A stretch of 64,000 bases of DNA from Vitrella brassicaformis CCMP3155. Its lineage: Eukaryota; Protista; Chromerida. The DNA lies in NCBI GenBank assembly GCA_001179505.1, contig CDMY01000356.1, positions 406,539 through 470,538 on the forward strand. The letters are read 5' to 3'. A program made the position numbers and the translations under genes. The first letter of the stretch is position 1, and each line of letters begins with the position of its first letter. The notes under the pieces were generated by a model. It saw only the letters and a list, made by a program, of their open reading frames with translations. It had not been told where the DNA came from and did no database searches. Shown in pieces: positions 1 through 64,000 of the stretch.

Positions 1-384
1 CGCATGAACATCCGCACAGCCCCGGTGGGAGCCGACCCATCTACCGGCTTCCACACCAGTCTGGTGGCCAGTGACTCGATGGTGTCCATCCCGTCGCTGC
101 CGAGTGTGTCGAATGTGACCCCTCTCCACAAGACCAACCACTCGCATGGTCCTGCGCAGATAGTGGATCTGACGACGGCCGAGGGGACACAGGAGGCACA
201 GAGGGCCAATGGTGGCCGTGCTGGGGCCGTTGCGAGCGGCGTGTCGCGGGCGCGCCAGTGGCTGTCGTTCTGGACGGGGACGGGGGCGCGGAGGGTTGTG
301 GATCCTCAGGCTCTGCTTCGCGACACTGCGGTGACCGAGGAAGGGCAGGATAGTGCCCACCAGTCGACACATGACGTCAACTAG
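1..384 (+). CDS. 3' terminal coding segment of a gene that begins upstream of the window; unknown, low-complexity product
   Basis: Open frame from the window start to TAG at 382-384 with coding-like composition, followed immediately by UTR-type GTCT/GT microsatellites. No recognisable domain. Confidence 0.5.
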   Translation, partial: RMNIRTAPVGADPSTGFHTSLVASDSMVSIPSLPSVSNVTPLHKTNHSHGPAQIVDLTTAEGTQEAQRANGGRAGAVASGVSRARQWLSFWTGTGARRVVDPQALLRDTAVTEEGQDSAHQSTHDVN

Positions 385-2008
385 GGAGGGGGATGGTTGG
401 GGGAGGTGGGAGGGCTTCTGTTTTGTAGGGAGGTTGGGTCTGCAGAGATGTATGGCATCATGTGTGGCGGCTAGGGGTCTGTCTCTCTGTCTGGATGACC
501 GTCTGTCTGCCTGTCTGTCTGTCTGGCTGGCTGGCTGGCTATTGTGACATGTGAGCTACATGCATGCATACATACCTTCGTACGTGTGTAGTGGAGGAGT
601 GGCGGGGGTTGAGGGGCCCTTCACGCCGTTCCTTCTCTTTTTCTGGTCGGGCTATCCGATCGACGGCAATTCCCTCACAGATTTTCCGTAGGTGTCTCTC
701 TGTCGTATGTATCTGCACGAGACCATGGGAGAGAGAGGGTGAATGGGTGAGGTGAGTTCCTAAGTCATCTATCTGCCTGCGACATGACATGCATGTGTGT
801 GCATCCGTCCGTCTGTCTGTCTGTCTGCTGCATGTACGTACGTGTGGTCTGTCTACACGACACGTGGTACATGAGTGTGCGTGTCAAGAGTGGAGTGTGG
901 ACGATGGCCGGCCTGTTTGTACACGTACGCGTCTGTCTCTGTTTGGGTGGGTGCTTAGTGTCCATATCCAGTACATATTTGTAACCCTGACTGACTCGAC
1001 TCATGTGTGTCGGTCGTGCCCCCTTCTTGCCATCCACACCACACCACACCCATACGGACTGACTATATGGAGGGACACCTCGCTCATTGCGCTATCTATC
1101 TATCTATCTGCCGCATACGCTGGCTGCATACAGACACGTGTGTGAGAGTGCACATGATGGGATGGATGGCGGGTGCGTCGTGTCTGAGACAGACAGACCT
1201 GTGTGCGCTTTATGTGTAGTGGAGGGCGTCTGCAAGCTTACACACACGCACATGTGAGTGACCGTGCGTATGTATGGTGAGGGCTATGTGTGCCTGAGTG
1301 CAGACTGACTCGAACGAACCGGAATCAAGGTTCATCCACCTGAGTGCACGTCCGATAGCACACTCGACCCTCATCACATCCACGATGGACAGTCAAATAT
1401 CATGCATAATATCAAATGCAGCCAGCGATAGATAGATGCGGAATGCTCGTTCTCAACGACAGACGAGGCCTGAACCCCTCGGCCCGGAAATTGGTTGTTC
1501 GGTGTCTGCCTTTTCTCGACTGCCTGCCGTCCATGACAGTGTCTGGTGATGGGTGGCGTGACTCGTGTGTATGTTGATGGCTTGCAGCCTTTTATTTGAC
1601 GCTTACATGTGCGACTGCTGATGAAAAAGGCGATAGAAGCGGTCGATTCTCGGCACCTGCCGTATCCACCAAGAGAAACTCATCCAAAGTGATTGGGGTT
1701 CACTGCGGCTGGGTGATTGACTCCTGGCGAGTCCTGTGAGCCCATCAGAAGGGCTCCTTCTCCCTCCTCTGTCGGCCTGCAGCCGATCGATGCGAGCCAA
1801 AGAAAGTGGGCGAGAAAAACGAAACGATTCGTCCTTCAGGCCCGCAGTGCAGTGAGGACCTGTTGAGCGGACGAGTCCGCTTGTCCACCGCTCAGCCGCC
1901 TCTCGCGAGATCCATTAGCGGCCTTATCCATCGCGCCACGTAGCGGCTTCTCGTCCGACGGTGAGTGGGAAGATGCGGCGATTGGCTCACTCACAAGCCC
2001 GGTGTGTG

Positions 2009-2053
2009 TTGGTGGTCTTCAGGTCTGCCTTGGTGGTCTTCAGGTCTGCCTTG
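2009..2053. repeat. Perfect 21-nt tandem duplication (ttggtggtcttcaggtctgcc x2)
   Basis: Read directly: 2009-2029 equals 2030-2050, about 160 nt upstream of the ankyrin gene start. Confidence 0.95.
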
Positions 2054-2209
2054 TCGGCGGGCGAGTCGGATTGATGAATGGTCACCTCATACGTTGATAG
2101 GCAAGCCCTGATGCACGCAACACACAGGCACACACAGGCACACACCAGGCCCATCTCTGTGTGTGTGTTCCATGGTGCAGCTGTCTGTGTGTTTGAGTGA
2201 GTGAGAGCG

Positions 2210-5200
2210 ATGTCGTCGGGCCGTCAGAACACCGACATGGCCCCTGCTGGCCGGGCAGACGGTGGCAATGGCGATGAAGGTACACTCAGCTCAGACAAAT
2301 GCAGCACATCACACACAAGGCAACATCGTGTGTGTGGATGTGTGTGTTCCTTTGCAGACGATGTAGCCGGGGAGGAGACCAACGGCTTTTATTTGACGAG
2401 GGTGAGCGACGAGCTGTGAGATATAGCAAGGCAGCACGGTCACGACTGCTCGTGTATGTGTATTTGTGTGTGTGTGTGCGTGTGTGCGTGTGCAGGTGTT
2501 GTCCGTGTTGAAGGGGGCCGCGGTGTCGGCGGGCAGAGCCGGGGACGACAGAACACAGGTACACGCCGGCCGATCCACCGACACACAAATCAGAATCGCC
2601 CTTCAGAGCTCATCGTTAGTAATCTTGTATGTGTTTGCCCGTTGTGCCAACCACAGGTGCGCCGTTACCACACAACTGGTTCCCTCCCGGCACCAGTGGC
2701 GCTAGCAGACGGCTATCCGAGCGCATCCTCCGCCGCACAGTCACCGGCGAACAGCATGTGACGGACGTGATCCAGCAGCATAAGGCCGACCCCAATGTGG
2801 AGCTGTGGCTACATACGGATGATGAGAATGGCCATTCTAGCTATGCAGATTATCCGCTGCTGGCGCTGTGCCCTGACAACCTCTCGGACAACCGCGTGCG
2901 ATCCATCTGGGCAGCCGACAGGGACGTGGACGACGACATGGAGGCTTGTGGGTGTCCCGTCGTCTTGCCCATGTGGCAGACCCCCAGCCTCCAGCTCGCC
3001 ATCATGCGAGTCCTGATCGAGAGAGGGGCGGACATCAATGCGGGTGATCTGTGTGCGCCCATCGTTGTGGCCATCAGAGCCTGCAATCGGGCCGCATTCG
3101 ACCTCCTGATCGGCCAGCCAGGTACGCACCCATTCACAGCACTCACGACACGGAACACACAGCATGGTGGCTGTCTGTCTGTCTGTCTGTTTCAGGCATC
3201 CAGCTGCAGGGGCGATGCGTGCTGATGGTGCCGCCTTCTCGTCGGACGGATCAGCCGACTGAGGCTGACGAGGCCACCCTGCTGTCCTTCTACCGGGAGC
3301 TCATCCAGCGGGACAGCACACTCGCAACAGAGCGGGACCCGGATGGCACCAATCCGGTGCATTGGGCGGCCGCGGGCCCTCCCGTCTGGTCCCAGCGGTT
3401 CATCGAGATCTATCTCGACCTGCTGGTGAACAACGGGGCCGACCTCAGGGCCGTGGACAATGATGGATGGACTCCATTGCACTTCGCGGCGGACTGGGGC
3501 TCCCACTGTGTCGCTGCGTCTCTGTGTCGCCGCCTCGCCGCTGCTGACGTCAACAGAGGGCTGCCGAATGACCCCACCTACACACCCCTCACCCGTGCTG
3601 CCCAACAGCTCGACGAGGACACCCAACGGCTGCAGGACGACAACACGGAGCAGACCGAGAGGGACCGGGCCACCATCCGGATTCCCCACGTCAAGACCAC
3701 CATCCGTGTGCTGCTCCAAGCGGGCGGTGACATCGCCCGCATGCCCACCGCCACACAAAAGGACCACCGCAGTCGCCAGCTGGTGTCGACCGTGGCCAAC
3801 GAGCTGCCCATTCCCGAGCCGCGCCCCGCCACCATCGAGGCGCAGGAGCGGCTGCAGAAGAGGAAGGAGGACCGCGACAAGCGCAAGGGCCGACAGGCCA
3901 CACGAGAGCTCAGGGAGGCCCCCACAGCGGCCGAATTGGCGCGACAGCAGAAAGAGGCCGACGCCCATGCGGAGGCCCTCATCAGAGAGGAGGCGGCCAA
4001 GAAGAAGACGGCGGCCAACAAGAAGGAGGCGAGCAAGAAGAAGGACAAGAATCAGGGCAAGAGGGCGGGCAAGAGGCAGCCCAGCACAGCCACCTCCACC
4101 TCCACCAGCAGCCCGCCGGGCGGCGAAGACGATCAGGCGGACAGCAGTGGGGCAGCCGATGATCAAGATGAAGACATCGACACCCTCCTGCTGAGGTCAG
4201 CTTTCGCCAGCCGCGCCGTCGAAAGCCAGAAGCAGACAACCAAGCTCGAACAGCAGAAGGCGACACCCACCAGACGCGAGCCACCTGCCCACACCAAAGA
4301 GTCGACTCGTTCCCCCTTCTCGCCCTTCCAGCCTCCCACACGCAAGCCCAAAAAGACTGAGCAGCCGTCAGCTGACCGTCTGCTGCTCTCTCGCCCCAGC
4401 GGTGTGTCGACGGCCGATCAGACGCCGCGCGAGGAGCGCCTTCCGGGCCCATTGGCAGGCAGCAAATTGGGCAGAGGCAGGGGGCTGGGCCTCCCGGCTG
4501 CTGCACCAGCCCTGTTGTCTCGGCCTGCCCCTCCCACTCCCCGTCTGCCATCGGCTGAGGAGCTGCGCGAGTCGGCCAGGCGGCGATCGTTTGTGTCGTC
4601 GAGCACATCCCACCCGCCCCCACCCCCCCGGCCCCTCTCACCTGCACACCAATCGCCGAGCGGTGCCGATGATGGATTCCCGCCTCTAGCACATGCGTCA
4701 CAGCAGCTGTAGGCAGACAGACAGAGAGAAGGGGATGAATGGATGTGCACAATGAATGGTGTTGTTGTGTGTCGTCGTCTCTCTTTGTGTCAGCAACGGC
4801 TCGTTTCCCGCGTCCTCGAGTGGACATCGTCCGTCATGTCACCGGGGCCCCCCGCCACTCGTCAAGTATCCCAAGTAAGGCACTGACAGGCCGACATGAG
4901 GCCACCTCACTCACACACCAATGGGTGATTATCGTGCACCCATCTTCTCATGTCGTTAGGGGCTCTTGTAGGCGTGTTGAGTGGGTGGCTGAGGAGGGTC
5001 TTGAGCGTGACGCTGGTAGCGACGCAGAAGACAGTGGCGCTGACGGCGAAGACACAGACCCAGTGCAGAGGTCGGCACAGCCAGGCCCACCACACACTTG
5101 CTCACTTATTGCGGCTGTCATGCAGGCTGCTGTCGGCTGCGGCAGCTGCTGATGACGCCGACAACAAGGGCACTCGTCGGCCGAACAGACACAGGTGATC

Positions 5201-7051
5201 TCCGTTGGCCAGTGCTGAGCCTCTCCCAACTGCATCCCTTGTGTGGTTTGCAGGCCCTCGTCTCACTCGTCAGGTGCCGCCGCGGCATGTGCATCTGCGT
5301 CTGCCTCACCGCCGTCATTCCGAGCGGCAAACGACGCTCGCTACCCAGAGCACCGACACCAAGACGACAGGTCCGTTATTTGCTACAGACGTGCAGTGCA
5401 CAAGCACGGCAGAGGTATCATATATTCTGTGTGTGCAGTGAGGATGACGAGCAAAGCCAGATGGCCATCCGTGCGTCACTCCACGAGGCCACGACCGCCG
5501 CCATGATGATGCCCCCGCCATCCCCGCCCTCCTTGTCGCTGTCGTCTGGTGGCCATGCCAGTGGCGCATCCGCAGCAGCAGCGGCGCCGCTGGGCCCTCA
5601 AGAAGATACCGTGTCCAGGGCTATGTTTCCCCCGTCCTCGAGTGTGGATCGTCCCTCGTCTCACCGGGGCCCTCCGCCACTCGTCAAGTCTCCCAAGTCA
5701 GATGCAGACAGAACGATGAATCGCCACACGTGGCCACACACCTGGTTGGCTCTGTTCATCTTCTGCTTAGGTCATTGGAGCTGTCATTGGGACAGGACAG
5801 TTCTGACGAGTTGGATGATGCCTCTTGCCCGCCGCCATTGTCTGAGCACAGGTATACACACAGCCGCCTCCAATTCGCTGTCTCTTTTCATCTGTGTCGT
5901 GTGGTGTCACCTCTTCTTCGTATGGTGCCTTCCTGCCGTCCAGTAGCTACGGCTTTGCCCCTACCGAGCCATCGCCAGCAGCAGCAGCAGCAGCAGCCAC
6001 CTCCTCGTCTAATGGCTACAACTACCCCAGTGAGCCACCATTATCACCAGCAGCAGCAGCAGCCGCGGCCAGTGCGTCTTCGTCTCAGCGATTTGACCAA
6101 TCGTACGCCACACACTCATTCACTCAAGCAGGGAGAGGGCAGGCTGGTGACGGCCATCCCTTCAGCGGCTCATACGACGACTCATCGCAATACCACCACA
6201 CGGCTCCAGAGTACGCTCGTGCATACCAATGAGCTGCTTGCAGGTGCCCTCATACTTGTGTTCTCTGTCTGTCTGTCAGGCCTTATGAGTGGCCGTCATG
6301 GTCCAACGGGTCGTGGGCTAATGAGGATATCCCTGACAGTGAGGTGCCGCTTCCGGGTCCGATATTCGAAAATGAGGAGGACGACCAAACACTGCCACAC
6401 TCGGCATCACCATACGCCGCTGCTGCTGCTGCTGGTGGTGGTGGAGATGAGAGGTACGCACACACGATGACCGATCAATTGTTCTTGAACGGATTGATCG
6501 GATGTGTTCAGTATCGCCGGGACGTCTCGTGAGAATGAGGTGCTCAAGCGTGAGAATGAGGAGCTCAAGCGAAGGTACGCACCACATAATGCAACCAGGG
6601 GAGGAACACTCATCATGCACTCACTGTGCGGTCGATCAGGCTGGCCGAGTTGACCGTCCAGCAGCCGCCCCATTCATCCCAGCCACCCTCGTCCAGCAGC
6701 TCAAGCGCCCCTCCCCCACTCCAGCCACACTCACGGCCACAGCCACAGCAGCCACATGGCAGCGCTGACGACACGGCTGGCGAGTGTGTGATACGTTTCG
6801 GCGAGCACGGCGCTGCGTCGATCATGTATGTGCCGTGCAAGCACCTGTGTGTGTGCGGCCACTGCTATGCCGATCGCCGGCGGCGCCACGAGGCTCGGGT
6901 GCGGCGCATTCGGCGGCTCAACGCCCGAGCTGAGAGCGAGGCCGACAAGCGGCCCATCCCCACGTTCGAGTGTGACATCTGCCGCAAAGAGGTCGGCTTC
7001 GCCGGCACTCAGGCAGAGGTGCGCCAGTGGATCGAACGACCATTCACTTAG
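2210..7051 (+). CDS. Multi-exon ankyrin-repeat protein with K/E-rich coiled coil, low-complexity middle, UIM-like motif and C-terminal degenerate RING-HC finger
   Basis: Ankyrin motifs LIERGADINAG, GTNPVHWAA and NNGADLRAVDNDGWTPLHFAA. GT-AG introns link the ORF pieces (e.g. 3122-3196; donor gtaggc at about 4710). EDDEQSQMAIRASLHE at 5440-5487. The last exon has C-VI-R...PCKHLCVCGHC...ECDIC and stops at 7051. Internal exon chain inferred manually. Confidence 0.75.
4803..5698 (+). repeat. Diverged 74-nt direct repeat (4803-4876 and 5625-5698): duplicated exon 3' end including the splice donor
   Basis: The copies encode FPASSSGHRPSCHRGPPPLVKYPK and FPPSSSVDRPSSHRGPPPLVKSPK in the same frame; both end CCCAA|GT. 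Confidence 0.85.
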
Positions 7052-7570
7052 ACAGACAGCAGGCTGACGAGTGATCAGATTTAGATGGGGGAGGGGGGTG
7101 CATGGCTGTGGGTGCGCGTAGGAGAGAGCTTGTGTGGCCCACTGGATGCGGCCATTCATGTCGCGCTCTGACTGACTGACATACTGACTGACATACTGCA
7201 GGGCAGGCGGGAAGTAGAGGGAGTAGGCGGGAAGTAGAGCTGCCCGACTGAGATGGGCGAGCCCGGTATGAAACAGCTTGGGACCCTGAAGCGCATCGCA
7301 TCATGGCGGGTGTGTGTGCCATGGTTCCGTGCGAGTGGATGAGTGGAAGAGGCGCTGACCTCCATTGCGATAGCAGCGGGGAATTGCATCAGCGTCGAGA
7401 AAAACCGCCATGTCGCTCCACACAAGGATGGCTGCGACGCACAAGCCTTGAGGCCGTGTGGCGAGTGTGTCACAGGAGTTTAGGCGCTGCTGTGAATCCT
7501 TTTTTGCTGAGAGAGTTTACAAAAGTTCTTCGCCAAAGTTCTGCTCCTTTCGTATCCATCTGCTCCCGCC

Positions 7571-8360
7571 ATGGAGCGTGGGAGGGAGGATGACCTGGAT
7601 TACGACACGATGTGTGATGAGCTGCTGGAACTGGCCACAGAGCTCACAGAGAGCAACAGGGCCATGGCCTTCACGCAGGGCGGCCAGTCCCAATCGCAGT
7701 CATCCAGCCTCTCCCTCGTGGTGCTGTCCAACCTCCCGCACGACAAACTCAAGCCGCTCATCAGCCACCTCGACGCGCACAGCCTCACCCGCAAGCAGAT
7801 CTGCAAATTGCTGCGCCACGCTTTCCGGCCGTCGGTGCCGGGCAAGCCCACCGGCATATCGCTGAGAGACCAGAAGGCCATCATCGCCGTCCTGCTGGCC
7901 GGCTCACCCGCCGATGGCGACGCGGCGCCCGAGCGCCTTTGCAACGTCGCTTTGGCGCTGCTGCAGGTGTTCATGACGGAGCCGACGGTTGAGGCCAAGG
8001 TGGTGTCGTGGGCCCTGCAGCAGATCATGACGTGCATCCCACAGATGAGCCCCGAGGCGCTCGACCTCCTGGTGCAGAGGGTCTTCAAAGTGGCGTTGGA
8101 GAAGGGGAGCGGGTCGCCACGGCAGTCGGCCAAGTCCGACAAGAGCGGCAAGTGGAAGGGCGGCAAGGGGAAGGGCGGCCACGGGGTGGAGTGCCTGGAG
8201 CTGCTGTCGTCCCTGCTGGAGTCCTGCGGGCGGTGTGAGGGCATAACGATGGCGGAGAGGGGCGGGGAGGGAGAGGAGATGACGGGCAAGGGGTACGTCG
8301 ACGAATGGCTGACGCGTTTGTGGGGTGCGGAGGAATGGTCAGCTACACATACACAGACAC

Positions 8361-8395
<35 letters not shown>

Positions 8396-11300
8396 TGGCT
8401 GCTCTTTGACTTTTTTCCTTGTCAGGTCCCCTCGCGCCATCCCGGTGTTGCTGCGGCAGCTGGGCGACCTCCCGCTGACAACCGATGACCTACGACAGCT
8501 CATCCACAGCACCTGCAAGCAGCTCAAGATCGCCACACGGCTGGACAAGGACAAGGACAACATGCAAGATGACGATGGCCGCGAGAGGGATAGTGAGAGT
8601 GCGATAGCGGAAGCGTATGACCATCTGCCCCAGGTGGTGGTGGAGCTGTTCTCGGTGGTGCAGCGGGGGACGGCCGAGGTCAAGGGCGAGTGTTTGCGCA
8701 AGGTCGCATCGTACTTCGCAGAGCTGGACCAGCGGATGTGAGCATGCAGGAATGGACGGACAGGGGCGGGAAGGGCGCAGACACACCCAAGTATACGGAT
8801 AATGGATGTGTTGTGTGTGGCATTCATTGCTGGCAGGGCTAAGTGGCGATTGGAATCATCGCGGCCATTGGCGCAGGCGTCGTATGATGGAGCACTGCAG
8901 GCTCACGTGGTGCTGCTGCTGCAGGCACAGACATTCTATGGATTCAACTTCATCAAACTGCTCAAGTGAGGGAGAACCAAGCGTCATCCCATCCATCCAT
9001 CCATGGCAAGGAGCAAAGGCATTAGGTGTGTGTCTGTATATGTATCTGCAGATCGCAGAACGTTTCGATGTCTCCATTTCTGCTGTCCATGTCGCTGGCC
9101 ACCAGCAGGTCTCCCAGCAGTCTCCTCGACATAGAGATGGACGAAGACGACAAGAAACAAACCGCCAAAAGTGAGGATCCTCACAGCGTGGCCAGCACAC
9201 CAGACGTCACACAACTTCACACGCACTCCCTCCCTCTCATGTGTGTGCAGATGGCCATGAGGACGCCACCATCAGCACTCTGCGCTGCCTCTTCATGGCC
9301 TCATTCACCCCACCCCCGGCCGCAGACCTCATCGCGGGCATCACCTCACCCACCCTCCCCGGCCTCCAGAAGCGCCCCTCCATCAGGTGGACGACCGCCA
9401 TTCTGCGTAGAGTGGCGGAGATGATGCCCGACCCCCTCACGGCCTTCGAGATCAGCTGGGCGGTCAAGGGCGGCCTCGGCCAAACCTGCGATAGCGAGAA
9501 TTCCGACATGGCCGCCCGCTACCTCGAGCTGGCGTACGCGCTGCTGGGGGGCAAGGCCGTGGGCAGGGGGGGCGAGGGCATGATGGCGCTGGGGTGTGAG
9601 ATGGTGATCAAGGTGTTTAAGAGGTTCGTCGAGCGTAGGGGTGCGATCCTGAGCACGTTGCTGCCCCGAGTGCTGTCGTCGGACGTGCGCATCAAGGAGG
9701 CACGTGTCGTGGCATTCATCCTTTGGCGAATCGCAAAGGAACACGGGTGAGTGAGTGACCCCTGACCTGACCCGACAAGAGACACATGCATGGGTATTGA
9801 CATGACATGTACATCTCTGTCGTGCTCTCTGACTTTCAGTAGCAAACTGCTATCGTCGCATCTGGCGCACCTCCGTGACGCCCTGTACGAGGCCCCCCGG
9901 CTCACCCCCTCCCATGCAGACCTGCTCTTCGGAGCCCTCGCGCCACTCTTCTCTCTTCACCCAGACCTACAGGTAGGTGCATTCGCACGCACAGGGGTTA
10001 GACACATATATATGAGCGAGATTCCCCTTCTCCTTTTTCTCCAGGAGTCGCTCATCATTGCGCTGCGCAAGTCCATCATGGTCACACCCCTCGCGCCACG
10101 ACTGGTCGCCACACGGGGCTTCATCCATCTGCTGGCGTTCGCCATGGGCGGCACAGCCACCGATTTCGGTGCCCTGGTGGCCGAGGGCTTCCCTCGCCAC
10201 AAGGGCTGGGCCAAGGACAATGACATGCAGCCGACATCGAGCGGTCGAGACGACCCAGAGGTGGTCCACGAGGTGCGCATGGGTGGAGGGGCAAAGCAGC
10301 GCGGCCATCGGCGGGACGAGGGGCGAGGGTCCGAGTCGCTATTCGACGAGTGCGCCGGCATCCTCGTGAGAGCGGTCCGGGACGACCCCACGGTGCAGCA
10401 CGACATCTACGTCGGTCTGTGTGCGCTGTTCGAGTCGCTCTGGACGTCGTTGGCATCCACCAGTGCCATCGATAGCCACGAAGACGCCCCCGCACAGCCA
10501 GCACCAGCACCGGCGGCCGCAACGGCCGCAGCAGCAGCTGCGGCCGCCCCATTCCCCAGCCCAGCGAGGAGCAGTGACGTGTCAAGCAGCTTCGGTAGTC
10601 GCATTCTGCAGCTGTTGGTAGATGAGTTCGAAAGGTCCTTGAGAGTAGCTCTGAAGAACATCGATCGCATCGTTGCAGCGGAGAGGGGCGAGGGGGATAG
10701 AGGGGCCGGGGGCAGACGCGTGGACGAGTCGAGAAGTGGGCTGACCCTAAATGACCTGCTGATACCCAAGGAGGGCCCGCCTCAGCCTGTCGGCGGCAAG
10801 AAGGTGGGCTGCTGCTGCTGCTACTGCTGCTGGCAGAGGTGAAAATGCATTCATTGTGTGTGTTGTTTGCTGTCTTGGATGTGTGCAGGGCGGTGTTGGT
10901 ACGCAAGGGGGCGAGCAGGGGAGGAAGGTGACGCCCCTCCAGGTGATGGGGCAGCCCCTCCAGCTGCTGCTCGCCTTACTTGTCAGGTGTGTGCACATAC
11001 ACCCATGAGCAGAGACACGACAGCAGCAAGGACATCATCCATCCGGCTCACCTCCCGCTTCTCTGCATTGTGTTTCAGACTCGACCATACCATCGCCGTC
11101 TGCCACACGTCCACGCATCAGCACGAGCATGAGCAGCAGGAGGGTAAGGGTGAGGGCATGGACGACGACGCCAAGGTCCGCGAGCCTCAGGGAGAGCCGC
11201 ACACCAGTGGCCGTGACGCGCAGCTGACGAGCGGCCTGACGACGCTGCACCACATGCTGGTCGGGGTGGCACGAACACTCCGCCACTGCCGCGTCGAGAC

Positions 11301-14300
11301 GTTCAACTTCTTCGATGGTGACAAACACGACATTGACCTCTCCGCACTGTCCACGTAGGCATCCACCCACCAAACCCAGCACGGAAAGACCGCCTGCTCG
11401 TTGTCCGTCTTTGGCCAGGGCTGGTTCTCGCAACATGTCGATCCTGTTTCTGCTTTTCTCGATGCTGGAGGGGCTGGCATCCTACGTCTGCCTGTGCTCG
11501 ACCCCCAGCAAGGACGACGACGGCGAGATAGAGGGCGGCAGGCACCCCCACGACCTGCGGCTGAGTGACCAGGACAAGGCGCAGCTGCTCAGCAAATGCC
11601 TTGACCTCCATGGCCAGCTCGTCAAGGTGACCGTCGAGGAAGCCAGGAACCAGAAACACTCGAAACAGGTCAGCAAGGGAGGGGAGTGACGGAGACACAC
11701 ACACGCCGTCTTAGTATCCACACACATCTCTCCTTGTGTCCGTGTAAACAGGCGTTGAGTCGATTGAGTGCGGTGCCGCCCAACGTGACGTGGCCCGCCC
11801 TGAGCCAGTTGATGTCGTGGGTGTCAGACTCACCCAAGCCGCCGGACGGAGGCGACGCTGCTGCTCAACTTGGCACTGCCGAGCAGCCGATGGACCTGGA
11901 CGACGGCGACGGCCCCGCGCAGCAGCAGGCGGACCACGATGACACGCTGCAGCGGCACCTGGCCAAGTCACATCACACCATACTCGCTCTGTGCCAGGTA
12001 GGTGGGAGGGGCAGAGCAAACCTCCACACAACACGCACCCACTACAGTATTGTCTGTCTGTCTGTCTGTTGCTGTCATTCGCGTCAGCGGGCTCTTGATG
12101 GTCTCGGCGCCACGCTGAGCGGCAGCACGTCCGTCGATGCGGTGCCCCATCTGTACCGGTCCACCATGTCCATCCGCCACATCACCGTCTGGTCCATACG
12201 CATCCTCTCACCCAAACTCGCCAAGGACACAACCAGCACCAAGGCAGCCGCCGCCACCAAGGGCGGCGAGCAACCCAACGGCAGCGACCATGAGGGTCAG
12301 GCGGTGGATGCAGACAACGATCAGCATGACGTCGATGACACCAACGGGTGGGAGGAGGACGCTGCCGTGACGCGCAACGTCACTCAGGCCTTCACGGTCA
12401 CGGGCGGGCAGTGGGCGCCCTCTGCCCTCAGACACTTCCCTGCCATCGCACAGTCGCTGGTGGCTCTGGCCAACACGTCCATGGCGGCCGACATCAAGCG
12501 CACCAAGAGGACGAAGATCCCCCCCAAGAAAGAGAAGCCCAAGGCCGCCAAAGACAAGAAGGGAGACAAGGGCGACAACAACAAGAAGAGCAAGAAGAAA
12601 TCCGACGACAGCGATGAGGACATGCGCGACTCAGACGACGACGATGATGATGACGACATGGATGACGACAGGCCCGCCGCCCCAACACCAGCAGCGAAGG
12701 GCAAGGCCAAGGCCAAGGGCAAAGCGAAGGCGAAGGCCAAGGGCAAGGCTGCGGCAGGCAGGCCCAAGAAGGAGCCGCAGAAGGCCGTGTTCCGGCCGCC
12801 GTCTTCATGGAGCATGGCGTTTGGGCTGCTACACGAGATGGCCGAGATGCTCTTCAACCAGATACTCAAGCACACCAGGGAGCAGCGGCAGCAGCAGCAG
12901 GACAAAGAGGATGGTGATCGTGATGCGGCGATGGACGTGGGTGGCGCTGGCGGGGAGGGGGAGGGGGAGGGCGGCAAGGCGGCCACCACCACCTGTGGTG
13001 GGGTCAGTCTGGGTGCCGAGACGCTGTATCGCGGCTATGCAATGACGATGGCGGCATTCGTCACGAGCGGCGCCGAGGAGAGGAGAAAGGAGCAGCTCAA
13101 CGAGATCCTGACACGTCTCGACATGGAGCACTTCCCCGGGTCTCCGCCCCCGAATTGGGATGAGCTCGACGCCCACCTGCCCATCAAGGACGCCACAGCC
13201 ATTCTCGACGTCGTCTGCCGATCCATCGAACGTACAGACACACACAGACACACACATACATACACATACAAATAAACATATGTACGTGTCCGTGTACATG
13301 TGTGTGGTGGATGCACATCTATGTATGCAGAGACCATCGAGGACCTCCTCACCCGCGGCCTGCCCTTCTTCGAGCTCATCCAGGCTCGCTGCGAACCCGC
13401 CGTGGCGGCCCGCCTGCCGTCCTTCGCCGAGGTCTCCAAGGCCGTCGAGCACCTGCTTGCCACCCTCGACACCACCAGTCGGCTCATGGCTGCCGCATGC
13501 ACCCAGCTGGAGTGCGACCCCAGCAAGGCCAGCAAGAAGAAGAAGAACAAGAAGGGGGGCAACGGCAGTGGTGGCGGTGAGGTGGACGAGTTGTCCGTGT
13601 ACGTGAGCCGCCGCGAGCGCTGGGTGCTGTCAGTGCTGAACCGTGGGAGGAAGTACGCCATGGACGAGCTGGTAGAGATGTCAAAGAGCGAGGATTTCGA
13701 CAAGCACGTGGCGGCGCTCAAGGGCGGGGTGCTCAAGGCCATGATGGAGCACCTCATGGCCGTGCAGGCGTGGAGGAGGGGCAACAAAGCCATCGAGACA
13801 CTCCAACTCATGGCTGGGGTACCCATCCCATCCACACATCCCCACAAACGCCCCTGCATCCATCCATCCATGTGTGTCTGTGTGTCTGTCTGTCTGCAGG
13901 AGATCCGCGATAGGGTGCTCGAGGCCGACGCGGCCAAGCGCAAGGCCAAGAAGGCCAAGAAGAAGAAAAAGAAGAAAAAGGACGACGACGCCGATGAGGA
14001 CGATGAGGATGAGCAAGATCAAGACGAGGAGGGAGAGGAGGACAACGATGACGACGACGAGGACATGGTCAAGCCCGAGCCGGTCGTCAAGCGAGAGGCC
14101 ACCATGGAGGAGAGCGGCGTTGGAGACGAGGACACCGTTGGTCAGGTGCGCTCAGCTCATGTCGCACGTGTACGTCAGATCCATGCCGACGTGTCTCCTC
14201 TCTCCCTCTCTTTCAGGTGCGGCGCGTTAGTCGTGACCGCGCCTCTGAGTACGGCCCCTTCGGCTTCACCGCAGACAACGCCAACCAGGGCATCAAAATC

Positions 14301-15499
14301 ATATGCACCATGCTCGCACAAGCCGTCAAGGAGTGAGTGAGGCAGAGGACAGACACACACACAAGGAGAGAGGGAGGGAGGGAGGGATGGAGGGAGGGAG
14401 AAGTGGGGATGTATGTGTCTCATCCATCCTCATTGACAGGTTTGAGTACGTGTGGGATCGCATGTGGAAGATCCGCGCTGCAGCGGTGAAGGAGAAGAAG
14501 GCAGGCGCCGAAAAGCGTCGGCGCGAGATCGAGTCGCTGTGGGAGGCCGGGTTCGGGCAGATGGAGCTCGTGTGCCTGTGCCTGCAGCACTGCATGGAGG
14601 TGCCGCGCCCGCAGCACCTCAAGGACGTCATGCAGTGCCTGCTCAAGCTGTTCAAGGTGAATTCCTTGAACCGTGTCTCCCACACACACACACACACATG
14701 GATGGATGGATGGATGTGTGTATGCAGCTGTTTAGCGAGAAGGTGTTGAAGCATCTGGTGTCGGTCAAGTACAAGGCGGCTGAGAGCAAGCTGGTGGACC
14801 TCGTCAAGAGGTTCTACGAGCTGCGCCAGCGGCAGCTGAACCTGCCGGGCGTCAAGACCAACAAGGAGCAGGCCAAGGCCACCAAGGGCAACACCAAAGC
14901 ACAGATGGACTACATCCCCAAGTGAGTAGACGAGGGAGGGAGGCAAACAACAAGGGAGACACTGTGTGGATGTTTATGCGCGTGTATGGTGTGGCCATGT
15001 CTGTCTGTCTGTCAGGGTGGATTACTACTTCGAGCGTGCCGAGTCGTATCTGTCGAAGCTGCCCGACGCCGCCCACGTGCTGCGCGAGGCCAAGGCCACA
15101 ATGAAGAGGTGGCGGAGCTTCGATATCAATTTTGACGCATTTCAGGTCGGCTGCCCCACCCAGACGTAGCGAGACATCCCATCCACTGGACGTATGTGTG
15201 TCGTATCGTTCCCCTCCCCCCCGCTGCATCAGGCGCCGAAGCCCGAGCCAGAGGAGGACATCATGATGGAAGACCAAGACCAAGACCAAGAGCAACAGCA
15301 GCCCGATGAAGACGAGGAGGAGGAGGATGCAGAGCCCCAGCCCAAGAAGAGCAAGAAGAAGAAGGACGCCGTTAGGGAGAAGAACGAGAAGGACAAGAAC
15401 AAGAAGAAGCGCAAGCGGCAGAGCAGCGAACAGGAGGACGAGGGCGAAGAGGACCAGCCAGACAACGGAGCCGACGAGGAGGAAGGGGAGGACGACTGA
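7571..15499 (+). CDS. FANCI: Fanconi anemia group I protein (multi-exon, alpha-solenoid)
   Basis: Segments resembling FANCI occur in the correct order: LGCEMVIKVFKRFVERRGAILSTLLPRV; ESLIIALRKSIMVTPLAPRLVATRGFIHLL (the LRK monoubiquitination motif); LFDECAGILVRAVRDDPTVQHDIYVGL; C-terminal YIPKVDYYFERAESYLSKL...MKRWRSFDI; then a K/E-rich tail. Stop TGA at 15497-15499. Confidence 0.8.
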
Positions 15500-16469
15500 G
15501 GGATGGATGGATGGATAGAGGCGAGACGGGCGGTGGGCCCACACAGCCGATCGCTGTAAGTGTGTGTGTATCTTTGTGTGTGTGCGTGTGCATTTCGGTG
15601 TGAGACTTCCTCTCTGTGCTCCTTTCCTTCTTGTGTCAATACGTGTCCCTCTCGCTCTCGCATCGTTAGTGAAACTGTGCACCCCACACCATGTCTTGGC
15701 ATTCAGCAAACGTCCTTACGCATGGCATACACGCATCGCATCGCATCATCCAACCCATGGACGTACGTCACATGTCTACCTTATCCCATTGTTCGCCGCT
15801 GCACTGCATGCGCCAGACAAAAAACTGCCTGGGCACACGGCCTACCTCCGCCCACTCACTGCCGCAGCTCTTTCCTGCCACGATGTTCCAGCTCAGACAG
15901 GCCACCCTCACGAGAAGCGGCCCACCTTGTGGCAAGTGGGCCGCTTGACCTAAGGGCCACCCGAGAGAGCGGTAGTCATCTTGACCGAAACGCCCCTCGG
16001 CAAGGCAAATGAAAACAGTGGATCAAGAAAACCACCCAGTCTCACAGCAGAGAAACACCCATCGACCCATCCACCCACAGGCCGCTGCTGAGGTACTATC
16101 AAGGCCTTTCTGCTCCTCTCACCCTCCTCTCCTCTCCTCCAAATGCATGTATGCCCTCTCCCTCGGACAGTCGTGTGCGGATGGGAAGAAGTCATGTCAT
16201 GTGGTGAAAAAACTTGGAACCAGGAATCAGCCAGGCAGGCCAGCAGCGTAGTGTGTGTCGTGTGTGCGATCAGGTGCGATGCGATGCGATAGACATGCAG
16301 GGAGGCAGGGAGGAAGGGAGGGAGAGAGGCTCACAGGCATGATGTGATGTACAGTACAACACGTACGTGTCCGTATTCTTCTGTCTGTCTGTCTGTCCAG
16401 CTAGCGAGAGAAACCAGCTGTCTGTTCATCGCCCCGCCCGCCCCGCCGCCAGGTCGATGTACGTATGTG

Positions 16470-16862
16470 TCAGAAGGTCCCCTTGTTCTCGGGGGCCTTG
16501 CCTCGGAGGGCGTGCACCTCCTCCCTAACACAACACACACAGCCAGACAGCCAAATGGGTGCATTCATGCGGGTTTGGGGCATTCGTTGCGTGTCTGCCT
16601 TAGTCACCTGAGTCTGTCAATCTCCTTAACGCTCGACTCTGCACACACACACACACGCACACACACACATGAGGGACAGGACGCAGCCAGTGCACCGATA
16701 GATCTATGTGGATCTGCCCCTCCCCCAGGCCTCACCTTTGAATGCGTAGTATTTCTTGTAGAGGAGTGAGACCTCCTTGTAGGCCATCTTGGCGATTTCC
16801 TTGGCGTCGAGCTTCTCCAGCTCCGCGTCGGTGAGGGGGGGCGTGTGCACAGTGTCGGTCAT
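16470..16862 (-). CDS. 70-aa coiled-coil microprotein of unknown function; 3 exons (16862-16736, 16638-16608, 16524-16470)
   Basis: ATG at 16862. Donors GTGAGG and GTGACT, acceptors TGCAG and GTTAG. Exons of 127+31+55 = 213 nt splice in frame to MTDTVHTPPLTDAELEKLDAKEIAKMAYKEVSLLYKKYYAFKESSVKEIDRLREEVHALRGKAPENKGTF*. Codon usage matches neighbouring genes. Confidence 0.75.
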
Positions 16863-17080
16863 GCTTCGTCCCGGGGGAGGTTGCTGCTGGTGTGACGAAA
16901 CGGGCGTCACTTCCGAGGCCTCAGATGGCGTGCGTAACAGGCGCTCAGAGGGATCTTGGTGCGCAATGGCTGCGGAGCTTCAGCTTGCATTTGGATGAAC
17001 GCTGCCCAATGAGAATCTTCCGCACACCCGTTTTCGGAGTGAGCCCTAACCGCTCACCGTCCTCACCAGCTGTCCTGGCC
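16863..17080. promoter_or_regulatory. Putative bidirectional promoter/5' UTR region between the microprotein and Amt
   Basis: Only 218 nt separate the two divergent start codons, and the stretch is free of microsatellites. Confidence 0.5.
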
Positions 17081-19228
17081 ATGTCTGAAACGATGGATCC
17101 ATCAGCCCTGATGGCTGAGATAGAAAGCCTCAAGACCAAGATGGCAGAGCAGGAGGAGCTCAACGCCGCCACCTTCGACACGCTGTAAGGAAGCCATCCC
17201 ATGTCCACAATGAGTCAACAATGCACCAGATCTGTGCTCGTGCGTGTGTGTGTGTGCTGCATGTGTGTCAGGTTCATCATTCTGTCGGCCATCATTATCT
17301 CCTTCATGCAGGGCGGCCTGGCGCTCCTCGAAGGTGTGCAGTGCACTCACACTAGGCGTTCACTGTGGACGTGTGTGCGTGTATGTGTGTGTGTGTTTGT
17401 TGGTCCTTGCTGTGCCCAGCTGGCATGGTCGCGTCCAAAAACGTGCAGCACATACTCATGAAGAGTCAGCAGCACACACTCGCACACACAAACACACACA
17501 CACACACGCACAGTGCATTTGCTGTCTGTCTGTCTGTCTGCGTATCTGCCCAGATCTGTTTGACGTGTGTTTCGGCACCATTGCCTTCTGGCTGGTTGGC
17601 TACGCCTTCGCCTTCGGTGACGACACGGGCATCGGATTCATTGGCATGAGCGAATTCGCTGGTCAGTCAGGCAGTAGCACTGACCACATATCTACCATAG
17701 GCTGTGTAGCGATGCGGTCCCCTGCTGCATATTTCTGTCTGCTATGCTTGTGTGTGTGGTTTGGTCTCCACCAGGCATCTGGCCGGACATCGTCAATCGG
17801 GACTGGTTCTTCCTGTGGACCTTCTGCACCGTCACGGCGTCCATCATTTCTGGCGCCTTAGCGGAGCGGACAGACTTCCGGGCGTATGCGTGGTTCGTGC
17901 TGGTGGAGTGCGCCATCGTGTTTCCCGTGCTGCTGCACTGGGGGTGGCATCCCGACGGCTGGCTGCTGCACCTCGACCCCATCTCGTACAAGGACTTCGC
18001 TGGCGCGGGGCTCGTCCACTTCCACTCAGGTACCTGAGCCTGCCTGCCTGCCTGCCTGTGCATCATGACAGACACATGTTGTTGACTGGGAGGATGGGTG
18101 TCTTTTCTGTCATTGATTTGATTGGTCTGGTGCCTTGCCTCAGGGACCATGGCTTTCATGGGCGCGTGGCTGGTCGGCCCCCGTCTCGGCCGCTTTGACC
18201 CTGCTGTCGATCAGTCCCGCTTCAAGCCGCACAACGTGCCGCTCTACATCTTGGGTGTGTTTGCCCTGTGGATGGGGTGGTACAGCTTCAACACCGGCAG
18301 CAACTTCGGCATCTCGCGCGGCGGCTACGAGGTTGTGTCAGTCATCGCCGCAAACACCACACTCAGCGGCACTCTCGGAGGTCCTCAGACCACCACCATT
18401 CACTCCACCCCATCACACACACGTCTCTCTCTCTCTCTGTGTGATGTTTGTCAGCTGTGACATGTTTTGTGATCGAGTCTTACCTGAACCGGAAGGAACT
18501 GACGTACGACCTCGAGGCGCTGGCCAACGGCGTGCTGTCGGGGCTGGTGGCCATCTGCGGCGGGTGCAACAGCATGTACCCTTGGGGCGCCGTGCTGACG
18601 GGCATTGGGGCGGGCATCTCTTTCATCCTCTTCAAGTACCTCTGCTTCTGGATCAAGGCAAGCCCGACACGGACGGATTAACCGCTGCAGCATGGCATAC
18701 GTGACCTACATATAAATTTGCAAATGGATGGTGTGTGTGGTTTATTTGCTAGGTGGATGACCCCCTCGGTGCGTCGGCGGTGCATGGCGCAGCGGGGTTC
18801 TGGGGCGTCTTCATGGCGGGACTGCTCAACAAGGAGACGGGCGGCATGCCCATGCAGGTGGCCGCGCAGTTCATCGGGCTGGCCTCCGTGCTGGCATGGT
18901 CCGTCTGCTGGTCGCTGGCAATCTGGCTGCCTTGCAAGTGGATGGGTACGCACAAACAAACGAGACACTAGGAGGCATCGAAGAAAGAATGGAATGGAAC
19001 CGCCGTCTGTCTGTCTCTGTGTGTGTGTGTGTGTCAGGCATCATGCGGTGTCCGCCTGAGGAGGAGGAGATCGGCCAGGACGTGCACCTGCATGGCGGCA
19101 GCGGCTACCGCTACCACATGGACGCGCTGCCCGGCGAGGTCATTGAGACCTGCAGCCCGAGAAATCTGGGCGTGGAGAACAAACTCACCGCCCCCAGCAG
19201 CGAGAACGGACACGAGGCAAAAGTCTGA
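17081..19228 (+). CDS. AMT: Ammonium transporter (Amt/Mep family), multi-exon
   Basis: Spliced motifs: MQGGLALLEAGMVASKNVQHILMKNLFD; SGALAERTDF; KDFAGAGLVH (His1); LWMGWYSFNTGS; ANGVLSGLVAI; DDPLGASAVHG (His2); EEEIGQDVHLHG. Stop TGA at 19226-19228. Confidence 0.95.
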
Positions 19229-20652
19229 GAGGACAGGAGAGGAGAGGAGGGAGAGACTGTCTGTCGTGCGGGCACACATGGATGGGATGCGCGGAGGATG
19301 GCTGTTCTGTTCTGTTCAGTTCTGTGTGCATAAGTGGCGTGGCTTGGTGGGGCGTTGGGGGCCGCGGAGGTCTTTTTGCCTTCCGCCCTCCCCCACCTCT
19401 CCTCTCCTCTCGTCTCTCGTCTCCTCTTGTCTCGTATCTCTTTATCGCTTTCAAGTACTGATCTTGATGCCTGGTTGCTCGTTCGTGCGTGTCTGTCTGT
19501 TTGTCTGTCTGTCTCGCTACTAATTGCCTGCCTGTCTGTCTGATTGATGGGCTCCCAATGAGGAGACCCACTCCCGCCTCTCTCTCTCTCTCTCTCTCTC
19601 CCCCACCCCCACCCCCTCGTCTGAGTGAGTGCGATGTCGCGTACATGTGTGTGTGTGTCGATTGCATGGCTGTCCAGCCCTCCCTCCCAGGGCTCCCTGG
19701 TTTTGCTATTTTGTGTGTGTCTGTACATGTATGTCATGTGCCGTCCGTGCCGTCAAGGTGTGTGTGGGTTGGGTCATGTAGAATAGGAAGGAATGGGGGC
19801 CTGTCGGTCGGTCGGTCGTGTGTGTGTTCGTTGGCTGTTTTGTTTTATCCATTAATCGTATGCTATGCTATGCAATGCTATGCTATGCGTGTGTCTTGTC
19901 GATCGGTCGGCTTGTCGTGCCTGCCTGCCTGCCTGGATGGATGGACACAGGCAGAGAGAGAGAGAAAGAGGGAGATGCGTACTCGCACAGATTAGGTAGG
20001 GGTGTCTGTCTGTCGGCTGTTTTAAGCCGTCGACGAGTGTAGAGGTGTCGGTCGCTTCATTCATGTGTGTACCTCGTCTGCAGTGTATAGAGGCTCTCCA
20101 GTGGTCCGTTCACACGGAGGGCGCGTGCAGCCGGCCCTGTCTGTCTGTCTGTCTCGTTGTCGCACTGCAGTGCACCGATGGCATCTCGCGCCACTCACTG
20201 AGTGAGCTGACTTCATGCCGTCTTGGGGTACGCTCGTGGATGGATGTGTACGTGTGACTTCATGCTGCTTCACACGCACGTATGGCTGTGTGTGGTATGC
20301 CGGGACACATTTCGTGAGCCGTTGCGGACGGACACGTTATAAATACAGCTAAGAGGTAGTTGCGATTAATTAGTTGGAAGGAAGCATGAGAAGTCCATAA
20401 ATTACTGCCTGCCTGCTTGCCTGGCTGGCTGCCTTGCGCGCTGTCCCGTCCGTCACCCACCCTAATGTGGTGTCTGTCTTTGTGGGCGAGGCCAGTCGCG
20501 GCTAGGAGGGCACACAGACGCAGACGCACCCATAGATATGATATGAACACACACCACACACACACTCCGAGCGAACGCTGACTGGTCGGTCGTCTCGTCT
20601 ACAACTATGAACACACATGTCTGTAAGCCGCCCTGATGGATGGATGGATGGA

Positions 20653-21412
20653 TCATTCGGTCTTCTTGGCCAGCCCCTCGGCTCGCCTTGCCCTGACCGT
20701 CTTGCTGTGCGATAAGACCTGGTTGCCCACAACCACCGCCACAAACGCTGCACTCACACACACATACACATTCACAAACACACCACAGAGAAAGTGTGTT
20801 GTGTGTGGCGTGTATGTTGGTTGGATTGGGTGTGTGGCTGTCTGTCTGTCTGTCTGTCTCACTGACTGAGGGGCACAAGTATCTTGACAAACGTGACGAT
20901 CGATTTCGTCAGCCAAAACCAAAACAGCAGACCCGCCTCAGACACCAACAACACCTGATGTGATGTGCATGGCATGGGATGCATGGGGCGCATCAATCAC
21001 ATCGATGAACACACAGAGCGAGAGGCATACCATGCGCACCCCCACTGGCCCACTGACAAGAAATACCCACCCCCCCCCCCACCTGGAAGAGCACTGCGTA
21101 GATGAAGTGTGTCGACTCGGTGGTCGGTTTTGGGAAGCAGGCCATGTTGGCGGGCACCCTGCCCCACGCCCACACCAGACCACCGACGGGCACCAACGTG
21201 CACAAAACCAACGCCACCAACGGGATCTGAACACACACACACACACACAGACACAGACGCAGATATGTACGTCGGCAGGTGTGTGTGTGTATGTGTGTGT
21301 GTGGTCTGTGTGTACCAGGGGGTTGGGTGAGGGTGGTGGTGGGTTGAATTGATGGTGGATGAGGGGACGGGCACGCCATGGCAGCTCGCTCTTCAACACA
21401 ATCTCCTACACA

Positions 21413-21448
<36 letters not shown>

Positions 21449-24400
21449 CACACAGAGAGATGCAGTGTGTGGGGTAGCCAACTAACCTCTGTGCCGTCAG
21501 GTTTGGGCACTGTGGCGGTCTTGAGCGGCGCAGAGAACTTAAAACGAACGCCCCCAAGACGCCTGACATTCACGGAATGATCCCACACATACTGGCCCGT
21601 CCGTCCATTTGGTGTGCACCCGCACCCCACCCCTAACTGACACACCAGTTGATGGACTCGTAGAGATTGGCATCGCCTGCACGGCCGAGACGGAGGGATT
21701 AGATAGGGGGGGAGAGGAGAGGAGAGGGGAGGACAACAAAGAGAGAGAGAGAGAGGCCCCCATGCCATGAGTGTGGCCGTCTCTCTGTGTGTGTGCCTCA
21801 CTCACTGACCGATGAGCATCTTGACATAGTAGACGCCATCCACAGCAGGCACCGGCCTCTGATGTTGGTTGACACACCATGCCATCCGCCCCCCTGTGTG
21901 CGTCGCATCGTGTGACCATACCTTATCGCCGTTGAGGTCGACAGTGAGTGTGAACCGCCCCGCCGCCCCCTTGTCCATCATCTGCTGACGGGGGCGGTAT
22001 ATCGGCAACGGAGTGTCTGCAGGGAGGGAAGGGACCAATGGCGGCCGAGGACACATGCCACATGCCACACGCACAACTCGGTCTGTGTGTGCCTCTCTCT
22101 CTCTGGCTCTGGCTCTTGCTCTGTATTCTCTCACCCTTTTGGTCTGGCTTGTTCAGCTCGAAGAGCAGCGCCACCTGATGGGGCGTCAGGGGCTCGCCTG
22201 TCAATGCGTCCTCCAGCTGCGCACACCGCACGCACACGCCGACAGACAGCTGAGTGAATGGTTAGTGTGTTTGTGTCGTGTCTGTCTGTCTGGGTTGGGT
22301 GTGGTGTGCTGACTCACTCACCGCAGCGGTGAAGGTGAGTGTCTGTGTGTCGTCGATGGCCACGATGGGCGTCAGGCTGTCCAGAGGGCTTGCAGGCAGC
22401 TCGCTCGTGCCCTTGCCGCCTTTGGCCTTGCTGGGAGCCTTGTACTCATACCTAATCCATCCATCCATCCATCCCATTCACAGCACAACACCGTCCACGA
22501 GGCTGCCTGCCATCTATATGCTGTCTGTCGTGTGTGTGGGCGTACAGCGCTGCTTTGGAAGCTGAGGAGGTGACGGTGAGCTTGCTGACGCGGACATTGG
22601 CGCGGGCAGACAGACTCCGCACCAAAGTGTACTCGGTCGACCCCTGCACACCACACCAAGCACACACACACACCGACATTCAGCCACAGACACAGCCACA
22701 GACACAGACACGTTTCGCTTCTCTCGCGTGTGTCGATCTATCTGTGTCTGTCTGACGGTGTCTGTCTGACCTTGTCGAGTGTGGGTACGGTGATGCCGAA
22801 CTTGACGGCGGGGTTTTTGCCGATGATCTCTGACGCCTTCTTGCCCTCGGCCGTCGGCACAGCCCCCTCATACACACAGCTGCCCGTGCGCTCAAGCGAC
22901 TGCAACCGTCACGTGACTGACGATGTTTCGGTTGGTTCGGTTTGTTTGTTGCCGTCTGTCTGTCTGTCTGTCTGTGTGTCTGTCTTACAATGGGCTGTTG
23001 CTGTGTGATGGGGGCGGGCAGCATGCGCACCGAGATGCCGCCCACCTCGGCCCCCAGCAATCCACACACTGACAGCTGCACACCACACACCGATACGATA
23101 TGGACATTCCTAATTTGATTCACACACGCCTTGCCTTGCTCCACCCTCCCAGCTCCCTCCCTGTTAGTATGTCACTGGCTGACCTTGATGTGTATGGTGT
23201 CGTCCTTGATGTCTTGGGCATGTGGCGGTGCGAACGACACCCCAGTGACCGTCTGCGTGTTGGCCGCCGCCTTCAGTGCCATGTAGGCGTGCCCGATGTC
23301 CGCTGACACGCGTGTGCCCCGGAGGAAGGCCACCAGGTAGTCCTGAAGATGAGATGCGCACGGCCCTCAACTCTCCCGGCTACGGGGGATGTGTGGATGC
23401 ATGTGTGTGTGCGTGTGAGAGGTGGTTGTGTGTCACGCCTCTCCGCCCACCAGGTCTTCGATGATGGCGGGAGGTATGGGGCCAGAGATGTGCATCTCAG
23501 GCGCCAGCCTGACCACACACACACACGAAAAAGGAGGACCAATGGGGCGTTGCTGGTGCCTGGGGGCCCGGCCTCACTTGAAGAACGCCTCGACGAGGAG
23601 AGCGGCCACCTTGATGTCGCTCATCCGCTTGTCAGCAGAGAAGGGCGAGGGGGCCGGCTGACACACACACAACACATATACACACACACATACACACACA
23701 TACCGGCTCAGACAGACACAGGTGCAACAACGAACTGTGTGCACTGCACTGCTGTGTGTGGCTGGCTCACGGCGGCGCTGGGGTCTTCCGCCTGTAGTGC
23801 CTTGGAGAGCACACTGGGGAGGTTCTTCAGCGACACACCGATGGACTCCCTGAATGGAATGGGGCAGCAGCAGAGGGAGGAAGATGGGCATACATACATA
23901 GACACCCACAGCAGTTGAAGCATATATGATATGTGTTGTGTTGTGTTGTGTTGTGTCGTGCTGCGCCGCACCTGTCAACGACGGGGAAGATGTTGGCGAG
24001 GATGGAGAAGCCCACAGCAGCCGACTCCTTGCCCGTCTGCGTCAGTCAGTCAGGGGAGACAAGGAAGGACAGGCTCGTTCATTCGTTCGTATGAACAACA
24101 ACGAAGCGTGTCGTGTCGTGGCATGCCAGCATACACACTTACATGCTCGTACAGCAGGTCCACCGTCAGGTCCCACACCGTCTTCCACTCTATCTCGCCC
24201 TTCCTCTACACACACACACACATCCACACCATCACCACACCATCACCACACCACACCACACCACACCACACCACCACATCACATCACATCACATCACCAC
24301 CCCGTCGGTGGCTGGCACCCCTCCCTAAACCAACACCCTCACTCACTCACCCCCGCGATGGCCAGTGGCGTGGCAGCGTAGAACAGCTCCGCTAGTGCCG

Positions 24401-25093
24401 ACACGGGCAGCGGCCCCTCCTTCTGCTGGCCCACCACCTTGAGCACGGCGTTCTCGAGCACCTTGATGACGGTCTTCTTGGGCTTCTTGCTGCACCCCGA
24501 CAGGTGAGCCGCTCCGATAGACAGATACAGGGCCTCGGACGAGGGGTCCGCGCCCTGCTGCGCTTGCAGGTAATCACAGATCTGCTCGACAGACAGACAG
24601 ACAGACAGAAGGAGAGACAGAAGGAGAGAGGCCGATGATGGATCGCTGGCTGGCTAAACACGCTCATGCGTAGACGCGGTGTGTGTGTGTGTGTGTTGTG
24701 CTGTGCACCTCTGTGCTGTCCTTCACGACCGCTGCGTACGAGTAGGCGTGACTGATGTTATCTGAATGAAGCGGGGACCGACCAGACAGTCACACAGGCA
24801 GACGAGATGCGTGCTGCCTGTGTGTCTGCGTCACGGCCTGCCTGGCCGCCTTGCTCACCGAATGCATTGTCGCTTCTCTTTGTCTCCTTGAGTGCCGCCG
24901 TGAGACGCTCCACATCGCCCTTGGTCAAGTATGAAGCAACTTGGCCCGACGCGCAGCAGGTCCAGCAAAGCCAGATTGTCAACACGCAGATCACCACGAG
25001 CGGCCTCCAGTCAGAGCATCGCCTCCGGCTGCTGCTGCTAGTGCTGCTGCTGCTGGTGCTGCAGGTGGTCACAGCTGCTGCCGCAGCCGTCAT
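20653..25093 (-). CDS. RPN2: Ribophorin II (oligosaccharyltransferase subunit delta/Swp1), multi-exon
   Basis: Hydrophobic signal followed by YLTKGDVERL, as at the start of mature ribophorin II; QLEDALTGEPLTPHQV; three C-terminal TM segments (IPLVALVLCTLVPVGGLVWAW..., AGLLFWFWLTKSIVTFVK...); ends ...AKKTE* with an ER-retrieval-like KK. Confidence 0.85.
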
Positions 25094-25720
25094 CTTGACT
25101 GATCTCTGCAGGCGGGTCACAGATCAGATCTGTTTCCGGCTGCAGGCAGTGTAGCTGAGCAGCTATGAGCGTCCTTGCATCGGGGAGAAAGGGGAGAAGG
25201 GGAGTGGCCGGCCTCCCATGCAAGCTCGCAATTGAAGAGGGAGCGCGCGGCTTGGCAGCCTGATGTGATGTGTGTGGCCGCCCAAGTGCAGTGCATTGCA
25301 AGGGGCGTCGTTTTGCACTGCTCCAATGCATTGATGGAGATTCACAGATCGGTTCACAGTCTGACACCGTAGTCAGTCAGTCAGTCGGTCAGGTGTACGG
25401 TACGAGCCACACACACGCATCGGCCACTGCCGAGATCAATAAACGTATAGCACATAGCATATCGTGCTTGAACACTGACAGCATGACAGCATGATGTGAC
25501 CCATTCATCTTCTCATACGCACCCATATATTTGTATAACGGAGCCTTCCTTCACAATTAATGCCCACCAAAGGCCCAGCCAGCCTAGTTAGTCCCAATCA
25601 AAACAAACACAACCCAATCACCCCGGGCCCCCGCAAACCCACCCCGGCCGACACATCCATGCCACGCCAGGCATCAATCACATCCGTTGGCCGTGCTACT
25701 TACTGTCCCCCAGCCGCCCC

Positions 25721-28700
25721 TCACACCGAGTGTGCGAGACTCGGCGAGTACGCTGATTGTGCGGGGGACGGCAAAGCATGTGGAGGGGGTGGCGGGGGCC
25801 GTGACGGCGGCGGGGGTATGTTGGCTGCCGGCTCCGGGCTCATGGGCACCACATACTCATACTCTTGCTCCTGCTGCTGATTCTGCTGCTGCTGCTGATA
25901 GGGGACATTCCAGTCGGCTGGTTCGTTCATCTGAGGTATCGCTGGCAAAGGTGGCGGGGGTGGTGGGGGAGGGTGAAGGGGTGGGGAGTTGAGGATGGGC
26001 GAGCAGGGGTCATAGCTCGACTGGAGAGGGGGTCGTGGCGGCGCTCTCGACGGACATCGAGGACCCATCATGCTGTTCAAGAAGGAGGGGCCCCGCGATT
26101 GGCAGCCCGACAGAAATGGCTCCTGGTTCGGGGCACCTGTTAGTTAACAATCACAGTTAGTCACACATGCACACAAATGGCCGGCCGGCCATTCACTAAA
26201 CCCATGTAGTGTCGTGTGTACACGTGACAGATGCTCACGTGGCTCCTTTGGCTACCTCTATTGGCCACTTGATGCATCGTCAACGGCTCTCCAAGCCCAG
26301 CGTCGGCCCCCACATCCTGACCCCCATAGTACCCCATGCCGCCAGATGCACGATCGGCCTCCTGCTGCTGGTGGTGGTGCTGCTGCTGGTGCGGGAAGCC
26401 ACCACCGAACCTAGCGCCGCCACTCGCCGCGATTGCGTTCACAAGTGGCTGTAGTCCCTCCTCCAGCATGTGCTCATCGCGACTCAGCGACGGCATCGAC
26501 GGACGGTGGGGAGGGGGCTGCTGCTGCTGATGCTGCTGCAGTGAAGGGCCAGTGGGTGAATGCGGCGCGAGAAAGGGGGGCCAATCGTTGCTAAAGAACG
26601 GTCCTGGGCGCATCATGCCCTGCTGCTGAGGAGGGATGTGGTCGGGCTGCCTGTCCACGGCCATCATGTTGTTCATCCCCTCTCCGCCCTCCATCATCCC
26701 GCCAACGCCATCGGCTCCTGCAGCCCGGGCCTCGCTGCCGACCCCTGTCCACCGTGGCAAGGCCGAACCCAACAGATGGTCCCACTGCTGCCGTGGGACC
26801 ATCCTGTCGCCGAAGCCGTTGGGGCTCAACACGTCACCGACCCACTCCTGTGGCACTTGCTGGTTCACCGGCTCATAGGCGCCGCCCGAGGCGGCTGGCG
26901 TCCTCCCATCCGGATCCACCCAGCCCGCCTGCATGAAAGCATCCTCGGGCTGCTCTAGATCTGCCTGCTGCCTGCTGCCGGGGGAGGCGCCCTGCGACAA
27001 GGCGAGAGAGGAGACCAGCTGTGGTGCCGGTGGTCTGGGTGCCGGGGCCGGGTCTGCGTCGGGATACGAGACGTTTTGGCGCCGCCTAGGGAAGAGCCTG
27101 GCGAGTTGGTGTTGGTGTGGTCGCAGAGTATTGGGTATGTGGCTGCCAGTGGTTGGTGCGGGGCGGGGCACCACATGGGGGCCGGGTGAGGGCGTGTTGC
27201 CCATGAGTGCAGGCAGGTCGCCCCATCCCGGGATGGGGCGCCTTGCGGTCCTTCCGGTGCGTGGGAGTGGGGGTGAGTGGCGGGCTGCTCGAGGGCCGGG
27301 GTGCTGATGGTTGGTGCTGGTGACGCTGTCGAGCATCTTCATCTGCTGCGCCTGGCCGCACCAGACAGACACAGAGAAGAACACAAACCGGATGATTGCT
27401 GATCGATCGTGACGACTGTGGGTGTGTGTTGTGTTGCGTCACGTCATTGCATACATAGATACATACCGCCGATTGTCGGAGGTCCAGCCGACACATGGGA
27501 CAGTTGTGGGCCTTCTCGAGCCACACATCGAGACACCACTGCAGGCAAACACATCCATCACACTCATGATCTCCACATGTATATACACGTGTGAGTGGCA
27601 CGTGCCCTCTTTCCGTTCCTCACCACGTGGTATTTGTGCCCGCATTTGTCTACCCTTCGGATGAGGGTGAGGGTCTCGAATTCCTCATGGCAGATGGCAC
27701 ACACACCCTCCGCCCCCTCTTCAACCCCAGTACTCCTGCTCTTCGATGATGGGCGCTGCTGGTTGGGGTCGTCGGCCTGGCGCGGCGACGACACGGCGGC
27801 CGAGAATGGGACGGACGGCTCGGCTGCCGCGGGCGAGAGGGGGACGGTGGGGGAGTTGGGTGCGTGGTAGCCCTTGAGAAGGGCTCTCACAGCGGAATCC
27901 ATGTGCACTACCAAGGAGGTAGAATACCGGAGCTCCCTGCAGTCAATGAACAAACAGACACATACATACATACATCGAGTGGAATGGCTACCTCCCTCCC
28001 TCCCTCTCCTCTCCTCTCCCTCTGCTGCGATCTCTCTCTCACTGACTTGAGGGACAGCCCGAACCCCATGCGCATGTGCGGCGCGTATATCTCCTCATCA
28101 TCGTCCCCCAGGCCCCCCTCGTCCAGCTCCCCCTCATCCGGCGCATCATCGAAAAGGAACCCCTCACGGTCGTCGTCCAGGTCGACGGGATTAGAGAGCT
28201 CCCGAAGATGTGGCGGGCTGCGCTCTCGCTGCCCGTCCTGCTGCTCGTTTAGCTCTCTCCACCCGCGGAGACTCGGACCGGGTCCCATCGGCCACCAAAC
28301 CATCGAATCTGTCTCCCGGTTTGCCCGCATCAGCGGCGCGTGTGGGTCCTCCCTATCGTCTGCTGCTGCTGCTGCTGCTGCTGGTGCTGGTTCTGCCGCC
28401 GACCGCGCCCTGACCTCGGTCGCCGGTGGTGCTGGTGCTGGTGTTGGTGTTGGTGAGAACCATCGCTGCTGGCCGCCGCCCCTCTCCGCGAAGAACGCCT
28501 GTGCAAGCAGCACAGAGGGATCCACCCGAAGGCCCGGGGACCTCTGCACATCAGCCGACGATGCTTGAGCCGGTGGTGCACCACCGCTCATCTCGTGTCG
28601 ACGCCGATGCACCACCGGCGAGTCGAATGTTTCGAATCCGCCAGCATTCTGTTGACCATTGAATGACACACGCCCGTTGCCATGTTGGCCGCAAGCGAAT

Positions 28701-29083
28701 GGCGGAGGTCCCTGTTGTCCTTGCTGTTGGCTGTGGTTGTGTGCCGGCGAACCGTCGGGTGTGTCGGGTCCGATGAGCAGCGGCAGCGGGGGAAGGGGAG
28801 GGGGAGGGAGGTAAGGACCCACCGCGGCCGCATCGGCGGGAGGCGGCGGAGGGCGGTACCCATAGACAGCAGCGTCGTCGTCAGGGTCTGGCGGCGCGTA
28901 TGGGATAGGGGGGCCGCTGCTCGTAGCGAGTGTTCTCGGGTTGCTGGTGTTGCTGTTGCGGGGTTCCTCTTCTTGGTGCACGGTCAGCGTTCGTCCGCTG
29001 AGCTGCTGGTGCAAGATGATCTCGTGCTGCAGCACCTGCTGCAACACCTCATGCACCGCGCCATCCCGTGGATGCATGGACAT
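25721..29083 (-). CDS. RING-H2 E3 ubiquitin ligase with long Pro/Gln-rich disordered N- and C-terminal regions
   Basis: Spliced CAICHEEFETLTLIRRVDKCGHKYHV|WCLDVWLEKAHNCPMCRLDL is a complete C3H2C3 RING. Flanking exons correspond to ORFs 27908-29086, 26161-27384 and 25721-26080. Confidence 0.8.
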
Positions 29084-29701
29084 CACAGGGGGAGAACCGT
29101 ACAGGCGTAAAGTGCCGTCAGGTTGTCTCGACGCTTTGACGATGGAGCACCGGCGAATAAGGCTGACAGAATAGACAGCTGGGAGAGAGCCTTTGGAGCA
29201 GAATTGGCGAGAGAGTTGCGCGCTTTGCCCTTGAAGTTGCGATCCGAGACGGAGGTGTCACGCGCGGCGGACAAGGCATTGGAACAGTGTGTCATGCATT
29301 CCCTGTCTGACTCCGTTGGATGAATCGATTCACATGGTGCATCAATCAATCAGTTCATGAGCGCTAGGGAGGACAAGTTGGGGACAAGTCTGTCTGCCAA
29401 ACGTACCGTACCCCACTCAGTCAGTCATGAGAAGCACTGACATGACATGACATGACCGATAAAGGTTGGACACACAAACAAGAAACAACAAACAACCAAC
29501 ACGCACGTCCTCTGCACAGGCAGCTCTCTTATCTTCATTCATCGGACTGTGACCCCCTCACTGCCATGCACTCATTCACCCCACCCATTCCACCCATTAG
29601 CTGCTGCACACTCTCTCTGCACACTCACAGAAAAACTCTCGCTGCTCGGTGCGTCCCTTTCTACCTATCCTATCTACTGGCTGCAATGCCTTGCCCCTCC
29701 C

Positions 29702-32554
29702 TCACTTAGCCCCCGTGAGTTCCTCCTGGTTCTCCTCCCTGTCGCTCTCTGCCCAGGGGGCCATCCCCGCAGCTGCAGCAGCTGCGTTGGGGGACATGAC
29801 CATGGCCTGTGTGTCACACAGTGAACAGTGGACCATTTGCTTGGCGCGTGTGTGCATTGCATTGTGTGCGTGAGTGTGTGCGGACCGCTTCGAGCCGCTG
29901 GCAGGCACTCATGGTCTTGACGTGCTCTAGCTCATCGTCGCGAATAGTCGTAAAGACATCATAGAGATTGCTGACGGATGCACAGCACATAACACACACA
30001 GTCAGCTCATATCAGGCGGCATGGCACCAAGTGTGTGAGCTGTTTGTTGGGTTGGTTACTTGATCTGCGGTCGTCTGGACTGGGCAGGTCGTGACGTCTG
30101 GAACTCATCAAACATGTACAGGTCGCCCGACTTGTAGTACTCCATCGCTACAGCCGGGGCCGGCAACTGGGAGGGGACACAACGCACACACGCACACACA
30201 GCATATACAACACACGACGCAAATGGATGCAGGCAGCATCATTGCCCCTCTGTCGTCATTTGCTCTGTCTGTCTGTGCAGCAGGTACCCTACCTACCCGC
30301 TTCAGTATCTGCTTGTTCTGCGAGACGAATTGGCCGTATGTGTCGACGGCGTGCCACTCGATGAGCTCTGAAAAATTGTAGGCCCACGTCGGTGAGATCA
30401 AGAAGAGAAGAATCAGAACCTGCGCACATGACATGCACACAACGAAAGCAACCACCGCACCGCATGGCATGGCATGGACATCGCATAGATGTGTTCTCCC
30501 ATCCCCTGGCTGGCTGGCTGGCTGACCCAAGCCCCAAACGCACCCAGTAGTATACGATGGCGGCGTGTCTGGCGAGAAAGCGGTCGAGCCATGCCTGGTC
30601 GCCTCCCAGGCTCTCCATTATGAACAGGTGGTGCATCTCGTTCCACTCCTCGGCGAAGTGCACCTTCCGCACCTCAGTACCCACACGCCACCAACCTACA
30701 CAACACACGACACGCACCAACACACCACAGACAGACGCATGACGAGCCCCGGGCCATGTATGTCAGTCATGTATACCCCTCCCTCCCTCCCTCCCTCCCT
30801 CCCTCCCCATCAAACCAGTCTCTGACTGACCGAGTGTCTCATAGAGGTGCAGCATCGAGATGTATGCGAAATAGGGCATCCGCGCCACGGTCTCGAGGAA
30901 CCAGAACCGCTGAATGGGCCGCTCGTTGTACAGCACATCCAGCAGCCAACACAGGAACAGGTAGGGGATCTGACACAAACAAGACACAATCGGCAAGGCG
31001 CATGAGCGTCCTGTCTTCCCTGGTGGACCTGTGTGTGTGTGTGTGTGTATGAGAGAGAGAGAATGTGCCCACCTTGAGCAGCAGGGGTGAGTTGAAGTAG
31101 GTCTTGATGGTGTCGTAGTCGACCGCTAGGTCCGTGTCTGGTGGGGCCGACTGTTTGTCCTTGTGCTTCTCCAGCAGGAACTTCATCTTCTCTACTCTCT
31201 CCTCCTCCCGCCGCCACACGGCATCGTTGTCCAGACGCAATCGACTCAACTCCTGACACAACACACACACAGACACCCCACCGTCGAAACAAAGGCCTTT
31301 CATGCCTGCATGCCTGCCTCTCTGTACGTGTGAGAGAGCAACGCTCCTTACCTGCCGCAGCCGGATGGTGTTCTCATCTGTCGGGTTCTGCACTTTAGAT
31401 GGCGTCAGCCTCTGCACATTGAATGTGGCCAAAACGTCGTCGAGGTTGAGATCCCACCGGCGGAGAATGCGCACTATGCCAGCGAATGGCCCGTCCCCCG
31501 CCTCTGCATTGGCCCACCCACTGGCTGGCGCCATGTCGCCAAATCTTATGGCGCGACGGATGGCCAGCCACTCGCGCTTGAAGTTCCACACGCCCATGCT
31601 CCACCCATTCGCCGGCACAGCCATGTCGAGAGGGCCTAGATCCTTGTCGTCGCGATACCTGCACAGGTCACGTATGCATCCCCACGGCGATCCATACATA
31701 CATCAGCAAATAAAGCATCCATCCCCGATCTGCCCTCCCACCCACCCATAAGCGGCGGCCTCCCTCCACTCTTCCAGACGCTGCAGGTCTTTGTCTGCGT
31801 CCCACGCGTCGTGCGCCTCAATCTCGAGTGCACCCCCACGCGCCGCAGGAGGCACCGCCCGCGCCTTCTGGATCAGCTCAGCCGTCCACAAGTTGGTCAG
31901 AGCAGCCTTCAACGCCGGACGGCCCGCCAGGAACTCATTGAGCCGGTCCACCTCCCAGCTGATGTATGTGACGGGCTGCTGGGCGAAGACTCGGGCGGCA
32001 GGCTTACTGCTGCCGCTATTGCTGCTGCTGTCCGCTGGGCCCTTGTCTTCCCCTTGTGCGGACAGCAGCTGGTTGGCGAGAAAGGTCATCTCGCCGATGA
32101 AGGACGGCGCGGGCAGTGTGGTCATGACAGAGTCATCAGCGGCATCGCGGATGTCCAGGCTCCCGTCGACCAGGAGCAGCAGCTTGCCACGCGGGTTGCT
32201 GCCGACGGCTCGACTGATGAGTCCGGTGCCGCGCCGCCACTCGCCCATCCGCAGCAGGGCAATGGCGTCGTCCTTCTTGACAGCATACTTGCGCAAGAGA
32301 GCAGATCCATAGACCCGCTGCAGGTCCTCATCCGACACCTTCAGTGGGCCCTCTCCCTGCTGTGTGGTGGTCGGTGGGGCACTCACAGCGCTGCTGCTGG
32401 ACAGCCGTGCTTTGGAAGTGGGTCGGCCAGGTGCCTGTCCACGGTGATTGTGCAAGATGCGATGAGAGAGGAGCGATGGCGGGCTGACGAAAGATGATAC
32501 ACGAGATGCAGACACCGCCAAGAGCAGCAACATCGGCACTATCAGCGGCTCCAT
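29702..32554 (-). CDS. PTOX: Plastid terminal oxidase (alternative oxidase family) with bipartite plastid leader and an N-terminal cNMP-binding-like (Crp/Popeye-type) domain
   Basis: Di-iron motifs in order: [48 protein letters not shown]. Leader [21 protein letters not shown]|FVSP. cNMP-like domain [11 protein letters not shown]...FIGEMTFL...[19 protein letters not shown]. The two parts join in frame through an 87-nt GT-AG intron (31745-31659). Confidence 0.85.
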
Positions 32555-32847
32555 TGTCCCGATGAAAATCAGCTGATTGCAGGCGGCCACTGGAAGATCA
32601 GCGGGGGGGAAGCAACAACTCACAGGACTTCATTCGACAAATGACCGCACTCGGGGATCTTGATCCACTCGGGAGAGCTGCGAGCTTGAGGTGCAGCGAC
32701 CAGATCTTTCGGTCAAAAGTGGAAGAGGGTGTGCCATGCGACATAAGATTGACAAAGGTTCAAGTGAAGCAACGATTTGCACTGAGCTAAACATGGCCTG
32801 TCCGAGAGACTGTGCAGAGCAGGGCCACGCCCGACTACCAACAGACA

Positions 32848-34441
32848 CTAGCGACTCACTCCCTCATGTTGCCCCTCAGCATCCCCAGCAGCCTCATCTC
32901 TCCTCTGACCGCGGGACAGAAAAGTGAAGGCCTGTTGTAGCGACAGGCCTCCAGGCAGCGAGGGTCCTATAGGTGAGCTCCGGCGTGAGGGCGGATCGAG
33001 CGGCGATGCGGGGTCGCCGTGAGGCTGGGGCGGGGAGATGATGGACGGAAGCACGCTCACGCCGCGACGGTATGATTGGTAGCGGATCTTGGCGAGCAGC
33101 CGCTGGAAGCCTCGCTGCTCAGTGCCCCAGTAACACAGCGCCACTAAGAGGAAGAGGAGCACTGCAGTCAGAAGAAAGGAACAGGAGCAAGCATCGCATC
33201 GGGGTGGGTGGAGGTGTTTGCCTATCCCCCCCTCCCCAATCGATCGACCCCCAACTGACCGACAGCGATGACGGTGGCCACGACATAGAGCTCTGAGCCG
33301 AAAGGCAGAGGCCCTCCCGTCAGCCGCTGCAGCCGCTGACACTCAGAGTCGCACCTGCACACCCCATCATAGCAGTACTCGAAGCGCCCACAGGCCTCCG
33401 GACACTCCTCTCCCACCAGCGCCACATCCGCGCACACGTAGAAAGCCGATCGATCGCTCCTTCGGCTGCCCCCAACGTCACCGTTCCCACTCTCACCATC
33501 ACCGGCAGCACCTGGCTGCTTCGTAACGGATGACGATCCCGGAATCAGTGGCGGGAGCGGTGGGGGCGGGTAGCGATATCTCGCAGAGGCCATGTATGTC
33601 TGGTTGCGACTCACGAGAGGGCGCTGGGTGGCCGACAGGGGAGGGGGCTGCGGGTGAAGAAACAAAGGGAAAGACTGGAGTCTGGTCGGAGAGGAAACTT
33701 TAGGTCCCCTGCTGACCTGCCATTTGAGTTGGAATGTGCACGAAGGGCAGTCGACACTGGGAAGCGCTACAGCCACTGTATGCGAACCTGACGCGGACAC
33801 CACACCACACCACACCCACACCCACACCCACACACACAGACGCATGCACAGACAGACAGGCAGGTGTGTGACGGATGTTGTCTGTCACCCATGCGTGCGA
33901 GCAGAACACGCAGACCACCTCACCTGTAGTGTTGGCACATCTGAATGTGTACTGCTCGTCGATATCCAATGGTGCGCGTGTGGCGGCATCGAGCGGTACC
34001 AGCCAGTGCTCCTTCATGTCGAACACCGGAGCAGTCGACAGACCTGCACAACACACAGCAGCACAGACAGCATCCAATCCATCTGTCGCCTGCAGGTACG
34101 CCACCCCCTGACTGTCAGCGTATCGGCAGTGCAGTGCCCTGCAGTGCCTACCTGGTGTCAGGGCTATGCGGCAGCGACCTCGGAGTGGCTTCTGCACACA
34201 AAAAGGGGAGGAAGGGCAGCCGATGCACTGCACCCATGGGGTGCGGAATGGATTCATCACACACGTTTCTCACCGCGATATGGTACCGAACCAGCAGGTG
34301 GTTGCCGGCTGCATAGCTGCCGTGCGATGGACCCGCGTCGTAGCCGCCACACGGAGGCTGATGGCTCCTCTCAGAGACAGCGGCGAAAGATCTCGGCAGC
34401 GGCTCATCAAGGCGACCATATTGTATGCGGTTGTTGGCCAT
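32848..34441 (-). CDS. Single-pass membrane protein with LPMO-fold-like (Cys-containing) ectodomain, EGF-like Cys cluster and cytosolic tail; N-terminus unresolved
   Basis: Spliced YGRLDEPLPRS...PPCGG...YAAGNHLLVRYHIA|KPLRGRCRIALTP...LPSVDCPSCTFQLKWQ...FYVCADVALV, then ECPEACGRFEYCYDGVCRCDSEC, then TM ELYVVATVIAV|VLLFLLVALCYW. No in-frame ATG was found ahead of the candidate signal-like exon (about 34620-34530). Confidence 0.55.
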
Positions 34442-34786
34442 CTATGATAGGCACAGCGGAGCTCCGCAGATGCCTTCAGGACAGCGAATGACGATGTGTG
34501 CGATGAGAAAGCAGCTGCATTCGGCATACCTCAGCCGGGATCTCCGATGCAGATCTGACAGGTAAGCTGAGGGCTGTGAAGAAGAGAGAGAACCCGTTCC
34601 ACTTGCTGGGGTAGAGCCTTATGCGCGTGAAAGTGAGATGCGATCCGCATCTTCCAACTGGGCCGCCCCGCAACGGACGCCAGCAACGTCCTCTACAATG
34701 TTATCGTACACTGGACTCTCCTCTCCACCTTCCCAAGAAAGGGAGAACCGAAAACAGAACCTCCTCCTCGCACCAAGACGACGAAG

Positions 34787-35574
34787 ATGCTGCGCCTTCT
34801 CGCCTCGCTTCTTGCCATCGCTGCCATCGCTGCCACGGCTGACGCCGAGGTGAGTGGGGAATGGCTCACTGCCCACGGTTGACGCACCCAACTTTTTTCC
34901 CAGAGGTCAGTGGGCAAATACACCCTGGAAGTGGAGCACAGCGGCCAGTGCCTGCAAATCAGCTCGTACGATGCACACAGAGTGGGGAGAAAGGGGTGCA
35001 GTGCATTGTGGCTGTGGATGTATCCTCCCTCGTGTGTGTGCATTTTGTTATGCAGTGATGGAGACGAGAAGCCGGTGCGCCAGAACCCCCAAGCATGTAG
35101 TGGGGACGACAAAGGGGCGGTCTGGGAGTTGGTCCAGAAGAGGAGTGGGAGAGGGTTTAGCTACAAGGTATAGCGCATAATCCTCATGTGTCCCACACTG
35201 AATGCGTCTCTCTCTCTTTCTCTCCATGCTTGTGTGTGGACAGCTGAAGGTCACACCTGGTCAGGTGACGACCTGCCTGGCCGTGCTCAAGGGCAGCACT
35301 CGCGACAAGGCGGCTGTCGTCCACGAGAAGGCATGCAACGGTGCCAACTCTGACTGGAAACTCGAGAGGAAGGGCGACGGCTTTATTCTCCGCGCCGTCC
35401 ACAGCGGTGCGTGCACTGCGTTATGTTGCCATTTGATGATTCTACTTGTTGTCCGCTGTAGGCCAATGCCTGCACGTCAAGGATGCCAGTCAGAAGAACA
35501 ACTTCGTGGTGCTCCAAGGGTCGGAGTGCGACGGCGACCACTTCATCTGGAAGCTCAAAAGACAGAGACGTTGA
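34787..35574 (+). CDS. Secreted ricin-B-type beta-trefoil lectin-like protein
   Basis: Signal peptide MLRLLASLLAIAAIAATADAE followed by donor GTGAGT. Three repeats with HSGQCL/TCL...C...W (EHSGQCLQI...ACSG...VWEL; TCLAV...ACNGANSDWKL; HSGQCLHV...ECDGDHFIWKL). Stop TGA at 35572-35574. Confidence 0.7.
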
Positions 35575-35939
35575 GGGGAGGTGGGAGCCCCCTTGCCATG
35601 GCGGAGTAGTACAGCCGCCGTGCTGACGCTTTGGTGCAGCTGTCTGTGTGGGGTCGTGCTGTGTATGTATGATTGTCCTGACGTCTTGAGGGTGTGGGCA
35701 CACCAACCAATCATGTTAGCTGACACATAGGTGCTTTTCCCGTGCAGGGTCCGCAATTGACGTGTTGTCTATGTGTTCTGCGCGCCAACTGCGTGCGCTG
35801 GTGTATTTGTGCATGGACACCGACACATTACATGGGTATACGGGACAAATGAGATGAAAGAAATCCTTCGCCTCCAGTCTTCTCGCCCCCAGCCTCCTCA
35901 CAAGCGCGCCTTCCTTTTTCTCCAGTGCTTTTTGCAGTG

Positions 35940-38005
35940 ATGGCAGACCCCGAGGTGCCGCCAACGCCTCAGCCACGATCTGAGGCAGGGCGGTCATCAA
36001 GGCGGTCATCGTCACGGCAGTCCCCCCCGAGCAGAGAGAGCAAAGAGTCGGACAACCCCATCTACGTTGGCGTCTTCGCTGACAAGAAGGAAATCGATAA
36101 AGCCCGACAACGACGAAAGTCACAAAAGCCCCCAATTGAGGATGAGCGAGAGGCAGAGGGAGAACAGCCGCCCGAGACCGCTGCTGCCCCAAAGGCAGCC
36201 GCTGCGGCAAAGAGGCGCCTGCCTTCTCGTGCGAAAGAAGATGAGGAAGAGGCCCCCCCGCTCCTGAGTGCGGCAATCATCTTTGAGGACAAGCCACTCG
36301 ATGAATTGACTGGCGTACCACCGCCGGAAGCGCCCCCACTTCGCCCCTCACTATTGCGCCCTGAATTGCCCAGCGAGTGGCAGCGGTCGTCCGCCGATCT
36401 GTCCGAGAGGCCATCACGGCTGCCTGAGCCGCTGCCTCGCGGCATTGCTGGACGGCCATCGCCCGCCAGCCAGGAGAGGGACGTCTCTGTGCAGCCGCTC
36501 GAGGTGACGGTGAAGGCCAGACGAGCGTCAAAATCCTATTGTGCGTCGCGGATCCAGCGTGCGTGGCGTTCGATGAGTGACAGGAGGATATTTGAGGCTC
36601 TGAAGCAGCTGATAAGTTTCCACCAGCGGGGCGACCCCATGTTGATGCTGAGGGCATTCAATCCCCAGGAGGCCCAGCTGCTGGACCCCGCCATGCAGGC
36701 ACATGTGCGCTTCAGGCTGGGAGGGGCATGGCCGACCTTCCCCCCACTCCTCTACTACAAGATTTTCGTCCACGGGTAAGTGAGAGCGATGACTCATTGA
36801 TTGACACGATAGACAGACAGAAGTGTTCGTTCGTTCTGTGCACCTTGTTTACCTCTGTCTCTCTGTGGCGCGGTCCGGTGTGTGTGCGTCGATCCACCGA
36901 TGGATCATGCAGTCCGGTTGTCGATGTGAATGCTTTTGCCCCCCGGCCCTACCAGCTGACAGAGGAGCAGAAGAGCTCATCAATCCGAAAGCGTGCGGCG
37001 CTTCTGCACCGTCTGTCGTTGGAGATGTGGGACGGCCCTCTGGTGGACGGCAAGTCGCGGCTGATGCTGGAGGAGCTCGAGGGCGAACACTCGGAGGAGA
37101 GGCTGCGGGACTGCTGGTACATACGGGAGGAGAACAACGGATGGCGAACGGTCAGTGAGCCGATAGATAACGAGGGTAGCGAGCGGATAAAGGTGGGTCG
37201 ATGGATGGACATTGGTGGATGCGTCATGTGCAGGTCGCTGTGCGTGTGGACAGGGTGGGCCCTCCTGATGAGATTGAAAGGCTCACCGCACTCAAGTCCA
37301 AGAGACCGTAAGATCTTTGTCAATGCCACTCTGCCTAGATGGTGCATCTGTGGTCAGGAATTATCACTATTCGCGGCTTAAGCGTCGCCAGGATGTCGAG
37401 GCAGCCAAGAGACAGGTATGTATGCACACAGAAAGCCATCGCCCTCCTGACCTATCCGATTTCCCTGTGCTATCATCTCCACTCAGCGTCGCCTGGATTG
37501 GCTGCGAAGCCTCTATCGTGTGGCGTCTGAGGCGCCGGCAGAGGAGGAGGGCCTCGAGGAGTTGGCGGACATGACAATGGAGGACGACGCGCTCATCGAG
37601 TGGGCCGCCACCCTGCCGACCGACCTCAACTTCGACCACTACATGGTCGAGTGGACCACCATCGCCACATCCGGCCTCTCTGAAGCTGGCAAGCCCCTTC
37701 TGCACAGGTCGATAACGCCCTTGCCATCATCCAGGAGGGCCCACGAGGCACGGGAGAGACGCAAGAGACGCTCACAGGTGTCCCTCTCCCCGGAAGGTTC
37801 GCCGCGTGCGGCTCGGTGGAGGTCTGTGTCTCCCAAGCGGAGTGGGTCTCTGTTGAGAAGTCGGTCTGCGTCGATGACTGATCTGGCCGCGGCGGTGGGT
37901 GGGCAGGCGGGAGAGGTGGGTGGCTATCAGATGGTTGTGGAGGACACATCTGGACTGCTCGGCGTTGCGGGCACGAGATTTCTGCCGAGGCCAGAAGCAG
38001 CGTAA
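35940..38005 (+). CDS. C11orf65: IQ-motif protein of the C11orf65/MFI family; may continue through short exons to about 38385
   Basis: ASRIQRAWRS...GDPMLMLRAFNPQEAQLLDPAMQAHVRFRLGG...PPLLYYKIFVH; WYIREENNGWR; IEWAATLPTDLNFDHYMVEWTTIATS. A strong donor GTAAGT at 38001 makes the 3' end uncertain. Confidence 0.75.
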
Positions 38006-39038
38006 GTGTCTGTGTGGGTAAGTGTATGGGTGGTGGGTGGCTGCACACAGGGCTGCGCTGCTGTCTGTTACATATTCGTTGCTACAAGGGTCAGCCAGAC
38101 CTTTGCTCGGTGAGGGGCAGGCCTGATTGTGTGTGAGTGCGCGTGTGTGTGTATGCGATGCCTTCACGGACAGACAGCCCTCTTTGTGTGGTTTGTTTCT
38201 CGAGAGACATCCACATATTCACTCGCCCATTGTACAGACACGACCGCTGTCACCAAGTCAACTCTACAGGCACTCTCTCATATACCATTCATCCCGCTGC
38301 GTATCTTCCCTCGGCCACCACAAGTCCACTTCACAGACATAACGAGCTTGGACGGACCGGCTGCGCCCGTCCCGGGCTCGTTTAGTCGATGAAGCTGACG
38401 TGTGGACAGCCAAGGGAGAAAAGCGGCAATCGCACCCTGACACACTGTGCGACGATAGCAGGCAGAGAGAAACCTTCTCAAAACCCAACCCACATTCTGC
38501 CGGCCTTCATCGTTATGCGTCCCTTCATGTGCTCGCTGTTGACGAACGCCGGACCACATGGCTTGCATGCGGCGCGCGGCGGACGTCGTCAGAAACCACA
38601 CGAGGGGAGCGTAGGAGCGAAGGACCAGCATCAGACAGCTCGAATCAAGCCAACAACACTGCACTGGCTGCACAAGATGCGCATGTCACTCACATGATTG
38701 GCTCTGCACACAGCACAGACGCTCTGTTCTGTCACCTCACTCACAGACACACACGAAGGAACGCCCACGTGTGCGTCTCTCTCCCAGAGCTCTCTCTCTC
38801 AAGGCAGGCAGGGAGCGAAACCACATCTTAAGAGAGCAAGTCGTTGTAGCAACACACCACCCACCCACCGAGTAGCAAGTCTGTCTACCAATCCTCTCTT
38901 CAATCCATTCATCCATCATTCATGTACCCTCCCTCCCTACACCATACATACACACAGCCATCCCATCTCATCCCAGCAAAAGGGATGTGTGGTGTGTGGT
39001 GTTGTGAAAAATCGACCTGCAAGTTCCCCCCCGCCCAG

Positions 39039-41876
39039 CTACGCCCCCCTCCCTAACCGTGACGCCCGTCCAGCAGCCGCCGATGGCCCACTGCCTCCAC
39101 CTCCGTTGGCCGCCTCACTGCCGTCGTCGTACGGTGAGCGTGGAGGTGGCATGGGTGCACCAGGCCGGACGGGAGGTGGCGTGCCGAGCCAGGGTACGTC
39201 TGGGTGTGTGGGGGGGCCGGTGGCAGGGGGTGGGCGGGAGGGGTAGGGGGAGGGGTAGGGCATGCCCATGTCCTGGTAGAGGCCCTCCCTCTCATGGGGC
39301 ATCGGAACTGCACAAACAGACAGACCAGAGGAAGCAAACAAATGCGCACACTTCCATCCATCCCCGACACAAAGTGTTTGTGGGGCAGCTTACACTTGGA
39401 CTGTGGGTGTCCGGCTAGCGATACGCCCATCCCCGTTGGAGGAGCCGTCAGCTCGGGCTCGTCCCACTGGTCGCCCCCTCCACCCATCCCACCCATGCCG
39501 AGGCCCGCTCCCATGGCCGCCCCGTATCCGCCAGATGGTGGGTGTGCCGCGGCTGCCGCAGCCTCCTCCTGCTCGGCGTAGCTCTCGCTCACGCTCTCCA
39601 TGCCGGGGATGCCTTTGCGGGGTCGACTGAAGGGACAGTGGGATGGATAGATCAATGATTGCAATGGACAGTGGGTGGGAACACACGTTGGAAAAGGTGT
39701 GAGTGTGTGCTTGTCCGTCTGGGGGTGTGTGGGTGGGGGTTTGGCCTCTCACCGTGGCACTCTTCCGACTGATCTGCGGCTTCGCCGGCGGTCGGCACGC
39801 GCGGCTCGGGTGCCCTCCTGATCGCACACACACATCCACACACACATCCACATGTAGGGCTGGCTTCTCAAAAGGGCCATTCATTGTCTGGGTGTTTGTG
39901 TGTCTTACAATGTCTATGATAAGTCGTGTGCTCTCAGACACGAATGCCAAACCGTTGCCAGTCTTGCGACCTGCACCGCAACCACACACCAGCGGAAACA
40001 CTTGTGTTGGATTGTGTTGGGCTGGCGTGCGTCTTGTCACTCACTGACCGAATGGCAGCAGCCAGAAGATGGGATCTGGCCCGACCACATCCAGAAAGTT
40101 GTTCAGACAGCCGCGGTCGTAGCTAGACTGAACACACACATTCAATTGATAGAGGTAGAGAGAGGAGCTCTTCGCTTGCAGAAATGTGTGACCGCGTGTG
40201 CTGTGTTTGGTCGCTTACAGCTCTTCCCCCATAAGCCCCTCGCTTAGTGCTCTTCTCGCAGAACTCAATGGTCGTCATGCCGCGGGACACCAACCTGATG
40301 GATGGATAGATGGCAGACAACACCATGCGTCCATGAGTGGGCGAGGGAAATGATATGAGGAGCGGCGCGGCGCGCACCAGATGTGGAATCCGAAGAATGC
40401 GGTGAGCAGGACGCCCATGAAGGCGGCAAGGGTCTCGCCGAACAGCAGGAAAAACATCTTATGAAACACCGCCTGTGAGTGAGCGCAACAGACACGACAC
40501 ACGCCATGTGATGGATGTGGTCATGGATGGCGTCTGGCGTCTGGCATCCAATCCAATCCAAAAGTGTCTGTCTGTTGTCACAGTAGCTACTGTCACGGAC
40601 CTCCTCGTCAATGACGTATTTCTTGACCGACTCGAACATGGCCCACGAGATGAAGTGGCACGCCAGTGTCGAATACAGCAACAGCAAGAAGAAGTACCTG
40701 GTTGCGACACACAACACCACACACACACACACACCCAGAGCCCACCAGTGTCTCCCCGCGTGCCTCCGACCCGACCACCCCATCCCTCCCTCCCTCTCCC
40801 TGACTGACTGACTGACTGACTTGTGGTTTCCGAATCCGACACAGTTGTAGATCCAGGGGCAGTGGTGGTCCATCTTGAGGACACACGTGCGGCACACTCG
40901 GCAGTGGTGGCACCGGTCGGGCTTGAACTTGCCGCACCACTTGCAGTGACGACGCTCACCGCTCCGCTTCGTCTCCTGAGGCGGAGGTGCGTACAAACAC
41001 ATCACATCAGAAAGAGGGAGAGATTGTGGACGGTTGGCTGGCTGAATTGATGATGGATGTGCTGTTGGTGTTCTCACAGTGGTCTCGAGCGACGCGCCCA
41101 GCTGGTCAGCGTAGCGTGAGTCGGCGGCCGGGTACTGCCACTCCTTATCGTCAGGGATCTTACCTGAAGGAACGAACCAACAAACCGAACGAACACGCAG
41201 ACAGACAGACAGACAGACAGCCAGACAGACACACCCACCCCACCGACCCATGCCATCAGAGGCTCCTCTTCTGTTCGTTCATGAGTGTGTGTATATGTGC
41301 TGCGAGGTGAGCGTAGGGTACCGGGGCTTGAGATGATAGCCCGGGCGTAGCAGATGAACAGGAGGACCGTTAACACGTGGAACACAAACAGCTGGCTTAC
41401 TCCCCTGCGCCAACAGCACAGCACAGCACATGCCACACCCACACCGTAACAGACAGACACACAGCCATGTGCTGTGCTGTGTTGCAATGCATCCTCCCTA
41501 ATCTACCTATTGCTGCGTCCCTCACCCACCTGTAGAAATCGTTATCGTTTCGCTTCCTCGTGTCGAGGTCCAGCTGCAGCAGCGGGACGCAGTGAAGCTG
41601 CAACAAACACAGTTAGAACAGCCAGCCGACAAACAAGACGTCCGCAGAGACGCGTGCATGTAGTGCAGTGCAGCGCATCACGTGCAGTGCACGCCACCAT
41701 ATATCCCCCTCCCCTCCCTTGTCTGCCCCTCCCTCCCCTCGTTGACATACCAGGACAAAGATGGAATAGAGTGTGAGGATGATGAGAAGCACAAAGACAA
41801 CCGGCATCAGCTTGGCTAGCTCCATCTCCCCCCGCCGAGGCCTCGTGCGGCCCTCAGGCACGCCGTACGCCTCCAT
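39039..41876 (-). CDS. DHHC-family protein S-acyltransferase (palmitoyltransferase) with Pro/Gly-rich tail
   Basis: [44 protein letters not shown]|YFFLLLLY; TTIEF motif; four TM segments; [14 protein letters not shown]. Confidence 0.9.
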
Positions 41877-42220
41877 ACCAACACAAACGACACCCCACCG
41901 CCGTGCGGAGGGCCGCAGCTACTCACAAATGTCCAAAGGGCACGATGGCAGCTCGGGGGAGATCCCTCCCTCTCCTTGCGACGCCCTGTGTGTTGAATGC
42001 TGTGCTCCGGGGGCTGTCTTCGGCGTCGAAGTGCCCGCGGAGCCGCTTGAGGGAGAAAAACGCGAATCCCTCTCGCAGCAGCGCTCAGCAATACCGAATG
42101 AGGCTCGACCGCTGACGAGCACTGCACTGTTTCTGTTTGACGTCTTCTCGTCCGCCCTAAGCCAGCCGGCGAGCGAGAAAGAAAAAGGGATAAGAGATCA
42201 CAAGACGAGCGCCCTTGTCA

Positions 42221-44911
42221 GCGCGGCACGCTGCCGATGGATCATACAAGCCATCTCATTCCGCCCCCACTCATGCGAATCCCCGTCGGCCCGTCCCACC
42301 GCCTGTGCGGACCTACCACGGCACTGACCCCTCTTTGGTACCCACACACAACGCCTCGGCCACCCTTCACTACCGAGATGGGCACTACAACGGAAATATC
42401 AATGTCAAGAGTCGGCAGCGGTGCGGTGAAGGCTCATATGCATACGAGATGGGCTACTTCAAGTACACTGGGCAGTGGCGCAACGGCATCAAGGAGGGCA
42501 GAGGCAGACTGGTGGGTATGGAGAGACGGGAAATACCACGATGGTTTGCACTGCACTGCCAGCACGATGAAACTTTAAGGGACCTCCTCCTCCTGTTGTA
42601 GGAGTTTGGTGATGGCGGGTTTTATGAGGGCGAGTTTTCGCAAGGCGAAATCATCGGCCGTGGTGTGCAGCGATGGCCCGACGGCTCCACATACGAGGGA
42701 GACTTTCACATGGGCGAGAGGCATGGCCATGGCACGTGGACACAACCACCAGCAGCAGCGGACTCATCAAGAGAAGCCTCTACTACCTACACCGGCCAAT
42801 GGAAGACAAACAAGTATGGTTGAAGGAACCAATCCACATCCCTCAGGAAGACTCCCCCTCTGTCCGTTCGTCCATGCAGACGTGAAGGATTCGGCGAGCT
42901 GCGGTGGGCTGATGGCGTATACCGAGGACAATTCAAGGCCCATCGATTCGACGGCCTGGGGGCTCTCCACCTTCTCAACAGTGGCCTCCAATTCGCTGCT
43001 GCCTTCTCGCGAGGCGTAAAGAGCGGCCTCGGTGTGTGTGAGCACGTGTCTCACCACTGGAGATACGAAGGCCAGTTTGAGGACGACAGGCAGGGACCGG
43101 TAGGGCTGCTGAGGGACCACAAGACGGGGATCCACTACCTGGGCGTGTGGGATGGGGGAGAGGCTAAAAGGGTGGCGGCTAAGATGCACTTGGAAGGTGA
43201 GAGAGACAAGAGCAAGAGAGAGATGGTTGGGCGATCGGGCGTCTGTCGGTCCTGCGTTTGTGCAGTCCCCAAAGTGGAAGAGCCTGCTGAGCCGCTCGAC
43301 CCAAAGGCGAAGGCCAAGGCCAAGGAAGTGAAGAAGGGGGACAAGGCTGCTGGTAAGCAATGCTCTCTCCGTGAATGCGTCGGTTGCATCAGGACACTGC
43401 ACGAATGCGTGCAGCTGCAGCAAGTGATACGGAGTCCACAGCGATAAGGGAGGAGGGGAGCGAGGGATGGCCAACCCTCACGGTCAAGAGAGGCCAAGCC
43501 ATCCCTGCATGCACCATTCAATTGAGGACACACGAGTGGGCGGCAAGGGAGACAGACAGGAACATACGGACAGAAGGAAAGGCCACAAACACTCCTGTCT
43601 CTCGGCTTGCTGTCGGTGCCTCTAGTGGTGAAGTTGTGAACGAGGAGACGGGCCGCGTCCTGCGCCTGTCCCTCTACCAGCTCACCCCTCCCCCCATTAC
43701 GCCCACACCGCCCGGCCCCCTGGCATCGACCGATCCACCAGCCGCCATCGCTCGGGCCCTCGAAATAGCCGACCAAGATATGCAGCACCAGCCTCATCCA
43801 CTGAAGCTGGTCGGCCACACGGGGGGGCAAGAAGCCAGGCCCGTGCCGCGGCATTTCCCGCTCATGGGCCGGGACAGATATGAAGTCCGCGTCTGTGTTA
43901 GGGCTGGGGAAATCCGAATCGAGCCTGAAAGCAACAGAAAAGAGGACAAGGAGGCCGCCAAGGCAGCAGAAGACATCAAGCCGGAAGGCGCCGCTGCAAC
44001 GGGCGATGGAACACATCAGGCGTCCCAAAATGCCAACACCATCAGGCCGCCGGGCATCGATCGGTCTCCCTCGGCGCCTCTGACTCGACAAAGGGACGAA
44101 GCTCTTGAAAAAGGCAGTGGCAGCTGAAGACCGCCCCGACTTGAATCTGATGGCGCAAGACGAGAAAACCCTCATGGGCACGATCGAAGCCGAACTTGGA
44201 CGCATCGATCGGCTGGTGGGTGTCCTCAACAAGCAACAGGATGAGGAAGCGGCTGCACTGGAGGCACCGTTGGGATCAAAAGAGGAAAAGCATCAGGGAG
44301 GAGAGGAGACAAGCGCCGAAAATGTACCTGAGATGGGCGTAGACGAGAATGTTGAGGATGCTGCCTTTTTAGATGATTTGGCGTTGGTCAAGGCTCTCAA
44401 GACGCCGGCACCGATCTCTCTGACCCTCCCCCCTCATCTGCCGAGCGGCACATACACATTATGCATTGAGGACATGTCTGGCGGCCTCATCTCGAAACTC
44501 CACTCTCTCAACCAACAGCAGCAGCACCAGCAGCAGCACCAGCAGCACCAGCAGCAGCAACCACGGACCGACCACATCTCATCATCACCACGCCCATCTG
44601 TGTCATGCGACAGGCTGCTGACCGACCGGCTGACCCACAAAGACGCAATGAGACAGCAAGCCCCGGCCTCACCCAGCATTGGGGGTGACATCACGGTGAA
44701 GAGAGAGCGGGTGCCCATCCCACCGCCCCCTACGGAAGAGACACTAGTAGACGACAAGCAGAAGGACACAGCCGCGGCTCCTGCTGGAGTGGCTGAGCCT
44801 CCTGGGCCCCAGTATGAGGAGATAGAGAGCCTGACGTGGGCGGAGGGGACATTCCAGTGCTTGAAGCCGCTGAAGGTGACGGTAAAGGTGGTGGAGGCTG
44901 ATGGTGGTTGA
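42221..44911 (+). CDS. MORN-repeat protein with C-terminal K/E- and Q-rich regions; true start not resolved
   Basis: Tandem MORN units: FKYTGQWRNGIKEGRG, FYEGEFSQGEIIGRG, STYEGDFHMGERHGHG, VYRGQFKAHRFDGLG, WRYEGQFEDDRQ. Stop TGA at 44909-44911. Confidence 0.8.
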
Positions 44912-45316
44912 TGCGGTGAGCAGAGAGGTGATCATTGGCCCGTGTGCCTGACTGGTGTCCCTGCCTGCAAATGAAGTGGTTGCTGTTGGTGCGTGGATTT
45001 TCCAGCTTTCATTTGTCTGTTTGCTTGCTTGTTTCCTGAGTCCTTCCTCCCTCGTGTCCACTGCACACACAGTCAGCTGGGATGGACCATTCAATCATTC
45101 TTCAATCTGTTCAATCCGTCTTTGTTCGCATCGATGATTCGATGGGTGCACAAAACGTACATAAATACCTTCACTCACAAACAAGACGGGACCCGAGTGT
45201 CGTGTCAACAGCCACAGATCAACACAGCAGCGTCTCGACTGACCCACATCTCATCGACCTATCCACACCCCCACACATCTACAGGCAGACAGACAGACAG
45301 ACAGCCCGTCCCTCGC

Positions 45317-46518
45317 TCAGCTGCTGCTGTCCAGTTGCAGCTGCTCCTCCTCCTTCCGGTCCATCTTGGCCTCTCGAATGAGCCGCCTCGCATAGGGCGT
45401 GAAGTTCCTGACCAACGAGTCGATGTCGGCGTCCATCCTTGTGCCGATGCCGCCCCACACCAGCCGATCGGGAATGTCCTTCAGATCCTCACCAACCTGC
45501 ACACACACTCACACGCATACATACCCAGAGAGAAGAGAGGCAGATGAGCGAGCGGTCTAGAAGGATGCCGAATGCCTGCCTATTATCTGCCTGCCGGGCT
45601 GTCGTGTGTGCACACCAAACGCTCACCTCCCTGACGACGTGGTAGCCAAGCCGGCCATACAGGCGGACGAGGACGTCGTGCATGTGTGGGTCGTCGTAAA
45701 TGGCCAACAGCTCTGCCTTCTTGATGCCACGCTGATGCGCCTGCAGCACCACATAGCCGCCCAGCAGAAACCCCAGACCATACAGCGAGCCGACGGTCCA
45801 ACGCCCTGACACCAACACACCAGATAGATAAGCACACCCCTCAGCTCAGCTTCGCTCCCCTCCCATGAGTGACGTAAGTGAAATCACCTGCATTTGGCGA
45901 TAGCGTCTGTTGCGCCGGGTGGCGGATCTCCACCTTATCGAGGTGCACCACGTCCAGCAGCACCTTATCGAGGAACCCATCCACATACCCGATAAGGTTT
46001 TCGTCATCCACCAGGCCTCTGGGCGTCCCCCGGACCCGCCGCCGCGCCATCATCGGCGGGGCTTTGAAGCCACCAACAGTCTTCTTGTTACCGCCTGACT
46101 TATCCGGCACCCGCACCTCTACTCGGAAAAAGGGGCCGGTCATTTCCCACTTGAACTGTAGGCCCCACAGCGACGCCAGCTCCTCAAATTCAGAGAGACT
46201 GACCGTTGACGGCTCACGCTGGGGCTCAGACGAAGCCATCCTCAGAAGGGCAGACGGACCTTCTCTCCGTCTAGGTGATGGCGTGTGGTAACGACACCGG
46301 CTGACGGGGTGCGGCTGCCACTGAGCAAACGCCGACAGTCTTGCATCCACCGAATGGAAGAGACTCAACCAGACAGCCACTGCCGTCAAGATGAGAGGGC
46401 TCTTGCAGGTAAGGCGGATGCGAGCCGCACAGCATGAAGTACTCTTCTGTGAGGGGCTGGAAAGAGCAGCGTCTCCACCGCCGCCTGCTGAACAGGGCGG
46501 AGGCTTCAGATGGTCCAT
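45317..46518 (-). CDS. Conserved plant/algal-type protein of unknown function (possible GNAT-like fold), probably plastid-targeted; 3 exons
   Basis: GLGFLLGG...GIKKAELLAIYDDPHMHDVLVRLYGRLGY...DRLVWGGIGTRMDADI resembles an uncharacterised chloroplast/cyanobacterial family, recognised from memory. Hydrophobic stretch PLILTAVAVWLSLFHSVDA followed by LSAF and an R/S-rich transit-like region. Confidence 0.6.
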
Positions 46519-46926
46519 CTCACGAAACAAACCAGCAACTGTCACCGAGGACCTCTCCTGAGCAAGGACACAGAAAAATGTCAGGGCACGCGCTGGTTGC
46601 AGTGCCAACAAGGCTCTCTCAAACCAACCTCACCTGCTCACTCTGTTCGCTTGTATGATGACCTTCTTCTCCGCTCTCTTCCGTAGATCTTAATCTGAGG
46701 CGTCGCTGCCATCCACTGGATGCTGCGCATCTCTCCAAATCCGCGCGGCGGACAGTGGACTTTTGCAAGCTCGCAAAATATTACTGGTCGATCGCTCGGC
46801 CAACCTTCCCCCACTCCCCTATCCTCTTCCCCAGCAGCTGCTCTCTCCTCGCGGCCACTCTCCCTCCGATCTGCATCAGAGATCTGCCTCGACTGACACC
46901 CTCTCTCGTCAACAGCAGCAGGAGCG

Positions 46927-47977
46927 ATGAACGGCGTGAATCTTGCCCCAGCAGGCGCCAGCAGTGCCGGCGAGAGCCACAAGAAGTACCAGGTGGTGTT
47001 TGTGTCGAGTGAGGTGGGCCCGTGGAGCAAGACTGGCGGTCTGGGTGAGGTGCTGGATGGCCTGCCCATCGCCCTGGCAGAGCTGGGCCACCGTGTCATG
47101 ACCATCGCGCCCCGGTACGACCAGTACAAAGACGCCTGGGACACGTCATTCCGACAGGAGGTGGAGTTCGGCGAGACGACCACGACCGTCGGGTACTTCC
47201 ACTGCTACAAGCAGAAGGTCGATCGGGTGTTTGTGGACCACCCCATCTTCCTCGAGCGTGTCTGGGGACTGACGAACCAGAAGTTCTACGGGCCCAAGTG
47301 GGGCGTCGACTGGGACGACAACCAGCTGCGCTTCTCGCTCTTCGCCAAGGCTGTCATCGCTGCCATCAAGGGACTGTCACTCGGCGGATTCCCATACGGT
47401 CGGTGACCGATGGAGAGAGAGGGGATGCATGCGTCAGAGAGGGAGGGAGGGAGGGAGGCAGGGAGGCGGGGGAGACACAGGGTGCAGGTGTGCATGCTTG
47501 CATCGTCGTATCGCCATGTCTCCCTCCCTCCCTTGCATGCATGTGTTGTGTCTGTGCAGGTGAGAATGTGATCATCATTGTCAACGACTGGCACTGCGCC
47601 CTGGTGCCCATCTACCTCGACTACTACAAGAAGCACGACAAGACCGTCGTCTGGACGAACACCAAGGTCAGTCACCACACACACACACACTCTCTCTCCC
47701 ACGCTCATTGTATGCCTCTGTGTATGTATGTGCAACTGTGTGTGTGTGTGTGTGTGTGTGTGTTGGTGGCGTGCGTCCACGCATCAGATCGCGTTGTTGG
47801 AGCACAACATGGTGTACCAGGGTCGGTTCCCGTACCAGCCCAACATCGGCCAGATGCTCAACCTACCCGACAGCTACATCCAGGAGATGAGGGCCTACCA
47901 GCCACTCAAGGTGAGTAAATGACCCTTCCGTGGGGGGATCCACCTACCTCACCACACACACTCACACGAGTCGGCTG

Positions 47978-48009
<32 letters not shown>

Positions 48010-49554
48010 ATCGTGTGGTCAGGTGGGCCGCCAACACCCCCGCCGCGACGTCATCAACTGGCTCATGGGCGGCATCAAATACTGCGACAAGTGAGTGGAG
48101 TTGCCTGCGCGCACACGAGGCACAACCCCCCTCACTGGTTGTGCCCGTGTGGTGTGTGTCGTGTGCAGGTTGCTCACAGTGTCGCCGACTTACGCCAAGG
48201 AGATGATGGAGGGTCCCATCAAGGGCGTGGAGCTCGACCAGCTTGTCAACGCCAAGGGCGGGTACGCTGGCATTTTGAACGGTATCAAGGATGCGGTGTC
48301 GCCGGACTCCGAGACCCTCGTCAAGACGGCCAAACTCCCGGGCACATTCAACGCCGGCACACTCGAGAAGAAGGTACTCACAGCCACAGACGTACATGTG
48401 ACACCACACACCAAGACACAACAAGCATGTGTTGTGTGGTGTCATGTGTGATCAGGCTGAGCACAAAGCCGCCCTGCAGAAGAAGTGCAAGCTGCCCATC
48501 AACCCCGCCGTGCCCCTCTTCATGTTCATCGGACGACTCGACTTCCAGAAGGGGGTATGTCAGTCATGTCCCACACAACTCGCACACGGAGCACACCCCC
48601 ACCCCCACCCGCCCGCCTCCTGACGTGACGTGTATGCGGTTGTGTTGGTGTTGGTGTTGGTGTTGGTGTCTGTGGTCAGGTTGACATCATGTTGGACGCG
48701 TTGGAGGACGTTCTGCCGACGGAGGACTGCCAGGTGCTCGTCGTGGGTCAGGGCCGCGAGGACCTCGTCGAGCAGGTCCTCAAGATGGCCAAGAAGTACC
48801 CAAAGAAATTCGACGCCGAGATGAACTTCAAGGGTATGCATGACGCCCCAGCCACATAGGACGAGAGCAGCTGGCCATCGGTGTTGTGATGTGGTGTGTG
48901 ATGCAGGCACCGACAAGTACCTGGTGTACTCGGGTTCTGACTTCGCGTTGATGCCGTCGCGCTACGAGCCGTGCGGCCTGGTGCAGATGGAAGGCATGCG
49001 GTTCGGCGTGCTGCCCCTCGTCACGCCCACTGGCGGCCTCAAGGACACCGTCGAGGACGCAGTCACAGGTAGGCACCTTACACACACTACACAGACACGG
49101 AGACGGGGAGAGGGAGAGGAGCCGAATGAGCGTGTGATATCTGTGTGTCTGTCTGTTTATGGTGGTGTGTGTGGTGTTGTGCAGGTTTTGTGATGGAGGA
49201 CGAGGTCGAGCAGGAGACGGTGGTGACTCCCGAGTCGTGCAAGATCGTGGCCGACAGCATCCGCCGGGCCATCCAGAGCTACAAGAACACCTCCCAGATC
49301 GACTCGATGAGGAAGAACGCCATGGCCCTCGCAAAGAAATTCTCGTGGAAGCGGGCAGCGAAGGAGTACATCTCGGTGAGTCAGTCAGTCAGCACATATA
49401 CCCGCACACTGCATGCAACCAAGCAAGCACACGACTGACTGTGTTGTGCGTGTGTGTGCTGTGTCTGCAGACTTTTGAGAGCATGGGAGTGGTCGACGTC
49501 ATGTCGACGACGGGCAAGGGCGACGGCTCGGTGGGACCTGACCTCATCAACTAG
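46927..49554 (+). CDS. GBSS: Granule-bound starch synthase-like GT5 glucan synthase with no targeting peptide (cytosolic)
   Basis: [100 protein letters not shown]. The [19 protein letters not shown] blocks are GBSS-type. Confidence 0.9.
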
Positions 49555-52500
49555 ACTCACCCACTCTGACTGACTCACTCCCTTCCACTTCACTCACTCT
49601 GTCTCACTGGCTCGCTCACTCACTCATGTATGTATGTCTCCTTGCCTTGCCTGCATTGCTGCATTTGCCACTGTCTGCCTGTCACTGTCTGTCTGTCTGT
49701 CTGTCTGTGCGTCTCTCCATCTCTCTCGCTGCCTGGCTGTCCATCTCGCTGTCTGGCTGGCTGGCTGTCATGTGCCACAGTTTTGTGCTTACGTCGTTGA
49801 GCGATGACCGTGCGTGCAGTGTGCTTACGTGAGTGCGTCCATGCCATGGGTGTCTGTGGTCTCTGGCCTCTGATGTGTGCAATACATCGCATAGCATGGC
49901 ATGTGGATGGACTCGATGAGGGAAGAACCAAGTCGTTTTTTCCACACCTACTCACACACGTGCGCACACACTCATACGGACATGTACACACACCCACGTA
50001 CAGAGACACACACGTGTGTTCACACGATCGCATGTATACATGCGTACAGTCGCTGCACGAGAACATTCCTTCATGGATGTGTCTCCCTCTGTCTTGTCCC
50101 GCTCTCGCCTTGGCTGAGCAAGATGAAACGTGGTAGGGAGGGAAAGACGTATTCGTGGAGGAGTGAGGCTGGTCGACAGTATGCTACGCACCTTGCAGGT
50201 ATGCACTGATCGCATGTGATTCGCTCCAGTTTTGTGAAAGAAAGACAAACGGCAGAGGGTCTGCGCTGATGCTATTCTCTTCTGTGTGGAGGCTGCTGGC
50301 TGGCTGGTTGGGGGCGAGAGAGAGAGAGAGAGAGAGAGTCTCCTCTGTCTGTCTATCTACTTGTGTTCATTTATTACATGCCTCCATACATACTACTCCT
50401 ACCTACCTACTGGCTTGTAATGCCCGACTCCCTGCCTGCCTCTCTGTCTGTCTCCCGAAGGGACTGATATGTGTCATACCAATCGGTTCATCACTCACTC
50501 ACTGGCTTTATCCAACCAGATGCATAGGCAGACAGATCTCGCGAGGCAGGCCAGGCCGTGTTTCCCCTTTTCCATTCCATTCGACAGCCCATGCAGCAGG
50601 CCAGGCAGCAGATTTTCTTTCCGTGGCCTCCTCGCCATGCCATGTATTATCCTCCTTACCCTCGTGACCAATCTACGTCTACCTGCCTTGTGCCCTGCAG
50701 GAATTGACCACACATTGATGACACGGGCATTTTTCACTTTTTGCTTAGGGAGGCTCTGCCAGGCCTGCCTATGGATTTTCCTCCTGTTGCTTTCCCTGAT
50801 GAATGCTCATGTGGAGAATGAGAACGAATTCGGTGGCTGGCCATGTTTCCGCCGTCCCGCCCCTTCTCTTGATCTACCTACCCATCTGTGTATCTCTTTC
50901 GCTCCCATCTACACTCCACTAGCATTTTTCTCTTTACGGCTGGTGCGTGGCGTGCGTCGATGTGATGGTTATGATGTGTGCTCGTGGATGCGGGTGGTGG
51001 TGGTCTGCATAACGAAGCGAAGAGCGTGCTATGCTGTGTGGTATGCACGATGCACAGGCTGCTGGTTACTTTTCCTTCCTTCTTCACCCTGCTGACTGAC
51101 TGACTGACTGACTGACGGTTGCTTTGAATCAATGCCTTTCATTTCTCCCTCCCGAGACCTTCCTCACTCTGAGCTATTTTTCTGCTCTCCTCTCCCATGC
51201 GTATACTTCATGGATGACTGCATGCACTCGTTCCCTCCATGTCTGTCTGTCTGTCTGTCTGTCTGGGTCTGTCTGTGTCTGGCTGACTGGCTGCTGTGTG
51301 TGTGTGTGTACGTATATATGTATTTGTGTGGATGGGTGGGTGTCCATATGTCTGCCGAGTGGATGTGTGAGTGTGTGTCTCTCCGACGACGGGTTGCATG
51401 GCTTTCGGTCTGAGAGTGCCTGCCTATCTGCCTGCCTGCCTGCCTGCCTGCCTGTCTGGGTGGAGATTGATTGATATGTGTCACGACAATTCATGAACTA
51501 CGGTCTGTCTGTCTGTCTGGCTGTCTGCTTGTCCTGGACGAAACACTCACTACACTCCTATCTCCCTCCCTCCCTCCCTGCCTACCTACCTGCCTACCCG
51601 TGTGCCGCTAGACGTACCTTCCGGTCTGTCTCCTCCCTCGGCCGGCCCCCTGTCTGGATGGATGGATGGATGTCTGATTGATCAATGTCTGACTGATCCA
51701 TGAATGGAATGAATGCTGCGCTGTACATAGGTCCTTTCATTCAATTTTGCTGCTGCAGACAGACAGACTTAGCCATGCACTTACTTGCACGCATCTGCCC
51801 ACCTATCTACCTGCCTTGGTACCCATCCATCCATTCATACGCGTGCATTGCATTGTGTACCAGTCAGTCACGTCAAGTCAGCCACTTGGTGCCAGGAGGC
51901 CACCATGCATCAGACAGACAGACAGGCAGGCAGACCACACCTATCGCGTCTGCGCCTCGCCTGTGGTTGCGTGTCCACTGTCCACCTTTTTTGTCGGTTG
52001 GTTGCTTGTGTATCTACCACACGCGGCGCGGCACCCAAACGCGACGTGCGATGATCCATAGATACAAACCTAGTCAGACGAGGGATGGGTTGACTGGTTT
52101 GAGAGTGAGGAATGGACGGAGCAGCCGAGAATGGCATGCATAGCAGACTCGCACACAGACAGACACGGGAGGAGTTGAGGGACGCAGGCAGGCAGGAAGG
52201 CATCAAGAGAGCAGCGACGAGAGCTTAGCTTCGTGAGCTCATTTTCCCCAGCTGTTCGTGTCGTGCACTCAGTCATCGTTGGGTGTCATGGATGGATGGA
52301 TGGATGGATGGCCGGAAGCATGGATGGGATGGATGGATCGTTGGAAGGAAGTGAACCATAGTTGTGTGTGCCGCAGAGGGGCGGGAGGCGGGTGACTCAG
52401 TCAGGGGACTTATGATGTGACGATCTATTCATGTCATGTTCTCAAATCCTCAAGACATCTTGCCGCGCACCGACGTCTTGCACTGGGCCATCGCATCCCT

Positions 52501-52587
52501 GTCTGGATGAAAGGCGATCCATGCGGATCTCCCTCTCACAGGAGCTCGCAGAGGCTTTGCAGAAGATCTCTGCAGCGGCTGATATGG

Positions 52588-53703
52588 ATGCGTCGTGTGG
52601 CGGCACAGTCCAAAGACGCCTTCCGGTTCATTCATCGCCAGGTGCCGCACGTGATAGCTGCCCTCAAGCCGCGAGAGATCGGCCACCTGCAGAAAGCCCT
52701 GCAGGCCTCAGCACATTTCGCGCAGCTGCAGTCATCCCAGGCGGCAGATCATCACGAGAGGTGGCGATTGGAGCAGCGGGAGAGGGCGTCGCGGGGCGAC
52801 TGGGGAGCAGAGGATGGAGAGAAGAGGCTGATGAACGTGTATCATGACCTCTTTGTGGCATTTCTGGAGCTACCGGGCCTGCACCCATCGCCGCTGCGAG
52901 GCTTCTGTGCAGAAAAGGTGACGGCACTACCAGGCGCACCATGCAATCAAAACACAGGTGGCTTTGCTGCTGTGTGCTTGGCTCTGCAGTTCTCCTTCTC
53001 GGTTCCGTCATGGGCGGCTCTCAGTCGTCTGAGTGCAAGGTTTCTCTCCATCGTGGAAGTCGGAGCAGGTGGGGAAGGAATGTTATGGAATGGTGCACTG
53101 TAAACCACTCAATCATCCACCCATCAGATCCATCCATTGAGTTGGTGTCATTCCATCAATTCATGCCATGCCATGCCATGCCATGCCATGCAGGCACGGG
53201 GTACTGGTCGTCTCTCCTGCGCTCCCTCGGCAGCGACGTCATTGCAGTCGACGCGTGCACCGAGGCAGAGCACCGCTGGACCATACAGTACGGACGCTGG
53301 CACCCCGTCCGACACAAACAGGGCAGCCAACTCTTCTCGAAACCAGCAGGCCTTCTGCCGGCAACGGCAACAGCAGCACCAGTGGCAGTGAGGGAGAGCG
53401 AGCCCAATGAGCTGCATTCCCGTGCGCTTTTGTACTGCTGGCCGCGGGGCAGCCCCCCACCAGGCCTGGACGGCTATCGCGGGCAGCATGTGGTGCTCGT
53501 CGGCTGCGACGACGCGGAGGGCGTAGGGGGCATCATGGCGACAGGCGAATGGGAAGTGGAGGAAAGGTGTGTGAGGACGGCAGGAACCATGAATCGATCG
53601 TGGTACGGTGTTTGTGTGGGTTTTTTTGGTCAGGATGTCGCTGCCCCAGTGGCCCGACATAGGCGATGGCGTGTGGACCTTCAAGAGGAAAGGGACGGGC
53701 TGA
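52588..53703 (+). CDS. Putative class I SAM-dependent methyltransferase of an uncharacterised family; start uncertain (could be 52508)
   Basis: Spliced motif I IVEVGA|GTGYWSSLL...DVIAVD; ALLYCWP; YRGQHVVLVG; last exon LPQWPDIGDGVWTFKR with stop at 53701-53703. Confidence 0.65.
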
Positions 53704-54125
53704 CAGACTCATGTAGATGGATGGATGGATGGATGGATGGCTGGATTATCGAGAGTGTCTATCTGGTGGCTGTGCTGAGTCATCAGGGACATCACTTAAC
53801 GGTTTTTTGACTGACTTGATGTGGGGCGAGAAGCAAACGTCATCATTGCCTCACAGCATCAAGACAGACAGACATCAGTCGTGAACGGGTTGCAGGCGAG
53901 CGACCCGCACACGCGTCCTCAAGCCTACAAGAAAGCTTCGCCATAGCATGGCGAGACATCTTTGTAGGTGTTGTGGACGCATACGCCAGCCACGCTCCCG
54001 ACGCAGCACGTCAACTTCTCTCGCACACCAACAAGGAAAAAAACTGCGCAAGCAAGCCAATCTATTCACAGCGCGGCGTTGACCTCCACACACGAATCAA
54101 TCCGCCCCATCAATTCATTGCTCCC

Positions 54126-54803
54126 TCATTGCAGCCTGGCTATCTTGGGGTTCCCCGTCGCCCCGCCCATTCTCAGCCCCAACACTTGCTCCCCGCCCCC
54201 CACTCTGTCACACTCCCTCCCCTCTCCCTTTGCCCCATCAGCAGTGCCTAGTGCCGGGCACTGCAGCAGCCTGGCGGCCTCCTGGATGTGGTGCGTCAGG
54301 ATCGCAGTAGCAGGGGCACCCTCGGCATCGTCGCTGCTCTTGGCGTCGTCGGCCGCAGCAGCGGAGGATGGGGCGGCGGAGGCCTTCTTGTCCGTCGTCT
54401 GCCGCTGTGCGAGTGTCTTGGCGCCTTTGATGACCTCGGCGATGAACATCTTGGTCGCGCCACTCATCAACAGAACGAACCGGTCCGCACTGAACAGACA
54501 GGGAGGTGTGACCAATCCATCCCTTTTCCGCTTGTGCGAGCGTGGGTCTGACCTTTCTCGTTCGAGCGGTCGTTTGTTGAGTTTGGCCGTTACGATTTCC
54601 TTGACGATGGAGCTGGGGAAGCTGCTGTTGAGCACGGCATGCTCACATGTGCCGATCTCGTCCCCCTCGCCCTCGGCTGCCTCATCCGCCTCCGACGCGT
54701 CTGCATCTCCGTCGCCGGAGCGGTCATCGCCGGAATCCCTATCCTTCGCCGCAATGTCATCCTCTGCAATCGCAATGTACATCGGCGGAGCGCCGGACGT
54801 CAT
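54126..54803 (-). CDS. TAF11: TAF11 (TAFII28)-like histone-fold protein with acidic N-terminus
   Basis: SSFPSSIVKEIV...RFVLLMSGATKMFIAEVIKGA...ILTHHIQEAARLL follows the TAF11 pattern (SxFPKxxI...MSGxxKxFxGEVVE...HxREAxRRL). Probable in-frame 63-nt intron at about 54552-54490. Confidence 0.7.
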   Translation of the reverse strand: MTSGAPPMYIAIAEDDIAAKDRDSGDDRSGDGDADASEADEAAEGEGDEIGTCEHAVLNSSFPSSIVKEIVTAKLNKRPLERERSDPRSHKRKRDGLVTPPCLFSADRFVLLMSGATKMFIAEVIKGAKTLAQRQTTDKKASAAPSSAAAADDAKSSDDAEGAPATAILTHHIQEAARLLQCPALGTADGAKGEGRECDRVGGGEQVLGLRMGGATGNPKIARLQ

Positions 54804-54932
54804 GGTGAATGGATGCGGTTGCGGGAGATCTTCGTTGCCACTTGTTCCACAATGAATATGCTCTCCGCTCAAGGAAAAATCAAGTCTCCAAGGCGCCAAA
54901 CACCGACAGCGATCCACTCTTCTGCGAGCTCA
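54771..54932 (+). repeat. Copy 1 of a ~160-nt diverged direct repeat (copy 2 at 58451-58604) covering the TAF11 start and divergent promoter
   Basis: Both copies start cgcaatgtacatcgg and end cttctgcgagctca, with colinear similarity throughout. Confidence 0.9.
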
Positions 54933-54961
54933 AAGAGGAATGACCTCAAAGAGGTAGGGCG

Positions 54962-57277
54962 ATGCTGCGGTGTTTTTCCTGTCTGCTTATGGTCGGGACG
55001 GTCACCGCACTTGCCAGTGCATCCGGCTCCGGTCTTTCTTCGTTCCTGCATGGCCAGCAAGCCTGTGGCAACCTGATGGCGCGGCCGCGGGGTCGTCGCC
55101 TTCGCATGATGAGCCAAGCACCTCCAGGTGATCAAGCACGAAGAGGGAGAGAGCAGATGAGATGCATGCCTTTCCTCCCTGTGTGTGGTCTGTGTGTGGG
55201 CGTGCGCAGCTGGGGGACGAATCGACTTGAAGCGTGGTGACTTGCTTGACTTGGACAAACTCCATGACAAGACGCGAGCAGGAGTGCCATCCATCTATCC
55301 AGCTGCCGGCAGTCCCGAGTACTTTGTTGGCAATGACCACCTCGAGTTCACCGCCACACTCGCCAAGATTACCTACTGGTACGAGAGGGACGGCTTCAAC
55401 CCGCGTATTCCCCCGATGGCGGTGACGCGCCATGTCCGTGGCGGCAAAACACGCTTCTTGCAAGAAATTGGGATGGCGCTGCACAAGAAGGGAGTGCCGG
55501 TTGTGCTGATATCCTTCAACGACCAGACTGCTAAGATCGAAAGGTTGGAGGAGGATGCGTCACTAGAGCAGCAACTGCTTTGGCGGATCAGCTGGGCGGC
55601 GGCCACTGATGAGGCGCGGGAGCTGATGGATAACGACTTCAAACTGTGGGTTGAGAGAATGGTCCCCAGCTACGAGGTGGTGCGCGAGCGGCTGGAGAGG
55701 CAAAACTGTGTGCTGTTGATCGACGAACTGAACAGTGAGTGGGCGGGCTGGGCGCCACGCATTCACGCGCAACATGCATCCATGCCTGCATTGCGTGTGC
55801 GCGTGTGTTTGTGTTTGTGTTTGTGTGTGTGTGTGTGTGTGTGCGTGTCAGAGCTCATTACTGACGACCTTCGAGACAAGCAAGAGGGAAAGGACTTGGC
55901 TGATCTTCTCAAGAGGCGGTTCGTCGACCCCCTGGGGCGATATCTTGTGTTCTCGAGCCACATCACTGCCACAGGCAACAAGCTGGTGAAATTCATGCAC
56001 AGTCCAAGCGATCGTGATGTCATTAGACCTCGCCTGCCTATCATCAAGACACTCGAGGACGCAAGACGGCTCGGCGTGCCTGGCGGTGCTACGAAAGGTT
56101 CTCTCTGCTATCTCGGGCTCGCACCTGCGCTGGTGCATGACACCTACAACATCCATAAGCGCAATGTCGAGGGCTGCATCAAGAAGCGTTTTGAGAAGCT
56201 GGCACTACCGCCTCTTACTGACGAAACCGTGAAGGCCGTCGTTATGACAAATGTATGTGGGCAAGAGGAGTATGCGGAGAAGCTGGGTGAGTGGTCGCAG
56301 GCCTTGGATGCATTCGACGGGAGCGACGCTGCAATGCACGGGAGCGACGCTGTGTCGGTATTGTACACCTGGCCCCCTTGCTACCTTGCGGCCGCCTGTG
56401 ACAAATTGTGTAGGCCCAAGACCGTCAATCCAGCTTTTCGTCGCGGTTTGGTCTTCATTGGCAAGAGTTTGCGAGAGCTGATTAAGGCACCGGAGGGCTC
56501 AGGCCGCGAATGGAAAGGAGTTTGTGCTGCAGTCGTCGTCATGCGGATGATGCAGAGCGATATCGCGCGACAGTTCCCCTCACTCCTTCCCAGCAAACAC
56601 AATAACCAACCAACCAACCAGCTACAGCCTAAATGCCGACGCGAGAGACCTCTTACCGCCAGAGCTTCTGTCAGGATGCCGCTTTGGGGGCGTCATTGAA
56701 GTTACTCCTGAAGAGGGCAGGACATTCAAGAGAACGGATGGTTCGGCAGACATTCCCTATCTCCGCGAACTGCTCGAGGCGGATATGAGCAATGACTCGA
56801 CGGGGCTCTGCGATGGGACGGTGGCTGTCTTCGTAAAGCCTGCCGTCTCCGCATTCCCTCAGTGCGATTTTTTCATCCTTATGTGTCGATCGGCATGTGG
56901 ACAAGATCTGGGGCATGCACATCAAGACGGCGAGAAGGAAAACGCGTGGCCTGCTAATGGCTCGCCCCTCACCTGACGTCGACTTCTCAGCGTTGATCGG
57001 CGACGAGTCAACATCTAGGCACACGAAAGCGAAATCGAGCTCAGAGTGGACCGTCGCCTCTCAGGCAGCGATTCTCTCTCTCCTTGGCACCTCGGCAAGA
57101 CGTACATACCCTCCCAATATGCTCTTGGACCCTCGAGAAGGCTACTTAAGGGAGCTGACCCCAGAGACGATAGACAAGATGCGTGTAAAGGAGCTGAGGG
57201 AGTGCTGCAAAGAAGCGGGGTTACTAGTGGGGGGCAAAAAGGCCGAGCTGCAGGCGAGGCTGCTCGAGTATATATAG
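54962..57277 (+). pseudogene. Signal/transit peptide + P-loop NTPase + restriction-endonuclease-like domain + SAP domain (Crinkler/CR-effector-type architecture); apparent +1 frameshift near 56880 (pseudogene or assembly error)
   Basis: Exon 1 (54962-55127) MLRCFSCLLMVGTVTALASA-SGSGLSSFLH...RPRGRRLRM splices in frame to exon 2 at 55210. Walker A-like RHVRGGKT, Walker B VLLIDELN. KPAVSAFPQCDFFIL and VDKIWGMHIK lie in different frames. Terminal MRVKELRECCKEAGLLVGGKKAELQARLLEY is a SAP motif. Confidence 0.65.
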
Positions 57278-58273
57278 TCGCCGCCGTCAGTCAGAGGGGG
57301 GGGAGGGAGGGATTGGGAGAGCCTTGTGATTTCGTGTGTGTATGTGTGTGTGTGTCTGGTATGGGACATTTCACTACTGATGAATTGGACGTACGTATGT
57401 GCACATAAGACTCGCCCCATTCTGGGTGACATTCTGTCGAATCTCTGTAAGCGTGATGAAGCGTGTGGTTTCTCACGGCAATGAGTGCGTCATTCACACG
57501 CACACACACACTTAGACACGCACATACACGCACACACGCATATAGATTGGTTTCCTTTTCGGTCTTCGATTCCATCGAGTGCATGTCACCTTCTCATCAC
57601 TCGGGTGACTCACTCAAGTAAGCCACAAATGCGATCTTGAGTGTGTCACCATAGATCACTTGGGGGTGCTGGCCAGAGATTCGAGCCAGCGACCATGACA
57701 GTCCATGCAGTAAGGGGCTACCACTCCTTAAAAGACACCCGTCTTGGAGGGGCGGGCATCAGGAGGGTGGATACGGCCTCGTGCTCCCAATCGTCACGCT
57801 CGCCCCTGACAGACAGGCAGATGCACCAAAGCAGCAAGGAGATACTCCCTGTCATCGGCTACTGACTTGTACAGCAGTTGTGGCGTCGCATCTGTCGTGT
57901 TGAGGGTCGCTACTTCTTCGAGCATCCCTCTTCGAGGTGGCCTGTGGTGGTCTTGTCTGTCTTCGACCAACGTACCCATCTCTGCACACAGACAGACAGA
58001 CAGGCACCCAGAGAGAGGTGACAGCTCATCCGACGACCTTCTGGCTGCTCCTGGCTGCCTGTGTGGCCGTCCGTTCTGTGAGCCTCTCTGCTGCTGACTT
58101 GTGTGCCCTCTGGTTGATACCTAGTTGACTGACCTGGAGGACCTCCACCCGCTGAGGGGTGACGCCACAGGGGCTCACAGGTCACAGAGGCTACGGACGC
58201 TTGCTGCTGCTGCTAAAGTCTGCTGGCCGGCGGCTCGGTATTCCTGACCCACTGATGGCAGTTAAGAAGGTCG

Positions 58274-58604
58274 TCACTCGGGCCGTCCTTGCCAATCCCC
58301 AGCCCAGATCTTGTCCACACGTGAATCTGCGTCGATGAAGAGAATCCCGTCGGCATTTTTGATCTGCCTCACGCCACCACTCAGGCTGCCTGCTGTGCCC
58401 TCTACGCCTTCTGCTGTGCATCCATCGCCGGAGTCCACATCTACCGCCGGCGCAATGTACATCGGGGGAGCGCCGACGTCGTGGTGAATGGATGCAGTCG
58501 CGGGAGATCTCCGTTGCCGCTTGTTCCACGATGAATGTGCTCTCAAGGCAGATCAAGCCTCCAAGGCTTCAAACACTGAAGCGATCCGCTCTTCTGCGAG
58601 CTCA
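58274..58604 (-). pseudogene. Chimeric remnant: duplicated TAF11 5' end (ATG mutated to ACG) joined to a degenerate fragment of the REase-like domain
   Basis: 58451-58604 duplicates 54771-54932. 58303-58319 is the exact reverse complement of 56896-56912 (tgtggacaagatctggg). The peptide DGILFIDADSRVDKIW resembles DFFIL-CVDRHVDKIW. Confidence 0.5.
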
Positions 58605-58657
58605 GCCAGGCAGCGGGAGGGGGGAAGGGGAAGAGCGGCCGCAGCTATCTTCGCAAG

Positions 58658-60913
58658 ATGACGTCGCTCGAGCGTCCAGTTGATGAGTCGAAAGGTACTC
58701 ACTGCCGGATCTGCGGATCTGGATGGCCCATACCGGGACAACAGCACGAAGAGCAGCAGGAGCAGCAGCCGCCTGCAACTCCTGCAAGAAGGCATCCGCT
58801 GCATCGCGAGAGCACCCTGAGCAGCACACATACTGCGATGGGTGCGCCCAGGACGCCTCCGCATCGGATGACGAGCACTGCCAGCCAGTCGTCGCATGTG
58901 CGTCTGATGGATCAGCCGACACTCAAGCCTCATGCGAAGCGCGTCGAGGCGGCCAGTGTGGAGATCTACCTCAATCCAAGGGTGCAGTCGGCCAGATACC
59001 TCCTCTACAGGTAGGTAGGTATGCCGGCAGGTGCGTGTCCATCCATATGATAAAGTGATGGATGGATGGCTCAGGCGCTTTGACCCGCCCCAGGACGTAG
59101 CGACGGTTGCGTCCCTTTGCGTATTTCACGGTGCGCAAAGCGCCTGCCAGCATGCACATGGCATCCAAACACATTCACACATACACATTGTCTTGTCGTG
59201 TGTGTCGTGTGGCTGTTGGCAGGCTTCGCTGAGCATTCGGGTCGATACGTGGACATGGCTGTGTATTTCAGCCAGCGGGGCGTGCAGGTGCACCTGGTGG
59301 ACTTCAGGGGTTGCGGCATGAGCGGCGGGGTGCGCAACCAGGGCACCATACGGGAATTTGCTAGGGACATCGAAACCTGCCTCCAACAGGTGGGTGGGTG
59401 CGTGAGCAGCGGACGGACTGACACGCTGTCATGGATGTGTGTGAGTGTCTGTGTATCTATTATGTGTGTCAGGTGGATCCGGCGCTGCCGTGTTTTATCA
59501 TGGGCCACAGTATGGGAGGCCTCACTGTCTTGCGATTCTGCATCGATGTAAGTCAGTGGACGCAGCTGCCTACATCAATCCGTCCACGTGTGTCGATGTG
59601 TGTCGATGTGTGTCGATGTGTGTCGATGTGTGTCGATGTGTGTCGATGTGTGTGTGTGTGTGTGTGTGTGCGTGTGTGGTCAGCATCCGAATCTCCATTT
59701 GGCGGGTGTGATATTCTCGTCTGCGTTGTTCCGGCTGCACCCCCACCGGCAGAAGGGATACTTCAAGAGGATGCTCGTCTGGTTTGGATCATTCGTCCCG
59801 GTATACTTACTGATACAGAAATGCAGCCCAGCCCGCTGCCGACCGATGGGGGATGGATGGGTGGATTGGATGCATACCGGTGGTGAATGTGTGTGTGAAT
59901 GGGTTTCAGGAGTTGTTTGTGATGGCTGATGTGGACCCCTTGGGGCTCACCAGGGACACAGAGGAAGGTAAACACACACACACACACACACACACACATG
60001 GAGGGAGAGAGAGAGAGAGACGAGATACTTGTTGCATTCGTGTGCGGCTGGTTGGCTGTTGGCTGTGTATGTCTGTCTACGCACCAGTCATGAAGATCTT
60101 GAACGACCGTTTCTGTCTGCCCCTCATGAGCATGAAGCTTGCATGCTCCATGGTCACCGGCCACACCACACACACACCGTGCAGCCAGTCTGTGTTGACC
60201 GTGTGTGGTGTGCTGGCTGTGTGTGCAGGTGTGGGAGCCCTACAGTGTCTACCCGAGCGGCTGCCACCGGTTCCACTACCCCTGCTTTGTCTTCCATGGC
60301 GAGGAGGACCAGCTCACTGACCCAGGGGCCTCCTGCGGCTTCTACAAGACCTGTGCCAGTGAGGACAAGACGCTGCACCTGTTCAAGGGGGCCATGCACG
60401 AGCTACACTCGGACATCAACAGGGACGGTCAGACAGACACATACACCCAAGCCAGCGAACAGCCAGCCAGAAGGGGTGCATGGGAGCGTTGTGTGTCGCG
60501 TCGCGTGTCGTGTGTGTGCAGAGATGCACGATATGGTGCTCAAGTGGATGCTGCCGAGAGCGGAGCGGGCAAAACCTCTCGGTAAGTCAGTCAGCACAGA
60601 CAGAGAGATCGACGAAGGAACCATCCCTCCCTCCCTCCCTCCCTCCCTCCACCACACCATTTGTGTGTGCTGGTGTGTGGCTGGTGGACACGACACAGGT
60701 GCGTTTGACGAGTACCTCGAGGCCTACGACAAGCGGCAGCGTCAGCGACACAGGAGGCTGCGGGACATCAGGACACGCATCTTCATGGCACTAGTCTTCG
60801 CACTCGTCGCATGGCTGGTGCTCAAGCTCTGGTCGCGGGGGTCATTCGGAAGCTTCATGAACCTCCTGTCGGTGTTCGCACTCAGCAGCGGGATTGAGAG
60901 CGAGAGGTCCTGA
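58658..60913 (+). CDS. Alpha/beta hydrolase of the monoacylglycerol lipase/lysophospholipase (Hydrolase_4) type with C-terminal TM anchor
   Basis: VFH|GFAEHSGRY, DFRGCGMSGG, IMGHSMGG (nucleophile elbow), FHGEED (acid), GAMHEL (His), and C-terminal IFMALVFALVAWLVLKLW. Confidence 0.9.
59591..59650. repeat. Intronic 10-nt minisatellite (tgtcgatgtg x6)
   Basis: Read directly, inside a lipase intron and adjoining a (GT)n tract. Confidence 0.95.
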
Positions 60914-61480
60914 CATGACTATATGAGGGTGCGGTGCATGAGAGAGATTGCGTCCGCCATGTTTTCGCGGCGCGGGAGGGCTGCATGCTTTTTGACACCT
61001 CACCCACCTTGTTGAGTTGAGGTCTCACGGGTCGAGTCGAGCTTGGTATTCTTTGTCGTGTTGGTTCACTGATGATGAGATGGTGGCAGACATGACATAC
61101 ACTGTCATTCATTCATTCATTCATTCATTCATTGTGTGTATCTATCTATCTATCTGTCTGTCGTTTTGTCCCGCCCCCTCCCCTGCCTGCACCCACCCAT
61201 ATTATACCCACGCACCCACCCATCGGCTCGAAAAAGTGCTCCGTATGTACAGACGATGCATCCACTGCATGCCATGCCATGCAGCCAGACAGACAGACAG
61301 ACAGCTCAGTCAGCATCTGACACCTTTCCGTCTGCTTGCTTTGGGTGTGACTTCTCTGGTCTGACAATTTGCCGTCGGTCTGTCTGAGCTGCTTGGCGAT
61401 ACTGCTGGTGTGCGTGTTGTCGGCACACCGCACACACTAGCAACACAACCAAGCAGCCATGACAGGCCGACGGCAAAAGG

Positions 61481-61524
61481 ACATTTGTCGTCGTCTGTCT
61501 GTACATTTGTCGTCGTCTGTCTGT
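61481..61524. repeat. Perfect 22-nt tandem duplication (acatttgtcgtcgtctgtctgt x2)
   Basis: Read directly in the convergent 3' UTR region between the lipase and the E2 gene. Confidence 0.9.
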
Positions 61525-61848
61525 CTGTCTGTCTGTGAGTTGGGCGAGACACAGACCATGTGTGACGCATGTTGTGTTCGGTGTCAGCCTGTCTATCGAC
61601 CTCTCTTGCCGCATCAGTCAGCATATAGTATCTCAACCAACCCAGCAACCTGGGCCACGCACCAAAGACACACACACACGTGTGCACCCACTCACCCACC
61701 CACCCATCACACACACGGGCAACATCCCATCCGCACGAAAAACGACCCGGTCCATCCATGGCCACCTGACCCACTGACTGTGCGGGTCGGGTGTGTACAT
61801 CTGTCTGACTGAATCAATAAATGAATGTATGTAGGAATTGATTGGTCT

Positions 61849-61881
<33 letters not shown>

Positions 61882-61901
61882 ATGGGTGTGTGCATGATTC
61901 T

Positions 61902-63815
61902 TTATGGTCTGAGCACGGGCCTTCGGCGGCCCCCACCACGGCCCCCACCACGGCCCCCACCACGGCCCCCCGGGCCACCGGCACACCCACCACCACCTCC
62001 ACCAGCAGCCGCACCTCCGTCGGCAGCTGAGGATGACGCACCGCCACCTGTGGTCACCACGGCAGACGAGAGGAGACAGACACACTCGTGTGGGCTGGCG
62101 TGTGGCTCAGTGGCTCCCTGACTGGCTGACCTTCGTTTGTGAGTTTGTCCTTCCACTCCGCTCGTGTCGTCTGTGCGTAGCGCTGCACGTGGTCCACCAC
62201 CTTGGCCTGACCGAGTCAGCCAAGTGATTCAAACAAAGAGGCAGGTAGAAGCCGCACACACACACGTCGGTCGACTGATGAAAGGGGTCTGTCTGGTCTG
62301 TATGTCTTTGTGTGACGGCCGCACCTCATAGTCTCCTTCTCCTTGGAAGAAGGCCAGCGCCAGGGATGAGTCGACCGGGTCAACGTAGTCTGCCGGGCCA
62401 CGCACACGACACACGGCTCACAACATGATGGATGCGCCACACACCCAACCCAGAAAGAGCGTGTGTCTGGTGGCTGGTTTTGAATTCTTGCCTGGGTTGA
62501 GAAGTAGGCCATAGATGTGTTCGAGGATGCTGCGGACCGTGCTGTCGGTCGTGTCTGTATCACACAAACACACACGCGCGCCCGCGTACGATCAAATGAG
62601 CCACAGGAGGTGAGGTGCATCGTATCGTCAGTCATCTCGGCGCTGCGCATCCCTCCCTTCCTTACACGATCGGCCGAGCACTGGATGGCAAATCTTGCCG
62701 TAGCTGTTGACATTGGCGTGCTTGATGGGCGTCTCAAAACGAATCTCGGGCGGCTTGGCGGGGTATTCATCGGGAAACCTACAAGAAACACAGCACACCA
62801 CCCAGTGCAGTGCAGCCCAGCGCGTCTATGGCATCATTAATGCTGCTTACAAGATGTAGAGCAGCCAGGTGCCGCCTGAGTAGGGCGTGCTCTCGGGGCC
62901 TTCCTGCAGCCACACACACATACACACATCGACACACCGACCGATCTGCAGCTTGTTTCCTTCATCTGCAGCCAGCCTTGCTTCAGTTGCGCACCATGAC
63001 GACCCGCCAGAACCCCATGTCGTGTTGCGATGGGTACACACCGACAGCAGGGTGGGGGCTCTGCAGCAGACCCCGCATCTCACGCAGCAACCGACGCACA
63101 CGCCCCTGATTCTCGTCACGCCCTGGCCGCACCGCAGCACCGTTCCCCACACTCACACCCCTGCCCCGCCCCCCACTACCGCCGGCCCCACGGTCACCTC
63201 TCGGCGTCAGACGGGCTGCACCCGACCGGCCTTCGTTGGCCGCTGCTGCTGAATCGTCCTCGGCTCTCTTGGTGCTTGCCTCGAGTGCTTGCTCGAGAGT
63301 CTTGACGGGCTGGGCGAGCTGGGGGATGGACCGGCGAGCTGGGACGCTGTCTTCGGTGCAGAGGTCGAGAGGGAAATTCTGGTTGCTGCCAAACACCTGC
63401 TCGGCGAGACGCATGAGGGCTGAAAGGGGCGGCAGGGAGGTGGCGGGACGCTCAGAGGCTGACGGAGGGAAGGGGCGGTTGGAGACAGACAAAGTGACTG
63501 AGTGAGTGATTGGGGGCTGTGTCATGTTGTGGTGTGAGTAAGCTGTGTAAGCTATGCTATGTACCTGTGAGCATGACTTCCAGTTCGCACAGTTTGAGTG
63601 CATTCTTGATTGACTCAGGCTTGAAGCAGTAACCGCCAGTACTCTTGGCCAGACAACGCAACTGAACAAACACAACAGCAGAGCAGCATAGCATGGCACA
63701 ATCCGTGCGGTGCGTAGACTTGTGACTCTCACTCACCTTTTTATTGTCGCTTCCGCCGATGAGCACGGCGTCGAGCAGCACACTCGAGTCACGCAGCTTC
63801 TTGGCCTCAACGTGC
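61902..63815 (-). CDS. 3' part of a VWA-domain + ubiquitin-conjugating (UBC/E2) fusion protein with RGG-rich tail; gene continues beyond the window
   Basis: VWA-like end VLLDAVLIGG...LAKSTGGYCFKP. UBC: RRLLREMRGL...FWRVVM|EGPESTPYSGGTW...FPDEYPAKPPEIRFETPIKHANVNSYGKICHPVL with the catalytic Cys codon at 62690-62688. Tail GGRGGGRGGGRGGGRRR. Confidence 0.8.
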
Positions 63816-64000
63816 CTACACCACACCACACCACACAGGGGGGGAAACTGTCATTAACCGTAACACTCGTCTGTGTGTCCGTGATACTCATACAAATACA
63901 GTCCCATCAGCACGCAGAGTCAAACAGGCTCAAAGGGAAGAGGGATCAATCCCCGCCCCATCAGCACACCCCAGTCCTGAAAACCCTCCCCTCCCTCCCC

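What the first reader, a model, noticed from the sequence alone, without database searches (positions are those of the whole stretch)
29702..32554. Plastid terminal oxidase fused to an N-terminal cyclic-nucleotide-binding-like domain
Seen: a single leader (signal peptide, then Phe at VSS|F and a Ser/Arg-rich transit peptide) is followed by a ~170-aa domain with the Crp/Popeye-type pattern ([20 protein letters not shown]-x-A, YISW). An 87-nt GT-AG intron containing a stop joins it in frame (...AAAYG|YRDDKD...) to a complete PTOX with all di-iron Glu/His ligands. The PTOX half has no leader of its own, which argues for one gene. Known: characterised PTOX/AOX enzymes are single-domain and regulated by redox state, pH or membrane attachment; I know of no characterised cNMP-domain fusion. 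Inference: a plastoquinol safety valve that may be gated allosterically by cAMP/cGMP or another small ligand inside a complex red plastid. Caveat: the phosphate-binding Arg appears to be absent (SKPAARVFA), as in many Popeye-like bacterial domains, so the ligand may not be a cNMP.
Basis: partly seen in the sequence, partly recalled or inferred. Interest (0 to 1): 0.85.

Follow-up and report, generated by a model that had tools for sequence, protein, structure and literature searches.

The report
Plastid oxidase fused to sensor-like domain
This is a real, expressed gene of the alga Vitrella brassicaformis in which the chloroplast "safety-valve" enzyme PTOX carries an extra N-terminal domain with the fold of a cyclic-nucleotide sensor. 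The same fusion, with an intact sensor site, exists unstudied in brown algae and their relatives, but in Vitrella the sensor site is degraded.

Summary
A 9-exon minus-strand gene (32554..29702) encodes a 668-aa protein identical to the public Vitrella brassicaformis entry CEM05282.1/A0A0G4F067, named only "Alternative oxidase". Spliced transcript contigs from four runs in three studies remove the 87-nt intron and join exon 1 to the first PTOX-core exon.

Residues ~75-235 have no Pfam hit, but they model as a cyclic-nucleotide-binding (CNB) fold (Z 15.0 to PDB 3gyd). Their only sequence relatives are cNMP_binding/Popeye-like proteins.

The architecture is not unique. Ochrophyte PTOXs from Nannochloropsis, Ectocarpus, Pylaiella, Discosporangium and Tribonema carry the same N-terminal CNB domain with a canonical GE...PR[ST]AT cassette. 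Cryptophyte "centrin/PTOX" proteins carry the same domain split by EF-hands at the cassette.

Vitrella keeps the Gly-Glu but lacks the phosphate-binding Arg, and it has a ~25-aa disordered Ser-rich insert there. A Vitrella paralog has lost the domain entirely.

The gene is therefore a catalytically intact plastid PTOX with a degenerate CNB module. Canonical cAMP/cGMP gating is unlikely in Vitrella and plausible in the ochrophyte relatives. I found no paper describing CNB-PTOX fusions.

Verdict: new variant of a known kind. The family is more interesting than this copy.

The parts
32555..32682 (-). 5' UTR. It contains an 11-codon uORF whose ATG is at 32633.
   Evidence: Transcript contigs end at 32659, 32673 and 32682, and a separate contig for the upstream neighbour starts at 32712-32743. 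The uORF was found.
32492..32554 (-). Signal-peptide-like segment, aa 1-21 ([21 protein letters not shown]), followed by Phe22.
   Evidence: Kyte-Doolittle mean is 1.9-2.4 over residues 1-16. The same [13 protein letters not shown] motif occurs in paralog P0043. The cleavage site is inferred; no predictor was run.
32360..32491 (-). Transit-peptide-like segment, aa 22-65, rich in Ser/Thr/Arg/Pro with no acidic residues.
   Evidence: Composition. pLDDT is below 50 for residues 18-64 in the full-length model.
31850..32332 (-). Divergent Popeye-like cyclic-nucleotide-binding-fold domain, aa ~75-235.
   Evidence: There is no Pfam hit. phmmer hits at E 5e-7 to 8e-4 are nine-tenths PF00027 proteins, some also matching PF04831. 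The AF2 model matches 3gyd at Z 15.0, rmsd 3.0 A over 149 residues, and the top 50 PDB entries are all CNB-fold domains, CRP/FNR and CNBHD included. An HMM built from ochrophyte sequences only scores 31.3 bits.
31997..32068 (-). Phosphate-binding-cassette position, aa ~163-186: a Ser-rich insert ([22 protein letters not shown]), with no Arg at the canonical site.
   Evidence: Alignments A1 and A3 and the HMM alignment. pLDDT is below 50 for residues 156-182.
31659..31745 (-). Intron 1: 87 nt, GT..AG, phase 2, with an in-frame TGA.
   Evidence: The spliced joint appears in four runs from three studies.
31073..31658 (-). Exons 2 and 3 (with intron 2 at 31253-31351). They encode the conserved N-terminal extension of long PTOXs, aa 270-432 (motifs YGY, WNFxREWxAIRR, [13 protein letters not shown]).
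   Evidence: A linker HMM hits 136 of 141 PTOX proteins, including green-algal and streptophyte ones. pLDDT is mostly 86-97 in the model. Intron 2 is spliced in all four runs.
29705..30969 (-). Exons 4-9: the PTOX di-iron catalytic core and C-terminal tail, aa 433-668.
   Evidence: Pfam AOX matches aa 447-629 at 98.4 bits against a cut-off of 22.7. Ligands E458, E498, H501, E550, E619 and H622 are invariant in 86 sequences. The model matches trypanosome AOX at TM 0.59-0.62. Introns 5-8 are spliced in contigs.
29312..29704 (-). Stop codon (29704-29702) and a ~390-nt 3' UTR.
   Evidence: Contigs run to 29312-29314, and to 29374 in X7.

Best explanation
This is a nuclear gene of Vitrella brassicaformis for a plastid-targeted plastoquinol terminal oxidase (PTOX) of the 'long N-terminal extension' subfamily.

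Between the bipartite leader and that conserved extension it carries a Popeye-like CNB-fold domain. On the PTOX tree the gene groups with ochrophyte CNB-PTOX proteins and with cryptophyte EF-hand/PTOX proteins, which hold the same domain split at its cassette. The fusion therefore most likely arose once and was inherited (inferred).

The catalytic half is intact, so the protein should oxidise plastoquinol and reduce O2 at the stromal face of the thylakoid. This is inferred from family knowledge.

In Vitrella the domain keeps its beta-barrel, cassette helix and B/C helices. It has lost the Arg and Ser/Thr that hold the cyclic phosphate, and it has gained a disordered Ser-rich loop there.

The most likely reading (inferred) is that the domain no longer works as a canonical cAMP/cGMP receptor. 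It may persist as a ligand-independent or differently controlled regulatory or structural module, whose C-helix leads straight into the PTOX N-extension. A sister paralog has dispensed with it.
For: One transcript and an exact gene model.

PTOX identity and intact ligands.

CNB fold: model pLDDT 73.4; Foldseek gives 461 PDB hits at E<=0.001, and the top 50 are all CNB domains; VIA Z 15.0 to 3gyd and Z>=11.6 for 50 entries. Language-model features point to POPDC and cNMP_binding families. The Atlas's own model matches CNB/POPDC clusters over residues 74-237.

Same architecture elsewhere: P0045, P0050, P0051, P0056, P0059 and P0062 pass the PF00027 and PF01786 cut-offs. BLASTP covers 93-99% of the query for P0044, P0045 and P0056.

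Cassette: canonical in ochrophytes (FxGEaSF...GPR[ST]AT); in Vitrella the Arg is missing and an insert is present.

Paralog P0043 has the same leader, extension and core but no CNB domain.

The PTOX tree places Vitrella, the ochrophyte CNB-PTOXs and the cryptophyte EF-PTOXs in one group (SH-aLRT 91) inside a 97-supported clade.

The full-length model has pTM 0.73, with a confident CNB domain, extension and core.
Against: No binding or activity data exist. POPDC proteins bind cAMP without the canonical Arg, so a missing Arg does not prove loss of binding, and Arg188 lies three residues away from the canonical position.

The Vitrella domain scores lower against the ochrophyte PTOX-CNB profile (31 bits) than some free-standing CNB proteins do (P0009 at 61 bits, P0007 at 52). 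Common descent of the fusion therefore rests on architecture and the PTOX tree, whose key branch has only SH-aLRT 91 from a quick search.

Plastid targeting was not tested with a predictor. The runs used are labelled RNA only by guess, although intron-free contigs can hardly be DNA. The exon 4/5 joint is not directly shown in the contigs laid.
Confidence: 0.65

Rival explanations
1. One reading: the Vitrella domain is a working small-ligand receptor (cAMP, cGMP or another nucleotide) that allosterically gates plastoquinol oxidation.
For: The CNB fold is intact, with the conserved Gly-Glu of the cassette (FIGEMTFL) and the B/C helices. Orthologous ochrophyte proteins keep a canonical cassette, so the ancestral module was probably a true receptor. 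From general knowledge, POPDC-type domains bind cAMP with non-canonical residues. The order CNB, C-helix, effector matches known CNB-regulated proteins.
Against: The phosphate-binding Arg and Ser/Thr are absent. A 25-aa disordered Ser-rich insert replaces the cassette loop. There is no PF00027 hit even at E<=1. The paralog works without the domain. I know of no cNMP source in chromerid plastids.
Confidence: 0.17
2. The domain is a functionless relic on its way to loss. It was inherited from a CNB-PTOX ancestor, is tolerated but no longer used, and has already been deleted in the paralog.
For: The cassette is degenerate and carries a low-complexity insert. The domain is more divergent from the ochrophyte PTOX-CNB profile than unrelated free CNB proteins are. 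The paralog's missing segment matches a deletion between two 11-nt direct repeats that flank the domain.
Against: The reading frame is open over the whole domain. The barrel and helices model with pLDDT 80-93 outside the insert. The conserved core positions (G89, W135 and L140 in domain numbering) are retained. The gene is expressed.
Confidence: 0.15
3. These are two separate genes or mRNAs, a CNB-like gene and a PTOX gene, merged by the reader's gene model.
For: None found. The only gap is that no contig laid crosses the exon 4/5 joint.
Against: Contigs join exon 1 through exon 4, which encodes the first iron-ligand helix. The public protein and three transcript-derived proteins are continuous. 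Seven orthologs share the same collinear architecture. A search with the domain alone found no protein of 112-357 aa, so no stand-alone exon-1 product is on record.
Confidence: 0.02

Closest known systems
Plastid terminal oxidase (Arabidopsis IMMUTANS, Chlamydomonas PTOX; AOX superfamily, PF01786)
   Same: The di-iron four-helix core with all six ligands. The PTOX-type segment LPAP..YY..GDLY.FDEFQT..RRP.I.NLYDVF. The long N-terminal extension shared with green-algal and streptophyte PTOXs. Nearest named hits are 'plastid terminal oxidase' or 'ubiquinol oxidase' of algae and plants.
   Different: It carries an extra ~170-aa CNB-fold domain between the leader and the extension, and a bipartite (signal plus transit) leader for a complex plastid. 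To my knowledge, the characterised PTOXs are single-domain.
Ochrophyte CNB-PTOX proteins: Nannochloropsis oceanica 'plastid terminal oxidase' (P0051), Ectocarpus (P0059), Pylaiella (P0050), Discosporangium (P0056), Tribonema minus 'alternative oxidase' (P0062), and MMETSP P0044/P0045
   Same: The same collinear architecture of leader, CNB domain, (D)YG(Y/F) motif, extension and PTOX core. Identity is 39-54%, and three of them (P0044, P0045, P0056) cover 93-99% of the query. They fall in the same group on the PTOX tree.
   Different: They pass Pfam cNMP_binding and keep the canonical FxGEaSF...GPR[ST]AT cassette. Vitrella fails Pfam, lacks the Arg and has a 25-aa insert. None of them is characterised in any paper I could find.
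Cryptophyte 'centrin/plastid terminal oxidase fusion protein' (Guillardia theta EKX37726.1 = P0167; Baffinella P0082)
   Same: The same PTOX group on the tree. The same CNB scaffold sits upstream of the extension. The disruption lies at the same site, the cassette loop.
   Different: There the cassette is replaced by one or more EF-hand pairs, a likely Ca2+ sensor. In Vitrella it is replaced by a short disordered Ser-rich loop.
Popeye (POPDC) and bacterial Popeye-like CNB domains; PDB 3gyd (Mfla_1926)
   Same: The best structural match is 3gyd (Z 15.0). The closest sequence relatives carry PF00027, six of the nine with a PF04831 match as well. The shared C-helix pattern is L.A.LxxxW...L..K.
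   Different: There are no transmembrane helices, no PF04831 hit, and no DSPE/FQVT motifs. It is fused to an enzyme rather than a membrane anchor.
KCNH-channel CNBHD and FNR/CLP-type CNB folds, which do not bind cAMP/cGMP
   Same: The CNB fold is used as a regulatory module without canonical cNMP binding. They are matched structurally at Z 12.6-13.2 (6syg, 9qll, 3iwz).
   Different: There is no sequence kinship beyond the fold. No evidence here points to an intrinsic ligand, an Fe-S cluster or c-di-GMP.

Membership tests
PTOX / alternative oxidase superfamily (PF01786) | Profile match above the curated cut-off | tested here: met
   AOX scores 98.4 bits against a cut-off of 22.7, over aa 447-629. 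Exon pieces each hit AOX separately.
PTOX / alternative oxidase superfamily (PF01786) | Six di-iron ligands: E, ExxH, E, ExxH | tested here: met
   E458, E498/H501, E550 and E619/H622 are present and invariant in 86 aligned homologs.
PTOX / alternative oxidase superfamily (PF01786) | AOX-type four-helix-bundle fold | tested here: met
   The full-length model matches trypanosome AOX structures 9kun, 3vva and 3vv9 at TM 0.59-0.62 by target.
PTOX (plastid branch rather than mitochondrial AOX) | Groups with plant and algal PTOX, and carries the PTOX-type segment before the last ExxH helix | tested here: met
   The top hits are PTOX or ubiquinol oxidases of algae and plants at E 1e-95 to 1e-120. 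Mitochondrial AOX in the PDB reaches only E 0.009.
PTOX (plastid branch rather than mitochondrial AOX) | Plastid targeting | tested here: inconclusive
   The hydrophobic N-terminus, Phe22 and the acidic-free Ser/Thr/Arg-rich stretch fit a bipartite leader. Orthologs show ASAF-like motifs such as SNA|F and LSA|Y. No predictor or localisation data were available.
PTOX (plastid branch rather than mitochondrial AOX) | Plastoquinol:O2 oxidoreductase activity | not testable with these tools
   This needs an enzyme assay.
Cyclic-nucleotide-binding domain (PF00027, CAP_ED) | Profile match above the curated cut-off | tested here: not met
   There is no PF00027 hit at E<=1 on exon 1 or at E<=0.1 on the full protein. 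Six of seven ochrophyte orthologs do pass (28.1-37.6 bits against a cut-off of 27.5).
Cyclic-nucleotide-binding domain (PF00027, CAP_ED) | Eight-stranded beta-roll with an N-helix, a cassette helix and B/C helices | tested here: met
   AF2 model secondary structure. Z 15.0 over 149 residues to 3gyd, and 50 entries at Z>=11.6 that are all CNB-fold proteins. Foldseek probability is 1.00.
Cyclic-nucleotide-binding domain (PF00027, CAP_ED) | Phosphate-binding cassette G-E-x-x-x-...-P-R-[ST]-A-[TS] | tested here: not met
   The Gly-Glu is kept (FIGEMTFL). The Arg and Ser/Thr positions read Ser/Pro and Ala or Lys in every alignment register. A 25-aa insert is present.
Cyclic-nucleotide-binding domain (PF00027, CAP_ED) | Binds cAMP or cGMP | not testable with these tools
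   This needs ITC or DSF on the isolated domain.
POPDC (PF04831) | Three N-terminal transmembrane helices plus a Popeye domain profile match | tested here: not met
   There is no PF04831 hit. The only N-terminal hydrophobic stretch is the signal peptide. The resemblance is at the level of the CNB subfamily only.
CNB-PTOX fusion architecture (PF00027+PF01786 proteins of ochrophytes) | Collinear leader, CNB domain, YG(Y/F) motif, PTOX N-extension and AOX core | tested here: met
   Alignment A3. BLASTP coverage is 93-99% for P0044, P0045 and P0056. Domain HMMs for CNB, linker and PTOX hit in the same order.

The most novel reading that the evidence does not exclude
PTOX of red-plastid algae may be a family of second-messenger-gated plastoquinol oxidases built on one CNB scaffold. 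Ochrophytes keep a canonical cNMP cassette. Cryptophytes have swapped the cassette for EF-hand pairs, which would give Ca2+ control. Vitrella has swapped it for a Ser-rich loop that could act as a phosphorylation-controlled or intrinsic pseudo-ligand. [quoted passage not shown] No paper I could find describes it.
Probability: 0.35. Interest if true: 0.85.

Novelty: new variant of a known kind. Interest (0 to 1): 0.6.

Why it matters
How PTOX activity is switched on and off is an open question in photosynthesis research. Proposals so far involve stromal pH, membrane attachment and redox state.

A sensor-type domain hard-wired to the enzyme, conserved from brown algae and eustigmatophytes to chromerids and replaced by Ca2+-binding EF-hands in cryptophytes, points to direct second-messenger control of the chloroplast electron safety valve in a large part of marine phytoplankton.

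The idea can be tested directly in Nannochloropsis or Ectocarpus. The Vitrella gene is the degenerate end of this series. It serves as a natural cassette-less control, and its paralog serves as a natural domain deletion.

Tried and rejected
- Pfam on each exon peptide gave nothing for exons 1-3.
- A PDB sequence search with the domain and with exon 2 gave nothing meaningful, only Natterin-3 at E 0.07.
- The search for homologous proteins with the domain alone came back blank, because its length window excludes the 668-aa protein and its orthologs. I got round this with an alignment headed by the 402-aa P0005, and then with P0039 itself.
- The Atlas lead of an Xre-like HTH for exon 2 (score 0.85, recognition below threshold) was rejected. 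Exons 2-3 are the conserved PTOX N-extension.
- POPDC membership was rejected: there are no TM helices and no PF04831 hit.
- The two-gene model was rejected.
- The 664-aa MMETSP protein P0015 was considered as a second full-length fusion gene. It is more likely an assembly mosaic. P0015, P0040 and P0041/42 switch between this gene and paralog P0043 at different points inside exon 5.
- Atlas feature hits to bacterial CNB plus haem-oxygenase-like iron enzymes (score 0.78) are only an analogy and were not pursued.
None found a paper describing a PTOX with a cNMP-binding or EF-hand domain.
Full report
**Gene model and expression.**
The minus strand between 32554 and 29702 splices into nine exons with eight GT..AG introns of 87, 99, 103, 135, 124, 130, 89 and 79 nt. 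The product is 668 aa. It is identical, letter for letter, to the public Vitrella brassicaformis CCMP3155 protein CEM05282.1 / UniRef A0A0G4F067, named only "Alternative oxidase".

Contigs from four public runs in three studies were laid on 29200-33200. They lack introns 1, 2, 5, 6, 7 and 8 exactly at the predicted borders. One 1574-nt contig joins exons 4-3-2-1 up to 32682, a 1551-nt contig joins exons 3-2-1, and a 914-nt contig joins exons 5-9 with about 390 nt of 3'UTR. A separate contig for the upstream neighbour begins only at 32712-32743.

The runs are labelled RNA by guess, but intron-free contigs are transcript-derived.

No listed contig crosses the exon 4/5 joint or covers 30674-30695. 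The likely reason is a paralog with near-identical sequence there (see the paralog section). Three transcript-derived database proteins read through that joint. The residues encoded across the two phase-split junctions (G270, and G479 with W480-W481) are invariant or nearly invariant in 86 homologs.

So there is one gene and one mRNA, with the first in-frame ATG at 32554.

**Leader.**
Residues 1-16 are strongly hydrophobic. Phe22 follows VSS. Residues 22-65 contain 9 Ser, 4 Thr, 4 Arg and 6 Pro, with no Asp or Glu, and they are disordered in the model. The paralog has the same [13 protein letters not shown] motif. Ochrophyte orthologs show SNA|F and LSA|Y motifs. This fits the bipartite signal of complex red plastids, but no predictor was available, so targeting remains inferred.

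**The PTOX half.**
The whole protein hits Pfam AOX at 98.4 bits against a cut-off of 22.7, over aa 447-629. E458, E498/H501, E550 and E619/H622 are present and invariant. The full-length AlphaFold model (pLDDT 79.1, pTM 0.73) matches trypanosome AOX structures. The closest named relatives are algal and plant PTOX or ubiquinol oxidases at E 1e-95 to 1e-120.

The 160 aa encoded by exons 2-3 looked like an unknown linker. A profile of it hits 136 of 141 PTOX proteins in hand, including Chlamydomonas, Chlorella, bryophyte and fern proteins. It is therefore the conserved N-terminal extension of the long PTOX subfamily. It starts at a (D)YG(Y/F) motif that straddles intron 1.

**The N-terminal domain.**
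Pfam gives nothing for exon 1, even at E<=1. A PDB sequence search also gives nothing.

An exhaustive phmmer search of 1.84 billion representatives returned ten weak hits (E 4.7e-7 to 8e-4). Nine of them pass Pfam cNMP_binding, and six of those nine also match POPDC1-3, three above its cut-off. They come from algal transcriptomes (MMETSP, Prymnesium) and from metagenomes.

Language-model features point to POPDC and cNMP_binding clusters: 39 of 40 hits, score 0.92.

With these hits as an alignment, AlphaFold gives pLDDT 73.4 and pTM 0.65. The order of elements is N-helices, strands, a short helix, two strands, then two long helices. Foldseek finds 461 PDB chains at E<=0.001, and the top 50 are all CNB domains. 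VIA-align gives Z 15.0 (rmsd 3.0 A over 149 residues) to 3gyd, and Z>=11.6 for 50 entries, all CNB, CNBHD or CRP/FNR.

**The architecture is not unique.**
Searching with the full protein shows PF00027+PF01786 proteins in these sources:
- Nannochloropsis oceanica, named "plastid terminal oxidase" (620 aa);
- Ectocarpus (735 aa);
- Pylaiella (755 aa);
- Discosporangium (657 aa);
- Tribonema minus (678 aa);
- two MMETSP transcripts (626 and 721 aa).

Identity is 39-54%. For P0044, P0045 and P0056 a single local alignment covers 93-99% of the query.

In alignment A3 the ochrophyte proteins keep the canonical cassette FxGEaSF...GPR[ST]AT. Vitrella has FIGEMTFL followed by [27 protein letters not shown]. 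In every register, including a profile built only from the ochrophyte domains (31.3 bits, aa 86-233), the Arg position reads Ser or Pro. The insert is disordered in both models.

**The paralog.**
P0043 (487 aa, Vitrella "Ubiquinol oxidase") has the same leader, extension and core (71% identity by BLASTP; 84% over the columns kept for the tree) but no CNB domain. An 11-nt direct repeat (GACCTGCAGCG, encoding DLQR) flanks the domain at 32326-32316 and 31789-31779. Deleting between the copies gives a 489-aa protein collinear with the paralog. This is suggestive only, since about 0.08 such repeats are expected by chance in the exon.

P0015, P0040 and P0041/42 are mosaics of the two paralogs that switch inside exon 5. 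That explains the contig break.

**Cryptophytes.**
The EF-hand/PTOX proteins contain both halves of the same CNB domain, with EF-hand pairs between them. These include Guillardia theta EKX37726.1, which its annotators named "centrin/plastid terminal oxidase fusion protein".

In Baffinella P0082 the CNB N-half is 95-166, the EF-hand pair is 188-252, the CNB C-half is 280-328, and the extension and AOX follow. The insertion point is the cassette loop, the same site as the Vitrella insert.

On a quick maximum-likelihood tree of the PTOX part, one group (SH-aLRT 91) holds the Vitrella pair, all ochrophyte CNB-PTOXs and the cryptophyte clade. That group sits inside a 97-supported clade with streptophyte long PTOXs.

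**Interpretation.**
Shown:
- one expressed gene;
- an intact PTOX;
- a CNB-fold domain;
- a degenerate cassette;
- the same fusion in ochrophytes, and a split form of it in cryptophytes;
- a domain-less paralog.

Inferred:
- The fusion is ancestral to these lineages.
- The Vitrella domain no longer binds cAMP/cGMP in the canonical way. It may survive as a differently controlled or ligand-independent module whose C-helix runs into the PTOX extension.

Rivals are a still-functional receptor (0.17), a decaying relic (0.15) and two separate genes (0.02).

**Literature.**
Nine searches found no paper describing a PTOX with a cNMP-binding or EF-hand domain. Two reviews and a Nannochloropsis paper that mention PTOX do not mention such domains. 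The library lacks most subscription journals, so this is absence of evidence only.

**Verdict.**
The gene is a divergent, Pfam-invisible member of a CNB-PTOX architecture that is visible in databases but apparently undescribed.

Noticed in passing
P0167 (Guillardia theta EKX37726.1), P0082 (Baffinella), P0060; not in the window: Cryptophyte 'centrin/PTOX fusion' proteins hold a split CNB domain, with EF-hand pairs inserted exactly at the phosphate-binding-cassette loop. In P0082 the CNB halves are 95-166 and 280-328 and the EF-hands are 188-252. A Ca2+ sensor appears to have replaced the cNMP site on the same scaffold.
   Followed up: partly
window 32326-32316 and 31789-31779 (minus strand): An 11-nt direct repeat GACCTGCAGCG (encoding DLQR) flanks the CNB domain. 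Deleting between the copies gives a 489-aa protein collinear with the 487-aa CNB-less paralog P0043. This suggests how the paralog lost the domain.
   Followed up: partly
window 30544-30695 (exon 5); proteins P0015, P0040, P0041, P0042: Public transcript-derived proteins are mosaics of this gene and its paralog, and they switch at different points inside exon 5. No contig laid covers 30674-30695. These are probably assembly chimeras through a near-identical stretch, though gene conversion is not excluded.
   Followed up: partly
window 32633-32598 (minus strand): An 11-codon upstream ORF (MKSCELLLPPR) lies in the 5'UTR, inside the transcript contigs that end at 32659-32682.
   Followed up: no
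window 30420-30543 (intron 5): Depth spikes here, and many contigs end in unrelated sequence at 30453-30524 in all four runs. The intron appears to hold a dispersed repeat (a GCCAGCC-rich stretch) that is transcribed elsewhere.
   Followed up: no
window ~31838-31858 (exon 1); protein P0042: One metatranscriptome-derived variant lacks seven residues (AVPPAAR) just after the CNB C-helix, between short GCGCG(G/T)GG repeats. It may be a polymorphism, a slippage product or an assembly artefact.
   Followed up: no
window 30769-30817 and 31022-31067 (introns 4 and 3): GGGA and CA microsatellites lie inside the introns. The reads tool skipped them as repeats.
   Followed up: no
Atlas clusters; not in the window: Bacterial clusters (Planctomycetota, Cyanobacteriota) combine cNMP_binding with a haem-oxygenase-like iron-containing redox-enzyme domain. 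This is an analogous pairing of a CNB sensor with a helical iron enzyme. The score of 0.78 makes it a lead only.
   Followed up: no
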